A stretch of DNA of 64,000 nucleotides from an uncultured Spirochaetota bacterium. GTDB lineage: Bacteria > Spirochaetota > Spirochaetia > SZUA-6 > CAVTHK01. The notes under the pieces were generated by a model. That model had not been told where the DNA came from. It saw only the letters and a program-made list of their open reading frames with translations, and ran no database searches. The DNA lies in the NCBI GenBank assembly GCA_963734495.1, contig CAVTHK010000010.1:192001-256000 (forward strand), read 5' to 3'. Shown here piece by piece: positions 1-64,000 of this stretch (position 1 is the first letter of the stretch; the number at the start of each line of letters is the position of its first letter). The position numbers were made by a program, and so were the translations under genes.

Positions 1-1
1 C

Positions 2-2902
2 TCGTTCCTGCAGGAGCAGGCGGAAAAGCTGGGTGTCGACATCGAGGGCGAGTTCGGCGAGATGGCGCTCGCGTCGCGGCGGCCCTCGAAGCTCGGCGAC
101 CGCTGCACGGTGTTCATGGAGAGCGACCTGAACTCGCACCAGCAGAAGGGCGCCGCCAAGCCGGACCTGGTCGGCGGCCTCGCGTACTCGATCGTGCAGA
201 ACTACCTGCAGAAGGTCGTGGGCGCGAAGCGCATCGGCGAGCACATCCTGTTCCAGGGCGGCGTGACCAACAATCCTTCCGTGGTCGCCGCGTTCGAAAA
301 GGTGACGCGGAAGAAGATCGTCGTCCCACCTCATTTCGACGTCACCGGCGCGATCGGCGCCGCCATGCTGGCGCGCGACGAAGTGCGCCGCACCGGGCGC
401 GGGACGAAGTTCAAGGGCTTTGAGGTGAGCAAGGTCCCGTACTCCATGGCCCGGTTCGCGTGCGACAAGTGCGACAACCGCTGCGACGTCCACAAGGTGA
501 AGATCGAAGGGAGCCGGGCCCTGTTCTACGGCGACCGCTGCGACCGCTACCAGCCGTCGGAAGTGCAGGAGGAGAAAGAGCAGAGGCGGAGGGAGATCCC
601 GAACCCGGTCCGGCTGCGCGAGAAGCTTCTGCTCGGAGACTACCGGGACGAGCCGCCGCAGCGCCAAGGGCGGCCGACGATCGGGATCCCGAGAGCGCTC
701 ATGGCGTACTACCAGAGCTTTCCCTACTGGCGCGCCTTCTTCGAGGAGCTCGGGTTGCGGGTCGTTCTCTCGCCGCCCACGGACCGTCCCATGGTCACCC
801 GGTCCCTCAGCATGCTCTGCGCCGAGACCTGTTTCCCCGTGGAGGTCGTGCACGGCCACGTGCGCGCGCTGCTCGAGGCCGGGGCCGACCACGTCTTCAT
901 GCCCTTCGTCGTCGACAACCCGGCCGAGAGCGGCGATCCGACGCTCGCCTACAGCTGTCCGTGGGTCCAGTCGTACCCCTTCATGATCCGCGGGGCGATG
1001 CGGGGGGAGCAGGCGCAGAGCAGGCTCCTGCTGCCGGCGGTCCACTTCCGCTACACGCGTGCGAAGCTGCTCGACGACCTCACCGCCTTTGCGAGACGGT
1101 CCTTCGGCGCGGGCCGCCGGCAGGTCGAGACCGCTGCTCGCGCGGCCGAGGAGGCCCAGCGCGGGTTCGAGCGCGCGCTCCGCGACGAAGGGCGCAGGAT
1201 CCTGGCTGACCTGCCCGCGGACAGGCAGGCCGCCGTGATCCTGGGCCGGCCGTACAACATCGGCGACCGGGAGCTGAACCTCGGTCTCGTCGAGAAGCTC
1301 ATCGACCTCGGGGTGCAGCCGATTCCTCTGGACTTCCTCGCCCTGAATGAGAAGCTGGCGGAGATCCACCGCGACTACGACATGATGTACTGGCCGAACG
1401 GACAGAAGATCCTGGCCGCCGCGCGCCTGGTCGCGGAGAGCGATCGGCTGCACGCGGTCTACCTGAGCAACTTCCGCTGCGGCCCCGACTCCTTCCTGCT
1501 GCACTACGTGAGGGAGGAGATGCGCGGCAAGCCCTACCTGCAGTTGGAGGTCGACGAGCACAGCGCGGACGCCGGGCTGATCACCAGGTGCGAAGCCTTT
1601 CTCGACAGCCTGAAAGGCAAGGTGAAGGTTGAAGGCAGGCCCCGCAAGAGCTCTGTGCTCGCGGTGACCAGGGCTTCCCCGTCGGCGGGCCGGACGCTGT
1701 ACTTCCCCTACATGTGCGACACGGCCCACGTGCTGGCCGCCGCCTCGCGGGCCTGCGGCATGGACGCCGCGGTGCTGCCCATGCAGGACGCGCAGGACCT
1801 CGAATGGGGCCGCAGGTACACCTCGTCGCGCGAATGCTTTCCCATGATCTGCACGACGGGCAGCTTTCTCAGGAAGCTTGCGGAGCCCGGGGTCGACCCC
1901 GCGAAGGTCTCCTTCTTCATGCCCTCCCACAGCGGACCGTGCCGGTTCGGGCAGTACAGGAAGCTCCAGCGCATCATCCTGGCGAACCTCGGCTTCCGTG
2001 ACGTCGAGATCGTCTCGCCGGACAACCGCAACTCCTACGCCGACTTCACCAATGGGCGCGGCCTGGCATTCCGTCTGCTGGCATGGAAAGGCCTGGTGTC
2101 CGCTGAGCTGCTCGGAAAGCTGCGGCAGGAACGCGAGCCCTACGAGGCCGTGCCCGGCGAGGTCGCGAAGGTCTACCAGGAGCAGCTCGAGAGGCTCGTG
2201 CGATCCGTCGAGGCGGGAGCCCGAAGGACTCCGCGCGTCCTCAGGGAGGCTGGCGACGCTTTCAAGGGGATCAGGATGCGCGAGATGCCCCGCAAACCGG
2301 TTGTGGCCGTGGTCGGGGAGATCTTCATGCGGGACAACCCGTTCTGCAGCGCGTACCTGCGCCAGCGTCTGGAGCAGATGGGCGCGGAGACCGTCATGGC
2401 GCCGGTGCGGGAGTGGATCGAGTGCGCCACGGCGCGCTGGGCAGAGGAGAGCCGGTGGCGCGGCGAGCCGCTCAACACGTTGAAGGCGAGGGCCCAGGGC
2501 TGGTTCCAGCGCCGGATCGGGGTGATGCTCGAGCACGGCATAGCGGATGCGGTCGAAACGGAGCGGATCATCGATGTCGCGGAGATCCTGGAGCTCTGCG
2601 ATCCCTACATCCACAGGGATTACGTCGGAGATCCTCCCCTCGCCCTCGGGGCGGCGGCGGGCCTGGCGAGAACGGGCGTGTCCGGGGTTGCGGCGATCCT
2701 GCCGTTCACCTGTCTGCCCGGCACCATCGTGGCATCTCTTTCCCCCGGTTTCCGAAAGGACCACGGTGACATGCCGTGGGTCGACATAGCCTACGACGGG
2801 CAGGAGGACACGGGCATCGAGACGCGCCTCGAGGCATTCATGCACCAGGCGAGGGAATACTGCCTCCGGATGGGGTACGACGAGCCGCGTGTCTGGGCCT
2901 GA
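2..2902 (+). CDS. Acyl-CoA dehydratase activase (BadF/BcrA-type ATPase fused to DUF2229/dehydratase-like domains), 5' truncated by window edge
   Basis: Open frame from base 2 (SFLQEQAEKLG..), RCTVFMES, FQGG..N, GAIGAA, CxxCxNxC..GxRC, ETCFP, GRPYN, NFxCGPDS, EVDEH...TRCEAF, PFTCLPG motifs. Confidence 0.85.
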   Translation, partial: SFLQEQAEKLGVDIEGEFGEMALASRRPSKLGDRCTVFMESDLNSHQQKGAAKPDLVGGLAYSIVQNYLQKVVGAKRIGEHILFQGGVTNNPSVVAAFEKVTRKKIVVPPHFDVTGAIGAAMLARDEVRRTGRGTKFKGFEVSKVPYSMARFACDKCDNRCDVHKVKIEGSRALFYGDRCDRYQPSEVQEEKEQRRREIPNPVRLREKLLLGDYRDEPPQRQGRPTIGIPRALMAYYQSFPYWRAFFEELGLRVVLSPPTDRPMVTRSLSMLCAETCFPVEVVHGHVRALLEAGADHVFMPFVVDNPAESGDPTLAYSCPWVQSYPFMIRGAMRGEQAQSRLLLPAVHFRYTRAKLLDDLTAFARRSFGAGRRQVETAARAAEEAQRGFERALRDEGRRILADLPADRQAAVILGRPYNIGDRELNLGLVEKLIDLGVQPIPLDFLALNEKLAEIHRDYDMMYWPNGQKILAAARLVAESDRLHAVYLSNFRCGPDSFLLHYVREEMRGKPYLQLEVDEHSADAGLITRCEAFLDSLKGKVKVEGRPRKSSVLAVTRASPSAGRTLYFPYMCDTAHVLAAASRACGMDAAVLPMQDAQDLEWGRRYTSSRECFPMICTTGSFLRKLAEPGVDPAKVSFFMPSHSGPCRFGQYRKLQRIILANLGFRDVEIVSPDNRNSYADFTNGRGLAFRLLAWKGLVSAELLGKLRQEREPYEAVPGEVAKVYQEQLERLVRSVEAGARRTPRVLREAGDAFKGIRMREMPRKPVVAVVGEIFMRDNPFCSAYLRQRLEQMGAETVMAPVREWIECATARWAEESRWRGEPLNTLKARAQGWFQRRIGVMLEHGIADAVETERIIDVAEILELCDPYIHRDYVGDPPLALGAAAGLARTGVSGVAAILPFTCLPGTIVASLSPGFRKDHGDMPWVDIAYDGQEDTGIETRLEAFMHQAREYCLRMGYDEPRVWA

Positions 2903-3072
2903 GGGCCGCAAGGCGGCAGGCGAGCTTTCCCTGCCCGCTCATCCATGCTACGATCCCCGCGACATCCCGCTCTCGTCGTTGCGGCTGACGGCGACGGAGG
3001 CGCCCGCGCGATTCGCAGCTCGCGACAAGCACTGCGCGGCGCGGGCATGCGCAGAAAGCAGGGGCCGCCGTT

Positions 3073-3285
3073 ATGGAAAGTTACCGGGGCATGAGCTTCG
3101 ACGTGCAGATCGAGGAGGTGGCCGGCCGGGGCTTCACCGTGCAGGCGATCATCTTCGAGGAATGCCAGGACGGCCTGACGCTCCGGCACGTCGTCGGAAG
3201 CCCCAGCGCGATCCTGAAGAGCCGCGACGATGCCAGGGCCCTCTCGGAAGACCTGGCCAGGGAGTGGATCACCGAGAACACGTGA
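3073..3285 (+). CDS. Hypothetical protein, 70 aa
   Basis: Coding-like GC3 bias and globular-looking composition; fills an intergenic gap; no family recognised. Confidence 0.55.
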   Translation: MESYRGMSFDVQIEEVAGRGFTVQAIIFEECQDGLTLRHVVGSPSAILKSRDDARALSEDLAREWITENT

Positions 3286-3355
3286 TCCGAGGTTCGCCGG
3301 CGAGTTGCCTCTCCGCACGAAGCGTCATTATGCTGGACGCATCGATGCGGAGGAG

Positions 3356-6071
3356 ATGATGTCAGAAAGTACGGCTTCCCGCCGGCGCGCGCCGGCGAGG
3401 CGAACGCTGTGGATCGCAGCAGGCGCCGCAGTCCTGCTGGGGGGCTGCCTGTCGCTGGGGTCGCGCGAGGCTTCGACGCGGTCCGGCGGCGTCGTGCGGG
3501 CGACGCTCGACAACGGCCTGCAGGTCGTCCTGGTGCGCAGCCCTCTCGCGCCCGTGGTCACGCAGCAGGTCACATATCTCGCCGGAGGCAACCAGTCGCC
3601 GGCGGGGTTCCCCGGAACCGCCCACGCCGTCGAGCACATGATGTTCCGCGGCTCACCGGGGCTCTCCGGAGACCAGCTCTCCCAGATCTCCGCGCAGCTC
3701 GGCGGCGACGAGAACGCCTACACCACCCCCACGACGACGACCTTCTATTTTACTGTCCCCTCAGGGGACCTGGACACGATCCTGAGGATCGAGGCCCTTC
3801 GCATGCGAGGGGTCGACATGCGGTCCGAGGACTGGGACACGGAGCGCGGCGCGATCGAGCAGGAAGTGGCCCGGGACAACTCGAACCCTTTCTACGTCCT
3901 CGAGGCGAAGGCCCGTGAGCGCATCTTCGCGGGAACGCCTTATGCCGACACCGGCCTGGGCACCAAGCCCTCGTTCGACGCGACGACCGCGGAGACGCTC
4001 AAGTCCTTTCACGACACGTGGTATGCGCCCGACAACGCCTTGCTCGTCATCGCCGGCGACATCGACCCGCAGTCCGTGCTCGCGAGCGTGAAGTCCCTGT
4101 TCGGCCCGATACCGCGCAAGACGGTCCCATCGCGGCCGCAGCCCGTCTTCCAGGACGTGCAGCCGGACGTGTTCCGCTCGACCACCGACCAGGCAAGCGG
4201 GACGGTGGCGTTCGTGTTCCGCACGCCGGGGTACAGGAGTCCCGACTTCCCGGCGGTCCAGATCCTGTCGCAGGTGCTGGACTCGCCGCGCGGCGCCATA
4301 TCCGCGCTGACCTACGACGGGAAAGCGCTCGGCTCGGGCTTCTTCCAGCAGACATTCCCCGACACGGGGCTGGCGATCGCGTACGCGGCGTTCCCCAGAG
4401 GCGCTGACGCCGAGGCGCTGCGGCAGGAGCTCCGGAGCGCCGTCGAGAAGGCAGGATCGGGAATCACGCGTGATCTCGTCGATGCGGAGCGCCGGCGCGT
4501 GGTTCTCGACGCGCGGCTGCGCAATGGGTCCATCTCGGATCTCGCCCGGTCGTGGTCGGACGCGGTGGCCCTCGAGGGCCTGGACTCGCCCGACCGCGAG
4601 GTGGCGATGCTCGAGCGGGTCAACGCCGGCGCCGTACAGCGGGCAGCCCGCGACTACCATCAGCTTCGACCACGCCATGACCCTCGTGCTCACGCCGGGA
4701 GCGGAGTCGGAGACCGCCGGCGGCGGGCAGGTCTTCGGGACGGCCGAATCGTTCGCTTCCACGCCGGAAAAGCCTGTCGAGCTGCCGGACTGGGCGGCAG
4801 CGGCGCTCGCAAAGCTCCCCCACCCGCAGCCGCTTTTCCAGCCGACCGTCTCGGAGCTGCCCAACGGCGTCCGGCTGATCGTCCAGCCTCTTCCGGGAAG
4901 CGGCGCGGTGAGCCTCTCGGGGAGCGTTCACACGGATGAGAAGCTGCAGGCGCCCGCCGGAAAGGACGGCGTGAGCGACCTGATGAACACCCTCCTCGAC
5001 TGGGGTCCGCGGAACATGTCGCGATCGCAGTTCGAGGCCGCGATGGACGGCATCGGCGCCGAGTACTCGACCGGCACCAGGTTCTCGCTCCAGGCCCTTC
5101 CCCCGTACTTCGACAGGGGCGTGCAGCTCATGGCCCGGGACCTGCTGGACCCGTCGTTCCCCGCCGACGCCTTCGCGAGCCAGAAGCGCGCCCAGGCTCA
5201 GCAGGCCCAGGGGCGGGTGTCGAGCCCGCGCTACCGGTTCGGCCAGGCCGTCCGCCAATCGCTCGTGCCGGAGGGCGATCCCTCGACGCGCTCCGCCACG
5301 CCGCAGACGATCGATTCCCTCACGCTCGAAGACGTTCGCGCGTATCATCGCAGCGTCGTGCGTCCCGACGAGACGACGATCGTCGTGATGGGCGACATCG
5401 ACCCCGAAGCGGCCCGGCAGATCGTGTCGAGGCACTTCGGAGGCTGGAAAGCCGAAGGTCCCAGGCCCGTGCTCGATTACCCGCAGGTCCCGGCCTCCCG
5501 CCCCGGCGTCGTCTTCGTTCCCGACCCCGTGAGCGAGCAGGACGAGGTGGTGCTGGCCGAAACCGTGGCGCTCGACTACAACGCTCCGGACCATTACGCG
5601 CTGCAGCTCGGGAACGAGTTTCTCGGCGGCGCCAGTTTCGCGAGCCCGCTCTATCGCGAGCTGAGGGTCAAGCGGGGACTGGTCTACAGCGTGGAATCGT
5701 CGACGAGCTTCACGCGCAGCCGCGGCCTCTTCTCCCTCAGCTTCGGCGCCTACCCGGACAAAGTCGACGAAGCCGCGCAGCTTGCGGTCCAGGTGGTGCA
5801 GTCCATGGCGAGCGCGCCGCTCTCCGAGCAGGACCTTCACCTGGCAAAGGCCCAGGCCCTGCGGCAGATCGAGCTCACGAGCCAGACGGTGTCGGCGATC
5901 GCGGATCAGTGGCTGGGATACAGTGAAGAAGGACTCTCGCTCAACCGCCTCTACGAGGTCGCGGCCCGCTACGAGGCACTGACTGCGGCGGAAATTCAGC
6001 AGGCCTTCGGCAAGTACCTCGACACCTCGCGGTTGTCGCGATTCGTGCTGGGCCGGCCGCTCCCGAAGTAG
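3356..6071 (+). CDS. M16 (pitrilysin-family) zinc peptidase, predicted lipoprotein; one +1 frameshift near 4657
   Basis: GGAGGAG RBS, lipobox LLGGC, inverted Zn motif HAVEH, NAYT, E..AIEQE; second half in another frame (LPNGVRL, YRELRVKRGLVY); removing one C in GACTACCATC joins the frames. Confidence 0.85.
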
Positions 6072-6090
6072 CGGCGGAGCACGCCGCCCT

Positions 6091-7563
6091 TCAGCCCGAG
6101 GTTTCGGGCGGAGGCGCCTTGAGCAGCCGGGGCGGGAGGAAAGCGACCGCGATCACGGAGAGACCGGCAAGGCCGACGAAGAGCACGAACAGCCCGTGGA
6201 GGCCCGCGGCGAGGGCGTCCCGCGCCCCCTCGCCGGCCGCGCGGGCGGGCGGGTCCGACGCGGAGGCCAGCGTCGTCGCCGCGACCGGCGCCGCGGCGGC
6301 CGCGGCAGCGATCCCCCGGTTGAGCCACGAGCCGAAGAACGCGACGCCGGTCGTCTGGCCCAGGGCACGGACGAAGGAGTTGGACGCGGTGGACGAGCCC
6401 CGCAGCTCCCAGGGAACGACGGTCTGCACCGTCAGAAGAAACGTGTTGAAGGCGAAGCCGAACCCGCCGCCCATCAGGATCATCAGCGGAACAAAGACCC
6501 ACGGCGGCGTGCGGGGGGTCACCGTGGCGAGCCCGAGGGAACCCGCGAGGACGGCGGCCGCGCCGACGCCGGCGGTCAACCGCGGGCTCGTCCGCGTGAG
6601 CAGCCGCGCGCAGATCGTGGCCGCCACGGGCCAGGCGATCGAAGAGGGGATCAGGGTGAGCCCGGAGCTGGTCGCCTTGTAGCCCAGGACATCCTGCACC
6701 CAGAGCGGAAGGTACGCGTTCGAGCCGATCAGGATCGCGCTCATCACCAGCGTTCCGAGGTTGGATACGGTGATCTCCTTCCAGGCGAACAGCTTGACGG
6801 GGACGATCGGCTCGCTCGCCCGCGTCTGGATCAGCGCGAACGCTCCGAGAAAGATCGCCGCCACGGCGAGAAGCCCGAGGGCCTCCGGCGAGCCCCACGC
6901 GTAACGCTGCCCGCCGGTGAGCAGCGCCATCAGGAGCGCGCACATGCCCACCGTGAACGCGACGGCGCCCGCGTAGTCGATGCGGTGCTTCCGGCGCGCA
7001 ACGCTCTCGTGAAAGAAGAGCGCTATCAGGCCGATCGCGACGAGGCCGAAGGGCACGTTCACGAAGAAGACCCAGTGCCACGAGAGGTTGTCCACGAGGA
7101 ATCCGCCCAGCAGGGGTCCGACGATGCTCGCCACGCCCCATATGGAGCTGAGGAGCCCCTGGACGCGGCCCCGCTCGGCGAGCTCGTAGATGTCTCCGAC
7201 GATCGTGATCGAAACCGGCAGCACGGCCCCGGCCCCGATCCCCTGCAGCGCGCGGGACGCGATCAGCGCCGGCATGGATTGCGACAGGCCGCAGAGCGCG
7301 GAGCCCGCGAGAAAGAGCACGGTGCCCGCCATCACGATCATCTTGCGGCCGACGAGGTCGGCGAGCTTCCCGAAGATGGGGGTCGTGACCGCCATGGTCA
7401 GCAGGTAGACGGCGAAGACCCAGCTGATGAGCGACACTCCCCCGAGGTCGGCCGCGATCCGCGGCATCGCGGTCGCGATGACGGTGACCTCGATCGCGGC
7501 GAGAAAGGAGAGGAGCATGATGGCCGCGGTGACGAAGCCCCGGTTGGTCCTGCTTGCCGTCAT
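6091..7563 (-). CDS. MFS drug:H+ antiporter, DHA2 (14-TM) family
   Basis: Motif A GKLADLVGRK, SRALQGIGAG, GPLLGG, WHWVFFVNVP; about 14 hydrophobic segments. Confidence 0.9.
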   Translation of the reverse strand: MTASRTNRGFVTAAIMLLSFLAAIEVTVIATAMPRIAADLGGVSLISWVFAVYLLTMAVTTPIFGKLADLVGRKMIVMAGTVLFLAGSALCGLSQSMPALIASRALQGIGAGAVLPVSITIVGDIYELAERGRVQGLLSSIWGVASIVGPLLGGFLVDNLSWHWVFFVNVPFGLVAIGLIALFFHESVARRKHRIDYAGAVAFTVGMCALLMALLTGGQRYAWGSPEALGLLAVAAIFLGAFALIQTRASEPIVPVKLFAWKEITVSNLGTLVMSAILIGSNAYLPLWVQDVLGYKATSSGLTLIPSSIAWPVAATICARLLTRTSPRLTAGVGAAAVLAGSLGLATVTPRTPPWVFVPLMILMGGGFGFAFNTFLLTVQTVVPWELRGSSTASNSFVRALGQTTGVAFFGSWLNRGIAAAAAAAPVAATTLASASDPPARAAGEGARDALAAGLHGLFVLFVGLAGLSVIAVAFLPPRLLKAPPPETSG

Positions 7564-7652
7564 GGGCCTTGAATATAGCATTGCCGCTGGAGGGAGCGGA
7601 CGGCTGTTCGCGCCAGTTGGCGGCGGCGCCCGCTAATGTGCATTATCGAGCC

Positions 7653-9074
7653 ATGGAACAGGGACCGCTCAGCACGCACGACAAGGCGCTCCAGATCAAC
7701 ATCGACGCGTCCCGTTACGGAACGTTCGCCGAGATCGGAGCGGGCCAGGAGGTCGCGCGCTGGTTCTTCCACGTCGGCGGCGCGGCCGGCACGGTCGCGA
7801 AGACGATCTCGGCCTACGACATGGCTGTCTCGGACGCGATCTACGGCTCGACACCCCGCTACGTCAGCCGGCAGCGGCTGCAGGCGATGCTGGACTACGA
7901 GTGGCGGCTCATGCTCGAGCGCCTGGGCGCGGAGCGGGGCGATTCGACGACCTTCTTCGTGTTCGCGGACACGGTGGCGGCCAAGAGCTACACGAGGCAC
8001 GAAGAGGGACAGGGGTGGCTGGGCATCCGGTTCCAGACCGAGAAGAACGGCCCCGCGTCCGAGATCATCATCCACGCGCGGATGTGGGACCTCGAGAACG
8101 CGCGGCAGCAGGAGGCCCTGGGCATCCTCGGCGTGAACCTGATCCACGGCGCGTTCTACGGCTCGAGCGATCCGCCCGCGCTCGTGCGCGCCCTCATGGA
8201 CGGGTTGACGCGCGACCGGATGGAAGTGGACATGATCAAGCTCACGGGCCCCGCGTTCGCCGGCGTGGACAACCGCCTGATGAGCCTCCGCCTCGTCGAG
8301 CAGCGGCTGACGAACGCCGTGATGTTCGGCCCCGACGGGGACGTGGTCGAGCCCGCGGAGCTTCTCTACCACAAGCCCGTGCTGATCGAGCGCGGGAGCT
8401 TCCACCCCATCACCCGGGTGACGCTGGACATGCAGGAACGATCGCTGGAGCAGATGCGAGAGGCCCCGGACATGGCCGGCCGCGAGCCCGTCGTGCTGAT
8501 GGAGATGACCCTGCGGAACCTGCTCAGTCTCGGCACCGAGGTAGAGCCTGCGGACTTCCTGGCGCGGATGGACACGCTGTGCGCGCTCGGGAAGACCGTG
8601 ATGATCTCCAACTACTCGCGCTTCCACAATGTCACCGGCTACCTCCGCCGCTACACCAACGAGCGCATCGTGATGGCGCTCGGAGTCCCGACGCTCGCGC
8701 TCCTGCTGGAGGATCGCCACTACCGCGACCTGGGCGGCGGACTGCTCGAGGCGCTGGGCCGCCTGTTCAGCGGCCCCGTCACGCTGTTCATCTACCCATG
8801 GCAGAACAACCACACCGGAGAGCGCGTGACAGCGGAAACGTTCACGGTGCGCGAGAACGACCGGCACCTCTACGCCTATCTTCTGGAAAACCACCTGATC
8901 GAGCCGATCCGCAGGTACACGGAGGCAGACCTCTCCATTCTCCCTGGCCACGTCCTGCTGAGCCTGCAGAAAGGCGACCCCGCATGGGAGCAGCAGGTCC
9001 CGGAGGCGGTGGTCGAGATCATCAAGGCAAGGGGACTCTTCGGCTACCGCTCGGAGCGGCGGGGAGCGGCATAG
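7653..9074 (+). CDS. Conserved protein with a nucleotidyltransferase-like C-terminal half (family often mislabelled 'TonB-dependent receptor')
   Basis: YGTFAEIGAGQEVARWFF..GGAAGTVAKTISAYDM N-terminus; ERGSFHPIT; C-terminal WEQQVP..V..II..GLFGY resembles NadD-type ends; family assignment from recall. Confidence 0.65.
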   Translation: MEQGPLSTHDKALQINIDASRYGTFAEIGAGQEVARWFFHVGGAAGTVAKTISAYDMAVSDAIYGSTPRYVSRQRLQAMLDYEWRLMLERLGAERGDSTTFFVFADTVAAKSYTRHEEGQGWLGIRFQTEKNGPASEIIIHARMWDLENARQQEALGILGVNLIHGAFYGSSDPPALVRALMDGLTRDRMEVDMIKLTGPAFAGVDNRLMSLRLVEQRLTNAVMFGPDGDVVEPAELLYHKPVLIERGSFHPITRVTLDMQERSLEQMREAPDMAGREPVVLMEMTLRNLLSLGTEVEPADFLARMDTLCALGKTVMISNYSRFHNVTGYLRRYTNERIVMALGVPTLALLLEDRHYRDLGGGLLEALGRLFSGPVTLFIYPWQNNHTGERVTAETFTVRENDRHLYAYLLENHLIEPIRRYTEADLSILPGHVLLSLQKGDPAWEQQVPEAVVEIIKARGLFGYRSERRGAA

Positions 9075-9139
9075 CCGCCTGGCCGGCCGGCGCGCGCGCG
9101 GCCCCTCGGCGCAGCGAGCGCGCCCCAGTCCGCCGCGCG

Positions 9140-12100
9140 CTACCGCGCGACCCCCTTGGGCGCCGCCGCGGCGCCCGGGGCCTCCTCGGCCACGCGCCTC
9201 GCCTCGCTCGCTTCGCGCGCCTCGACCCGCCTTCGCTCGAACAGGTAGAACGCCGCGGGCACGACAAAGAACGTGAGCACTGCAGAGAACACGATTCCTC
9301 CGAGCATGACGATCCCGAGGCGCTGGCCGAACTCCGCGCCTTCTCCGTGGCCGAAGATCAGCGGGAAGCTGATGACCAGTACCGTCAGAGTCGTCATGAC
9401 GATCGGGCGGAAGCGCAGGCGGGCCGCTTCCTTGAGCGCTTCGGCAAAGGGCATCTTGCCGATGCGCTCCACGACGAAGTCCAGGTACAGGATCGCGTTC
9501 TTCGCCGAGAGCCCGATCAGCATCAGCATGCCCATGACGCCGAAGATGTCGAGCCCGCCGCCCTCGAGAAAGACGAGCCAGAGAGCGCCGACGATCGCGA
9601 GCGGCACCGGCAGCAGCAGGTAGACCGGGTATCGCCAGGAGTTGAACTGCGCCGCCATGACCAGGTACGCCAGGAACAGCGCCAGGAGGAAAGCGGCCGA
9701 TCCCGTGCTCACGAGCTGCGCGGCCAGGGCCGTCTGGCTGAAGCGGCCGCCCGGGCTCAGCGTGACGCCGTTGCCCGTCAGCCCGGCCTTTGCGAGATCC
9801 TCCGAGATCGAGTTCTGAAGCGAAAGCTGGGTCGGGGCGTTTGGGTTCGAGTTCACGGTGAACTCGCCCGAATAGAGGCGGTCATGGCGGCTGATGCTCA
9901 CCGGAGCCTGCGTAAGGACGAAACTGCCCAACTGACCCACCTGCAGGGTCGTCTGCAGCGTCGACGAGTAGATCGGCATGTTCAGCAGCGACTGCCCGCC
10001 GGCGAGGTAGATGGGGTTCACCTGCACCTGGATGGGGTAGCTCAGACCGCCGACGATGACGTTGGAGGCCTGGGTCCCGGCGGCGTAGGTCTGCAGCGAA
10101 TCGGCGACTGTGCCGGGCGAGATGCCGGTTCCCTTGAGCATCGACGTGTCGGGGACGAAATCGTTTTCCAGCGTCGTATCCGAGAGGCTGGAGTTGACGT
10201 CGGAGACGAACGGGTTGTTCTGGATCCGGCTCACCATTGCGGCGTTGCGCGACTGGAGCGTGTTCAGGTCCGCCGCGGTGACGTTCACATCGAGCGACGA
10301 TCCGGCCCCCTGGAAGCCTCCCCCGGCGCTCACCCCGAGCCGGGCCGACGGCTGATCCCGCAGCAGCGTGAGCATGTCCCTCCGATAAACCGGAACCAGT
10401 GCGAAGAGACTCGGCCGCTTGCCGACCGGACCGAGCTGAACGATCAGGTTGGTGAAGCCGCCGACGACGGTCTGCACGGTTTCGACTTCGGGGCGCTGCA
10501 GCAGGTAGGCCTCGATCCTCCCCGCGTCCTCGTTTATGACAGTCGTCGGTGTGCCGGAAGGCAGCCGCAGGAAGACCCGAAGCACACCGGAATCGGTCTG
10601 GGGCACGAAGTTGAAGGGAATCCGCGGCGCGATGAGCACGGCAGACACGGCAAGGAAGACGGCGGAGCCGGCCAGCACCAGCACCCCGTACTTCAGGATC
10701 GAGCCCAGCGAGGCGGTGTACTTGTCCCGCACCCATTCCAGAACCGCTTCGGTCCAGGCATGGAGAGTGGTCGTGATCGCCTCCAGGAACGCGATCAGGA
10801 CCCGCACCGCGTAGAACGCGAGGCCGAGGGCCAGCGGGTACAGCACCAGGCCGGGAAGGAACAGATACCGGCGAGTCACCAGGGCCGCGGCGGCCAGGGC
10901 GACTGCGAGGAATATCCCCCACGCCTTTCGCCAATTCGCGAGCCCCCACCGGACGCTGTCCCCCAGGGTCGCGACGGTCTTGAAGAAGTCGGGCCAGGTG
11001 AGCTCGCGGGACTGCGGAGTGTACGCGAGCCTGACCGTCAGGAACAGCACCGCCTCGAGCAGCGAGAAGGCCACGGCCGCCGCGAGGCCGAGCGAGAACT
11101 GCTGCAGGTAGCGCCCGATGAACCCTCCGATGAAGCTCACGGGCAGCAGCACCGACAGCAGCGACAGGCTGGCGGCGACCACGGCGCTGAAGACCTCGCT
11201 CGCTCCCTTGAGCACCGACTCCTTGAGCCCCATGCCGATGGCCCGGTAGCGTTCGACGTTCTCCGCGACGACGATCGAATCGTCGACGACGATGCCGATC
11301 GCGATGATCATGGCGAGCAGCGAGACCAGGTTGAAGGTGAAGCCGGCGAGCTGGTACAGCACGGGCGCGGCGGACAACGCGATCGGAATGGCGAGGATCA
11401 CGGAGAACGCCGTGTTCACCCTCCCGAGAAACAGCAGCACGATGAGAGCCACGACGGCTCCGGTCAGCAGGAGCTCCCGATAGGTTGCGTTCACGGAAGC
11501 CCGAATCGGCCCCGTCGTGTCGTTGCTGTAAGTGATCGAATACCCGGCGGGGAGCTGGGTGGCGGTCATGAGCTTGCGCACGTTCGACGCCACGGCAACC
11601 GAGTTGGAGTCCGTGGTTCGCTGGATCGAAACCAGGACCACCGGCTTGCTGTTGACACGGGCGTAGGTCGCGGCCGTGGCGGAGTCCCGCACGGTCCCCA
11701 GAAGCCCGACGGTCACTCCTCGCGACGAGTCGACGAGAACCTGGGAGATCTGGCTGAGGCTCGACGGCACGTTCTCGGTGGCGAAGGTCAGGGCGTTCCT
11801 TTTCGTGACGATGGTGCCGATCGGCTGGTTGACGGCCGAGTTCGTGATGGCGGTGACAACCTGCCCCGGGTTCAGGCCGTAGTAGCGCAGCCGCTCCGGA
11901 TTGAGCAGCACCTGGAACTGCCGGGTCGGCGCGCCGTCGGTCTGGATGTTCGCGACGCCGTCGACGCGCTCGAGCACCGGAATCAGCGTGTTCGTGACAT
12001 AGTCGCCCACCTGAGCGAGCGTGGAGCCTTCGCCGGAGATGCCGAACTGAAGGATGGGCTGCGAGTTGGGATCGAACGTCTGCACCGTGGGCGGGTTGAC

Positions 12101-12511
12101 ACCGCTGGGCAGCTTGCGCACGGCGGCGCCCACCAGGGCGGCCACCTGGTTCATGTCGGCATTCTTGTCGGTCCCGGGGTCGAAGCTGATCACGACCCGG
12201 CTGAAGCCTATGGAGCTGGTCGAGTCGATGTCCGTGATGCCGCTGACCGTCGAGACGACATTCTCGATCACCTGGGTGATCTGCTGATCGACAACGCTCG
12301 GGGTGGCGCCGGTGAACACCGTGCTCACGACGACGAACGGAACATTGATCGAGGGAAGAAGGTCGACGCCCAGATTCCCGGCCGAGATCAGGCCAAAGGC
12401 CACGACCGCGAGGAAGATCCCTACCGCGAGGACATAGCGGGTCACGGAGAAACGAACGGCCGGGTTGACCCGCTCGAACACCTTCATCTCGTACTCGCGT
12501 ATCGGCTTCAT
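9140..12511 (-). CDS. RND efflux permease (AcrB/AcrD/AcrF family)
   Basis: GIVVDDSIVVAENVER, KNAIL, RFRPIVMT proton-relay motifs; 1123 aa. Confidence 0.93.
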   Translation of the reverse strand: MKPIREYEMKVFERVNPAVRFSVTRYVLAVGIFLAVVAFGLISAGNLGVDLLPSINVPFVVVSTVFTGATPSVVDQQITQVIENVVSTVSGITDIDSTSSIGFSRVVISFDPGTDKNADMNQVAALVGAAVRKLPSGVNPPTVQTFDPNSQPILQFGISGEGSTLAQVGDYVTNTLIPVLERVDGVANIQTDGAPTRQFQVLLNPERLRYYGLNPGQVVTAITNSAVNQPIGTIVTKRNALTFATENVPSSLSQISQVLVDSSRGVTVGLLGTVRDSATAATYARVNSKPVVLVSIQRTTDSNSVAVASNVRKLMTATQLPAGYSITYSNDTTGPIRASVNATYRELLLTGAVVALIVLLFLGRVNTAFSVILAIPIALSAAPVLYQLAGFTFNLVSLLAMIIAIGIVVDDSIVVAENVERYRAIGMGLKESVLKGASEVFSAVVAASLSLLSVLLPVSFIGGFIGRYLQQFSLGLAAAVAFSLLEAVLFLTVRLAYTPQSRELTWPDFFKTVATLGDSVRWGLANWRKAWGIFLAVALAAAALVTRRYLFLPGLVLYPLALGLAFYAVRVLIAFLEAITTTLHAWTEAVLEWVRDKYTASLGSILKYGVLVLAGSAVFLAVSAVLIAPRIPFNFVPQTDSGVLRVFLRLPSGTPTTVINEDAGRIEAYLLQRPEVETVQTVVGGFTNLIVQLGPVGKRPSLFALVPVYRRDMLTLLRDQPSARLGVSAGGGFQGAGSSLDVNVTAADLNTLQSRNAAMVSRIQNNPFVSDVNSSLSDTTLENDFVPDTSMLKGTGISPGTVADSLQTYAAGTQASNVIVGGLSYPIQVQVNPIYLAGGQSLLNMPIYSSTLQTTLQVGQLGSFVLTQAPVSISRHDRLYSGEFTVNSNPNAPTQLSLQNSISEDLAKAGLTGNGVTLSPGGRFSQTALAAQLVSTGSAAFLLALFLAYLVMAAQFNSWRYPVYLLLPVPLAIVGALWLVFLEGGGLDIFGVMGMLMLIGLSAKNAILYLDFVVERIGKMPFAEALKEAARLRFRPIVMTTLTVLVISFPLIFGHGEGAEFGQRLGIVMLGGIVFSAVLTFFVVPAAFYLFERRRVEAREASEARRVAEEAPGAAAAPKGVAR

Positions 12512-13878
12512 GGCCGACCTCCCTGCCCGGAAGCAGCGCCCGGCGCGGCAGGTCGGGTCCCTCCCGGTGTCCCGCCCCCGCCCGTTGTCCCGCCCGGCGC
12601 CGCGCCGCCGGCTCCGCGCTGCCCGTTGGGCTGGCCCGGCGGCACGGCAGGCTGGCTCCCTACCACGCGAACCGCGGAGCCCTCGAGAAGCCCCGGAGGC
12701 GGGTTGACGATGACCTGGGTGCCCGCCGCGATGCCCGTCACCGCGGCCGTGATCCCTGTCTCGGCGAGGATCGTGATCGGCGCGGCGGTTGCCTTGCCCC
12801 CGACGACGGCAAAGACGAAGTTCTGGTTCTCGTTGGTCTGCAGCGCGGCGACAGGGACGAGAATGCCCTGAGCCAGCGAAAGCTGGTACGAGACCGTGCC
12901 GACGGTGCCAAAGGTCAGGGCGCGGTCGGGAGGCGCGTCAGCCACCATGGGCACCACGCCGTTGATCGGGGCCGATGGAGCCTGGCTGATCCGGACGTTG
13001 TAGCTGCGTGCCTGGTAGGAAAAGGCGACGGTCGTCCCCTTCGGAAGGTTCGGCGCGTCCGGCGGCGGTACGGAGAAGTTGATCTCGCGCTCCGAGCTGA
13101 CAAGCAGGAACGCCGGGGCGTTCTGGCCGACGAACATTCCCGCGGTCACGTTTGCCGCGGCCACCTGTCCCGCAAACGGGGCCTTGATCGACGCGTTCTC
13201 GAGGTTCAGCCGCGCCTGCTGCAGCTGGTTCACCGCGATGTCGACCGCGAGGCGGAGCTGGGCGATGTTCTGGGTCCCGGCCTTGCTGTTCTGGTCGAGC
13301 GCGAACTTCGCCGCCTCGACGTTGGCCTGCGCCTGCTCGAGCTGGCTCTTCGCCGTGTCGACCTGCGAAGCGGTCGCCCCGCCGAGCTTGAGCAACGCCT
13401 GCTGCGAGTCGTAGTTCCTCTGCGCCGCAGCCACCGCCGATTGCGCCGATTGCACCTGCAGCGAGAGCTTCGGGTCCGCTTGACTGGCCGTGTCCTGCCC
13501 GACCGTCAGGTTGATCCGCGCCGTGTCGACCGCCGCCTGCGCGTTCTTGTACGCGAGCTGCAGCTGCGAGTCGTCGAGCAGCACGACAGGCTCCCCGAGC
13601 GCGACCCAGTCGCCGGCCTGGTGAAGCACGCGGGAGACGACCCCGCCGATCTGTGCGGCGACCTGGCTCTGCGTCACGGGAACGATCGCCGCGGCGACGT
13701 CGTGCTGCGCGGTCAGCGTTCCGGCCTCTACGGCCACCGCCTGCACGGCGATGCCCGCGGATCGCGAGCCCTGCCCGCGCCCCTGGCCCGGGGCCGGGTC
13801 GGCAGCCCTGGAGCTGCACGCTCCCAGCGCCAGCACCGCAGCCAGAGCCCCGCCGAACAGCAATCTCCTGTCCGCCAT
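12508..13878 (-). CDS. RND periplasmic adaptor (membrane fusion protein), lipoprotein
   Basis: Lipobox LALGAC, lipoyl halves (GDWV..GEPVV; IKAPFAGQV), alpha-hairpin; 4-nt overlap with the RND gene. Confidence 0.9.
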   Translation of the reverse strand: MADRRLLFGGALAAVLALGACSSRAADPAPGQGRGQGSRSAGIAVQAVAVEAGTLTAQHDVAAAIVPVTQSQVAAQIGGVVSRVLHQAGDWVALGEPVVLLDDSQLQLAYKNAQAAVDTARINLTVGQDTASQADPKLSLQVQSAQSAVAAAQRNYDSQQALLKLGGATASQVDTAKSQLEQAQANVEAAKFALDQNSKAGTQNIAQLRLAVDIAVNQLQQARLNLENASIKAPFAGQVAAANVTAGMFVGQNAPAFLLVSSEREINFSVPPPDAPNLPKGTTVAFSYQARSYNVRISQAPSAPINGVVPMVADAPPDRALTFGTVGTVSYQLSLAQGILVPVAALQTNENQNFVFAVVGGKATAAPITILAETGITAAVTGIAAGTQVIVNPPPGLLEGSAVRVVGSQPAVPPGQPNGQRGAGGAAPGGTTGGGGTPGGTRPAAPGAASGQGGRP

Positions 13879-13895
13879 TCTATTTCTCCTGGTAC

Positions 13896-15284
13896 CTAGT
13901 ACCCCATCACTGTCTGTAATTGCAGCACCGCCAGCTCCAGGTCGCTCTGCGCCTTCGCGGCGGCAGTCCGGCCGTTGGCGGCGTTTACCGATGCGTCGAG
14001 CAGGTCCTGGTTCGTTTTGGTTCCGAACTGGACTTCGGTCTTCGTCACCTCGAACTGCGCTTCGAGGTTCTGAGCCGAGAGCCTCGCGACGGCGAGCCGG
14101 TCGGTCAGGATCTGCATCGACTCGTAAGCGTTCTGGATGTCCGCGGCGATCGTCCTGCGCTCCTGGCTGTCCTGGGCCGCGTAGACCGCCTGCTGCTGCG
14201 CGATCTTCTCTCCCTGGTGCTTCGCGCTGCCGGAGTCGAGCACCGGCATGCCCACCGTGACCGCGGCCGACACGATGCCTCCCGTCGTCGCTGGCGAGCT
14301 CCAGTCGGTGCCCCAGCTCACCCCTCCGATCACGCTGACAGTGGGCGTCTTCAGGCCGCGGACCAGCTTGAGATCGATGTCCGAGGACCTGCGGTTGATC
14401 TCGATCTGTTTGAGCTCCGGGCGCCGGGAGAGGCCGTCGGCGATCGCCGCCTGCAGCGTCACGGCGGGGATCGCCGGCTCGCCGGTCTCCGCGACGGTGT
14501 ATTCGCGGCCTGCCGGCCAGCCCGCCAGATTGGAGAGCCTGATCCTCGCGATCCGCAGATCGTGCTCCCCGCTGCGGACGTCGATGGCCGCGCTCTGCGC
14601 GTTGATCTGCGCGGTGGCGAGGTCCACCGCGCTGGCCTGCTGGAGCTTGCTCATCGCCGTCAGCTGCTCCAGCAGGGCGTTCTGCCGGGTGAGGTTGTCC
14701 TGCAGGACGGCAAGCGCCCTTTGCGCGTTGAGCAGGGTGAAGTAGGCCTGCGTGACGTTGTGGACCACGTTCAGGCGCCCCGACGACGCGTTGAGCTGCG
14801 CCCCTTCCAGGTTGAGCGCGCTCTTCTGCACGGTGGCACGCGTCGGCCCGCCGGGATACCCGTTCCACAGCGTGCTGCTCGCGACCAGCCCGAAGCCCCC
14901 TTCGGCCGGGGTCGTGCTGGTGGACGGAACGTACGGGTACCCGGTCAGGTTGACCGAGGTGAGCGGTGTGGAGACGCCGATCCCGGCCTGAGGACCCGCC
15001 ACAGAGCTCAGCGTGTTTCCGAGCGCCTTGTCCGAAGCCGACACGGGCGTGGAGATGTCATGGCTCGCGCCGTATCCGGCCGACACGCTCAGCGTGGCCG
15101 AGTCCTTTGCCGCATCCACGGCGTACTGCGCGCGCGCAGCCTCGAGCGTCCCTTGCAGGATCCGCATGTCGTCGCCGCCGGCGAGGGCCGCCTGGATCGC
15201 CCCGTCGAGCGTGACCGCGTCGCTCTGTCCCCACGCGAAAAGAGACAGAACCAGCAAACCCGCCGCACACACCATCAATCTCAT
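13896..15284 (-). CDS. TolC-family outer membrane efflux protein
   Basis: Signal peptide, TLDGAIQAAL, V.QAYF, RPELK, G....DLLDA repeats; first gene of the RND operon. Confidence 0.88.
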   Translation of the reverse strand: MRLMVCAAGLLVLSLFAWGQSDAVTLDGAIQAALAGGDDMRILQGTLEAARAQYAVDAAKDSATLSVSAGYGASHDISTPVSASDKALGNTLSSVAGPQAGIGVSTPLTSVNLTGYPYVPSTSTTPAEGGFGLVASSTLWNGYPGGPTRATVQKSALNLEGAQLNASSGRLNVVHNVTQAYFTLLNAQRALAVLQDNLTRQNALLEQLTAMSKLQQASAVDLATAQINAQSAAIDVRSGEHDLRIARIRLSNLAGWPAGREYTVAETGEPAIPAVTLQAAIADGLSRRPELKQIEINRRSSDIDLKLVRGLKTPTVSVIGGVSWGTDWSSPATTGGIVSAAVTVGMPVLDSGSAKHQGEKIAQQQAVYAAQDSQERRTIAADIQNAYESMQILTDRLAVARLSAQNLEAQFEVTKTEVQFGTKTNQDLLDASVNAANGRTAAAKAQSDLELAVLQLQTVMGY

Positions 15285-15342
15285 CGCCGTAATTTACTCA
15301 CGCGCCATCGGGCGTCGGCAACGGTCGAGGGCCTCGTTTTCC

Positions 15343-15357
15343 TTAAGAACTTCTTAA
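15343..15357. promoter_or_regulatory. Perfect palindrome TTAAGAA-C-TTCTTAA, candidate operator for tolC-mfp-rnd
   Basis: AT-rich 7-1-7 inverted repeat in the divergent intergenic region; also contains a CTTAA direct repeat 11 bp apart. Confidence 0.5.
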
Positions 15358-15422
15358 TTACACGCCTGCAACGAACGGCGAGCCTGCCGCGGGCTTTGCG
15401 CCCTGCGACCCCTTGAATATCT

Positions 15423-15451
15423 TTCGGTTGTCGAATGGTTCGACGAGCGAA
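15423..15451. promoter_or_regulatory. Imperfect inverted repeat TTCGGTTGTCGAA-TGG-TTCGACGAGCGAA, candidate MarR operator
   Basis: 11/13 arm complementarity, 20 bp upstream of the marR start. Confidence 0.5.
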
Positions 15452-15470
15452 CGAAGTGAGGTGCACGCCG

Positions 15471-16046
15471 ATGACGACAACCGAAGCCGCGCGCGAGCTG
15501 GACGGGCTCGTCCGCGCCCTGCATCGCAGCCTCATCGCCCGCACCCGGAAGCGGCTCGGAGCGCCGGCGCTCTCGGCGGCTCGCGCGCAGCTCCTCTGGG
15601 TCGTGCACCGCCTGCAGCCCGTCACGATCGGAGCGCTCTCCCGGCACCTCTACCAGAGCAAGAGCACCGTGAGCGCGGCTGCCGACACCATGGTGCGCGC
15701 CGGACTGCTGCGGCGGTCCCGGCCGGCGGACGACCGCCGCGTCGTCATGCTCCGTCTCAGCGGCCGGGGCGAAGAGGCGATCCGCGCGGCCCTCGCCGCG
15801 CGGCAGCGGCTGCTCGCGCAGGCGCTGCGGCAGGCCCGCGGAACGCCCGCCGCTCGCCTGGTGACGATGCTGTCCGAGGTCCTCCGCGCCCTCGAGGCGA
15901 CCGAGGCCCGGGCCGAGGCTCGTGCCGAGGCCGGGACCAACGGCCGCCCACCGGCCGCAAGCAGCGCGCGGAGGGCCCCTCAGGGCGCGCAGACGCGCCC
16001 GACGAGGACGCAGCGCGGGCGCCGGCCCACGGCGCGACGGGTATGA
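15471..16046 (+). CDS. MarR-family transcriptional regulator
   Basis: GAGGTG RBS; wHTH (TIGALSRHL..SKSTVS), DDRRV..LRLS..G; ATGA overlap with the ABC gene. Confidence 0.85.
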   Translation: MTTTEAARELDGLVRALHRSLIARTRKRLGAPALSAARAQLLWVVHRLQPVTIGALSRHLYQSKSTVSAAADTMVRAGLLRRSRPADDRRVVMLRLSGRGEEAIRAALAARQRLLAQALRQARGTPAARLVTMLSEVLRALEATEARAEARAEAGTNGRPPAASSARRAPQGAQTRPTRTQRGRRPTARRV

Positions 16047-17794
16047 CGTCGATCCTGGGGCTCTTCCGCTTTCTGCGGGGCCACGAGAAGGCGCTCGCCC
16101 TCTCCGTGGCTCTGCTCATGGGCTCGGTCCTCGGGGACGTGTTCCAGCCGCGGCTGATCCAGGTAGCGATCGATTCGGGCGTCCAGCAGCGGCAGGTGCA
16201 TGTCCTGTACGCCACTGCCGGCGTCATGCTCCTGCTGGCGGTGGTCAGCGCCGCGGCGAACACCGCCAGCGGCCGCCTGCTGATCGGAGCGGGCCAGCGG
16301 ATGGCCTACGGCCTCCGCCGCAACCTGTACCGCAAAGTGATGTCCCTCTCGTTCGCCGACCTGGATGCCTGGCGAACGGGCGAGCTGATGGTCCGGTTGA
16401 ACTCCGACGTCAACACGATGCGCATGTTCGTCCGCCAGGGGGTCATGACGATCTCCCGTTCGGTGGTGATGATCATCGGCAGCCTCTCCGTCATGTTCCT
16501 CACGGACGCGAGACTGGCCACCGTCATGGCGATCATCATGCCCACGACCGTGCTCGTCTTCTTCTTCATCGCCACCCGGATACGGCCGCTGTTCCTGAGA
16601 GTGCGGGAGAACCTGGACCAGATGAACAACGCCCTCCAGGAGAACCTGGCGGGTGCCAAGCTGGTGCGCGCGTTCAACCGCGAGGATTTCGAGGTGGGCA
16701 GGTTCGACGACAAGAACCGCGGCTATACTCAGGTCGCCCTCCGGGTCGGGTACACCATGGCCATGGTGTTTCCTTTCCTCACCTTCGTCGGCCAGGTGGC
16801 CCTGGTGGCGACGCTGTGGTTCGGCGGCACCGAAGTGATCCGCACGATCACGGAGCACCTCGCGAAAGGGCTCACGCTCGGCCAGCTGGTGGCGTTCAAC
16901 AACTACGCCCTTCTGGCGATGTTCCCCATCTCGACCCTGGGTTTCGTGCTCAACTTCGTGTCGGCGGCTTCGGCATCGGCGCAACGGATCGAGCAGCTGC
17001 TCGCGACGCAACCCGCGGTCCGCGAGAGCCCGGCCGCGCGGCTGCTGCCGCACCTTGCGGGCCGGATCGAGTTCCGCAAGGTCTTCTTGAAGTACGGGGA
17101 CGCCGACAACGCCCTTTCGGAAGTCGACCTGAGGGTGGAGCCAGGGCAGCACGTCGGCATCATCGGCCCTACCGGATCGGGCAAGTCCTCGCTCGCCGCG
17201 CTCATCCCGCGCTTCTACGACCCCCAGGAGGGCGCAGTCCTGCTCGACGGCATCGACGTCCGGGAGCTCGCGCTCGAAACGCTCCGCACGCGCGTGTCCA
17301 TGGTGCTCCAGGAGACCGTTCTGTTCTCGCGGACCATCAGGGAGAACGTCTCCTTTGGCCGGCAGGAAGCGACACAGGCCGAGATCGAGCGGGCGTGCGA
17401 CCTGGCCTGCGCTCGCGAGTTCATCGCCGACGACGACGCCGGGTGGGACCGGCACGTGGGCGAGCGCGGCGCCGGGCTGTCGGGCGGCCAGAGGCAGCGC
17501 ATCGCGATCGCCCGCGCGCTGCTGGCCGAGCCCGACATCCTGATCCTGGACGACGCGACCAGCTCGGTCGACGCCCAGACCGAAAGGCGCCTGATCGCGA
17601 ACATCCGCCAGGCGCGGGCGGGCAGGACGACGATCGTGATCAGCCAGAAGATCGCCGCGGTGAGGGACGCGGATCGAATCTTCGTGCTCGACGGCGGAAG
17701 GATCGCGGCCGCGGGCACGCACGACGAGCTGCGGCGGCAGAACGCGACGTACGCGGCGATACTGGAGAGCCAGTCCGCCCAGCTGCAGGACTGA
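16043..17794 (+). CDS. ABC exporter subunit 1 (TMD+NBD, degenerate site) of a heterodimeric multidrug exporter
   Basis: GPTGSGKS, LSGGQRQR, ILDDATS (D replaces catalytic E), switch ISQK. Confidence 0.92.
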   Translation: MTSILGLFRFLRGHEKALALSVALLMGSVLGDVFQPRLIQVAIDSGVQQRQVHVLYATAGVMLLLAVVSAAANTASGRLLIGAGQRMAYGLRRNLYRKVMSLSFADLDAWRTGELMVRLNSDVNTMRMFVRQGVMTISRSVVMIIGSLSVMFLTDARLATVMAIIMPTTVLVFFFIATRIRPLFLRVRENLDQMNNALQENLAGAKLVRAFNREDFEVGRFDDKNRGYTQVALRVGYTMAMVFPFLTFVGQVALVATLWFGGTEVIRTITEHLAKGLTLGQLVAFNNYALLAMFPISTLGFVLNFVSAASASAQRIEQLLATQPAVRESPAARLLPHLAGRIEFRKVFLKYGDADNALSEVDLRVEPGQHVGIIGPTGSGKSSLAALIPRFYDPQEGAVLLDGIDVRELALETLRTRVSMVLQETVLFSRTIRENVSFGRQEATQAEIERACDLACAREFIADDDAGWDRHVGERGAGLSGGQRQRIAIARALLAEPDILILDDATSSVDAQTERRLIANIRQARAGRTTIVISQKIAAVRDADRIFVLDGGRIAAAGTHDELRRQNATYAAILESQSAQLQD

Positions 17795-17804
17795 GGAGAA
17801 CGCC

Positions 17805-19700
17805 ATGGCCGATGCCACGACCAGCACGACTGACCCGTCGCAGACGGGGCTCGCGCGCAGGGCAGTTCAGGATTCCCCGCCCCCCATGGGTCCGCGGATG
17901 CGCCGCGGCCCCGGCTCCGTGATCATCGAAACGGCCAGGGACCCCGGCCGCGCCTTCCGGCGCCTGGTCGTCTACCTGGGCCCCGAGGCTCCCCTGCTGC
18001 TGGTCGCCATGAGCTTCGTGCTGTTGTCCGTCGCCTCCCGCTCGATTTCGCCGGCGCTGGTGGGGACGGCGATCAGGAACTCGCTCGAGCTGCAGCAGGA
18101 CCTTCCGGGCTTTCTGCGCCGGCTCGCGGTGATCTTCGGCCTGGCGGTCGGCGGGTGGGCCGGCGATGCCGTCTCCGGCATCATGGTCAACAGGATCGCC
18201 AACGACCTGGTCTTTCGATTGCGCCAGGAGAGCTTCGCTCACATCCAGCGGCTGTCGATGTCCTATTTCGATCGCGCGGGCATAGGCGACCTGGTCTCGC
18301 GCCTGACCAACGATGTCGAAACGATCTCGAGCGCGCTGACAAGCGGCTTTTCCAACCTGGCGGGCGGGGTGCTGTCCGTCATCGGCGTGCTCATCGCCAT
18401 GCTGAGCTTGAGCCTGCCGCTGACCGTGGTCGTCATCGTGATCGTCCCCCTGATGCTCGCGGCCACGGGGATCGTGGGCCGACGCGTGCGCGTGGTCTTC
18501 AGGGAGAACCAGCGCTTCGTCGGCCTGCTCAGCGCGGGAATCGAGGAATCGGTCAGCGGCGTGCGCGCCATCAAGGCGTTCCACCGCGAGGAAGCGGAAT
18601 TTCGATCGTTCGATGCCGTCAACGTGAAAGCCACGGACGTCGGGACGAAGGCCGAGTTCACAGCCTACCTCCTCAGCCCAATCCTCAACTTCGTGACGTC
18701 GCTGAGCGTGGCTCTGATGGTCGCCATCGGGGGTACTCTCGTCCTGTCACACAGCCATGCCTTCTCCATCGGCCTGCTCACCTCGTTCCTGCTGTACGCG
18801 CGGCGCTTCTTCCAGCCCCTGCGCCAGATGACGGACGTGTACAACGTGCTGCAGTCGGCGCTGGCCGGCGCAGAAAGGCTCTTTGAGGTGCTGGATACGG
18901 AGTCTGAGACCAGGCCGCGCGCCGGCGCCCGCCGGATTCACATCCGCGGGGACATCGAGTTCGAGGACGTCCGCTTCGGCTACGACCCGGGGCGCCCCGT
19001 CCTGGACGGCATCAGCTTCCGCGTCGAGGCCGGGCGCACCGTGGCCATCGTCGGCCACACGGGGGCCGGCAAGACGACCATAGTCAACCTGCTCGCCCGC
19101 CACTACGACGTCGATTCCGGACGGATCCTCGTCGACGGCACGGACATCCGCGATCACGACGCCGCGTCGCTCCGCTCGCAGATGGGCGTCGTCCTGCAGG
19201 AACCGTTCTTCTTTGCCCGGACGGTTCGCGAGAACCTCCTCTACGGCAATCCGGCGGCGAGCGAACGGCAGATGATCGACGCGGCGGTGCTGGCCAACGC
19301 CGACCAGTTCGTGCGCAGGCTTCCCGGCCAGTACGACTTCGCCCTGATCGAGCGCGGCGAGAATATCTCGCAGGGACAGCGGCAGCTCCTCGCGATCGCC
19401 AGGGCGATCCTGGCGGACCCGAGGATCCTCATCCTCGACGAAGCGACCTCGAATGTGGACAGCCTCACGGAGATCCAGATCCAGCAGGGCCTGCTCCGCC
19501 TGATGCAGGGAAGGACGAGCGTGATCATCGCGCACCGGCTTTCGACCATCAAGAACGCGGACAAGGTCCTGGTGATTCACGATCACAGAATCGTGGAAGA
19601 AGGCTCTCACCCCCAGCTCATGCAGGCCGGCGGGTTCTATTCGCGGCTGTACAGCCTGCAGATCGCGAACGCGAACGCGACGGAGGTCATGCCGAACTGA
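17805..19700 (+). CDS. ABC exporter subunit 2 (TMD+NBD, consensus site)
   Basis: GHTGAGKT, ISQGQRQL, ILDEATS, IAHRLST; TM287/288-like pair. Confidence 0.92.
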   Translation: MADATTSTTDPSQTGLARRAVQDSPPPMGPRMRRGPGSVIIETARDPGRAFRRLVVYLGPEAPLLLVAMSFVLLSVASRSISPALVGTAIRNSLELQQDLPGFLRRLAVIFGLAVGGWAGDAVSGIMVNRIANDLVFRLRQESFAHIQRLSMSYFDRAGIGDLVSRLTNDVETISSALTSGFSNLAGGVLSVIGVLIAMLSLSLPLTVVVIVIVPLMLAATGIVGRRVRVVFRENQRFVGLLSAGIEESVSGVRAIKAFHREEAEFRSFDAVNVKATDVGTKAEFTAYLLSPILNFVTSLSVALMVAIGGTLVLSHSHAFSIGLLTSFLLYARRFFQPLRQMTDVYNVLQSALAGAERLFEVLDTESETRPRAGARRIHIRGDIEFEDVRFGYDPGRPVLDGISFRVEAGRTVAIVGHTGAGKTTIVNLLARHYDVDSGRILVDGTDIRDHDAASLRSQMGVVLQEPFFFARTVRENLLYGNPAASERQMIDAAVLANADQFVRRLPGQYDFALIERGENISQGQRQLLAIARAILADPRILILDEATSNVDSLTEIQIQQGLLRLMQGRTSVIIAHRLSTIKNADKVLVIHDHRIVEEGSHPQLMQAGGFYSRLYSLQIANANATEVMPN

Positions 19701-19735
19701 GGCCGCCCAGAAGTGAACCGCGGGGCGCCGGACCG

Positions 19736-20449
19736 CTACTGCTTGAGCCAGGACAGAAAACGGTTGACGACGCCGGGAGCCCGGCGGCGCGACGGCGGTG
19801 TGATGCCGCTGAACTTCGAAATATCGTCTTCCATGCCTCCGACCAGGAACACGTCCCCCTCCACGATCCGGTATGCGGGAGTGAAAAAGCTGTACTCCTC
19901 GCCGTCGCCGCGGCGCACGGCGATGACGTTCACGCCGTGCTCCGCCCTGAGATTCGCCTCGATGAGGGTCTTGCCGAAGTAGCGCTCGGGCGGACTGACC
20001 TCGGCGATGACGAACCCGCCTCCCAGCGGAAGAAAGCTGGTGATGGCCGACGAGGCGAGCATGGGCACGACGCGCCTCGCAGCTTCCCGATCGGGGAAGA
20101 TGACGCGATGGGCGCCTACGATCTGCAGGATCTCGCCGTGCTGATCGCTCTCGGCCTTGGCGATGATGTTGCCGACGCCCATCTTCTTGAGGTAGTTCAC
20201 CACCAGGATCGAAGCCTCGAGCTGGTCGCCGAGATCGATGATCGCCGCATCGATGCTCTCGGGCACAAGCCTTCGGATCACCTGCTCGTCGAGCGCGTCG
20301 GCGACGTACGCCAGCTTGACGATGTCTTTGTGCGCCTCCACGGCGTCGCGGTCCTTGTCGATGAGGAGAACGTCCGCGCCAAGCCCCTTGAGCTCCTCCA
20401 GGACCCTGCGCCCGAAGGCGCCGAGACCGATCACGGCAAACTGTTTCAT
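19736..20449 (-). CDS. ktrA: KtrA/TrkA-family RCK regulatory subunit
   Basis: MKQFAVIGLGAFG Rossmann motif, IIAKA..H..IL..VGA..VIFP; RCK_C; TGATG coupling with ktrB. Confidence 0.85.
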   Translation of the reverse strand: MKQFAVIGLGAFGRRVLEELKGLGADVLLIDKDRDAVEAHKDIVKLAYVADALDEQVIRRLVPESIDAAIIDLGDQLEASILVVNYLKKMGVGNIIAKAESDQHGEILQIVGAHRVIFPDREAARRVVPMLASSAITSFLPLGGGFVIAEVSPPERYFGKTLIEANLRAEHGVNVIAVRRGDGEEYSFFTPAYRIVEGDVFLVGGMEDDISKFSGITPPSRRRAPGVVNRFLSWLKQ

Positions 20450-21774
20450 CAGCCTATCAAAACCTCCCCCTGAGGGTAGTCGATGATGCGCGCGGCGCGC
20501 GACCGCCTGTCTCTCGCCGCCAGCGAGATCAGGCCGACGCGGCCGATGAACATCGTGGCGATGATCACGACCTTGCCTGCGGCCGACAGCATCGAGGTGA
20601 TCCCCATGGACAACCCGACGGTCCCGAAGGCGGAGAACGACTCGAAGGCGAGCGAGATGAAGCTCTTGCCCGAACGGTACTCGAACATCAGCAGCAGGAA
20701 CACCGCGCCGGAAAGCAGGCCCAGCGCCCTCACCGCGAACAGGAGCGCGTCGCTTAGCGCGGAGGAGCCCACCTTGCGGTCGAACACCGTGATCTCCCCA
20801 TCCCGGTCGCGGCCGACAAAGAGCTGAAGGTAAACCAGGAATGCGGTGCTCGTCTTGATCCCTCCGGCGCAGGAGCCCGGAGATCCGCCGATGAACATGA
20901 GGACCATGGTAAGCAGCAGCGACGGCGGCGAAAGCTCGCCCTGAGGCAGGGCGTTGAACCCGGCCGTCCGGGGCGTAATCGACTGAAAGAGCGCGTTCAC
21001 CAGCCGGTCGCCGATGCTCAGGCCGGCCATCGTTCGGCCCGCCTCGAAGAGGTAGAAGAGGCCCGCGCCCGCAACGACGAGAGCGGCCGTAACGGTCAGA
21101 ACAATGCGGCTGTGGAACGTCACCGCGCGGGAGCCGAACGCCGCCCGCCGGAGGAGGTCCACAAAGACGACGAAGCCCAGCCCGCCGCATACGATCAGCG
21201 CCGCGATGGTGAGCAGGAGACGCGCGCTGGTGCGGTATGGCTCGAAGCTCGTCCTGAAGGGGGAGAGGCCTGCGTTGCAGAAGGCGGAAACTGCATGAAA
21301 CACGCTCATGAAGACGGGATCCTCGACGCGGCCTCGGAGGAACGGGTAAAGCGCGGCCGTGCCCGCCATCTCGAACGCAAGAGTGAACGACACGACATAG
21401 AGGGTCAGGCGCGCGGGATCGTGCTCGACCAGCGGCAGGGAATAACTCTGCACGAAATAGCGGGCCCGGAATGACATCCGCTTGCGCCCCGGCAGCATCA
21501 GAAAGAGTGTGGTGAACGTGATGAGCCCGAGGCCACCCGTCTGTATCAGGAGCAGGACGACGGTCTGGCCGAAACGCGAAAAATCGGCGATGTCCACGGT
21601 CGCCAGACCGGTCACGCACACGGCAGAAGTGGCGATGAAGAGCGCGTCGATCGGGGCCAACCTCCCAGGCCCGATCCAGGCGCCGGGGAGCAGGAGCAGC
21701 AGCGTGCCCGCGACGATCAAACCGGCAAAGAAGATAAGAAGGAAGGCCCTCGGAGGAACGGCCGCCTGGATCAC
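20449..21774 (-). CDS. ktrB: KtrB/TrkH-family K+ translocating subunit
   Basis: Four pore loops SAVCVTGL, SAFCNAGL, TPRTAGFN, SAFGTVGL; GGIK; MFIGRVG. Confidence 0.88.
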   Translation of the reverse strand: MIQAAVPPRAFLLIFFAGLIVAGTLLLLLPGAWIGPGRLAPIDALFIATSAVCVTGLATVDIADFSRFGQTVVLLLIQTGGLGLITFTTLFLMLPGRKRMSFRARYFVQSYSLPLVEHDPARLTLYVVSFTLAFEMAGTAALYPFLRGRVEDPVFMSVFHAVSAFCNAGLSPFRTSFEPYRTSARLLLTIAALIVCGGLGFVVFVDLLRRAAFGSRAVTFHSRIVLTVTAALVVAGAGLFYLFEAGRTMAGLSIGDRLVNALFQSITPRTAGFNALPQGELSPPSLLLTMVLMFIGGSPGSCAGGIKTSTAFLVYLQLFVGRDRDGEITVFDRKVGSSALSDALLFAVRALGLLSGAVFLLLMFEYRSGKSFISLAFESFSAFGTVGLSMGITSMLSAAGKVVIIATMFIGRVGLISLAARDRRSRAARIIDYPQGEVLIG

Positions 21775-22633
21775 TGGACGGCAACTCTATAGCGGGGGGC
21801 GTTCGGTTTTCAAGGGTCGAGCGTCGTTTTTTCCGTTTCCGCGCCGCCGGCGTTTGAGGCTACCGGCGCCGGAACCGTGGCGTGAGCAGCAGCCGTCTGG
21901 ATTCCTGAGTCGTTCAGCGATCATCGCCAGCCTCAAGGCGGCTTGCAGGGGCTCGCATCCCCCTGCTATGCACGCGGGCGCAGGAGGCGCGGGGCCGAGG
22001 TTCGTCGTTCAGCGATGAAGTGAAAGTCGCAGGCGACGATGATCGCGGCCAATGAACATTGTCAGCACCAGAAAGAGGCGCGGCCATCCATCAGCCTTCG
22101 GGGCTGAGGTCGTTGACGAAGATCGACTGTTCGTATGCCGAAAGACGTCCGACGCATCCGGGCTCTCAATTCGGCTGTTTGACCAGTCCTCTTGTCCTTG
22201 GGATTGAGCCCTTTCGCATTGTAGGGGCGAGCATGGGGACGGAGATCGAGCGGGGCGCGGCTGTCCCTCCGCGCTCCCTTCGCCGGTCTCACGGCCCCGC
22301 GGATCGCCGAATGCTTCCTGTACCTAGCGAAGAAACTCCAGGCGGAGGAAAACAGAACAAGAGAACAGCGACAGGGAGCCGGAGGCGAACTGCCGAAAGA
22401 ACACGGGACGCAGGGGCTGTTCAGGTCCTGCGAGTCCGTTTGAACAGCTTCAGAATCCGCAGGACCAGTTCCACTAGGAACCCGATCATTAGGATCCCCC
22501 TTGGCGGAGGAACGAGTCGCCGGGGCTAACCTTAGCGAGGCGGCCGGTTCCGGTCCCGCGCCTCGCACCTACCTGGGAGTATCCTCAATCAAGTCTCTTC
22601 GCGCAACAGCTCGAGCCACCTCCTGGCCCCTTC

Positions 22634-22698
22634 TTTATGCGTTCTTTACATCCAGTGAGCGAAGTTTGACCCCGTTCTGACACCGGAAGTGGCAAGCT
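22634..22698 (+). promoter_or_regulatory. Predicted KdpE-type direct-repeat promoter of the Trk operon
   Basis: TTTATG-N5-TTTACA (22634/22645), TTGACC-N5-CTGACA (22666/22677), TG-n-CAAGCT candidate -10 at 22693; same spacing as the kdp promoter. Confidence 0.65.
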
Positions 22699-22747
22699 TA
22701 TCCTACCGGCGGTTCGGCGTCATACGACCGCCGATAGGGATACTGGC

Positions 22748-23262
22748 ATGGAACTGATGACTTACATGGAGTGCGACGACGCCTTTGTTGCATTCCCCAG
22801 CGTCCTGCAGGGACTCAGGATGGCGAGGGTCTCATCGAGCGACCTGCTCCTCGTAAGCACGGATCCGGTGCCGGAGGTCGGTGACCTCGTCGCCTTTGTC
22901 GGGTTGTTCAAGGCAGCGGGCGGAGAGGTGGACCGCCTGGGTGTTGCGAGCCCCCGGCCTTCCCTGGGGTGGATCCGCGCCGTGCGCGCCGAAGGTATCG
23001 CAAAGGTCTACTTCGTCGCGTTCGGCCCGGGATCGGACCCGCGGCAGCTGAGCCGGGGCAGTCTGCTGGAGGTCCCGGGGGACATCTGCCCCGCGCTGCA
23101 TGTCCGGATGCTTCGACGGTCAGCCGACGAGCGTCTGCGGGAACAGGTTCGACCAGCTCGTGCTGGGCCGGCGGCAGTTCACGGAGCAGTGCTTTGACCA
23201 GGTGGAGCGAATGCCGCTGGGCCGTCCTGACCGCCGCCCTCGCCACAGCGGCATCGCGATAG
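22748..23262 (+). CDS. Hypothetical protein with C-terminal 4-Cys motif (about 170 aa after repairing two +1 frameshifts near 23112 and 23201)
   Basis: Reconstructed ..DICPALHVRMLDGQPTSVCGNRFDQLVLGRRQFTEQCFDQWSECRWAV..; its TAG overlaps the trkA RBS (TAGGAG). Confidence 0.55.
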
Positions 23263-23271
23263 GAGTTGTCC

Positions 23272-23703
23272 ATGCACATCATCATCGTTGGCTGTGGACG
23301 TGTCGGGTCGGCCCTGGCCGATGCCAGCAGCCGAGGCGGCGACGATGTCGTGATCATCGACAAGGACCCCGGAGCCTTCCGGCAGCTGGGGGCGGGATTC
23401 AACGGCGTCACCATGCGCGGCACCGGCTGCGACGAGGAGCAGCTCCGTGAGGCGGGCATCGAGCGCTGCGACGCCTTCGTGGCGGCCACCGACTCCGACA
23501 GCGTCAACATGATGGCCGCAGAGATCGCCCTGCGCATCTACCACGTCCCGCGAGTTGTGGTCAGACTGTACGAGCCCCAGCACGAGCGGTCGATGCGCGT
23601 GCTGGGACTGGACTACGTCAACGACGCCGCCCTGTCGGTGCAGGCCATCCTCGGGAAGTTGGACGTGGACGTGCTGGCCGGCGACCGGCAGGAGAGCGCC
23701 TGA
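23272..23703 (+). CDS. trkA: TrkA-family protein, RCK_N domain only (143 aa)
   Basis: MHIIIVGCGRVG, IDKD, AFVAATDSDSVN; AGGAG RBS. Confidence 0.85.
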   Translation: MHIIIVGCGRVGSALADASSRGGDDVVIIDKDPGAFRQLGAGFNGVTMRGTGCDEEQLREAGIERCDAFVAATDSDSVNMMAAEIALRIYHVPRVVVRLYEPQHERSMRVLGLDYVNDAALSVQAILGKLDVDVLAGDRQESA

Positions 23704-23704
23704 C

Positions 23705-24434
23705 ATGTTCGTGGCGATCAACGGCGGAGGCGAAGTCGGCTCGTTCCTGGCCCGGACTCTCCTCGGGAAAGGGCACGCGGTGAGCGTCATCGACAAGCGG
23801 TCGGAGGTCATGCGCAAGCTCGCCGAGGAGCTCTCGCCGAACATCCTCCTGGTCGAAGGCGACGGCTGCGACGTTCGTGCCCTGGAGGACGCCGGCGTCG
23901 ATCGAGCTGACGTTTTCGCCTCGGTGACGCCCCACGACGAGGAGAACCTCGTATCCTGCCAGCTGGCCCGCCTGAACTTCGGCGTCCGGCGGGTGGTTGC
24001 CCGGGTCAGCAGCCCGCGCAACGAGGGAGCATTCCACTCTCTGGGCATCGAGGCCATCTCCTCGACCACTGTCATCGGCCGAGCTCATCGAGGAGCAGCT
24101 GACCGTCGGCGACATCATCCGTCTCTACACGCTGCAGAAGGGGCAGCTCGGCCTGGTGGAGGTCGAGGTCCCGGCGGGAGCGTCGGCGGCGGACGGACGG
24201 ACCGTGGCCGAGCTCGGGCTGCCCGATGAAATCGTGCTCGTCTCCCTGACACGCGGCGACCAGCTGCTGATCCCCCGGGGCCGGACCTCCCTGCAGGCCG
24301 GCGACCGGGTGATGGCGATGACCCTGGCGGGACGGGAGCCGGAGCTTGCCCGGCTGCTCCGCGGCAACGGCACGGCGGCGAAGCGCGGCGGCGCGAAGGC
24401 GGGGGGTCATGAACGGCAACGGCGATTACCTTGA
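23705..24434 (+). CDS. trkA: TrkA-family protein (RCK_N+RCK_C), +1 frameshift near 24077
   Basis: GGGEVG, GDG, DEENL..CQLA, VARV; after the shift ELIEEQL..RGDQLLIPRG..LQAGDRV. Confidence 0.85.
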
Positions 24435-24558
24435 CTTTCGGCGGTGGCGTAACATCGTCTCCTACCTCGCCGGGATCGGCGTGGAAACCCTCTTCAGCCT
24501 GGCCCTGGCCGGCATCGGCATGCTGATCGTGGCCGGGTTGCGGATCCTCGCCAGTTAG
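24409..24558 (+). CDS. Small membrane protein, 49 aa
   Basis: MNGNGDYLDFRRWRNIVSYLAGIGVETLFSLALAGIGMLIVAGLRILAS; fills the trkA-trkH gap and overlaps the trkA stop. Confidence 0.65.
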   Translation: MNGNGDYLDFRRWRNIVSYLAGIGVETLFSLALAGIGMLIVAGLRILAS

Positions 24559-24572
24559 CGCAAAGTACGTAC

Positions 24573-26077
24573 ATGCTCCTCAGGCCTCGGGCCGCTGACC
24601 TCAGGGTCATCGGTCTCTACACCGGCAGGATCATCTTCGGTGTTGGGCTGCTGATGGCGGTGCCGCTGGCGACGGCGCTCATCGCCGCGGAGTGGGCCCC
24701 GGCCGTCGACTTCGTCATCGGCATGTGCGCCTGCCTCGCCTTCGGCCTGCTGACCGAGATCGGCTGCCGGACCTCGCGCGATCCCACCTGGACGCACGGC
24801 CTGGTGGTGGCCGGCTTCTCGTGGCTGGCAGCCACGGCCATCGGGGCCATTCCCCACTGGCTCTCGGGCCACTACGGCTCCTTCCTCGACGCCATGTTCG
24901 ACCTGATGAGCGGCTACACCACCACCGGGCTGATCCTCATCCAGGACCTCGACCACGTCTCCCACGGCCTGAACATGTGGCGCTTCCTCCTGACCTACGC
25001 CGGCGGGCAGGGGATCATCGTCATCGCCCTGACCTTCCTCGTGGGAAGCGCTTCGGGCGCCTACCCCATGTACGTAGGCGAGGGCAAGGACGAGCGGCTC
25101 CTGCCCAATGTCATCAGGACAGCCCGGGCCATCTGGCTCGTTTCGCTGGTCTACCTCGCCGTCAGCACCCCGTTCTGTGGATCATCGCGGTGGCGAACGG
25201 CCAGTCGGCGGCCCGGGGGTTCCTCCACGCGCTGTGGATCTCCATGTCGGGATGGTCGACCGGCGGCTTCGCTCCCCAGTCCTACAACACCTACTACTAC
25301 CACTCCCTTGCCATTCGAGCTGGTCAACGGTGGTCATCTTCGTGGCCGGCTCGCTGAACTTCGCCCTGCACTGGGCCGTGTGGACCGGACGCCGGGGCGA
25401 GATCCGCCGCGACATCGAGATCGATCTCCTTTGCGATCACGATGACGATCGCCATGCTCGTGACAACCGCGGGCCTCATGAAGCTGGGGGTCTACCCCGA
25501 CTTTCTCGCCGCGCTGCGCAAGATGTTCTACCAGGTGGTGAGCGGCCACACGACCACCGGCTACTCCACGATCTACTCACGGGCTTTCGTCCGGCAGTGG
25601 GGACCGCTGGCCATGCTCGGGATCACCCTGGCCATGGCCATCGGGGCCAGCGCCTGCTCCACTGCGGGCGGGTTCAAGGGCATTCGCGTAGGTCTCGTCT
25701 TCAAGGGCATCGTGCTGAGCGTCCGTCGCGCCCTCGCGCCCGAGCGCGCCCGTGTGGTCGTGAAATGGCACCACCTCCGCACCCGGGTCCTCGACGAGTC
25801 CACGGTCGCCTCGGCGATGCTCGTCGTCATCTGCTACGTCGCGGTCTACGCGCTGGGGACGCTGGCCGGAGTGCTGTGCGGCTACCCGCTCATCGAGGCG
25901 CTTTTCGATGCGGTGTCGGCCGGCTCGAACTCCGGGCTCTCGTGCGGCGTCACCTCCCCGGCTATGCCCGCCTTCCTGAAGGTTGTCTACATCCTGGAGA
26001 TGTGGGCCGGTCGCCTCGAGTTCATGAGCGTGTTCGCCTTGGGCGGATACGTGATCTCGATCGTCAGGGGGCGGTAG
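24573..26077 (+). CDS. trkH: TrkH-family K+ uptake protein; about 4 frameshifts (near 25170, 25307, 25326, 25427)
   Basis: Pore loops SGYTTTGL, SGWSTGGF, SGHTTTGY, SAGSNSGL; GGQGII, STAGGFK, MWAGRLE spread across three frames. Confidence 0.85.
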
Positions 26078-26082
26078 GCGAA

Positions 26083-26625
26083 ATGATCACGATTCTTGCC
26101 TTCATGCTGGCCGCCGCCTGCTCCAGCTCGGCCCAGATTGCCGAGATCCCGTCCCCGGGCAGCGCGGCGCTTGTCGAGGATGCGAAGGATTGGGACGGCC
26201 GCACCGTCAGTTTCACGGGAGAGGCGATCGGCGAGGCAATGCGCCGGGGCAAGATGGCGTGGATCCACCTCAACGACGACGCCTACGGCCTCGCCCAGGA
26301 CCCGGGCGCGCGGCTTTCCGGGTTCAACAGCGGCATGGCCGTGTGGGTCGACACGCAAATGGAATCCCGCATCGCTTTCTTCGGCGACTACAAACGTCAC
26401 GGCGACGTGGTGGAGGTGAAGGGCATCTTCCACGCCGCCTGCCCGCAGCACGGCGGGGACATGGACATCCACGCTGATTCGCTTCGGATCGTGCGGAGCG
26501 GTCACTTGGTCGCGCGGCCCATAGGCCGTTCGCGCCTTCTCGCGGCCGGCGTGATGGTTGCGCTAGCCGCATTTCTGTTCCTCGTGCGAGCGATCCTACG
26601 ACGACGGGGCGACACGGATCCTTGA
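26083..26625 (+). CDS. Membrane-anchored OB-fold-like protein downstream of trkH
   Basis: N-terminal signal/TM, DGRTVSFTGEAIG..WIHLND..GDVVEVKGIFHAACPQHGGDMDIHA, C-terminal TM followed by basic residues. Confidence 0.7.
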   Translation: MITILAFMLAAACSSSAQIAEIPSPGSAALVEDAKDWDGRTVSFTGEAIGEAMRRGKMAWIHLNDDAYGLAQDPGARLSGFNSGMAVWVDTQMESRIAFFGDYKRHGDVVEVKGIFHAACPQHGGDMDIHADSLRIVRSGHLVARPIGRSRLLAAGVMVALAAFLFLVRAILRRRGDTDP

Positions 26626-26633
26626 AGACAGCC

Positions 26634-26865
26634 GGGCTGCTCTGTCTGCGCGGCCTCGGGGCGCGCTTCACCTCTGCGCCGCTGGGCGCCCTGACCCTGA
26701 AGAACACCGCGAGGGACAAGATGGCGCAGGCCTTGGGTTCAACGTGATCCGTCAGGTGGGCGGCAGCGTAGGCATCGCGGTTCTGGGCGCTATCGAAGCG
26801 CGGCAGGTCGTCTTCCACTCGACCTTCACCGGCCAGGCGATCGACTGGAGCTCGCCCGTCCTTCT
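26634..26865 (+). pseudogene. Remnant of an EmrB/QacA (DHA2) MFS gene
   Basis: LRGLGARFTSAPLGALTL..DKMAQALG / FNVIRQVGGSVGIAVLG..VFH resembles the DHA2 TM12-13 region; no start codon, frame break. Confidence 0.6.
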
Positions 26866-27044
26866 CTCGCCCCTCTTGCCCTGCAGATCCACGAGCTGTG
26901 GGTGAAGCTCCCCGTCGCGGTGGCTGCGGGCACCCGGGGCTCCTTCACAACGGACTCGCCCTTCTCTCGATGCAGCGTAGAAAAGGGCTCGTAAGGAAGC
27001 GTGCGCTCTGCCCGGCGCTCAGGCCGGGACCGCGACGAAGCCCG

Positions 27045-27109
27045 TTTACAGCGCATTTACTCCGGCGCACGGCACTCTTACGCACGTTTTATGCCGTGCT
27101 GGGTACCAT
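27045..27109 (+). promoter_or_regulatory. Predicted KdpE binding sites and -10 of the kdp operon
   Basis: TTTACA-N5-TTTACT (27045/27056), CTTACG-N5-TTTATG (27077/27088), TACCAT at 27104; resembles the E. coli KdpE site TTTATA-N5-TTTACA. Confidence 0.72.
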
Positions 27110-27160
27110 TTGCCCCGTCAGTCGGCGGCGCGGGCGGGCAGCCCCCGCGGAGGAGGAGGC

Positions 27161-27250
27161 ATGGACCGGGTCACCGTGGTCAGCGTGGTCATTGCGATCG
27201 GGGTCTTCGTGGCGATGATCGTCGTGTCGCTGCTCGCAAGCGTTCGTTGA
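27161..27250 (+). CDS. 29-aa hydrophobic peptide, KdpF paralog
   Basis: GAGGAGGAGGC-ATG; MDRVTVVSVVIAIGVFVAMIVVSLLASVR; shares a DNA block with kdpF. Confidence 0.7.
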   Translation: MDRVTVVSVVIAIGVFVAMIVVSLLASVR

Positions 27251-27339
27251 TCGGAGTTCCTTACGCCGAAGAGGCTCGTGATCAGACGAACAGGGCGATG
27301 TAGACGGCGACTGGTGGGTCGCCGCACTGAGGAGGAGGC

Positions 27340-27429
27340 ATGAACCTGATAACCGGGGTGAGCCTGGTCATTGCGATCGGGCTCTTCGTCTACCTGTGCT
27401 GGGCTCTTTTCAAGGCGGAGAAACTATGA
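27340..27429 (+). CDS. kdpF: K+-transporting ATPase subunit F
   Basis: [29 protein letters not shown] (YL.xAL..xEK signature); strong RBS; ATGA overlap with kdpA. Confidence 0.88.
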   Translation: MNLITGVSLVIAIGLFVYLCWALFKAEKL

Positions 27430-29150
27430 ACGGCATATTGCAGATCCTGTTCTACCTTGTCGCCCTGCTCGCGCTCGCCTGGCCTCTGGGCCGCTACATG
27501 GCCAGGGTCTACCAGGGGGAGCGTGTGTTCACGACGCCGGTCTTTGCCGGGCTCGAGCGCCTGACTTACCGGGTGCTCGGCATCGATCCCGCGGCGGAGA
27601 TGGATTGGAAGCGCTACTTCTACTCTGTGCTCGCCTTCAGCGCCGTGGGCTTCGTGGCGCTCTATGCGCTGCACTTCCTGCAGGGCGTGCTCCCGCTGAA
27701 CCCCGAGCACCTCGGTCCGACATCGTGGCACCTGGCCTTCAACACCAGCGTCAGCTTCGTCACGAACACCAACTGGCAGGCCTACGGAGGCGAAACGACC
27801 CTCTCCTACTTGACTCAGATGCTGGGCCTCACCGTGCAGAACTTCGTCTCGGCGGCCGCAGGGATGGCCGTGCTCGTGGCCGTCATCCGCGGCTTCGTAC
27901 GAAAGGAAGCGTCGACGATCGGCAATTTCTGGGTGGACATCACCCGCACCGTGTACTACATCCTGCTGCCGCTGGCTTTTGTCGTGGCCCTGATCCTCGT
28001 GTCGCAGGGGGTCGTGCAGACCTTTAGTCCCTACGCGCATGCGACGCTGATCGACCCATACCAGCTCCAGGACGGCACCAAGGTCACGGAGCAGACCATC
28101 GCAGTCGGCCCCGCGGCGTCGCAGATCGCGATCAAGCAGCTCGGGACAAACGGCGGTGGATTCTTCAACGTGAACTCTTCGCACCCCCTCGAGAACGCTA
28201 CGCCCCTCTCGAACTTCGTCGAGATGATTTCGATCCTGCTGATCGGCGCTTCCTTGTGCTTCACCTTCGGAGCGATGGTCAAGGAGCACAGGCAGGGCCG
28301 GGCCTTGCTCTGGACCATGGTGGCGCTCTTCGTGCTCTTCATCGTCGTTGCATTCGTTCCCGAGACGCGGGCGGGCGCCGGGCCCGACGGCGGCGTCGCG
28401 GCCGTCAACGGGACCGCGGGCAACATGGAAGGCAAGGAGGTTCGGTTCGGCGTGCCCAACTCCGTTCTGTGGGCGGTCGCCACGACCTCGGCCTCCAATG
28501 GCTCGGTCAACTCGATGCACGACTCCTACACGCCGCTCGGCGGCCTGGTTCCGATGTTCATGATGCAGCTCGGCGAGGTGGTGTTCGGCGGCGTCGGCTC
28601 GGGGCTCTACGGCATGCTGCTCGTCGCCCTGCTCGCGGTCTTTATCGCCGGCCTCATGGTGGGACGCACCCCGGAGTACCTGGGCAAGAAGGTGGAGTCC
28701 TACGATATGAAGGCTGTCGCGGTCGGCATCCTCATCACGCCGCTGGTGGTGCTCGTCGGCACCGCCATAGCCGTGGCGACGCCCTACACGGTCGCCAGCA
28801 TGAGCAATCCGCTGCCTCACGGCTTCAGCCAGGTGCTCTACCTCTACACCTCGCAGGGCAACAACAACGGGAGCGCTTTTGCCGGCTTCAACGCCAACAC
28901 GTGGTTCTTCAACGTCTCGGGCGGCATCGTGATGCTGATCGCCCGGTTCGCGCCCATGGGGGCGGCACTGGCCGTGGGCGGGTCGCTCGCGCGCAAGAAG
29001 ACGGTGCCCAAGAGCGAGGGCACGTTCCCGACCGACGGAGCGCTCTTCGTGGCGCTCCTGGCGGCCGTCATTCTCATCGTGGGAGGCCTCAACCACTTCC
29101 CGGCCCTGGCCTTGGGTCCGCTGGCCGAGGGCTTCACATCCGGATTCTAG
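27426..29150 (+). CDS. kdpA: K+-transporting ATPase subunit A
   Basis: NTNWQ, TNGGG, SNGS, NNGSA filter motifs; [10 protein letters not shown]. Confidence 0.96.
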
Positions 29151-29244
29151 GACCATGGATGGTCCTGCCCGCGGGCGCCAGGGATGGCATAGCCCACGGG
29201 ATCTATGGTCGCGCGCCCGGCGCGCGCCGCCTGAGGAGGAGCGT

Positions 29245-31290
29245 ATGTTCAAGAGCGCAAAGGGAATCGCAGCTCGGGCGATCCGCGACAGCTTCGCGAA
29301 GCTCGATCCCAGGGTGCAGGTCCGCAACCCTGTGATGTTCGTGGTGTTCGTCGGGGCGATCCTGACGACACTCGTGTACGTCGCAGCCCGCTTCCAGCCG
29401 GACCTCGCGACGTCGCCGGGGTTCGTGGGATCGGTGTCGATCTGGCTTTGGCTCACGGTGCTCTTCGCCAACTTCGCGGAGGCCGTGGCCGAGGGCAGGG
29501 GCAAGGCGCAGGCCGAGGCCCTGCGCAGGGCCAGGCAGGAGGTGCCGGCCCGCAAGCTGCGGGAACCGCGGCCGGACGCCGCGTTCGACGAGGTCGCCTC
29601 GTCAGATCTCTCGGCAGGCGACCTGGTTCTGGTCAAGGCCGGCGACGTCATTCCGGGCGACGGCGAAGTCACCGAAGGCGTGGCGTCGGTGGACGAGAGC
29701 GCCATCACAGGCGAGAGCGCCCCGGTCATCCGGGAGAGCGGTGGGGACCGCAGCTCCGTTACCGGCGGGACGCGCGTCATCTCCGACTGGATCATCGTTC
29801 GGATTACCGGAAAGAGAGGCGAGAGCTTCCTGGACCGCATGATCGCCATGGTCGAGGGGGCAAAACGCCAGAAGACGCCGAACGAGATCGCGCTGAACAT
29901 CCTGCTGGCCGCGTTGACGATCGTCTTTCTCGTAGTGACTGTCACTCTCTATCCCTACAGCGTCTTCAGCGTCGAGCAGATCAAGTCGGGGCGCCCGGTG
30001 GACGTCGTGTCGCTGGTCGCGTTGCTGGTCTGCCTGGCTCCCACTACGATCGGAGCCCTCCTTTCGGCCATAGGAATCGCAGGCATGAACCGGCTCGCGC
30101 GCGTCAACGTGATGGCGATGTCAGGCCGCGCCGTGGAGGCCGCAGGCGACGTAGACGTGCTGCTCCTCGACAAGACCGGCACCATCACGCTGGGCAACAG
30201 GCAGGCATCCGCGCTCATCCCCGCTCCCGGGGTCTCCCCGGAGAGCCTGGCCGACGCCGCCCAGCTCAGCTCGCTGGCTGACGAGACTCCCGAAGGCCGC
30301 AGCATTGTGGTCCTCGCCAAGCGCGACTTCGGCATCCGCGGCCGTGAGCTCGTCGATCTCAAGCACCGTTTCATTCCGTTTTCAGCCAAAACCAGGATGA
30401 GCGGGATCGACCTCGGAAGCAGGCAGATCCGCAAGGGGGCCGTGGACGCGATTCAGCAGTTCGTGGCGGCAAAGGGCGGCGCCGTGCCAGGGCCGATCTC
30501 GCAGAGAGCGCAGGCGGTCGCACTGGAGGGCGGTACGCCTCTTCTGGTCGCGGAGAACGACCGCGTCCTGGGGCTGGTGGCGCTCAAGGACATAGTGAAA
30601 CATGGCATCAAGGAGCGCTTCGCACAGCTGCGCGGCATGGGCGTGAAGACCGTGATGATCACGGGCGACAATCCGAACACGGCTGCTTCCATAGCCGCCG
30701 AGGCAGGTGTGGACGACTTTCTCGCCCAGGCAACCCCCGAAGCCAAGCTCAACCTGATCCGCGACTACCAGAAGGGGGGCCGCCTTGTGGCGATGACCGG
30801 CGACGGCACCAACGACGCCCCTGCGCTGGCCCAGGCTGACGTGGCCGTGGCCATGAACGCGGGCACTCAGGCGGCCAAGGAGGCCGGCAACATGGTCGAC
30901 CTGGACTCCAACCCGACCAAGCTGCTCGACGTTGTCCAGATCGGCAAGCAGATGCTCATCACGCGTGGCACCCTCACCACGTTCAGCGTGGCCAACGACG
31001 TGGCCAAGTACTTCGCGATCCTGCCGTCGATGTTCGTGGGAACCTACCCGGCGCTCGGGGCCCTCAACGTCATGGGTCTCCACACGGACACTGCCATCCT
31101 GTCGGCAGTGATCTTCAACGCGCTGATCATCGTGGCCCTGATTCCCCTCGCGCTGCGGGGAGTCGCCTACAAAGCCATGTCGGCGGCGCGGCTGCTCAAG
31201 CGGAATCTCCTGGTCTACGGCCTGGGAGGGTTGATCGCCCCCTTTGTCGGGATCAAGGTGATCGATCTCCTGTTGGGAGGAATTAGATGA
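29245..31290 (+). CDS. kdpB: K+-transporting ATPase subunit B (P-type ATPase)
   Basis: [42 protein letters not shown]. Confidence 0.97.
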
Positions 31291-31883
31291 AGAATCGCGT
31301 CTGGTTGCCTTCGATCATCCTGCTTGTGGTTATGACTGTGCTCACCGGAGTCGCCTACCCCCTGGTGGTCACGGCTGCCGGGCGGCTGCTGTTTCCCTCG
31401 CAGGCGAGCGGGAGCCTGGTAACCCGCGGCGGGCAGGTCGTCGGCTCCGCCCTCGTGGGACAGCAGTTCACCTCCGACCGCTACTTCTGGGGCAGGCCCT
31501 CGGCAACAGGCCCGATGCCCTACAATGCCGCGGCATCCTCCGGGAGCAACCTGACCCCGAGAGGCGACGCGCTGAAACAGCAGGTCGCAGATCGCGTCGA
31601 CGCGCTCAGGAAAGCCAACCCTGACGCGCGCGGACCTATCCCTGCCGACCTGGTAACCGCCTCGGGGAGCGGCCTCGATCCTGACATCGCCAGGGCGGCG
31701 GCGCTGTACCAGGTGCCGCGTGTCGCAAAGGCGCGCAACGTCCCCGAGGACCGCGTGCTCGCCCTCGTGGCACGAGTGTCGCAGGGGCGTCAGCTCGGCT
31801 TCCTGGGGGAGCCGCGGGTCAATGTGTTAAGATTGAACCTGGCGCTGGACGAAGCCTTTGGAGAGCGCGTAGGAGGACGATGA
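31287..31883 (+). CDS. kdpC: K+-transporting ATPase subunit C
   Basis: [43 protein letters not shown]. Confidence 0.96.
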
Positions 31884-34558
31884 GCGAGGCGGGCGAACCG
31901 CGGCGACCAGATCCGGATCAGCTGCTGAAGCAGGCGCGGGCCGACGAGTCGACAAAGGGGAAGCTGAAGGTCTTCTTCGGATACGCCGCGGGCGTAGGCA
32001 AGACGTACGCGATGCTCTCCGAAGCGCGCAGGGAGCGCGATGAAGGCACCGACGTCGTCGCGGGCTACATCGAGCCCCATGCGCGCCCGGAGACCATGGA
32101 GCTGATGGAGGGGCTGGAGGCGCTGCCGCCGAAGATCGTCGTCCACCGCGGGATCGCGCTGCAGGACTTTGACCTGGACGCGGCGCTCGCCCGCAGGCCT
32201 GCGCTTGTCCTCGTCGATGAGCTGGCCCACACCAACGCGCCCGGCATGCGGCACGCGAAGCGCTGGCAGGACGTTCGGGAGCTGCTCGACGAAGGAATCG
32301 ACGTCTACACCTCGCTCAACGTGCAGCACATCGAGAGCCTGAGCGACGTCGTGGCGAGCATCACGGGCATCGTCGTGAACGAAACCGTGCCCGACACGCT
32401 CTTCGACGAGGCGGAGCGCATCGAGCTCATCGACCTGCCGCCGGAGGAGCTGGAGGAGAGGTTCCGCGAAGGCAAGGTCTATATCCCGGCGCAGGCCGAG
32501 ACCGCCATGCGCAACTTCTTCCAGAGGCCCAAGCTGGTGGCCTTGCGGGAGATCGCGCTGAGGCGCATGGCCGAGCAGGTCAACCGGTCGGTACAGGACC
32601 TGCGACTCCAGCGGCCTGGTGCGGCGATCTGGCCGACCGTCGAGACGCTCCTGGTCTGCGTGGGGCCAAGCCCCTCCTCGGCCACCGTGATCCGAAAGGC
32701 ACGGAGGATGGCGGCGGCGTTTCACGCCCGCTGGGTGGCACTCCACGTCCGCCAGCCCGGCATCACGCTCGGGGCGGCCGTGCAGGAGAGCCTGCGGCGC
32801 AACCTGGCGCTTGCCGAGAGCCTCGGCGCCGAAGTGGCCGCGATCCAGGCCGAAGGCAACGACGCGGCCGCCGCGATCGTGAGCTACGCGGGCCTTCGCA
32901 ACGTCACAAAGATCGTCATCGGCAAGAATCTCTCCCCCTTTCGCCCGCTTCAGCACCTCCGGGGTGACCTGGTGGATCGACTCCTGCACGCCAGCGGCGA
33001 CATCGACGTGTACGTCATTCCCGGCGAGACGGAACAAGGGGCCGCGACCCGCGAGTCCCCGACGCGCCGTGGCTGGAGCGGGTTTTTCGGATCGTTCCTG
33101 GTCATGATCGGCACCGTGGCGCTGGCCGCGTGGCTGCGCGGACTCGGCTTTGCGCTGCCCAACGTGATCATGGCCCTGCTGCTCGGCGTCGTAGCCTGCT
33201 CGTTGTGGTTCGGCAGTCGTGCCGGTATCGCCGCTTCGGTTGTCGGCGTGCTCGGGTTCAACTTCTTCTTCACTGAGCCGTACTTCACATTCGCGATCAG
33301 CGACACGCAGTACGTCATCACATTCTTCGTCATGCTGTTGGTAGCCCTGTCCCTCAGCACCCTCACCTCAAGGGTCAAGCGCCAGGCGGTGATGGCGCGC
33401 CAGCAGGAATGGCGCACGGACGCTCTCTATCGGCTCTCCAAGGTGCTCTCCCGCACGCCCGGCCGCCTGCCGATCGTGACAGCCGCGCGGGAGACGCTGG
33501 CGGGAACTCTGCGGGCCGACTTTGCGATATTCCTCGAGGAGGGCGGGCGAGTTCTCAAGGTCGAGAAGGAGGCCCTCACCTCGATCGATAACCGGGAGGA
33601 GGCCGTGGTCACGTGGGTCCTGCGCAACGGCCAGCCGGCCGGCCAGGGAACCGGGACCCTCAGCGCAGCCGATGCGCTCTACCTCCCGCTCAAGGGGAGC
33701 CGCGACGTGCTGGGCGTGCTCAGCGTGCGTTTTCACAACCCGCGCGACCTGGCGTTCCGCGACCTTCGGAACCTCATCGAGACCTTCGCCGCCCAGATCG
33801 CGGTCGCCCTCGAGCGGGAGGAGCTGTCGAAGACCTCGCAGGAGGCCATGGTCAAGGTCGAAGGCGAGCGGCTGCGCACCTCGCTGCTGCGCTCCATCTC
33901 CCACGACCTGCGCACCCCGCTCGCAGGCATCGCAGGATCGGCCAGCGTGCTTCTGGACAGGCTGCATGACCGCAGCGGAGTCGAGGAGCGCGAGCTGCTC
34001 GAAGGGATCGCGGAAGAGGCCGCCTGGATGACACGTACCTTCGACAACCTGCTGAGCCTCACGCGGCTGGAATCCGAGCGCGTGGATCTGCGCACCGAGC
34101 CCGAGGCCGTGGATGACGTGGTGAGCTGGGCGCTGCAGACGGCGGCCAAGCGGACCGAGGGCCACGAGGTCCGCGTAAGCCTGCCGGAAGACGTGCTCAT
34201 CGTCCGCATGGAGAGCGGGCTCATCGCGCAGGTGCTGGTGAACCTGCTCGACAACGCCGCGAAGTACTCGCCGCCGGGGACCACCATCGACGTCTCGGTG
34301 CGGCGCGAGGACGGGCGCGCGGCGTTCGAAGTGGCTGACCAGGGACCCGGCGTGCCTCCGGCGGAGAGTGAGCGGATCTTCGACAAGTTCTACCGCCTCC
34401 GCGAGCACGCGAGCCGGACCAGGGGGACCGGCCTCGGGCTTTCGATCTGCAAGGCGATCGTTGACGCTCATGGCGGGTCGATCGCTGTCCACCCCCATGA
34501 AGGCGGAGGGAGCCGCTTCGTGTTCACACTCCCTCTGGAGGCTGACGGTGAGCGCTGA
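31880..34558 (+). CDS. kdpD: Sensor histidine kinase KdpD
   Basis: [26 protein letters not shown] domain, 4 [19 protein letters not shown]. Confidence 0.96.
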
Positions 34559-35247
34559 GCCTCTCGTGCTCGTGGTCGAGGACGACCGGCAGATCCGGAG
34601 ATTCCTGCGGGCGTCCCTTGCGACCCAGGCCTACCGCCTGATCGAGACCGACAAGGGTGATGAAGGGCTGTCCCTCGCCGCCTCCCACGTGCCCGACGTC
34701 GTGGTGCTCGACCTGGGGCTTCCGGACATGGAGGGCGTCGAGGTCATCCGCAGGCTGCGCAAGTGGTCGGCGGTTCACGTCATCGTCATCTCCGCCCGCG
34801 GCCAGGAGCGCGACAAGATCGCCGCCCTGGACGCGGGAGCCGATGACTACCTCACCAAACCCTTCGGCGTGGGCGAGCTCCTCGCCCGCCTCCGAGTCGC
34901 CCTACGCCGGTCAGCGGAGCGGCCCGGACCCGCGGAGCAGGCCGGAATGCTGCGGGTGGGCGATCTCGAGGTGGACCTCGAAGCGCACCGGACCTTCCTC
35001 GCCGGCGAGGAGCTTCACCTGACGCCCATCGAGTTCAGGTTGCTCACAGTTCTGATGCGCAACGCGGGAAAGGTGCTCACGCACACCTACCTGCTGAATG
35101 AAGTGTGGGGGCCGGGCAGGGGCGATCAGAGCCACTACGTGCGCATCTACATGGCCGGGACTGCGCCGGAAGATCGAGCCCGATTCGGCCCGTTCGCGAT
35201 ACATCTTCACGGAGATCGGGGTGGGTTACCGGTTCGCGGACGAGTAA
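34548..35247 (+). CDS. kdpE: Response regulator KdpE; +1 frameshift near 35158
   Basis: [28 protein letters not shown]; after removing one [25 protein letters not shown]. Confidence 0.92.
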
Positions 35248-35361
35248 GCGACGGGCTCGGATCCTGCTCGAAGGCCCGGCTTCAACACCTGGCTGCGGCA
35301 TGGGCCGCGGCGTGGCGCTGCCTCTGGCGCGCGAAGGGTCCTTGAGCCTATAATCCGCGGC

Positions 35362-35847
35362 ATGAAGCGGGTCTGGGTCATGCGCCACGCCAAGGCGGAG
35401 AGCGACGACGCGATCGCCGACATCGAGCGCCCGCTCGCAAAACGGGGCGCCCGGGAGGCGCCGGAGATCGGCCTCTGGCTCGCGGCGCACGGCGGCCCGC
35501 CGGACCTGGTCGCGTCGTCTCCCGCGCTGCGCGCGCGGCAGACCGCGGATCTCGTCGCGCGCGGGGCCGGCTACCGGCGGAAGATCGCGAGCTGGCCGCT
35601 TCTCTATCCGGGCGAGGCCGCCTCCACGCTGGCCGCGGTTCGCGAGCTCGACGACTCGCTCGCGAGCGTGCTGCTGGTCACGCACAACCCGCACGCCGAA
35701 GATCTCGTGGCGCTCCTCGCCGGCGGGCTGCGGGTCCGCATGGCGACCTCGGCGCTCGCGCTGCTGGAGACGGAGGCGGACTCGTGGGGCGCCGTCGAGG
35801 CGTTCTCGATGAGCCTGAGCGCGCTTGTCTCTCCCGCGACGCTCTGA
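35362..35847 (+). CDS. sixA: SixA-like phosphohistidine phosphatase
   Basis: RHAKA, RPL..RG, SSPALRARQT, VTHNP. Confidence 0.85.
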   Translation: MKRVWVMRHAKAESDDAIADIERPLAKRGAREAPEIGLWLAAHGGPPDLVASSPALRARQTADLVARGAGYRRKIASWPLLYPGEAASTLAAVRELDDSLASVLLVTHNPHAEDLVALLAGGLRVRMATSALALLETEADSWGAVEAFSMSLSALVSPATL

Positions 35848-35875
35848 GGCCCGCCCCGGCGGCGGTCCGGCCCGC

Positions 35876-37081
35876 CTAACAGGGAGCAGAGCGACCGATC
35901 TGCCGCAGGTACGCCCGGTAGTACGGTTCGACCCGCGCGCGCTTCTCGCCGGCGGCGGCCTCGAAGTATGTCCCTCCGAGGTAGAAACAGGCGAACCCGC
36001 CGGAGGCGACGGCCCACGCGCACGCCTCGGCAAAGTCAAGAGCTCCGCGCTTCGCTCCGCCGGCAAGCTGCCGGGCGATCGACGCGAGCAGCCCGCCCAC
36101 GAAATTGTCCCCGCACCCGGTGGTGTCGCCCCGCCGGGCGGGATCGCCGGCGAGCTCCCGATCGATCTCCTCGCAGGCCGGAAGCATCTCGAGCGCCTGC
36201 GGTGCGAACAGTCCGCCGCCCGACCAGAGGCACACCGGGTCCGCCCCCTGAGTCACGGCGACGGCGCCCGCGCCCATCTCCCCGAAGAAGCGCACCGCGT
36301 CCGGAACGCTCGACGTCCCGCTCGTCCGCAGCGCCTCCTCGCGGTCCGCCACCAGCAGGTCGATGGCCCGGAACGTGCCGTCATCCTCACCGAGAGGCCA
36401 CCGCTTGCCGGGATTTGCCTTCTCGTTGAGAAAGTCGAACACGGTGCCGACGACCGTGATGCCTCCGTTGCCACGGACCCGTCGCAGGAGCGACCCGAGC
36501 CCTCTGTGAAGCGGAGGCACGATGGCGGTCCCGCCAAAGAGAGCCACGTCCGCCGAGAACAGGCGCGGGTCCACTTCCGAAGGCTCGAAGCGGGCGGCCG
36601 CCCCGATGGCGTTGACGAACATGCGCTCGCCGCGGCCGCCCGCCTCGGCGGGGTCGGAAAAGACAAAGGTGAAGGGCGTCGCGCCGGGGAACACGCGGCA
36701 GGCGGACGCGTCGACCGGGGTCCGACGCAGGTACTCGAGCATCAGCCGTCCCGTCTCGTCGTCGCCTCGCGCGCCCTGAAAGCGCGCGCGGATGCCGCCG
36801 CCCTGCAGTAGCTGCGCGGCGTTGATCAGCGCCACCACCGCGGGCCCCCCCAGGTTGACGCGACTCGGCGCCGCGCGCCCCGCGAGGTCCTCGAGCACGG
36901 CGGCGAAGGGCCGGCCCGCGAAGCGCTCGAGCTCCTCCGCGAACACCAGCCTGCCGGCCCGCAGGCCCCCATCGCCGTCGGCGCGCGACGCGTAGCGCCG
37001 GAACTGCGGCGCCGCGAAGTCGACCGGTGCGTAGAGGTAGTCGATGAGGCAGCAGCCCGCGGCCCAGATCTCGAGGTCCAA
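35876..37081 (-). CDS. PfkB/ribokinase-family carbohydrate kinase
   Basis: NLGGPA, VTQG, GDTTGCGDNFVGG signature; GGAGG plus TTG start. Confidence 0.85.
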   Translation of the reverse strand: MDLEIWAAGCCLIDYLYAPVDFAAPQFRRYASRADGDGGLRAGRLVFAEELERFAGRPFAAVLEDLAGRAAPSRVNLGGPAVVALINAAQLLQGGGIRARFQGARGDDETGRLMLEYLRRTPVDASACRVFPGATPFTFVFSDPAEAGGRGERMFVNAIGAAARFEPSEVDPRLFSADVALFGGTAIVPPLHRGLGSLLRRVRGNGGITVVGTVFDFLNEKANPGKRWPLGEDDGTFRAIDLLVADREEALRTSGTSSVPDAVRFFGEMGAGAVAVTQGADPVCLWSGGGLFAPQALEMLPACEEIDRELAGDPARRGDTTGCGDNFVGGLLASIARQLAGGAKRGALDFAEACAWAVASGGFACFYLGGTYFEAAAGEKRARVEPYYRAYLRQIGRSAPC

Positions 37082-37186
37082 GGGTCCCCTCCGCTCAGGG
37101 CTCGACCGTATCACCGCCGCGGACGGGCGGCAACCTTGCGATCAGGCAGGCCAAGGCCTTGCTGGAACTTCCATCGGGCGAGGTCT

Positions 37187-38530
37187 ATGATGGGGCACCG
37201 GAGGACGCACAAGGTGACCGAAGGACGCTTTCGGCTGCGTTGGCGGCTCGTGGCCAAGCTCGGGCTCTTGTCGGCCGTTCTCGCCGCGGCAGCGCTCGCG
37301 GCCGTGGTGATCGCCGTCATCGCCCAGGCCGGGGCGAACGCAATGTCCGCACGGCTCGACGTCGAGAGGCCGCTGACGCGCATCGTCGGCCGGCTCGAGG
37401 CGCGGCAGGAGCAGATCGCGTCGCTCCTCAGCCCGCGGGTGCGAGCCGACCCGGCGGCCGTGCAGGAGGCGACCCGCGCGGCGGGCCGCGACGTGCTCGA
37501 CGCCCTGCAGATCGTCGCCCGGCCCGCGGGGCCGGCCGGAGGCGCGCTGGCCGAGGTGGACGCCGGGCTCGCGATGCTCGTGCGCGACTACCAGGACCTC
37601 GAGCGCGAGGCCGCCGGGACCGGCGCGCTGCAGAAAGCGGCCGCCGTACGCGAGCGGCTCGCGAGCGTCCGCCGGGCGGTCGAGGCGCTTGCCGCGCCGG
37701 CCCCGGGCCCCTCGCCGCGGCTGCTCGCTTCGGCGGCCGCGGCGCTCGGCGCGGCCGCGGCGCTGTGCGCGGCCGCGATGATCGCCCTCGCTGCCGGGAT
37801 CGGCCGGCGGGCGCGGAGGCTCGGGAGGTCGATCGACGAGATGACGTTCCGCGTGCGCAGCGGCGAGCCGCCATTCCCTCCGGACGCGCCGGAGGCGAGC
37901 GACGAGATCGGCTACCTCGCCTTGAGCCTCGGCAGGCTGGCAGGCTCCCTCCAGGGAAGCCTCACCCGCTCTCAGCGGCTCGCCTCCGATCTCGCAACGG
38001 CCGCCAGCCACGACTCGCTCACGGGGGCGCTGAGCCGCATCGAGCTCAACGGCGCGCTCGAAGCCGAGCTCGCGCGCTACCAGAGGTACAAGGGTCCGCT
38101 TTCGGTCATCCTCTTCAACGTCGATCATCTCGGCCGGATCAACGAGCAGGAGGGCTCCGACGTCGGCGACTATGTCTTGTCGACGATCGCGAACCTGGTG
38201 CGCTTCAACGTCCGCAAGACCGACACCTTTGCGCGGTGGGGAGGCGACGAGTTCGCGCTGCTGCTGACGGAGACCTCGATGGACGGCGCCCGGCACCTGG
38301 CCGAGAAGCTCCGGAGGAACATCGAAGTCCACCCGTTCGACAAGGCCGGCACCGTGACCGTGAGCGTGGGCGTGACCGAGCTCGCGGCCGGCGACACGCG
38401 CGACAGCTTCGTCGGGCGGGCCGAGGACGCGATGCACAGGGCACGCACCCGGGGGCGCAATCGCGTCGTCGCCGCATCAGCGCCCGCGTCGCAGGAAGAG
38501 GCAGCCGCGGTCGGCGCGAAGCAGGTGTGA
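37187..38530 (+). CDS. Membrane-bound HAMP-GGDEF protein (possibly degenerate diguanylate cyclase); start uncertain
   Basis: Two TM, DEIGYL HAMP, DSLTG, RWGGDEF, GRNRV. Confidence 0.85.
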   Translation: MMGHRRTHKVTEGRFRLRWRLVAKLGLLSAVLAAAALAAVVIAVIAQAGANAMSARLDVERPLTRIVGRLEARQEQIASLLSPRVRADPAAVQEATRAAGRDVLDALQIVARPAGPAGGALAEVDAGLAMLVRDYQDLEREAAGTGALQKAAAVRERLASVRRAVEALAAPAPGPSPRLLASAAAALGAAAALCAAAMIALAAGIGRRARRLGRSIDEMTFRVRSGEPPFPPDAPEASDEIGYLALSLGRLAGSLQGSLTRSQRLASDLATAASHDSLTGALSRIELNGALEAELARYQRYKGPLSVILFNVDHLGRINEQEGSDVGDYVLSTIANLVRFNVRKTDTFARWGGDEFALLLTETSMDGARHLAEKLRRNIEVHPFDKAGTVTVSVGVTELAAGDTRDSFVGRAEDAMHRARTRGRNRVVAASAPASQEEAAAVGAKQV

Positions 38531-38615
38531 AGCGCCGACAGACCCCGGCTTTCCCGGCTTGGGCATGATTGGGCAGGGCGCTCGAAAGCGATATAATTGT
38601 AGATTGCTGAAACAA

Positions 38616-39701
38616 ATGGTCGCGTCGTCGGCCAGGAATCGCTCGAAGAAAGTCGCAGCATTGATCGCAGCCTTGCTCCTCGGGGCGACGGCCTCTGTCG
38701 TCGCCGCCGATGACCCGGCGGCGCGGGTCGTCCAGGTCGTGGGGCCGCAGCGCGGCGATCAGGACACGCAGCTTCAGGAAATACTGACCAGCTTTCTCAG
38801 CATCGAGGTCGAGCGCGCGGGATTGTCGCCTGTCCGGCCCGAAGACGGGCAGGCCGCAGTCACCGGAGCGCCCGCGGCCTTGTCCGCGCTGGCGGCGAGG
38901 CAGCAGGCGCGCTACGTGCTCGTCGCCTCGTATCTCAGACGCGGGCAACAGGTGTTCCTCGACCTCCGATGGTTCGACAGCTCCTCCGCCACGGTGGTCG
39001 CGAACGAGCAGCGCGTCGCCGCGATCGACCTGGACCTGGACACCGCGCTGGGCTCGGCCGCGAAGGCGCTCCTCGACGCCAGCGGCGCGCGCAGGAGCCG
39101 CGTGCTTCCGTCGCCCGACACAGTCGGGGCGGCCTCCGCCCAGGCGGCGCCGCCCGCAAGCGCGCAGATCCCTGCCGCGATCGCGCAGGCGCCGGCGGGG
39201 AGGCAGGAATCCTTCACCCGTTTCATATCCTCTCTGAGCTTGAGCGGAGTGCTCGTCACCGGATTCGCGAGCGACTACTTCAAGTACGGCCTCATGCCGT
39301 CCTTCTTCGTCGGCTACCGGGTGGCGCTGGGCGCCGGGGTCCTGGCCGCGGGCGCGGGCGCGGGGTACGGGCTCTTCCTCACGCAGGGCGATCTTGCCGA
39401 CATCGAAATCGAGGCGATCCCCGTGTCGGCGGGCGTGCGCTACGAGCTCGGGGGCGGAGGCTCGCTCATCGTCTACCTGCGCGCCGAGGCCGGACCGGCG
39501 ATGCTCAGGGTGCGGCCCTCGGGCGGATCCGCAGTGAGCAAGATCGTCCCGTTCGGGGTCGCAGGGATCGGCATCGGCGTCCCCCTGACCGGATCGATTG
39601 GATTCACGTTCGAGACGAGCTATTCTGTCTACGTAGAGAGCCAGAACCCGATCCAGGGCTTCACGCCCGCGGTCGGGTCCTACGTGCGGTGGGGCAGATG
39701 A
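38616..39701 (+). CDS. Secreted protein with predicted C-terminal outer-membrane beta-barrel
   Basis: Signal peptide, TolB_N/CsgG-like N-domain, Ala/Pro linker, alternating beta-strands ending SYVRW; TATAAT at 38592. Confidence 0.6.
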   Translation: MVASSARNRSKKVAALIAALLLGATASVVAADDPAARVVQVVGPQRGDQDTQLQEILTSFLSIEVERAGLSPVRPEDGQAAVTGAPAALSALAARQQARYVLVASYLRRGQQVFLDLRWFDSSSATVVANEQRVAAIDLDLDTALGSAAKALLDASGARRSRVLPSPDTVGAASAQAAPPASAQIPAAIAQAPAGRQESFTRFISSLSLSGVLVTGFASDYFKYGLMPSFFVGYRVALGAGVLAAGAGAGYGLFLTQGDLADIEIEAIPVSAGVRYELGGGGSLIVYLRAEAGPAMLRVRPSGGSAVSKIVPFGVAGIGIGVPLTGSIGFTFETSYSVYVESQNPIQGFTPAVGSYVRWGR

Positions 39702-40828
39702 GCAGGCGTTGGACGAGACCGGCGGTGGTGGTCGCGCTCGCGCTCGTGGCGGCGGGCTGCGACAACTTCTCGTTCTTCGGCGAGCTGGACAGGCTCGCGG
39801 ACAAGGGCCCGCCGAACATCTACCCCAATACGGCCGTAGTATACAAGAAGGGGTTCCTGGCCTTCGCTGCGGACGGCGGCAGGCCGCCCTACATCTTTCA
39901 GGCTGCGAGCGGGGGCGGCACCATCACGATGACGAGCCCGGCCACCGCTCAGTACACGGCGCCTTCGACCGAGGCGCTCGCGACCGTGCGCGTGACCGAC
40001 TCGACGGGAACCTTCAGCGAAGCTCAGGTCAACGTCATCACACCACCGGACCCGCTCCGGATCAACCCCACGTTGATCACGCTGCAGGTAAACAGCGGCT
40101 ACGAGTTCTCCGGCATGGGCGGCGTCCTCCCCTACACGTATTCCATCACTTCGGGCGGAGGCGTCATAGACCCTCTGACGGGAGATTTTACGGCGCCTGG
40201 TTCGGCTGCGACTGTGTACGTCCACGTGGAAGACGCCTACGGATCAATCCCGCCGCCGGACGCAAGAGTGGACGTCGTCGACACGGGGGCGCTGGTGCTC
40301 AACCCTCTCTCGGCGACCGTCGAGCAGGGGCGGAGCCAGCAGTTCATAGCCAACGGCGGCATCCAGGGGTACGCCTATTCTCTCTTGTCCCCCAACGGCG
40401 GCGCGGCGTCCGTCGACTCGAGCGGGCTCTTTGCGGCGCTCGCGACAGCCGCGCCCGGGACAACCTACACGGTGGAGGTGACTGACAGCACGGTCCCGAC
40501 GGCCAAGTCAGCACAGTCGACCGTGGCTATCGCGCCCGCCGCGCCGACGAACCTTGTCGCAAACGGCCGCTACGGCACGAAGTACGAGATCCTCCTCACG
40601 TGGCGAGACAACTCCGTCGGCGAGACGGGCTTCGTGATCGAGATCAGGCCGCCCAACGGGCATTTCGATCCGCTTCCGTCGGGGCCATTGCCCCCCAATA
40701 CGACGCACTGTGTAGTAGACGGCCTCACCCAGAACGTGATCTATACGTTCAGGATCCGGGCGTACGTCGATCCGACCCCGATCTACTCCGCCTACTCCGA
40801 GCTGGCTTACGCCGTTCCGAACCGGTAG
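39698..40828 (+). CDS. Lipoprotein with tandem Ig-like repeats and a C-terminal fibronectin type III domain
   Basis: Lipobox VAAGC; three GG..PY/GY...G.I...G.Y/F.AP repeats; PAAPTNL..LTW.DNS..ETGF..GL..Y.FRIRAY. Confidence 0.75.
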   Translation: MSRRWTRPAVVVALALVAAGCDNFSFFGELDRLADKGPPNIYPNTAVVYKKGFLAFAADGGRPPYIFQAASGGGTITMTSPATAQYTAPSTEALATVRVTDSTGTFSEAQVNVITPPDPLRINPTLITLQVNSGYEFSGMGGVLPYTYSITSGGGVIDPLTGDFTAPGSAATVYVHVEDAYGSIPPPDARVDVVDTGALVLNPLSATVEQGRSQQFIANGGIQGYAYSLLSPNGGAASVDSSGLFAALATAAPGTTYTVEVTDSTVPTAKSAQSTVAIAPAAPTNLVANGRYGTKYEILLTWRDNSVGETGFVIEIRPPNGHFDPLPSGPLPPNTTHCVVDGLTQNVIYTFRIRAYVDPTPIYSAYSELAYAVPNR

Positions 40829-40852
40829 AGCTACCCGCCCTTTCCCGCGGCG

Positions 40853-42471
40853 TCAGATCGATCGCAGCAGGGTCTGCAGCTTGTCCGCGAGGGTCTTGAA
40901 CAGGTCGTCCACCGACATGCCGGTCGTATCGACCGGCTTCTCGCCGATCAGGCGCTGCACGAGCAGCACAACGCTGGCGAGCGCGGTCTGCTCCCCGGCC
41001 TGCAGCTTCTCGGCGCCGAAGCGGTCGAAGAACTGCTCCATCGCGTCGTACAGCTCCGGGTACTGCGCCCGCACGGGAGCGGAATCGACGACCTGCTTGA
41101 GCAGGGCCTTGGTCTTGAGCAGATCGTAGACCCTGCCCGTCGGATCCGGCTGACCTGACGCGAGGCCGCTGTTCTGCTCCCGCAGCGTGCGGCTCAGCGA
41201 GGTCACGCGGTCCGCGCGCGCGGCCTGCTCCTGCCGCCGCGCCTCGCGCTCACGCGCGAGGTCTTCGTTCACCCTGGCGAGCGCCTGCTGCCGGCGGTCG
41301 ACCTCGTTCTGCAGATCCTGCAGCTTCTGGTTGAGCGCAAGCCTCTCCTGCTCCCAACGCCCGCGCTCCATGCCGAGAACGCGCTCGTAGCTGCCGCGGA
41401 CTTCTGGGATCTCCGAGAGCGCGGCGCGGTAGAGCGTCTCCGCCGCGGCTGTCTGCCCCGCGGCGAAGCGCGCCTCCGCCTGCCGCGCGAGGGCCGTCAC
41501 CCGCGCGAGCAGCTCGTCGGAGCGGTTCGGCGGGGGGGAGCCGGCTCCTCCTGCAGGCGCGCCAGCAGCCCGCGCAGCGTCGCGATGGTCGACACCTCCA
41601 AAGGGCGTATGCGCTGGATCACCGGGAGCCCGGCCGTCGGACCCTCGTTCAGCACCGCCTCGATCTCGTCGAGGTCGCGCGACGCCGCATCCCACGCCCG
41701 CGAGGCCGCGTCCTGCTGGAAGGCGCGGTACCCGACGGCCAGGCGCTCGAGCGCGAGCCCCTCGTTTTCGGTAAAGCGGGCCGCTTCGGGGAGCGGTTGC
41801 GGGGCCGGCGCAGCGGCCGGCGGCGTCGGCGGTGCCGCGGGCGCGGCGGCGGTCTCCAGGGCGCGCCTTTCCTCGCGCGCGCGGTCGAGCGCGGCCGTGG
41901 CCTCGGCAATCCGTCGCTCGAGCTCGGCGGCGCGCGCGTCGGCCTGCGCGCTCCCTGCGGGCCCGGACGCCGCGGCAGCCTGGATCCGGTCGCGCTCGGC
42001 GGCCAGATCCCTGAGGCGGCGCAGCGCGGACTCGACCTCGCGGTCCTTTGCGGCGATCTGGAGGGCGGATTCCTCCCGGATGGCGGCGACCACCTCGCCC
42101 TCGGCGCCGACGACCCCGCGCGCCGAAGCGACGATGCTCTGCTCTTCGCCGGCGAAGATCCGCACGAGGGCGAACAGCCCGACCACGATCACGGCAACCG
42201 CGGCGGCGTTGGTCAGGAGGGGAAGGAGGCTGCCGTTGCGCAGCGACGAGAAAGCGAAGGCGTCGCCCTGCACCGGGGCCCTGGCCGTAAGCCGCTCGAT
42301 CTCGCCCTCGATCTCGCGCCGCTCGATCTCGTCGATGACTTCGGCGGCCGCCGCCTCGCCGCCCGTCGCCTCGACCGTCGCAGGAACGCCCGACTGCTCC
42401 TGGATCTCGAGCGCCCTCCTGTAGAGGCCGCGAACGGGGGATTCGCGCACTCGATCGTCGACGCTCGCCAT
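40853..42471 (-). CDS. Single-TM coiled-coil hypothetical protein; frameshift at the G7 run near 41535
   Basis: ORF 41497-42471 (one TM, long helices) continues in the 40853 frame (SDELLARV..TPR-like, coiled coil). Confidence 0.6.
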
Positions 42472-42579
42472 GACAGGATAGTAAGCCCGCCCCGCCCCGC
42501 TTCACAAGCGGTTTCGAGCGGCGCCCGCGCCGCGCGGGGGCGGGGATCCGTCGGCGCTCGCGTCCCGCGCGCAGGACGT

Positions 42580-42608
42580 TTGACGGCGCCCATACGCCGA
42601 TGTACGAT
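42580..42608 (+). promoter_or_regulatory. Sigma70-type promoter TTGACG-N17-TACGAT (near-leaderless cyclase)
   Basis: Consensus-like hexamers, 17-nt spacer, 9 nt before GTG, no SD. Confidence 0.6.
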
Positions 42609-42617
42609 CGCACCACC

Positions 42618-44281
42618 GTGAAGATCCGCGCCAAGATGATGCTGGTCTTCCTCCCCCTCCTCCTCACGCCCCTCATCCTGACCGCGGCGGCGGCGTCGTT
42701 CGCGGCGCGCAACGGCATCACCGGCGTCGCCACCAGCTTCCTGCGCTTCAAGGCCGAGCAGCTCGAGAGCTACGTCCGCGGCCAGTGGGACCTGCTGGTC
42801 AGCAACCGGCTGCAGGGCAACGCGCGGCTCGTCGACGCGGTGCGCTCGGGGGTCGCGGCGTTTGCCGCGAGCCTCGTACGCAGCCAGACCGAGCTGATCC
42901 TCGCCGTCGACGGATCGGGCCGTGTGGCGATGTCGACGGCTCCCGTGAATCTGTCGGAGACGGAGAGCGCCGAGCTCGCGCTGATCGCGGAAACGGGCGC
43001 CCGGGGCTGGCGTCTCGTCCGCCTCGGGGGCAAGGCGCGGGTGGCGCAGACCTTCACCTTCGAGCCTTTCTCCTGGCTGGTCGTCGTGAGCGAGCAGCGG
43101 GAGACCTTCTACAGCGCGGTCGGCCAGATCTACTGGCAGAGCGCGGCGATCACGGGGGTCTTCGTCGCGGCGACCCTCGTCCTCATGTTCCTGTTCTCAC
43201 GCTACCTCACGAGGCCGCTGCGGAACGTGGTCGGCGTCATGCGCGACGTCATCGCGCGCGGCGACCTGTCGCGGAGGGTGGACATTCTCTACGAGGACGA
43301 GACGGGGGAGCTCGCGCACACCTTCAACCTCATGACCGGGCAGCTCGAAAGCGCCTACGGGGAGATCAAGGGCTACGCATGGCGTGCCGCCATCGCGGAG
43401 CGCAAGGAGAGGAAGATCCGGAACATCTTCCAGAAGTACGTCCCCAACGACGTGATCGAGCAGTTCTTCGCCAGCCCGGAGTCGCTCCTCACCGGCGAGA
43501 CCCGCGTCGTCGCGATCCTCTTCTCGGACGTGCGCGGGTTCACGAGCATCTCGGAAACCCTCAAGGCCGATGAGCTCGTGGATTCGCTCAACCACTACTT
43601 CGGGGCGATGGTCGACATCGTGATGCGCCACGGCGGCCTGGTGGACAAGTACATCGGCGACGCCGTGATGGCGGTCTACGGAGCCACGGTCAAGCACAAG
43701 GACGACGCGCGCCAGGCCGTGGAGTCGGCGTTCGAGATGCTGCAGGCGCTCGGCGACTTCAACGCGTGGATGCGCCAGCGCAGGGCGTCCCGCGTTCCAC
43801 ATCGGCGTGGGGATCAACTACGGCGCCGTGACGGTCGGCAACATCGGTTCGGACAAGAAGCTCGACTACACGATCATCGGCGACTCGGTCAACGTGGCCA
43901 GCCGCCTGCGAGGGGCTCACCAAGACGTACCGGGAGCCCATCATCGTCTCCGAAAGCGTCCACCGCTACGTCGAGCAAGGAGTTCCCCTGCCGCATGATC
44001 GACCGCGTCGCGGTCAAGGGCCGCGCCGGGACGACCCAGATCTACTCGCCGCGCCGGTCGCTGACTCCCGCAGGAGGAGCGGGCGTGGGAGATCTACCAT
44101 GCCGGGCCTGCAGACCTACTACAACCGCGAGTTCGACGAGGCCGCCCGGCGCTTCGAGGAGGTGTTCCGCATGCTCCCCGAGGACAGGCCCGCGGAGATC
44201 TTTCTCGAGCGCGCGCGCAGCTTCGTGCTGAACCCGCCGCCCGACGGCTGGGACGGCACAGTCCAGCTCGTGGAAAAATAG
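42618..44281 (+). CDS. Class III adenylate cyclase (Cache-like/HAMP/cyclase/TPR tail); several frameshifts in 43780-44110
   Basis: [42 protein letters not shown] (K/D = ATP specificity), VAVKG, PPDGWDG tail. Confidence 0.85.
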
Positions 44282-44333
44282 AAGGCGGGTGCGGCGGCCG
44301 CGCCTCTGCGACGCCGCGGCCGCGGCCGGTGGA

Positions 44334-46837
44334 TCAGCGCGCCGGGCCGTCCCCCGCGTAGGTGTCGCGCAGGCTGCGCATCACGAGCTGTCCGGCAAAG
44401 TCCTTTTCGCCCATCTCCGCTTCGGGCCTGATCGCCAGCTCGATGCTCTCGCCCGCCCCGAGGTGGAAGAAGCGGTCGGAGTAGCGGGCGGGGGTGCCCG
44501 GGAGCTCGGGCCAGACCCAGAGGGCCGGCCTCTTTGCGGAGACCGTCACGGCAAACGAGCCGTCCCTGGCGCGGCGGGCCTTGAAGCGAAGCTCGGGGTC
44601 CGGCGAGCTCCAGGTGCTTCGGCCGGGCAAAGGTCGCGAGGTTGGAAGACACGACCTTGCCTCCCAGGGACAGCTCGATCCAGAGCAGAACGTTCCGCGC
44701 GCCTTTCTGCGCGATCTCGTCGGCGAGCCTCAGCGTCGTCACGCGCCTGCTCTTCTCGGCCGCGAGGGCCGCGTCCTCGTGGCCGCTGCGCACGACCTTG
44801 CCCGCGAGGTCGGTGAGGTGCCACCGGATGCGGCCTTCGGCCGGCACGAGCAGGTCCGAGCTGACCCAGATCTCGCAGGTGCCCTTTTCCGCGTCCTCTA
44901 CCGCCGACACGAGCAGCGGGGCGTAGAAGCGCCGCGCCATGTAGTGCAGCGCCTTCCACCTGCGGAAGTAGTCGATCGACGACCAGCTCGCGACCGGCCA
45001 GCAGTCGTTGAGCTGCCAGTAGAGCGTGCCCATGCCGCGCGGCATGCTGCGCCGCCAGTGCTCGACCGCGTACTTCATCGCCATGCCCTGCAGGATCTGG
45101 GTCAGCCAGAGCGTGCTGTCGAAGCCGGCCGGCAGGCGGAACCAGTCGAGCATGTACTGCATGATCGCCGCGTTGCCGATGCCGCTGCGCTGGTGGTGCT
45201 CCATGACGTAGGACGTGATGTTGCGGTCGGCGGGCTCGGTGTAGGCGGCGACGGTCCGCGGCTCGGGGAAGGACTGGAAGCCGAACTCGCTGTTGAACCG
45301 GTGCTCGCAGGTGCGGTACCACTCGAAGGGCTTGCGGCCGTGCCAGACGTCCCACAGGTGCGCGTCGCCCCAGCGGGGGTTCTGCAAGTCGCTGCGGTCG
45401 CCCAGCGGCGAGTGCGGGCTGGAGGGCCAGTAGTCGCGCTCGGGGTCGAGCCTGGCGACCACGCCGGGGAGCAGGCGGTCGAAGAGCTTCTCGTAGTCGT
45501 CCCAGCTCATCTCGCCGGCCGCCGTGTCGGGCCCGACCAGCCCCGATCTGCTCGATCTCGTTGTTGCCGCACCAGAGCGCGAGGCAGGCGTGGTGGCGCA
45601 GCCGCCGCACGTTGTCCTCGGCCTCCGCCTTGCACGTTGTCCATGAACTCGCCGTCGAAGGCCGGATAGGCGCTGCAGGCGAACATGAAGTCCTGCCAGA
45701 CGCAGATGCCCAGTTCGTCGCAGAGGTCGTAGAAGGCGTCGTCCTCGTAGATGCCGCCGCCCCAGACGCGCAGCATGTTCATGTTGGCGTCGACCGCGGC
45801 CTGGATCAGGTCGTCGTAGTCCGCCGGCCCGATGCGCGTCACGAACGCGTCGGCGGGGATCCAGTTGGCGCCCTTGGCGAAGAACGGCACGCCGTTGACG
45901 ACGAACTGGAAGGACTCGCCCCACGCGTCGGGCTTGCGCTCCAGCCGCAGCGTCCGCAGCCCGATGCGTGCGCCGCGCCTCGTCGAGCGCGACGCCATCG
46001 CCGTCGCGCAGCGTCACGGTGACGTCGTAGAGCGGCTGGCTCCCCATGCCGTTCGGCCACCAGAGCGCCGGGTCGTCGAGGCGCAGCCGCGCGGTCGCGG
46101 AGCCCCGCGCCGTCTCCGCTCTCTGCCGGGCCGCGACCTCTCCCCGCAGGGCGGCCACCGCCTCGACGCGCGTGCCGGTCTTTTCGAACGCGTCCACGTC
46201 GACGGAGACCTCGAGGTCCACGCGGCCGCGGCTGTGCGTCTGGCGGATGCGGACGTCGGCGAGCCGCGCCGTCGGTGAAGGCGGCGAGGCGGATCGGCCG
46301 CCAGATCCCGGCCGGCACCAGCTTCGGGCCCCAGTCCCAGCCGTAGTGGCACTGGCACTTGCGGACCCGGTTTCCGCCCTCGACCCGGTGCGCCCCGATC
46401 CCCGTGTGGTGCAGATAGCGGATCGCCTGCTGCGCCTTGATCACGGGATACGTCGAGCGGAAGCGGATGCTGATCCGGTTCTCCCCCTCCGCCAGGCGCC
46501 GTCGCACGTCGAACTCCCAGCGACGGAACATGTTGTCGGCGCGGCCGACGACGCCGTCGTTGAGCCTGACTTCGGCGATGGTGTCGAGCCCGTCGCACTG
46601 CAGCAGGACCCTGTCCGACGCCAGGAGCTCCGCGTCCGCCGTGAAGGCGCGCGAGTAGACCCAGTCGGTCTCGCCGATCCACTGCAGCCGGGCCTCGTTG
46701 TCGCGGTAGAACGGGTCCTCGAGGGCGCCGGCCGCGAGCAGGTCGGTATGAACGCACCCGGGCACGCGCGCGGGGATCTCTCCGCTGCCGTCCCCACGGG
46801 TCAGGGTCCAGTCGCCGCACAGGTCCACGATACGCAT
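44334..46837 (-). CDS. GH2 beta-mannosidase-like glycoside hydrolase; about 5 frameshifts
   Basis: ARVPGCVHTDL, DGLDT, GWDWGP, LWWPNG.G.QPLY, KGANWIP, NMLRVWGGG, WCGNNE, SEFGFQS, YWQLNDCWP. Confidence 0.88.
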
Positions 46838-46901
46838 CGGTGCCGATTCTATATGCCGCCTGCCGCCCCCGCAACCTGTGCGCAGGCGCCGGCGCCCGGC
46901 C

Positions 46902-48223
46902 CTACCGCGACGACCCGAACTGCGGCAGCCAGTCGCGGTTCTTCTCGAAGAGCACGGCGACCATCCGCTCGATCTCCTCGAGGCTGAGCACGGCGCTCGT
47001 GAGCGGGTCCATGCACACCGCGTGGAACACCTTGCGCGGATCGCCCTCGAGCGAAGCCTGGACCGCCAGCTCCTCGCACAGGGCGTTCGTGCCCGTGAGC
47101 GCCGCCAGGTGGGCCGGCAGCGGGCCGACGTGGATCGACTGCAGGCCGGCCCGGGAGGCCACGACCGGCACCTCGACGCAAGCGTCGGGCGGCAGGTTGT
47201 CGATCAGACCGGCGTTGCGGACGTTCCCGTTGAATCGGAAAAGCCCGCCGTCGCCGATCATCGCGTTAAAGATGTTCGCGGCGTACTCGTGCGAGCGGGA
47301 CGAGGTCGACCTTCTCCTGGCCCGAGCCACTTCAGGATCTCGTCCTTCCACGTCGCCTCGCGCTTGCGGTACTCGTCGAGGATGTAGGCGTAGACCCCCG
47401 GGTTCCAGCCGGTGCCGTGGGTGCAGTACTTCTCGATGAGGTCGGGCCTCTTGCGGAACCAGGCGTTGTACTCGGAGTTGTGGCCGCTGGATTCCGTCGG
47501 ATAGTAGTCGAGGTGCAGGAACATCTCGTTGCGGACCGGCTCCTCGTTGTAGATCTCGGGCCGCCGGATCGCCTCGCGGATCAGCGGGTACGCGTCCTGG
47601 CCTTCCCACCGGTACTGCAGGTACCACGCCTGGTGGTTGATTCCCGCGCACGTGTACGTGATCTCCTCCATCGGCGCGCCGATCCAGCCCGCCAGCATCT
47701 CCGCCGTCCCCTGCACGCTGTGGCAGAGCCCCGTAAACGTGAGCCGGCTCGTCGCCTGGACCGCGCGGCACAGCATGGCCATGGGGTTGGTGTAGTTCAG
47801 CACGATCGCGCGGGGGCAGTAGCGCTCGATGTCCGCGGCGATTTCCAGCATCACCGGGATGGTGCGCAGGGCGCGGAAGATGCCCGCCGGCCCGCGCGTG
47901 TCGCCCACGTTGATGTCGACGCCGAACTCCTTGGGCACCTCGATGTCGTAGCGCCAGATCTTCACGCCGCCGACCAGGATCGTGATCACGACCCCGTCGG
48001 CGCCCTCCAGCGCCTGGGCGCGGTCCGTCGTGGCCTCGACCTTCGCGGGGTAGTCCCCCGCGCGGACGATCCGGTCGATCGCCTGCTTGATAAAGCCGAG
48101 GCGCTCCTCGTCGATGTCCATGAGGGCAATCGTGCTCCCGGCGAGCGCCGGAAAGCTCAGGATGTCGCGCACCACCTTGCGCGTGAACCCGAAGCTCCCG
48201 GCCCCGATGAATGCGATCTTCAC
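46902..48223 (-). CDS. melA: GH4 alpha-galactosidase (NAD+/Mn2+-dependent); frameshift(s) near 47300-47325
   Basis: [46 protein letters not shown]. Confidence 0.85.
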
Positions 48224-48432
48224 GCCCCGTACCTCCTTGCGTCTCCCGGCTCCACGGCAGTCGGTCGGATCGCGCCCGCCGCCGCCCGCCGCCCGCCTCC
48301 GCCCGGCCCTCGGCCGGTTCCCGGCACGCGGGCTTGCCTCCGGTGCGGCGTATGTTAAGATGTCCCGCCGTTCGAGGCAACCCCGAGTCTTCGAGGTGGC
48401 CCGGCCGCCGCCAGGGCCGTGGGAGGCACGCG

Positions 48433-49818
48433 ATGGACGAGGCGCGCAACCTCGTGTTCCTCATGACCGACCACCAGCGGCACGACAGCCTCGGAATGAC
48501 GCAGTGCGGCCGGCAGGTCACGCCGTTCCTCAATCGCCTGGCCGCCGGCAGCGTCCGCTTCGAGCGCGCCTACAACACCTGCCCGCTGTGCGTCCCCGCG
48601 CGCACGGCCCTGGCCACGGGGCTGTATCCGACGCGCAACGGCGTCGTCATCAACGACTGGAAGGGCGTCACGGCGGGTGACCACGCGCCGCTGCACGAGC
48701 GGCTCGCAAAGGCCGGGTTCGAGCTGGCTCACGTCGGCGTCCACCACGTGCGGGTGCGACCCGACCTGCGCGACCGCGCCGAGTTCGCCGCCTGGGTCGA
48801 CGAAACCGATCACCGGAGCTTCCTCGGAAGGCAGGGCCTGGCCTCCTCCCCCGTCGACGATCCCGTCTACCGCAGCGAGGTCACCGAGCTGCAAGGCGGG
48901 CAGCACGTCCGGCGCCGGGCCTCCAACACCCGCGTGGGCGTGTGGGACCAGCCCGACTCCTGGTTCAAGGACGTGTTCTTCGGCGACAGCGCCGAGGAAT
49001 ACCTGCGCCGCGCGACGCCTCCATTCGCCCTCTTCGTCGCCCTGTGGGCGCCGCACCCTCCCCTCGTCGTGCCGGAGAGCTACCTTCACCTTTTCCCTCC
49101 TGAGAAGGTCAGCCTGCCCGCGAACGTCGGACAACCCGCCAGGGGCGAACCGGCCGACCGCCGGCGCAACTTCCCCGCGCAGCTCGCCGAAGGCGTGAGC
49201 CTGGAGGAGTGGCGCGCCGCGTGGGCCGCTCACATCGCGCTGGTCAACCTCGCCGACCGGCAGATCGGCCGCATCCTCGACACGCTGCGCGAGACCGGCC
49301 TGGACGGCTCGACGCTGGTGCTCTTTACCTCGGACCACGGCGATCACCTGGGCCAGCACCGCATGTTCCAGAAGATGGAGATGTACGAGCAGGCGGTGCG
49401 GGTGCCCCTGCTGATCAAGGTCCCGGGCATGGTCCCGCGATTCATCGAGACGCCGGTTTCGCACCTCGACGTCGTGCCGACGGTCCTGGACCTGCTCCGC
49501 CTGCCCGCGCCGGAGGGGCTCGACGGGCAGGACCTCGCCCCCGCGATCAGGGAGGCGCGCGAGCCCGAGGAGCGGCCCCTGTTCAGCCAGTACTCCGGGG
49601 ACGGCGGGGTCGGGGAGATCCGCCGCGCCGTGATCGCGGCCGGCCACAAGTACGTCTACGACCCGGCCGATGAGCCTGAGCTTTACGACCTGCGCCTCGA
49701 CCCGCTGGAGACCGCGAACCTGGCCCGCGTCAAGGCGAGCGCCGACCTGATGCGCGGGCTGCACGAGGCAGGCAGGCGGTGGGCTGCCGCGCACGGCGAC
49801 TTCGTCGACTGGGGATGA
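48433..49818 (+). CDS. Cys-type sulfatase (S1 family)
   Basis: [16 protein letters not shown] (CxPxR), PHPP, SDHG, KMEMYE..VRVPL, ELYDL..DP.E. Confidence 0.9.
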
Positions 49819-49862
49819 GGATCGAAGTTGAAGGCAGCCGCCCGCCGCCCCGAAAGGAACCC

Positions 49863-50888
49863 GTGAACAGAGAGTCGATCGAGCGGGAGCTCATCTTCGG
49901 CGTCGATCCTTCCGAACCCGCGCCGTTCGCAAGCTGCCACGCCTCGACGGTGCTGCCGCTCGCGGGAGGCGATGTGCTCGCGGCATGGTTCGCGGGCCCC
50001 TACGAAAGCCACCCCGAGGTCGCCATCTGGCTCTCCCGCCGGACAGCGGCCCGCTGGACGCGGCCGCGGAAAGTGGCGAGCCGGGAGGGCCTGCCGCACT
50101 GGAACCCGGTGCTCGGCCTCTCACCCGCGGGGCGCGTGCACCTGTTCTACAAAGTGGGTCCCGACGTTCCGCGGTGGGCCACGCGCGTGCTCGTGTCGGA
50201 AGACGCGGGCCTTTCGTGGAGCGAGCCGCGCGAGCTGGCCTCGATCAGCGGTTTCCCGGCCGGACCGGTCAAGGACAAGCCGATCGTGCTCGCCGACGGC
50301 TCGTGGCTCGCGCCCACCTCGCGCGAAACCGCGAGCGAGTGGGACGCGGCGGTGATGCTGAGCAGCGACGAAGGCGCGAGGTGGCGCCTCGGCGGGCCGG
50401 TGCCGATCGACCACGGCAGCTTTGCCGGCAAGGGCGTGATCCAGCCGGCGCTGTGGGAATCCGCGCCCGGGCGCGTCCACATGCTGCTGAGGAGTACCTG
50501 CGGCAGCATCTGCCGCAGCGACTCCCTCGACGGCGGGCGCACGTGGAGCCCGGTGCGCGCCACCGCGCTGCCGAACAACAACAGCGGCATCGACGTCGAG
50601 CGGCTCCCCGACGGGCGGCTCGCCCTCTGCAGCAACCCGGTTCGCGGCGACTGGGCCAAACGAACGCCGCTCGAGCTCGCCTATTCCCGCGACAACGGCG
50701 CGACGTGGGCAGACCGCATCGTGCTGGAGGACGAGGACCCGCCCTTGGACGAAGCGCGCGTCAAGCTGGATCGCGCCTTCCGGGCGAACGAGTTCTCCTA
50801 CCCTGCCGTCGTTTACGGCGGCGGCGCGCTGCACGTCACGTACACCTGGAAGCGCAAGAGCATCTGCTACTGTCGTATTCCCGTCTGA
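49863..50888 (+). CDS. BNR/Asp-box (sialidase-like) beta-propeller protein; alternative start at 49815
   Basis: CHAST, WFAG, Asp boxes SEDAGLSW, SSDEGARW, SLDGGRTW, SRDNGATW; EFSYP. Confidence 0.85.
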   Translation: MNRESIERELIFGVDPSEPAPFASCHASTVLPLAGGDVLAAWFAGPYESHPEVAIWLSRRTAARWTRPRKVASREGLPHWNPVLGLSPAGRVHLFYKVGPDVPRWATRVLVSEDAGLSWSEPRELASISGFPAGPVKDKPIVLADGSWLAPTSRETASEWDAAVMLSSDEGARWRLGGPVPIDHGSFAGKGVIQPALWESAPGRVHMLLRSTCGSICRSDSLDGGRTWSPVRATALPNNNSGIDVERLPDGRLALCSNPVRGDWAKRTPLELAYSRDNGATWADRIVLEDEDPPLDEARVKLDRAFRANEFSYPAVVYGGGALHVTYTWKRKSICYCRIPV

Positions 50889-50980
50889 CGGCGCCGCGAG
50901 GGTGCGCCGTCGCGCGAGGCGCACCGCTTGGCGCGGGGCCCGCTCCCGACTATGATGGCTCGAGCCGCAAGGAGGCCCGC

Positions 50981-52120
50981 GTGAAGATCACCGCCATCGA
51001 GAACATCTTTGTCGACCGCTACCTCTTCGTGAAGGTCCAAACCGACGCGGGGCTCACGGGCCTCGGCGAGTCCGGCGCCTGGGGCTTCCTGGAGGCCTCG
51101 GCCTCCGCCGTCGAAACCTTCAAGCGCTACCTCATCGGCCAGGACCCGCTGCGGATCGAGCACCACTGGCAATACATGTACCGCTGGACCCACTTCCGCG
51201 GCGCGGCGATCATGGGCGCGATCAGCGCGATCGACATCGCGCTGTGGGACATCGCGGGCAAGCACTTCGGCGTGCCCGCCTACCAGCTCCTCGGAGGCAA
51301 GACCCGCGACCGCGCCCGGGTCTACTACCACGTGCTGGGCGAGACCAAGGAGCAGCTCCTGCAGGGGTGCATCGACGCGAAAAAGGCGGGCTTCACGGCG
51401 GTCGGGCACCTGACTCCGTTTCTCGACGAGCCGAGGGACCGCCCTTACTTCAAGACCCACGCCGACAAGATGCACGACGCCATCGAGACCGTCCGCCGGT
51501 ACCGCGAGGCGGTGGGGGACGACGTGGACCTCTGCGTCGAGATCCACAGGCGCCTCACGCCCGCCGAAGCCATCGTGCTCGCGCAGGGGATCGAGCCGTA
51601 CAGGCCCTTCTTCTACGAGGACCCCATCCTTCCCGACAGCTTCGACGCCATGGAGCTCGTGGCAAAGAACATCCGCATCCCCATCGCCACCGGCGAGCGG
51701 CTGCACACGATCTACGAGTTCGAGATGCTCCTCAGGCGAGGCGCCGTCCAGTACGTGCGGCCCGACGTGTGCCTCTGCGGCGGCATCAGTCACGCCAAGA
51801 AGATCGCGGCGCTGGCGGAGGCCAATCACGTCCTCGTCGTGCCCCACAACCCGCTCTCGCCCGTGAGCACTGCAGCCTGCGTGCAGCTCGCCGCCTGCAT
51901 CCCGAACTTCGCGCTGCAGGAGCTGCCCAAGGGCGAGGACAAGCCGCCGAAGAGCGAGATCGTGAAGGGCGCGCTCAGGCTCGACAAGGGGTTCCTCGTG
52001 GTGCCGGACGCCCCGGGCATCGGCATCGAGCTCGCGGAAGACGCAGCCCAGCGCCACCCCTACCGGCCCCGCGAGTTCGCGACGCGCCTCTACACCGACG
52101 GCTCGGTGATGGACCAGTAG
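50981..52120 (+). CDS. Galactonate dehydratase-like enzyme (mandelate racemase/enolase superfamily)
   Basis: [49 protein letters not shown]. Confidence 0.85.
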   Translation: MKITAIENIFVDRYLFVKVQTDAGLTGLGESGAWGFLEASASAVETFKRYLIGQDPLRIEHHWQYMYRWTHFRGAAIMGAISAIDIALWDIAGKHFGVPAYQLLGGKTRDRARVYYHVLGETKEQLLQGCIDAKKAGFTAVGHLTPFLDEPRDRPYFKTHADKMHDAIETVRRYREAVGDDVDLCVEIHRRLTPAEAIVLAQGIEPYRPFFYEDPILPDSFDAMELVAKNIRIPIATGERLHTIYEFEMLLRRGAVQYVRPDVCLCGGISHAKKIAALAEANHVLVVPHNPLSPVSTAACVQLAACIPNFALQELPKGEDKPPKSEIVKGALRLDKGFLVVPDAPGIGIELAEDAAQRHPYRPREFATRLYTDGSVMDQ

Positions 52121-52216
52121 ACGCCCGCGGCTTGGGCGCTGGCGGTCTGCCGCCTGACGCTCGGGACCTGCGGGAGCCAGCCCGTGGCCTGCGGCCACGG
52201 GCTGACGCGCCTGTAC

Positions 52217-53158
52217 CTAAAAGCGACCCGCCTTTTGCAGCTTCAGGAACTCCATGATGAAGGCGTCGCGCCGCGCCTTGACTTTTTCCGCTTTTCCCGG
52301 CGGCCAGTCGAGGAAGCCCTTTCCGGTCTTGGCGCCGAGCTCACCCCGCGCGACCTTCTCGTTGTGGATGGGCGAGGCCCCCTGCACTGCGCTCAGGTTG
52401 GGCACGACGTAATCCTGGATGAGCTTGACCGCGTCGAGGCCGACCAGGTCGTGGTGCTCGAACAGGCCGTAGACCGGCGTGCGAAGGCCGACACCGGCCT
52501 TGATCGCCAGGTCAACGTCCTCGGCGCTCGCGATGCCCTCCGCGACGATGTGCATGCACTCGCGCACCATGGCGTGCTGGATGCGGTTGCCGAGCTGGCC
52601 GGGCACGTCCTTGCGCACGAGCACGGGGACCTTGCCGCAGCGCTTGAGCAGCGCGACGACCTCCTCGGCGGCCGCGAGATCCGTGCGCTCCCCCATGACC
52701 ACTTCGACCAGCGGCATCAGGTGCGGCGGGTTCCAGAAGTGCGTCGTCATCACGCGCTCCGGTTTGCGGCAGCGCGCGGCGATCTGCGTGATGCTGATGC
52801 CGGAGGTGTTCGAGCAGAGCACGGTGTCGGGCGCGGCGCGGTCGAGCCGCTGGAAGAACTCCTGCTTGAGCTCGAGCCTTTCCGGGATGGATTCCACGAA
52901 GAGCTGCGCCGACCGCGCGGCCGCCTCCGCGTCGGTCGAGAGCGATATGCGCGCGACCGCGGCGGCCGCGTCCCGTGCCTCGACCAGCCCGTTTGCGCGC
53001 AGCGTCTCGATCGAGGCGCGCGCCGATGCGACCCCCTGCTCGGCCGTTTCCCGTTTCCGTCCGACGATCACGGCCTGGCAGCCGGCCAGCGCGAACACGG
53101 CCGCGATTCCCGGGCCCATCTGGCCCGTGCCCGCCACAGCTACGTTGCGTACGTCCAT
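52217..53158 (-). CDS. 3-hydroxyacyl-CoA dehydrogenase family protein
   Basis: GTGQMG, ESIPE..K, SNTS, HFWNP, NRIQ, G.KTGKGF. Confidence 0.88.
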   Translation of the reverse strand: MDVRNVAVAGTGQMGPGIAAVFALAGCQAVIVGRKRETAEQGVASARASIETLRANGLVEARDAAAAVARISLSTDAEAAARSAQLFVESIPERLELKQEFFQRLDRAAPDTVLCSNTSGISITQIAARCRKPERVMTTHFWNPPHLMPLVEVVMGERTDLAAAEEVVALLKRCGKVPVLVRKDVPGQLGNRIQHAMVRECMHIVAEGIASAEDVDLAIKAGVGLRTPVYGLFEHHDLVGLDAVKLIQDYVVPNLSAVQGASPIHNEKVARGELGAKTGKGFLDWPPGKAEKVKARRDAFIMEFLKLQKAGRF

Positions 53159-53302
53159 TCAGCCTCCCGAGTACAGCCGCGATCGTACACCGGCGGCGGC
53201 GCGGCCGCAACGTCCAGGAGCGCCGGCGCGGCGCACCCCAGGCGCCTTGCCCGGCGGCGGCCGCTCCTGTACACTGTGCGCTCTCTCGGGAGGCGCGCGG
53301 AT

Positions 53303-54196
53303 TTGAACGCTTTTGTTTCCCCTGCGACCAGGCGGGACGCCGCCGCGATCGTCGCCCTGATCGCCTCTCGGTGCGACCCTTCATCCCGCTGGAAGGTGAC
53401 CGCGGCCGAGATCCGCGACGAGCTCGGGATCGAACCGCTCGCCTTCTACCGCGCCATGTACGCCGCGGCGACCGCGGAGCGCTCCATCCTCGACCTCGGC
53501 GACATCACGGGCGCCTTTTCGGACGAGAGCCCGGAGGCGCTGCTGGCCGCGCTGGAGGTCTTCTGCGGCGCCGAGGCCGAGCAGTGCCTCGCCCGCGCCG
53601 GCATCTTCTTCTCGCACACGAGCCGCGTCGACATCATCGAGACGTTCATGACCGTCACCGCGGCCGCGATCGCCCGCCACGTGTACGACGCGGCCGAGGT
53701 CTCCGCCATGCTCCGGGCGCTGGGCGGCTACGAGGGCGCCTGCTCGGGATACCTCAGGACGCACTTCCCCCTCGAAGCGCTCGCCGAAGAGACCGTGGAG
53801 CAGTTCTGCGCGGGAAAGCGTTTCGACATCCCCGCCCTGGCGCGCGCGAACGTGCGGAGGCTCATCGACTTCTTCTTTCGAAGGCACGTGCTCGACGAAA
53901 GGGCCCTGTTCGCGGGACTCTCCGAGCGCATCCACAGGCAGGCGGTCGAAGAGGGATACGCGAAAAGGGAAGGTCGGCGCGCCGCCGCCGAAGCCGGGAG
54001 CCCGACCGAGCCCGAGGTCGTCGAAGCCGCCAAGCGAGCGCTCGGGGTCGCGGGGCTTCCGCTTTCCCGGCGCCTGCTGCGGGACCGCTACCGCGTGCTC
54101 ATGAAGCGCTTCCACCCGGATGTGAATCCCGGCGGCCTGGAACAGGCCAAGGAGATCAACGCCGCCTACTCGAGGCTGCTGGACGCGCTCTCGTAA
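53303..54196 (+). CDS. Protein with C-terminal DnaJ (J) domain
   Basis: LG....LRDRYRVLMKRFHPDVN...AKEINAAY; GGAGG plus TTG start (uncertain). Confidence 0.75.
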   Translation: MNAFVSPATRRDAAAIVALIASRCDPSSRWKVTAAEIRDELGIEPLAFYRAMYAAATAERSILDLGDITGAFSDESPEALLAALEVFCGAEAEQCLARAGIFFSHTSRVDIIETFMTVTAAAIARHVYDAAEVSAMLRALGGYEGACSGYLRTHFPLEALAEETVEQFCAGKRFDIPALARANVRRLIDFFFRRHVLDERALFAGLSERIHRQAVEEGYAKREGRRAAAEAGSPTEPEVVEAAKRALGVAGLPLSRRLLRDRYRVLMKRFHPDVNPGGLEQAKEINAAYSRLLDALS

Positions 54197-55716
54197 GGCG
54201 CCCGCTCCTCGAGGCGCGGCTCCCCGACGCGGCCGGCCGTGGAGCCTCCGAGCGTCTCGATGCGCTGCACCCCGTCGCGGTTGAGGATCGCGAGGTAATG
54301 GTGGAGCGACCGCTTCTCGCCCGAAGACGAGAGCGCAAGCACCAGGTGGACGTGGTAGACCCGCCTGGCCACGACGGTGGCCACGGAATTGCCCCACAGC
54401 AGCCGCAGCCGGCTCGTCGGGTCGTCCATCTCCCGCAGCCAGGGGTCCACCTTCATCCTGAGGATTTCCGTGATCGAGTTGAGATCGCCGTCGCCCTTGC
54501 GCAGCCGGCTCGATCGCAGCTTGACGATCTTGTTGTAGTGGATCACGTCGTCGCGGGGGAGTATCCCGCGGAACGGGTTGCCGTCCGCATACCTCAGCGC
54601 CGCCACGTCCCGCGGACAATCGGCCGGCACGATGGCGCGGACGGTCTCCCGGGTGGTCCCGACGGGGCCTTCGACCGCGCGGTCGGTGAGCCGCCCCGAA
54701 CGGTCGAAGAAGAGCAGGGGGAAAATCCTGTTGAGGCTCCCCTTGAGGATCTCCTTCATCCTGTCCTTGAAGATGTAACCCACGACGATCATGAGCGCCC
54801 AGGGGACGCTGTACATGGCGAAGAACTGCGTGGTGAGGAACGTTGCGAAGACCGCGAAGCTCATCGCCACGGCGGCGGCCACCCCCCCGATGATGTGCCC
54901 GATCCCCCGGGAAGCGGCGATCTGCTCGCTGCTCATGTAGAGCGCGCCCTGCGACCACTTCTTGAGCATGCTCTCGTGATAGATCGCCTTTTCGTTGGCC
55001 GCGGCGTCGCCCGGCCGCACCACCGAAGCATAGCCTGCGTTGCGCCTGTGAGTCGTCTCGTCGCGGATGCGCGCGCGCACGGCATCGAGCAGATCGCGCG
55101 ACGCCCCGGCAGCCCGCAGCGCCTCCCAGACGCGGATGAGCTCGACCTCGGCGTTCAGGCTCACCCATTCGTCGGCCCACTGCGCGCCGACCACCAGCCG
55201 CTCCGATAGACCGATCTCCCTGAACGCGCCGGCGAGGCCGCGCACCTCCTCGAGAAAGCGCGCGAGGTCGGCGAGCACCGGGCGCACCTTGGCGTCGAGA
55301 TCCTCGCCGGCGCCCGCGGCGGCCCGGCGCAGGATCAAGGAGCGCTCCGTCCTCACGGCCGAGCGGAACGAGTTGCCGAGGGTGCGCAGCTCGCGCAGCA
55401 GCTCTTCCTCGTCCACCGGCGTCCCTTCGCGGCCCCGCGCGAGCTCGGCCTTGACTCGCGCCAGGGGCGAGCCCGCGAAGGCCGGATCGGCGAGGCGGTC
55501 GAGAAGGATGCGCGGCGAGGTGTGGCGGATGTGAGAGATGACGTCCTCGATGAAACGGCGAGAGCCGTAGGCGTCGCGGACGCGGAGCTGTGCCGGCAGG
55601 AAGATGTAGAGATCGAACGAGTACTGCGTCCGCTCGTCCGCGGGCACCGGGTACCTGATCTTGAGCTCGAGCTGGTGGGGGCCGTGAGGCGCGACGCGGC
55701 ACCGGTACTTCGCCAT
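54166..55716 (-). CDS. Hypothetical membrane protein (large soluble N-domain, two TM, beta-rich C-domain)
   Basis: Coding-like 516-aa ORF; TM pair IIGGVAAAVAMSFAVF / WALMIVVGYIFKDRMKE. Confidence 0.7.
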   Translation of the reverse strand: MAKYRCRVAPHGPHQLELKIRYPVPADERTQYSFDLYIFLPAQLRVRDAYGSRRFIEDVISHIRHTSPRILLDRLADPAFAGSPLARVKAELARGREGTPVDEEELLRELRTLGNSFRSAVRTERSLILRRAAAGAGEDLDAKVRPVLADLARFLEEVRGLAGAFREIGLSERLVVGAQWADEWVSLNAEVELIRVWEALRAAGASRDLLDAVRARIRDETTHRRNAGYASVVRPGDAAANEKAIYHESMLKKWSQGALYMSSEQIAASRGIGHIIGGVAAAVAMSFAVFATFLTTQFFAMYSVPWALMIVVGYIFKDRMKEILKGSLNRIFPLLFFDRSGRLTDRAVEGPVGTTRETVRAIVPADCPRDVAALRYADGNPFRGILPRDDVIHYNKIVKLRSSRLRKGDGDLNSITEILRMKVDPWLREMDDPTSRLRLLWGNSVATVVARRVYHVHLVLALSSSGEKRSLHHYLAILNRDGVQRIETLGGSTAGRVGEPRLEERAPYESASSSLE

Positions 55717-55831
55717 GACCCTAAAGATACCGTAGGCGCGCCCGGCGCGCACGGGCCACCGTGCCGGCGGCGCCGGCGGCGCCGAGCGGCGCACTGGTGC
55801 GGGCGGCCTTCTTCAGATATAGTGCCTCTCC

Positions 55832-56452
55832 ATGAAGATCATGCTGCTCGGCGCGCCCGGCGTCGGCAAGGGGACCATCGCCAAGAGGATGATGGAAAAG
55901 TACGGCATCCCGCAGTTGAGCACCGGCGACATGCTGCGCGAGGCCGTGCGGAACCGCACCGAGGTCGGCCTGTCCGCCAAGAAGTACATGGATTCCGGAG
56001 CGCTCGTCCCCGACGACGTCGTCATCGGCGTGATCCAGGAGCGCCTGCGCAAGGCCGACGTGAAGAAAGGCTTTATCCTCGACGGCTTCCCGAGGACGAT
56101 TCCGCAGGCCGAGGCGCTCAAGCGCATCACGGCGCTCGACATCGTCCTGCAGCTCATCGCCCCGGACAAGACGATCATCGAGCGACTCTCCGGCCGCCGC
56201 CTCGGGGAGGACGGGACGATCTACCACGTGACCAACTTCCCGCCGCCGGCCGGAGTCAAGGTGATCCAGAGGGCCGACGACAAGGAGGAGGCGATCGTCG
56301 AACGCCTCGCGGTCTACAAGCGGCAGACCGCGCCCCTGATCGACTACTACCGCAAGGCCGGGATCCTGCGCGACGTCGACGCGGACAAGCACCTCACCGT
56401 CGACCAGATCCTTGCCGGCTGCGTCAGGGAGCTCGACGCGCTCGGCAGGTGA
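55832..56452 (+). CDS. adk: Adenylate kinase
   Basis: GAPGVGKGT, STGDMLR, GALVPD, LDGFPRT, RLSGRR, QRADD, QTAPL. Confidence 0.96.
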   Translation: MKIMLLGAPGVGKGTIAKRMMEKYGIPQLSTGDMLREAVRNRTEVGLSAKKYMDSGALVPDDVVIGVIQERLRKADVKKGFILDGFPRTIPQAEALKRITALDIVLQLIAPDKTIIERLSGRRLGEDGTIYHVTNFPPPAGVKVIQRADDKEEAIVERLAVYKRQTAPLIDYYRKAGILRDVDADKHLTVDQILAGCVRELDALGR

Positions 56453-56473
56453 GCCGCGGCGGCGCGGCTTCCG

Positions 56474-57463
56474 CTACGGGATGATGTCGAAGGAGCGGCG
56501 CCACGAGGGGAACCTGCCGCCCGCTTCCTCCTGCACCTCCGAGGGAAAGAACGCCGACACCTCCTCGCGCTCCGCGGCCGTGAGCTGCCACTCGAAGCCC
56601 TTGAGGTTGGCCTCCAGCTGTTCCATCCGGCTGATGCCCACGATCGCGGCGGTGACCGCGGGGTGACTCGTGACCCAGTTGACCGCGACGTCCGCCGCGC
56701 TCGCCCCGCGCGAGGCGGCGTAGGCCACCAGGCGTCGTATCCCCTCGGCGTACTTCGCGCCCCAGCGGCCCACGCGCTCGTCGGTGGCGCCGCGGCTGTC
56801 GGCCGGGGCCCCGGCCATGTACTTGCCGGTGAGCAGACCGACGCAGAGCGGCCTGTAGATGACGATGCCCACGCCGAGCGCCTTCGCGGCAGGCAGGAGC
56901 TCGACCTCCAGTCCGCGCTCGATCAGGTTGTACGGGTACTGAGCGGCGCAGAACGGCACGTAGCCCGCCGCGTCCTGTATCCACAGCGATCGGACGAGGA
57001 GCCAGGCGGGGAAGTTGGAGCATCCGGTGTAGAGCACTTTGCCCGAGCGGACGAGGTCTTCGACCGCCCGCGCCATCTCCTCGAGGTTCATCCGCTCGAA
57101 AGGCCAGTGGATATAGAGAAGGTCGACGCGGTCGGTCCCGAGCCTGCGCAGGCTCGCCTCGACCCCCCGCACGATGTGGTAGCGGGAGATGCCGGAGTCG
57201 TTGGCGCCTTCGCCCACCTTCATGCCGACCTTGCTCGCCAGAACGACGTGATCGCGGAGCCCCTTGAGGCCTTCGCCCGTGATCTCCTCCGCGCGGCCTT
57301 CGTTGTAGACGTCCGCCGTGTCGACAAAGGTCACGCCCGCCTCGACCGCCTTGCGGATGATGCGCAGGCTCTCCTCGCGGGAAGCCTTGCCGCCGAACAT
57401 CATGGTGCCGAGACAGAACTCCGAGACGGCGAGGTTGGTCCCGCCGAGCCGTGTCATGCGCAT
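56474..57463 (-). CDS. Aldo/keto reductase
   Basis: LGTMMFG, DTADVY, SK, SLRRLGTD.VDL.YIH, GCSN, Q..YNL. Confidence 0.92.
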   Translation of the reverse strand: MRMTRLGGTNLAVSEFCLGTMMFGGKASREESLRIIRKAVEAGVTFVDTADVYNEGRAEEITGEGLKGLRDHVVLASKVGMKVGEGANDSGISRYHIVRGVEASLRRLGTDRVDLLYIHWPFERMNLEEMARAVEDLVRSGKVLYTGCSNFPAWLLVRSLWIQDAAGYVPFCAAQYPYNLIERGLEVELLPAAKALGVGIVIYRPLCVGLLTGKYMAGAPADSRGATDERVGRWGAKYAEGIRRLVAYAASRGASAADVAVNWVTSHPAVTAAIVGISRMEQLEANLKGFEWQLTAAEREEVSAFFPSEVQEEAGGRFPSWRRSFDIIP

Positions 57464-57514
57464 GGGGTCTCCTCTTGCGGCCAACCTAAGGGCGGCCGCG
57501 CAACGATGTCAAGG

Positions 57515-58291
57515 TCACCCGGCCGGCGCCGGGTTGCGCTCGCCGATCAGCCGCAGGCCGTCCAGCGTGAGCCACGGGTCGACCTCGTCGAAGACCGACG
57601 TGAGCGGCGGGATCACGAGCGACTGGCCTCCCGTGGCCACGACCTTCGTGCCCGACCCGAGCTCCTCCCGCATCCGCCTCACCAGGCTCTCGACGAGGCC
57701 GACGTAACCGAGCACCACGCCCGCCTGGATCGAGTGGATCGTGTTGCGGCCTATCGCCGAGGGCGGAGCCGCCAGGGGAACGAGCGGGAGCTGCGCCGTG
57801 TTGTCGGTGAGCGCGCGCAGCGCGTGCGTCAGCCCCGGCGCGATCGCCACACCGACGAGGTCGCCCCCTGCCGACACGGCGGTAAAGCTCAGCGCGGTCC
57901 CGAAGTCCACGGCGACGCAGGCCGAAGCGAACCGGTCGAAGGCCGCGACCGCGTTGGCCACCAGGTCGGCGCCGACCTCGGCGGGGTTGTCGGTCCGGAT
58001 GCGGATGCCGGTGCGTATTCCCGGAGCCACGACGAGAGGCGGCGTGCCCGCGCGCTCGTTCAGCATCGCGCCCATGTGCTCCGTGACGGGAGGCACGACG
58101 CTCGCGAGCACGGCACGGGTGATGTCTTTGAGATCCAGGCCGACCTGGGAGAGCAGGCTGGCGAAGAGCACCGCGTACTCGTCCGGCGTCCGGTCGGGAA
58201 CCGTGCTCAGCCGCCAGTGCGCGATCCATCGGGCGCCGTCGTGGACGCCGAACCGGCTGTTCGAGTTGCCGATGTTGATCGCGAGGAGCAT
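57515..58291 (-). CDS. coaX: Type III pantothenate kinase
   Basis: INIGNS, SVVP, EVGAD, VDFGTA, ATGG, LTL.GL. Confidence 0.92.
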   Translation of the reverse strand: MLLAINIGNSNSRFGVHDGARWIAHWRLSTVPDRTPDEYAVLFASLLSQVGLDLKDITRAVLASVVPPVTEHMGAMLNERAGTPPLVVAPGIRTGIRIRTDNPAEVGADLVANAVAAFDRFASACVAVDFGTALSFTAVSAGGDLVGVAIAPGLTHALRALTDNTAQLPLVPLAAPPSAIGRNTIHSIQAGVVLGYVGLVESLVRRMREELGSGTKVVATGGQSLVIPPLTSVFDEVDPWLTLDGLRLIGERNPAPAG

Positions 58292-58294
58292 CGA

Positions 58295-58852
58295 CTACTC
58301 CAACCGGGAGCCGCGGCGGCCGTACTCGAGGCCCTGCCAGGCGGCGACTACGGCGACCGTCAGGAGGGCGGCCACGACCGCTTCGGGCAGCCCGTTGGCG
58401 ACGGCAATGGTTCCCACCGCGGCCCAGGGCAGGTAGGCGTAGAGCCCGAGAACGCCGAGCACGAGGACCGTGTTCGTGAGGCTCCCGCCGACACCCGAGG
58501 CCACCAGGCCGAGGACCTTGGTCCTGGCCAGCGCGCGGTACACGAGCCACGCGATGGGGCCGATCGCCAGCCGGGGCAGCACGGAGATGATGGGATTGGT
58601 GAACCACGCGTCGGCCGGCCCGTTGGGAGCCACCGCGGCCTGGATCAGGCTCGCGACGCCGAACAGCAGCCCCACCGCCAGCCCCGCGCCGGGTCCGGCC
58701 AGGACGGCCGCGATGATGACGGGCACGTGCATGATCGTGATCGAGGCGCCCGCGAACCACGGGATGAACCCGAGCCGCGTCACGCCGAGAAAGATCGAGA
58801 TCGCCGCCATCACCCCGGCGATGACGATTCGTCTGACCACCGAGCTTTCCAT
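58295..58852 (-). CDS. panT: ECF transporter S component, PanT-like
   Basis: LGFIP..ITIMHVPVII, GLLFG..S, NP.ISVLPR, TNT.LVL, NG.PEA; adjacent to coaX. Confidence 0.78.
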   Translation of the reverse strand: MESSVVRRIVIAGVMAAISIFLGVTRLGFIPWFAGASITIMHVPVIIAAVLAGPGAGLAVGLLFGVASLIQAAVAPNGPADAWFTNPIISVLPRLAIGPIAWLVYRALARTKVLGLVASGVGGSLTNTVLVLGVLGLYAYLPWAAVGTIAVANGLPEAVVAALLTVAVVAAWQGLEYGRRGSRLE

Positions 58853-58865
58853 CGATACCCTCCTG

Positions 58866-59726
58866 TCACTGTGCTATGAGCGCCTCGAGGCGCGGATCGA
58901 GCCCTATCGAGAGAACCGCGAGCGCGGTCCAGGCAGCCGCGATCGCGAGCGCGACGGCGTCGGCCGGGCGGAAGCGGTGCCGCACGAGACGCGTCCGCCC
59001 GCCCCCGCCGGACCAGGCGCGCGCCTCCATCGCCATCGCAAGCATCTCCGCCCGCCTGAGAGCCGCGAGAAACAGCGGCACGAGCAGCGGCAGCAGCAGC
59101 CGGACCCTGCGAAAGAGGCCGCCTCGCCCGCGGCCCAGGTTCGCGCCCCGGGAGACCTGCGCCTTGGCGATGTGCTCGGCTTCCATCGCGAGGATCGGGA
59201 GAAAGCGCAGGGCCACCGTCAGCGTGAGCGCGAGCTCCGCCCCGGGGAGGCCGATGCGGCTGAGCGGGGCCAGCAGCCCCTCCGTGCCCTGGACCAGCTC
59301 GCGCGTCCCGGTGACGAGCGTCATCAGGCTCACGAGCACGATCAGCGAGCCGAAGCGCAGCAGCATGGCCGCGGCCGCGTGCAGGCCGCCCGTCGTCACC
59401 AGGAGGACGCCCAGCCGCAGGAGCACGGCGCCCGTGTCGTTGCGGGGGATCGCCAGGATCTGCAGCAGGGCGATCACGAGCATCATGGGGACGGCGGCGC
59501 GCACGCCCTTCAGCGCGTAGCGCAGAGGTACGCGGGCCGCTGCGGTGAGCCCCGCGAGCAGCGCTGCCGACACGCCGAGCGTGACGACGCTGTCGGCGGC
59601 GACGAGGCCGGCGAGCACGATCGCCGAGGAGGCGAGCTTGACCCCGGGATGGAGCGCGTGGATGCGGGAGCCCGTGGGAAGGTATTGGCCGATCGTGACC
59701 GAGCCCAGCAGCTCGAAGTCGCTCAT
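58866..59726 (-). CDS. ecfT: ECF transporter T component
   Basis: GQY.P..S.IH.L.P..K, ALRFLP, AQ.SRG, AMEAR. Confidence 0.9.
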   Translation of the reverse strand: MSDFELLGSVTIGQYLPTGSRIHALHPGVKLASSAIVLAGLVAADSVVTLGVSAALLAGLTAAARVPLRYALKGVRAAVPMMLVIALLQILAIPRNDTGAVLLRLGVLLVTTGGLHAAAAMLLRFGSLIVLVSLMTLVTGTRELVQGTEGLLAPLSRIGLPGAELALTLTVALRFLPILAMEAEHIAKAQVSRGANLGRGRGGLFRRVRLLLPLLVPLFLAALRRAEMLAMAMEARAWSGGGGRTRLVRHRFRPADAVALAIAAAWTALAVLSIGLDPRLEALIAQ

Positions 59727-61483
59727 GACCGGCCTCCGCTCCCTCCGCTTCCGTCGCGGAGGACTGCAGCGAGCGCCGCGAGCAGGTCGGTCCACCGGCC
59801 GCTCCGCGCCGCCGGGAGCTCCAGCCCCTGCTCGCGGAGCTCATCGACGAACGCGAGCGTCCTCGGGACCGCGAGCCCCCACGACGCCAGGCGGTCGCGC
59901 TCGCCGAACACGCGCGCCGCGTCGCCCGAGAGCACAGAGCGGCCGTGGTCGAGCACGAGCAGCCGGTCGCCGAGCTCCGTGGCCTCCTCCATGCCGTGGG
60001 TCGCGAGCACGAGGCGGGTGCCGGCGGCGCGCAGGTCCGCCAGCAGGCCGAGGATGCGCCGGCGGCCCATGGGATCCAGGCCGGAGGTCGGCTCGTCGAG
60101 GGCAAGGAGCGCCGGCCGCAGCGCCAGCACGCCGGCGAGGCCGACACGCCGCCGCTCGCCGCCGCTCAAGGCGTGCACCGGGCGGTCCTTGAACGCCTCG
60201 AAATCGAGACCGACTCGCTCCATGGCCCAGCGGACGCGCTCGCGGAGCTCCGGGCCCTTGAGCCCCGCCTGCCGCGGACCGAAGGCGACTTCGTCGCCCG
60301 TGTAGCGCTCGAAGATCTGCTGCTCCGGCCGCTGAAAGACGAGCCCCACCTTTCTGCGCAGGGCTGTCAGGTCGGCACGCGGCGAGGCGGTGTCTTCTCC
60401 GAGGACGCGCACGGAGCCCGCATGCGGTCTGAGCAGCCCGTTGAGGTGCTGGAGGACCGTCGACTTGCCCGAGCCGGTGGCGCCGATGAGCGCGCCGCTG
60501 CCGTCGCCGCCGAGCGTGAAGTCGACGCCCGAGAGCGCCGTGTGCTCGAGCGGCGTGCCGCGCAGGTAGATGTAACGGAGCCCGCGGATGTCAACCGTGT
60601 CACCGCCGTCCTCGGGCGCACCAGGCGGCCGCGCGTCCCGATCGGCTCCTGGGCGACGCGCGCAAGCGGCCACCGCCTGCGCCAGCCCGGCGCCATCGGC
60701 GGCGGGGCCGAGCCGCGGGCACAGCTCCCGCAGCGCGTCCGCCAGGCGCGCGCGAAAGGTCTGCTCCAGGCCCCAGCGCTCCAGGCCGCGGCTGCCCAGC
60801 ACGCGCTGCGGCGGGCCTTCGTCCACCAGCCGGCCTCCGGACAGGACCACGACGCGGCGCGCGCGGGCCGCCTCCTCCATCCGGTGGGTCACAGTGACGA
60901 CAGCCATGCCTTCGCGGTTGAGCGCATCGAGGAGGTCCAGGAGCGCGGCGGACCCTGCGGGGTCCAGCATGGAAGTGGCCTCGTCGAGCAGCAGGCAGCG
61001 CGGGCTCATGGCCAGGGCGCCCGCGATCGCCAGGCGCTGCTGCTCACCGGCGGAGAGCAGGTGCGGCGGGCGAAGCCGCTCCTGCCACAGGCCGACGCGC
61101 TCGAGCGACCGCTGCACGAGGCCTGGCAGCTCCGCGCTCGGGACGCCGAGGTTCTCCGGCCCGAAGGCGACGTCGTCCTCCGCGACCGTGGCCACGATCT
61201 GGTCGAGGGGCGACTGGAAGATCATCGCGACCCGGCGCCTGATCTCGCGGGCGTGGTCCGGGCGCGCGGTGTCCAGGCCGTCCACGAGGACGCGGCCGGA
61301 AGACGGGCGAAGGAGCGCGTTCAGGTGAAGCGCGAGGGTCGTCTTGCCCGAGCCGTTGGCGCCGACGATCGCGACGTAGTCGCCCTCGGCGACGGACAGA
61401 GTAACGCGTTCGAGCGCGCGCACCGGTGCGGCGCCGCGCTCCTCGTAGGTGTGGCTGACGTTTTCCGCGCTGATCAGAGCCAC
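59723..61483 (-). CDS. Fused double-domain ECF ATPase (EcfA1-EcfA2)
   Basis: Two NBDs: GANGSGKT/LSAGE/DEATSMLD and GATGSGKS/LSGGE/DEPTSGLD; GGGGAGG plus GTG. Confidence 0.9.
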   Translation of the reverse strand: MALISAENVSHTYEERGAAPVRALERVTLSVAEGDYVAIVGANGSGKTTLALHLNALLRPSSGRVLVDGLDTARPDHAREIRRRVAMIFQSPLDQIVATVAEDDVAFGPENLGVPSAELPGLVQRSLERVGLWQERLRPPHLLSAGEQQRLAIAGALAMSPRCLLLDEATSMLDPAGSAALLDLLDALNREGMAVVTVTHRMEEAARARRVVVLSGGRLVDEGPPQRVLGSRGLERWGLEQTFRARLADALRELCPRLGPAADGAGLAQAVAACARRPGADRDARPPGAPEDGGDTVDIRGLRYIYLRGTPLEHTALSGVDFTLGGDGSGALIGATGSGKSTVLQHLNGLLRPHAGSVRVLGEDTASPRADLTALRRKVGLVFQRPEQQIFERYTGDEVAFGPRQAGLKGPELRERVRWAMERVGLDFEAFKDRPVHALSGGERRRVGLAGVLALRPALLALDEPTSGLDPMGRRRILGLLADLRAAGTRLVLATHGMEEATELGDRLLVLDHGRSVLSGDAARVFGERDRLASWGLAVPRTLAFVDELREQGLELPAARSGRWTDLLAALAAVLRDGSGGSGGRS

Positions 61484-61619
61484 CGCGCCTCCCCGGTCGG
61501 CCGGGGGAGCGAGGCGGCCGCGCTCGCATGCGGATCCTGTTCCGCTGCGCCGCGCAGGCTCTCGGCTTTTTTCACTGCTCCCCGACGTCTCGGTCGCGCT
61601 CGATCCAAGCGTCGCTCCA

Positions 61620-61648
61620 ACAATAGCCGTCGAGCGTCCCGCGGTCAA
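61620..61648 (-). promoter_or_regulatory. Sigma70-type promoter TTGACC-N17-TATTGT for ecf-panT-coaX
   Basis: Consensus-like hexamers, 17-nt spacer; implies a leader of about 130 nt. Confidence 0.6.
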
Positions 61649-61690
61649 CCGGGCCCGGCCGGGCGCGCGGCCCGACGCGCGCGACTCGAC

Positions 61691-61719
61691 TTGTCAGGGC
61701 CGCCGTTTCGCTCTATCGT
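61691..61719 (+). promoter_or_regulatory. Sigma70-type promoter TTGTCA-N17-TATCGT for the PRTase gene
   Basis: Consensus-like hexamers, 17-nt spacer, divergent from the ecf promoter. Confidence 0.55.
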
Positions 61720-61761
61720 GCGGGACACCGGCAGGACCGGCGGCCGGGAAAGGGGTCGACG

Positions 61762-62289
61762 ATGAAGCTCTACTTCACCTACAACCAGATCCACGAGAGC
61801 GTGCGCCGGTTGGCGGAGCGCATCAAGGCGTCCGGTTTCGTTCCCGACATGATGGTGGCGATCGGGAGCGGCGGCTTCATCCCCGCGCGGATCCTCAAGA
61901 CTTACCTGGACGTTCCGATCCTCACGGTCGGAATTTCCTACTACGGCATCGACAACATCCCCACGGAAAAGCCTCAGACGATCCAGTGGATCGACGAGGT
62001 CGAAGCGAAGCTCGCCGGCAAGCGGCTCCTTCTCGTCGACGAGGTCGACGACACGCGGGTGACTCTCGAGTACACGCTCCACGAGCTCTACAGGCACCGG
62101 CCCAGGGAGATCGCGGTCATGGTCCTGCACGACAAGAAGAAGCCCAAACGCGGCGCGTTCCCGCCCTGGGTGCGCCACGTCTTCGCGGGCGAGGCGCTGG
62201 AGGACCTGTGGATCGTCTACCCCTGGGACGCGACGGACATCACGGAGCACGACCGGCTCGCAGCCGGCGCCGCGGTGCCGGCGTCCTGA
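61762..62289 (+). CDS. Purine (hypoxanthine/xanthine/guanine) phosphoribosyltransferase
   Basis: AIGSGGFIPAR, PRPP loop LLVDEVDDTRVTL, WIVYPW. Confidence 0.85.
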   Translation: MKLYFTYNQIHESVRRLAERIKASGFVPDMMVAIGSGGFIPARILKTYLDVPILTVGISYYGIDNIPTEKPQTIQWIDEVEAKLAGKRLLLVDEVDDTRVTLEYTLHELYRHRPREIAVMVLHDKKKPKRGAFPPWVRHVFAGEALEDLWIVYPWDATDITEHDRLAAGAAVPAS

Positions 62290-62389
62290 ATCGCGCGGAG
62301 CCGGCCGCACGAGGTGCCCGGCGTCTGCGCCGGCACCGCCTCCGCGCTATCTCGATTCCCGCCTCTGGCCGCGGCGGACCGCGGCCGGG

Positions 62390-63241
62390 CTAGCGAGCCG
62401 GCTTGCGACCCCAGGCCTGAACGACCATGAACGAGATCAGAAAGATGTCGGGATCGCGCGCGATGCGCTCGCATTCCGCGACCGTCTGATCGAACTCTTC
62501 GTCCGAGATCATGCCCCACTCCCTGGTTCGCGCCCGGCTCGCGGTCACGGACTCGATCGGCCAGCGCCGGAAGGGGTGCCCGCCGGGCAGTGCCAGGGCG
62601 GCCGCGCGCGACTGGACGTCTTGCAGGCCCGCGTTCCGCAGCAGCCCGTACATTCTGCGTCCGGCGTTCACGTCTCCGCCCGCGCGATCGAATGCCGCCG
62701 CGGTCAGTGCCTTCAGCCGGTCCCACGCGGGCTGAGGAGGGTAGCAGATGTAGCTGCTCTCGTCCGCTTCCTGCGTCACGAGCACTCCGCCGGGGCGCGT
62801 CAGCGCGAGCAGAGACTGCAGGAGGCCCCTGTCGTGACCCAGGGGCGTGAACATGAAACGCACGTGAACGAGGTCGAACGATTCGCGCGGCAGGGAGGGG
62901 TTCAGCGCATCCGCCTCGACGAGCTCGACGTTGGCCAGGCCTTCTCTCTCTGCATGCTCGCGCGCCGCAGCCAGCTGCGTCTTGTTGATATCCGCGCCGA
63001 TCACACGTCCCGTCGGCCCGGTCCTGCGGCTGAGGGCGCGCAGAATGCCCATCGGGCCGCAGCCGAGATCCAGGCAGCGCCAGCCGGGGCGGACCCCGAT
63101 CCGGTCCAGCATGGCCTCCGCTTCCGGCTCCCAGGTGCGGCCCCACGACTGCAGGCGCCCGACCTCGTTCGGCGCGCGGCCAAGCACATAAGCGTCCTCG
63201 CGTTCCGACACGATCCCCTTCTCTGTGCGGCGCGTTCCCAC
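62390..63241 (-). CDS. Class I SAM-dependent methyltransferase
   Basis: YVLG...E..RL, LDLGCG.G, FDLVHVRF, RPGG; start may be the later GTG (VSERE). Confidence 0.85.
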   Translation of the reverse strand: MGTRRTEKGIVSEREDAYVLGRAPNEVGRLQSWGRTWEPEAEAMLDRIGVRPGWRCLDLGCGPMGILRALSRRTGPTGRVIGADINKTQLAAAREHAEREGLANVELVEADALNPSLPRESFDLVHVRFMFTPLGHDRGLLQSLLALTRPGGVLVTQEADESSYICYPPQPAWDRLKALTAAAFDRAGGDVNAGRRMYGLLRNAGLQDVQSRAAALALPGGHPFRRWPIESVTASRARTREWGMISDEEFDQTVAECERIARDPDIFLISFMVVQAWGRKPAR

Positions 63242-63293
63242 TGCCGTGCTAATGTATTGCCGCGGCTCATCCCGGGCAATTGCGGCGCCGCCG

Positions 63294-64000
63294 TCAGACC
63301 GACGACGCCGCCGCCCGCTTCGTCCGGGTCGCCGCGTAGTAGGCCGCGGCCAGGAGCAGCAGAAGGGTCGCAGGCACCACGAGGATGACGACGGCCCCGA
63401 GAGCTTCGTAGAGAGCCCCGATCACGGGGTGGAACGTCATCGATCCGGCCGCGGACGCGATCGCGAGGAACGCGGTGACCTGTCCCACTTTGCCGGGATA
63501 CCGGGTGTTGATCGAGACCATCACGTTGGGGAACGTCCCCGAAATCGCCAGCCCGAACAGCAGCAGCAGCGCATACGCGGCGCCGGCCGAGCGCGCTCCG
63601 AGCAGCGCGAAGCCGCAGGCAGCCCCGCCCAGCGCGGCGCCGAGCACCAGCGCCCGGATGCCGATCCATCGGGCGAGCACGCCGTTGGCGAAACGGCCGA
63701 CCGTGATCCCCAGCCAGAGGAGCGTCAGGCCGATGGGCGCGGCCGGAGCGCTCAGCCCGAGCCCTTCCCTCAGGTACAGTACGATCCAGCCCGACATCCC
63801 CACTTCGGCGCCCACGTAGAGGAACAGCGCGAGCGCCCCGGCCAGCACGAAGGGGTCGCGCGCGATTCCGGCCCACGCGGGCCGTCCGCTCGAGCCGTGC
63901 GCCGGCGGCCGCGGGAGCCGCACGAGCAGCGCCATCACGAGCAGCGCCGCCGTGACGGCGGCCCCTCCCCAGAAGGCGCCGCGCCACCTGCCCGTCATCT
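63294..64000 (-). CDS. MFS transporter (FucP/TsgA-like), 5' part outside the window
   Basis: FLYVGAE..GW..Y, W.GIT.GRF, G..FP; six TM of the C-terminal half. Confidence 0.8.
   Translation of the reverse strand, partial: MTGRWRGAFWGGAAVTAALLVMALLVRLPRPPAHGSSGRPAWAGIARDPFVLAGALALFLYVGAEVGMSGWIVLYLREGLGLSAPAAPIGLTLLWLGITVGRFANGVLARWIGIRALVLGAALGGAACGFALLGARSAGAAYALLLLFGLAISGTFPNVMVSINTRYPGKVGQVTAFLAIASAAGSMTFHPVIGALYEALGAVVILVVPATLLLLLAAAYYAATRTKRAAASSV

Follow-up and report, generated by a model that had tools for sequence, protein, structure and literature searches.

The window, a stretch of 64,000 nucleotides from one contig of an uncultured Spirochaetota bacterium, contains a Trk-type cassette (orf1 to the accessory gene), a kdp operon on the same strand, and a divergent ktrB-ktrA type operon; the features are as follows.

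19736-21774, minus strand: ktrB-ktrA type operon, divergent; in relatives not adjacent to the cassette
21784-21813, minus strand: ktrBA sigma70-like promoter, TTGAAA-18-TAGAGT, from a promoter scan
22634-22650, plus strand: trk promoter boxes 1-2, TTTATG-N5-TTTACA, equivalent of the E. coli KdpE footprint pair
22666-22682, plus strand: trk promoter boxes 3-4, TTGACC-N5-CTGACA; same hexamers in L030, L031 and L159
22693-22698, plus strand: hexamer at trk offset 59, CAAGCT, a weak -10
22699-22704, plus strand: alternative trk -10, TATCCT, at offset 65, from a promoter scan; as such unconserved in relatives
22702-22738, plus strand: 5'-leader hairpin reaching the ribosome-binding site (z -1.9)
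22748-23262, plus strand: orf1 (170-aa family, unmatched in Pfam), with frameshifts near 23111 and 23197
23272-23703, plus strand: trkA1, TrkA-N domain only, 143 aa (equal length in L030)
23705-24412, plus strand: trkA2, TrkA-N and TrkA-C; frameshifts near 24081 and 24391
24409-24558, plus strand: 49-aa open reading frame, C-terminal half hydrophobic, conserved in relatives
24573-26077, plus strand: trkH, of a divergent subfamily of the TrkH family, with frameshifts near 25169, 25313, 25326 and 25424
26083-26625, plus strand: 180-aa accessory protein, hydrophobic at both ends and unmatched in Pfam; the cassette marker, with 437 homologues
26715-26904, plus strand: MFS (EmrB-like) gene fragment, of which contig C3 carries an entire copy (73% identity)
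27045-27109, plus strand: promoter of kdpF', with its four boxes (0/11/32/43) and the -10 TACCAT at 59
27161-27250, plus strand: kdpF', 29-aa hydrophobic peptide without Pfam match, a partial kdpF duplicate (87% over 61 nt)
27340-27429, plus strand: kdpF (PF09604; TIGR02115 over cut-off)
27426-31883, plus strand: kdpA, kdpB and kdpC, open frames
31880-34558, plus strand: kdpD, full length (KdpD, Usp, DUF4118, GAF, HisKA, HATPase)
34548-35250, plus strand: kdpE, with one frameshift at a G run near 35150, within the DNA-binding domain

The Trk subunits of the cassette match PF02386, PF02254 and PF02080, all over cut-off, whereas TIGR00933 scores the intact TrkH orthologue of L030 at 207.8, below its cut-off of 331. 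At the level of the genes, the cassette resembles TrkAH and KtrAB systems in joining a membrane protein of the TrkH family (PF02386) to RCK subunits (PF02254, PF02080), but differs in that three of its genes belong to no known family. The orf1 family has four invariant cysteines and one histidine, all in the C-terminal third; it has no Pfam or NCBIfam family, no Foldseek match at E 0.001 or better, and atlas matches of 0.76 or lower. Its best structural match (Z 6.1, residues 2-108) is to receiver domains, a likeness that may simply be a common arrangement. Atlas matches of the accessory protein are unnamed clusters only, with OB_2TM_halo at 0.81 as a lead. The EmrB-like MFS fragment is a junction scar between the trk and kdp genes.

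The six-domain architecture of the KdpD sensor is found in the window and in L030; the sensors of two other loci, L039 and L233, align to the KdpD model only from positions 398 and 252, so that the N-terminal part of KdpD is missing there. The best NCBIfam match of the window KdpE is KdpE itself (251.8 bits for the truncated frame, below the cut-off of 325), and the gene encodes equivalents of R193, R200 and T215, the DNA-contact residues of E. coli KdpE (PMC3264566; this and the other papers are cited from the parts available to us), with R200 and T215 lying behind the probable assembly frameshift. For ktrBA, the earlier note had assumed an ordinary sigma70 promoter: the TTGAAA-18-TAGAGT pair was found, but it matches the consensus at only 9/12 positions. 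In the genome-wide ranking of four-box sites, this promoter is not among the leading ones.

Upstream of kdpF', the window reads TTTACA at 27045, TTTACT at 27056, CTTACG at 27077, TTTATG at 27088, and TACCAT at 27104; upstream of orf1, it reads TTTATG at 22634, TTTACA at 22645, TTGACC at 22666, CTGACA at 22677, and CAAGCT at 22693. These ten hexamers had been listed in the earlier note, and on re-reading all positions are exact, as is the common geometry claimed there (boxes at 0/11/32/43, -10 hexamer at 59). The kdpF promoter of E. coli has the same geometry, with TTTATA/TTTACA/TTTGCG/TTTGCA/TACCCT at 0/11/32/43/59. The E. coli KdpE operator is TTTATA-N5-TTTACA (PMC3264566, available part), and a TTTA(T/C)A-N5 direct repeat is present, with one mismatch each, at 22634 (TTTATG-N5-TTTACA) and 27045 (TTTACA-N5-TTTACT). 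The offset-59 hexamer is TACCAT at kdpF' and a good -10 at the trk promoters of four relatives; at the trk promoter of the window it is CAAGCT, a poor -10 (2/6 consensus) that nevertheless aligns with TAGACT, TAGATT or TAGAAT in the relatives. A sigma70 pair from the promoter scan, CTGACA(22677)-16-TATCCT(22699), overlaps trk box 4 and matches 9/12 consensus positions; its -10 sits 6 bp beyond the offset-59 hexamer. The decayed -10 at offset 59, and the regulator-independent promoter offered by this pair, speak against activation by KdpE.

Both promoters had also been described as AT-rich patches; their GC content is indeed lower (49% and 54% over 65 bp vs 68.6% for the window), but the effect is modest and is partly due to the boxes themselves. 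The stretch 21781-22640 has no other blastn match in the genome or in the retrieved loci of relatives. We rejected a conserved-switch role for the 5'-leader hairpin (z -0.9 to +0.5 in four relatives, not significant), and likewise the pho box, since its TGTCA-type repeats occur at several phosphate-regulon promoters, whereas the half-sites here are TTTA(C/T) and (T/C)TGAC, at two sites, both before K+ operons. The ktr and trk genes of Firmicutes are under c-di-AMP riboswitch or repressor control; no Rfam family was found in the whole window at the gathering threshold, so it contains no known c-di-AMP riboswitch.

We ranked all sites on both strands of the 5.38-Mb genome with a matrix trained on the four E. 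coli hexamers only: the kdpF' promoter came first (29.9) and the trk promoter second (24.5), followed by a site at 20.4. A four-box pattern, set post hoc, matches the genome twice, at trk and at kdpF', and has 0 matches at 34 other middle spacings; a similar pattern gave 2 matches vs 2 control matches in 251 genomes of another class.

The earlier note had made its proposal depend on conservation of the motif upstream of orthologous operons, and the four boxes are kept in all four of the closest cassettes (L030, L031, L032, and L159), with a good TAGACT-type -10 at offset 59 and diverged spacers; boxes 1-2 of the window align to TTGACG/TTGACG-type boxes there. Among 66 orthologous upstream regions, scored with a matrix built from kdp promoters only, 7/12 of those adjacent to kdpD/E score 13 or more vs 0/54 of the others (Fisher p 1e-6, on which we do not rely, the threshold having been picked after scoring and the loci being non-independent kin); a consensus-free score places five of these seven on top. 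Against such control, 5/12 kdpD/E-adjacent loci score low, in four of which the trk genes lie directly behind another gene; one kdpD/E-adjacent locus, L108, is without a clear four-box trk site, though the same genome has a four-box kdpF promoter. The boxes are absent from 54 of the 66 cassettes, including four in genomes with a four-box kdpF promoter, which suggests that KdpDE control is lineage-specific.

In L030, L031, and L032, kdpD(E) lies directly behind the cassette, and these genomes (completeness 99% and 94% for two, 60% for one) gave a single KdpD match each and none for KdpA, a point that the earlier note had missed. Across the order, kdpD/E lies next to a Trk or Ktr membrane gene in 8 of the 10 genomes where KdpE, but not KdpA, was matched. 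The TrkH subfamily of the cassette was detected in 6/92 genomes of the order and not in the congener G001; the cassette marker gene was found in none of 400 genomes sampled from the phylum, and a metagenome scan with orf1 yielded 1 usable locus among 2.

A second spirochaete, G009, also has twin trk and kdp promoters, whose boxes are of the TTAGCG type instead. With a model built from 17 TTAGCG-type kdpF promoters from another genus (-10 at +71), the kdpF and trk promoters of G009 score 32.3 and 28.5, and the trk promoter of G522 scores 40.3, vs about -14 to -16 for the next sites; the G009 pattern has exactly 2 matches in 5 Mb. The box type tracks the KdpE clade, TTGAC going with the L030 clade and TTAGC with the clade of G009 and G522. 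We rejected the idea that a single residue of the KdpE recognition helix encodes the box type (Y with TTTAC, F with TTGAC): G510 combines RVFM with TTTATG boxes, and G034 and G535 have RVFI within the TTAGC clade. Box type goes with the clade and not with that residue. L238 has a natural kdpF promoter with mixed TTTA and TTGAC boxes, so the mixed trk promoter of the window alone is no proof of retuning.

The ranking with the E. coli matrix, the conservation in 4/4 relatives, the adjacency of kdpD/E, and the second genome with twin promoters together make control of the Trk cassette by KdpDE likely. In E. coli, phosphorylation of KdpE by KdpD at low K+ is established, and the same step would open the response here: phospho-KdpE would bind the 11-bp-spaced direct repeats, mainly boxes 1-2, and activate kdpF'FABCDE together with the orf1-trkA1-trkA2-small ORF-trkH-accessory operon through the -10 at offset 59. 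We thus consider it quite probable that the element at 22634 serves KdpE as an operator-promoter of the kdpF' kind and co-activates the Trk operon under K+ limitation; co-induction of Kdp and Trk by one KdpDE, as the earlier note had proposed, is supported by the boxes of the four relatives, the kdpD/E adjacency over 66 loci, and the G009 twins. Such control likely recurs with several KdpE lineages. The cassette would most likely have come from a lineage with its own kdpDE beside it, TTGAC boxes, and no Kdp pump; it now precedes a kdp operon whose KdpE differs, and by parsimony its two distal boxes appear to have changed to the TTTA type of the kdpF' promoter. Only tentatively, and as a joint reading that we hold to be somewhat improbable as a whole, we suggest that KdpDE, as a portable module for sensing K+, was repeatedly and independently coupled to Trk/Ktr channels; that the six-gene cassette is an inducible K+ uptake system and, in some lineages, a stand-in for the Kdp pump, its three unknown proteins being real subunits or regulators; and that this genome is caught mid-rewiring, the kdpDE of the cassette lost and boxes 1-2 retuned from TTGAC to TTTA for the KdpE of the resident pump.

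A chance resemblance has in its favor that the hexamers were chosen by eye and that the two-box pattern alone is unenriched (2 matches vs 0-4 at other spacings), but we give it practically no credence, given the second rank in the genome with an outside matrix and the persistence of the boxes in four relatives despite diverged spacers. The repeats might instead be read by another regulator of the OmpR/PhoB family, for example of the PhoB or PhoP type, since an 11-bp period and a -10 10 bp past the last repeat are common to promoters of this family, as in pho boxes. Cross-talk between PhoB and Kdp has been discussed in E. coli (PMC5934670, available part). We regard this as very unlikely: just two four-box sites stand out genome-wide, both at K+ operons, a pho-like pattern gave 2 unrelated matches in the genome, the box type changes along with the KdpE clade, and both blind matches among the 251 genomes of the other class adjoin kdpD/kdpE.

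Two further explanations were considered. In one, KdpE is a repressor: the Trk operon is read from CTGACA-16-TATCCT, phospho-KdpE on boxes 3-4 covers the -35, and K+ limitation would exchange a low-affinity channel for the pump. The 9/12 match of that pair fits, as does CAAGCT, which differs from the TAGACT of relatives at three positions, with TATCCT at position 65; in addition, trk genes of M. smegmatis fall under K+ limitation, but they do so in kdp mutants too (PMC5401905, available part). This is nonetheless unlikely, since a good -10 stands at 59 in 4/4 close relatives and none is conserved at 65, the activator geometry identical to that of kdpF is the rule where trk is the sole visible kdpDE target, and the TTTA-type changes hit the distal boxes, from which E. 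coli KdpE activates. In the other, likewise improbable, the boxes are a relic operator that persists without function in a decaying cassette whose former kdpDE was lost on arrival. Decay would fit the weak -10 and the clustering of frameshifts: the cassette has 8 within coding sequence, as against none in three relatives or in 7 kb of kdpFABCD (clustering p about 0.001). It would also fit the ratio of non-synonymous to synonymous changes (60/70 specific to the window vs 50/81 on the L030 branch), although the difference in ratio is not significant (p 0.21) and no in-frame stop was gained in 1263 codons. Moreover, 6/8 indels insert just one base, the same assembly breaks leuS into two frames, and frameshift calls vary from 0 to 8 per 10 kb by contig; the 8 cassette frameshifts and the one in kdpE are probably assembly errors. 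Contigs of four sequencing runs matched to the region at 80% belong to other organisms and are uninformative on the frameshifts. All four changes in boxes 1-2 give hexamers found in the kdpF' promoter, an outcome not favored by drift.

The window is similar to E. coli in half-site type, 11-bp period, and, at kdpF', the offset-59 -10 (the trk hexamer there being weak), and in its full-length KdpD, the encoded R193/R200/T215 equivalents of its KdpE (the last two behind the frameshift), and the kdpFABCDE operon. It differs in having a second putative operator before a TrkAH-type operon, in its clear boxes at 32/43, where the E. coli repeats are degenerate and outside the published 30-bp probe (PMC3264566, available part), and in that Trk/Ktr is, in its relatives, the sole visible target, the pump not being found. 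As far as the available parts of these papers go, KdpE of E. coli regulates a single target (PMC5934670), Kdp was called the only bacterial K+ system under strong transcriptional control in a 2013 review (PMC3610689), and Trk/Ktr systems are described as constitutive (PMC3610689, PMC5934670, PMC5401905). The genome of S. fredii also has Trk, but its KdpE, tested on the kdpFABC, trkA, and kup promoters, bound only the first, according to the part available (PMC9239096), which speaks against the reading preferred here. KdpE of S. aureus and EHEC (PMC3610689) and of Caulobacter (10.1101/2023.07.05.547876) also has targets beyond kdpFABC; those named in the available parts are virulence or general genes, with no second K+ uptake system carrying a copy of the kdp promoter, and the Caulobacter motif given there is unrelated to the window boxes. 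Our literature search found no published description of a KdpE-controlled Trk operon.

The sensor usually called a pump switch thus probably also controls a channel usually called constitutive. If true, a KdpE-controlled Trk would alter the standard picture of a constitutive Trk and an inducible Kdp, and would account for kdpDE pairs where kdpFABC is missing from the genome. The three box types (TTTAC, TTGAC, and TTAGC) would further provide matched regulator-operator pairs for the study of specificity shifts in the OmpR family.

The earlier note had placed two like-built promoters in the window, one ahead of a trk cassette and one ahead of kdpF', and a check of the sequence located every claimed hexamer at its claimed coordinate, with offsets from box 1 (0/11/32/43/59) common to both. 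The features of the locus are:

22634, 22645, 22666, 22677: boxes 1-4 of the trk promoter (TTTATG, TTTACA, TTGACC, CTGACA), with CAAGCT at 22693
3' of 22634: trk cassette, in the order orf1, trkA1 (TrkA-N only), trkA2, 49-aa ORF, trkH, 180-aa accessory gene
3' of the accessory gene: MFS gene fragment, second promoter, kdpF', kdpF, kdpABC, full-length kdpD, kdpE
27045, 27056, 27077, 27088: boxes 1-4 of the second (kdpF') promoter (TTTACA, TTTACT, CTTACG, TTTATG), with TACCAT at 27104
Minus strand, divergent: ktrBA-type operon, with a sigma70-like promoter match 850 bp upstream of 22634

A search for terminator-like sites between the trk and kdp operons was negative, so read-through is possible. 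By blastn, the ~830 bp from ktrB to the trk promoter (21781-22610) had no counterpart in the rest of the genome or in the fetched loci; GC drops locally there (56% at 22000-22199; 68.6% for the window, whose closest homologues come from Spirochaetota records). The orf1 family (22748-23262 in the window; 25 homologues, one of them, P0144, fused to TrkA-N) has invariant C114, H118, C130, C148 and C155, possibly a metal site. kdpF' and kdpF (27150-27389) are partial tandem duplicates, 87% alike across 61 nt that include the ribosome-binding site, and two small peptides upstream of kdpA are also present in G521 and L240. Another contig carries a C-terminal kdpE fragment (G000:C3:241621-243894, L164; 81% identity with the window KdpE across 121 columns) close to an intact MFS gene, a fragment of which forms the trk-kdp junction in the window; these pieces are left over from an old duplication or rearrangement.

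The kdpF promoter in the annotated E. coli K-12 record has TTTATA, TTTACA, TTTGCG, TTTGCA and TACCCT at the same offsets, although the KdpE operator, in the available text of PMC3264566, comprises repeats 1-2, leaving the degenerate repeats at 32/43 outside it. With a matrix trained on the four E. coli hexamers alone, both strands of the 5.38-Mb genome were scanned: kdpF' ranked first (29.9), the trk site second (24.5) and a third site reached 20.4. Most runner-up matches come from the part of contig C3 holding a second rpoB-rpoC copy (G000:C3:43503-50324), AT-rich, heavily frameshifted and probably foreign DNA in the bin. A four-box pattern, defined post hoc, matched the genome only at these two promoters, and nowhere at 34 other middle spacings; the two-box pattern alone gave 2 matches versus 0-4 at other spacings, so the signal is carried by position and the four-box build. 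The twin-promoter feature is real, and we give chance resemblance almost no weight. Across 251 genomes of a Myxococcota-containing class, a similar pattern gave 2 matches versus 2 control matches; both non-control matches, TTGAC-type four-box sites in two genomes (L231:159-206, L230:1501-1548), adjoin kdpD/kdpE, and the genes behind them gave no match to K+ transporter queries. Coriobacteriia and a Bacillota genome also have kdpF promoters of the four-box build, with a -10 region at 59.

Loci with four-box kdpF promoters: L001 (E. coli), L113, L114, L116, L123, L238-L243

The accessory-protein search gave 481 matches, of which the best 80 loci were retrieved; the three closest among them (L030-L032) share 74-87% nucleotide identity over the cassette and keep orf1, as does one metagenome locus, L159. 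Conservation of the motif upstream of orthologous cassettes, which the earlier note had proposed as a check, was borne out in all four, with boxes (mostly TTGAC) at 0/11/32/43 and TAGACT, TAGATT or TAGAAT at 59. In L030-L032, kdpD lies directly 3' of the cassette, followed by kdpE where the contig is long enough. Their genomes (completeness 99% and 94% in two, 60% in one) each have one KdpD match and one pattern match, and no KdpA match, which makes the trk operon the sole visible target of their KdpDE.

Of the 80 retrieved loci, 14 lacked either the first gene or 350 bp of upstream sequence; the other 66 were scored with a matrix derived solely from two kdp promoters. All seven of the highest-scoring loci contain kdpD/E (34.5 to 13.4, the lowest two showing just a two-box pair), versus a best score of 10.7 among 54 loci without kdpD/E, in a comparison among kin and hence non-independent loci. 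Five kdpD/E-adjacent loci scored low: in four, trkA lies directly behind another gene, and L108 has no clear box site. A consensus-free periodicity score agreed on the five highest loci (50-61, then 31). That another OmpR/PhoB-family regulator, for example of PhoB/PhoP type, reads the boxes seems very improbable. Four Coriobacteriia genomes have four-box kdpF promoters with a -10 region at 59 (29-35), whereas their own trk cassettes score 1-7, several with plain -35/-10 pairs by eye; KdpE control thus appears lineage-specific. In four deltaproteobacterial-type records (L033, L050, L055, L059), the cassette sits inside or beside the kdp cluster and is preceded by a gene for a kinase or regulator.

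In G009, from another family, the cassette lies upstream of kdpABCD. A TTAGCG model (-10 at +71), for which 17 of the 18 kdpF upstream regions of a sister genus without the cassette served as training set, scored the G009 kdpF promoter 32.3 and the G009 trk promoter 28.5 (next site in 20 kb, -14); a pattern derived from those two sites matched exactly twice in 5 Mb. In G522 (trk-kdpD-kdpE; 68% complete, no KdpA match), the trk promoter scored 40.3 (next -16). This spirochaete kdp-promoter subtype (L180-L196 of genus g2, L029, L178) combines TTAGCG-type boxes at 0/11/32 with a GAAAT-like element and has its -10 at +71, not +59. Among 92 genomes of the order, KdpE was matched in 31 and KdpA in 21. 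The KdpE-only genomes number 10: four have the cassette, three (L232-L234) a four-box site upstream of ktrB-kdpD-kdpE, and in one, kdpDE and another trkH are divergent and the boxes lie on the strand of kdpD; in the remaining two the loci are near contig ends. The L232-L234 sensor has no N-terminal KdpD domain, and these stretches showed no match to ktrA. In L235:7663-7764, KdpE-type boxes face kdpDE and overlap an opposite-strand TTGACA just upstream of a different trkH, which they possibly repress. A 40-row KdpE tree divides the cassette-linked regulators among separate, supported groups (L030 clade, 100/99; TTAGC clade, 100/99; L039/L094/L104, 98/87), and the window KdpE lies apart from all three.

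We consider it probable that KdpE activates both the trk and kdp operons on K+ limitation. The window's trk promoter has CAAGCT at 59 and a competing sigma70 promoter, CTGACA-16-TATCCT, whose -35 is box 4, so the control sign in this genome could be either; repression, with KdpE covering that -35, is nevertheless unlikely. Slightly less likely still is a relic, with boxes persisting without function in a decaying cassette. Coding frameshifts number 8 in the cassette (six single-base insertions) and one, in a G run, in kdpE, versus none in kdpFABCD, a significant clustering that may reflect recent inactivation. Counted for assembly error instead are the absence of gained stops in 1263 codons, non-synonymous/synonymous counts of 60/70 versus 50/81 (no significant difference), leuS in two frames in the assembly, and frameshift calls that range by contig from 0 to 8 per 10 kb (2 for the window contig). 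Other housekeeping genes (host rpoB, rpoC, ileS) were intact.

Compared with L159 and L030, the window has identical boxes 3-4 and four changed positions in boxes 1-2 (TTGACG/TTGACG to TTTATG/TTTACA), both new hexamers occurring in the kdpF' promoter; since the more distant L031 and L032 are mostly TTGAC, the window state is derived by parsimony. G510 and G521, with the nearest KdpE proteins, have TTTATG/TTTACT boxes. Retuning towards the kdpF' type is only suggestive, because the argument is post hoc and the L238 kdpF promoter naturally mixes both box types.

A full-text search (titles and abstract starts, mostly of open-access papers; sources including 10.1101/2023.07.05.547876 on Caulobacter, PMC5401905, PMC5934670 and PMC3610689) found no account of trk or ktr operons controlled by KdpE. 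In S. fredii, the available text of PMC9239096 describes KdpE binding kdpFABC by EMSA, with trkA and kup unbound. If KdpE does activate both operons, K+ limitation would yield phospho-KdpE, as established in E. coli, which would bind boxes 1-2, perhaps also 3-4, at both promoters and switch on both operons, a step best supported in the relatives. One signal would then call up a channel together with an ATP-driven pump, and ktrBA would provide basal uptake.
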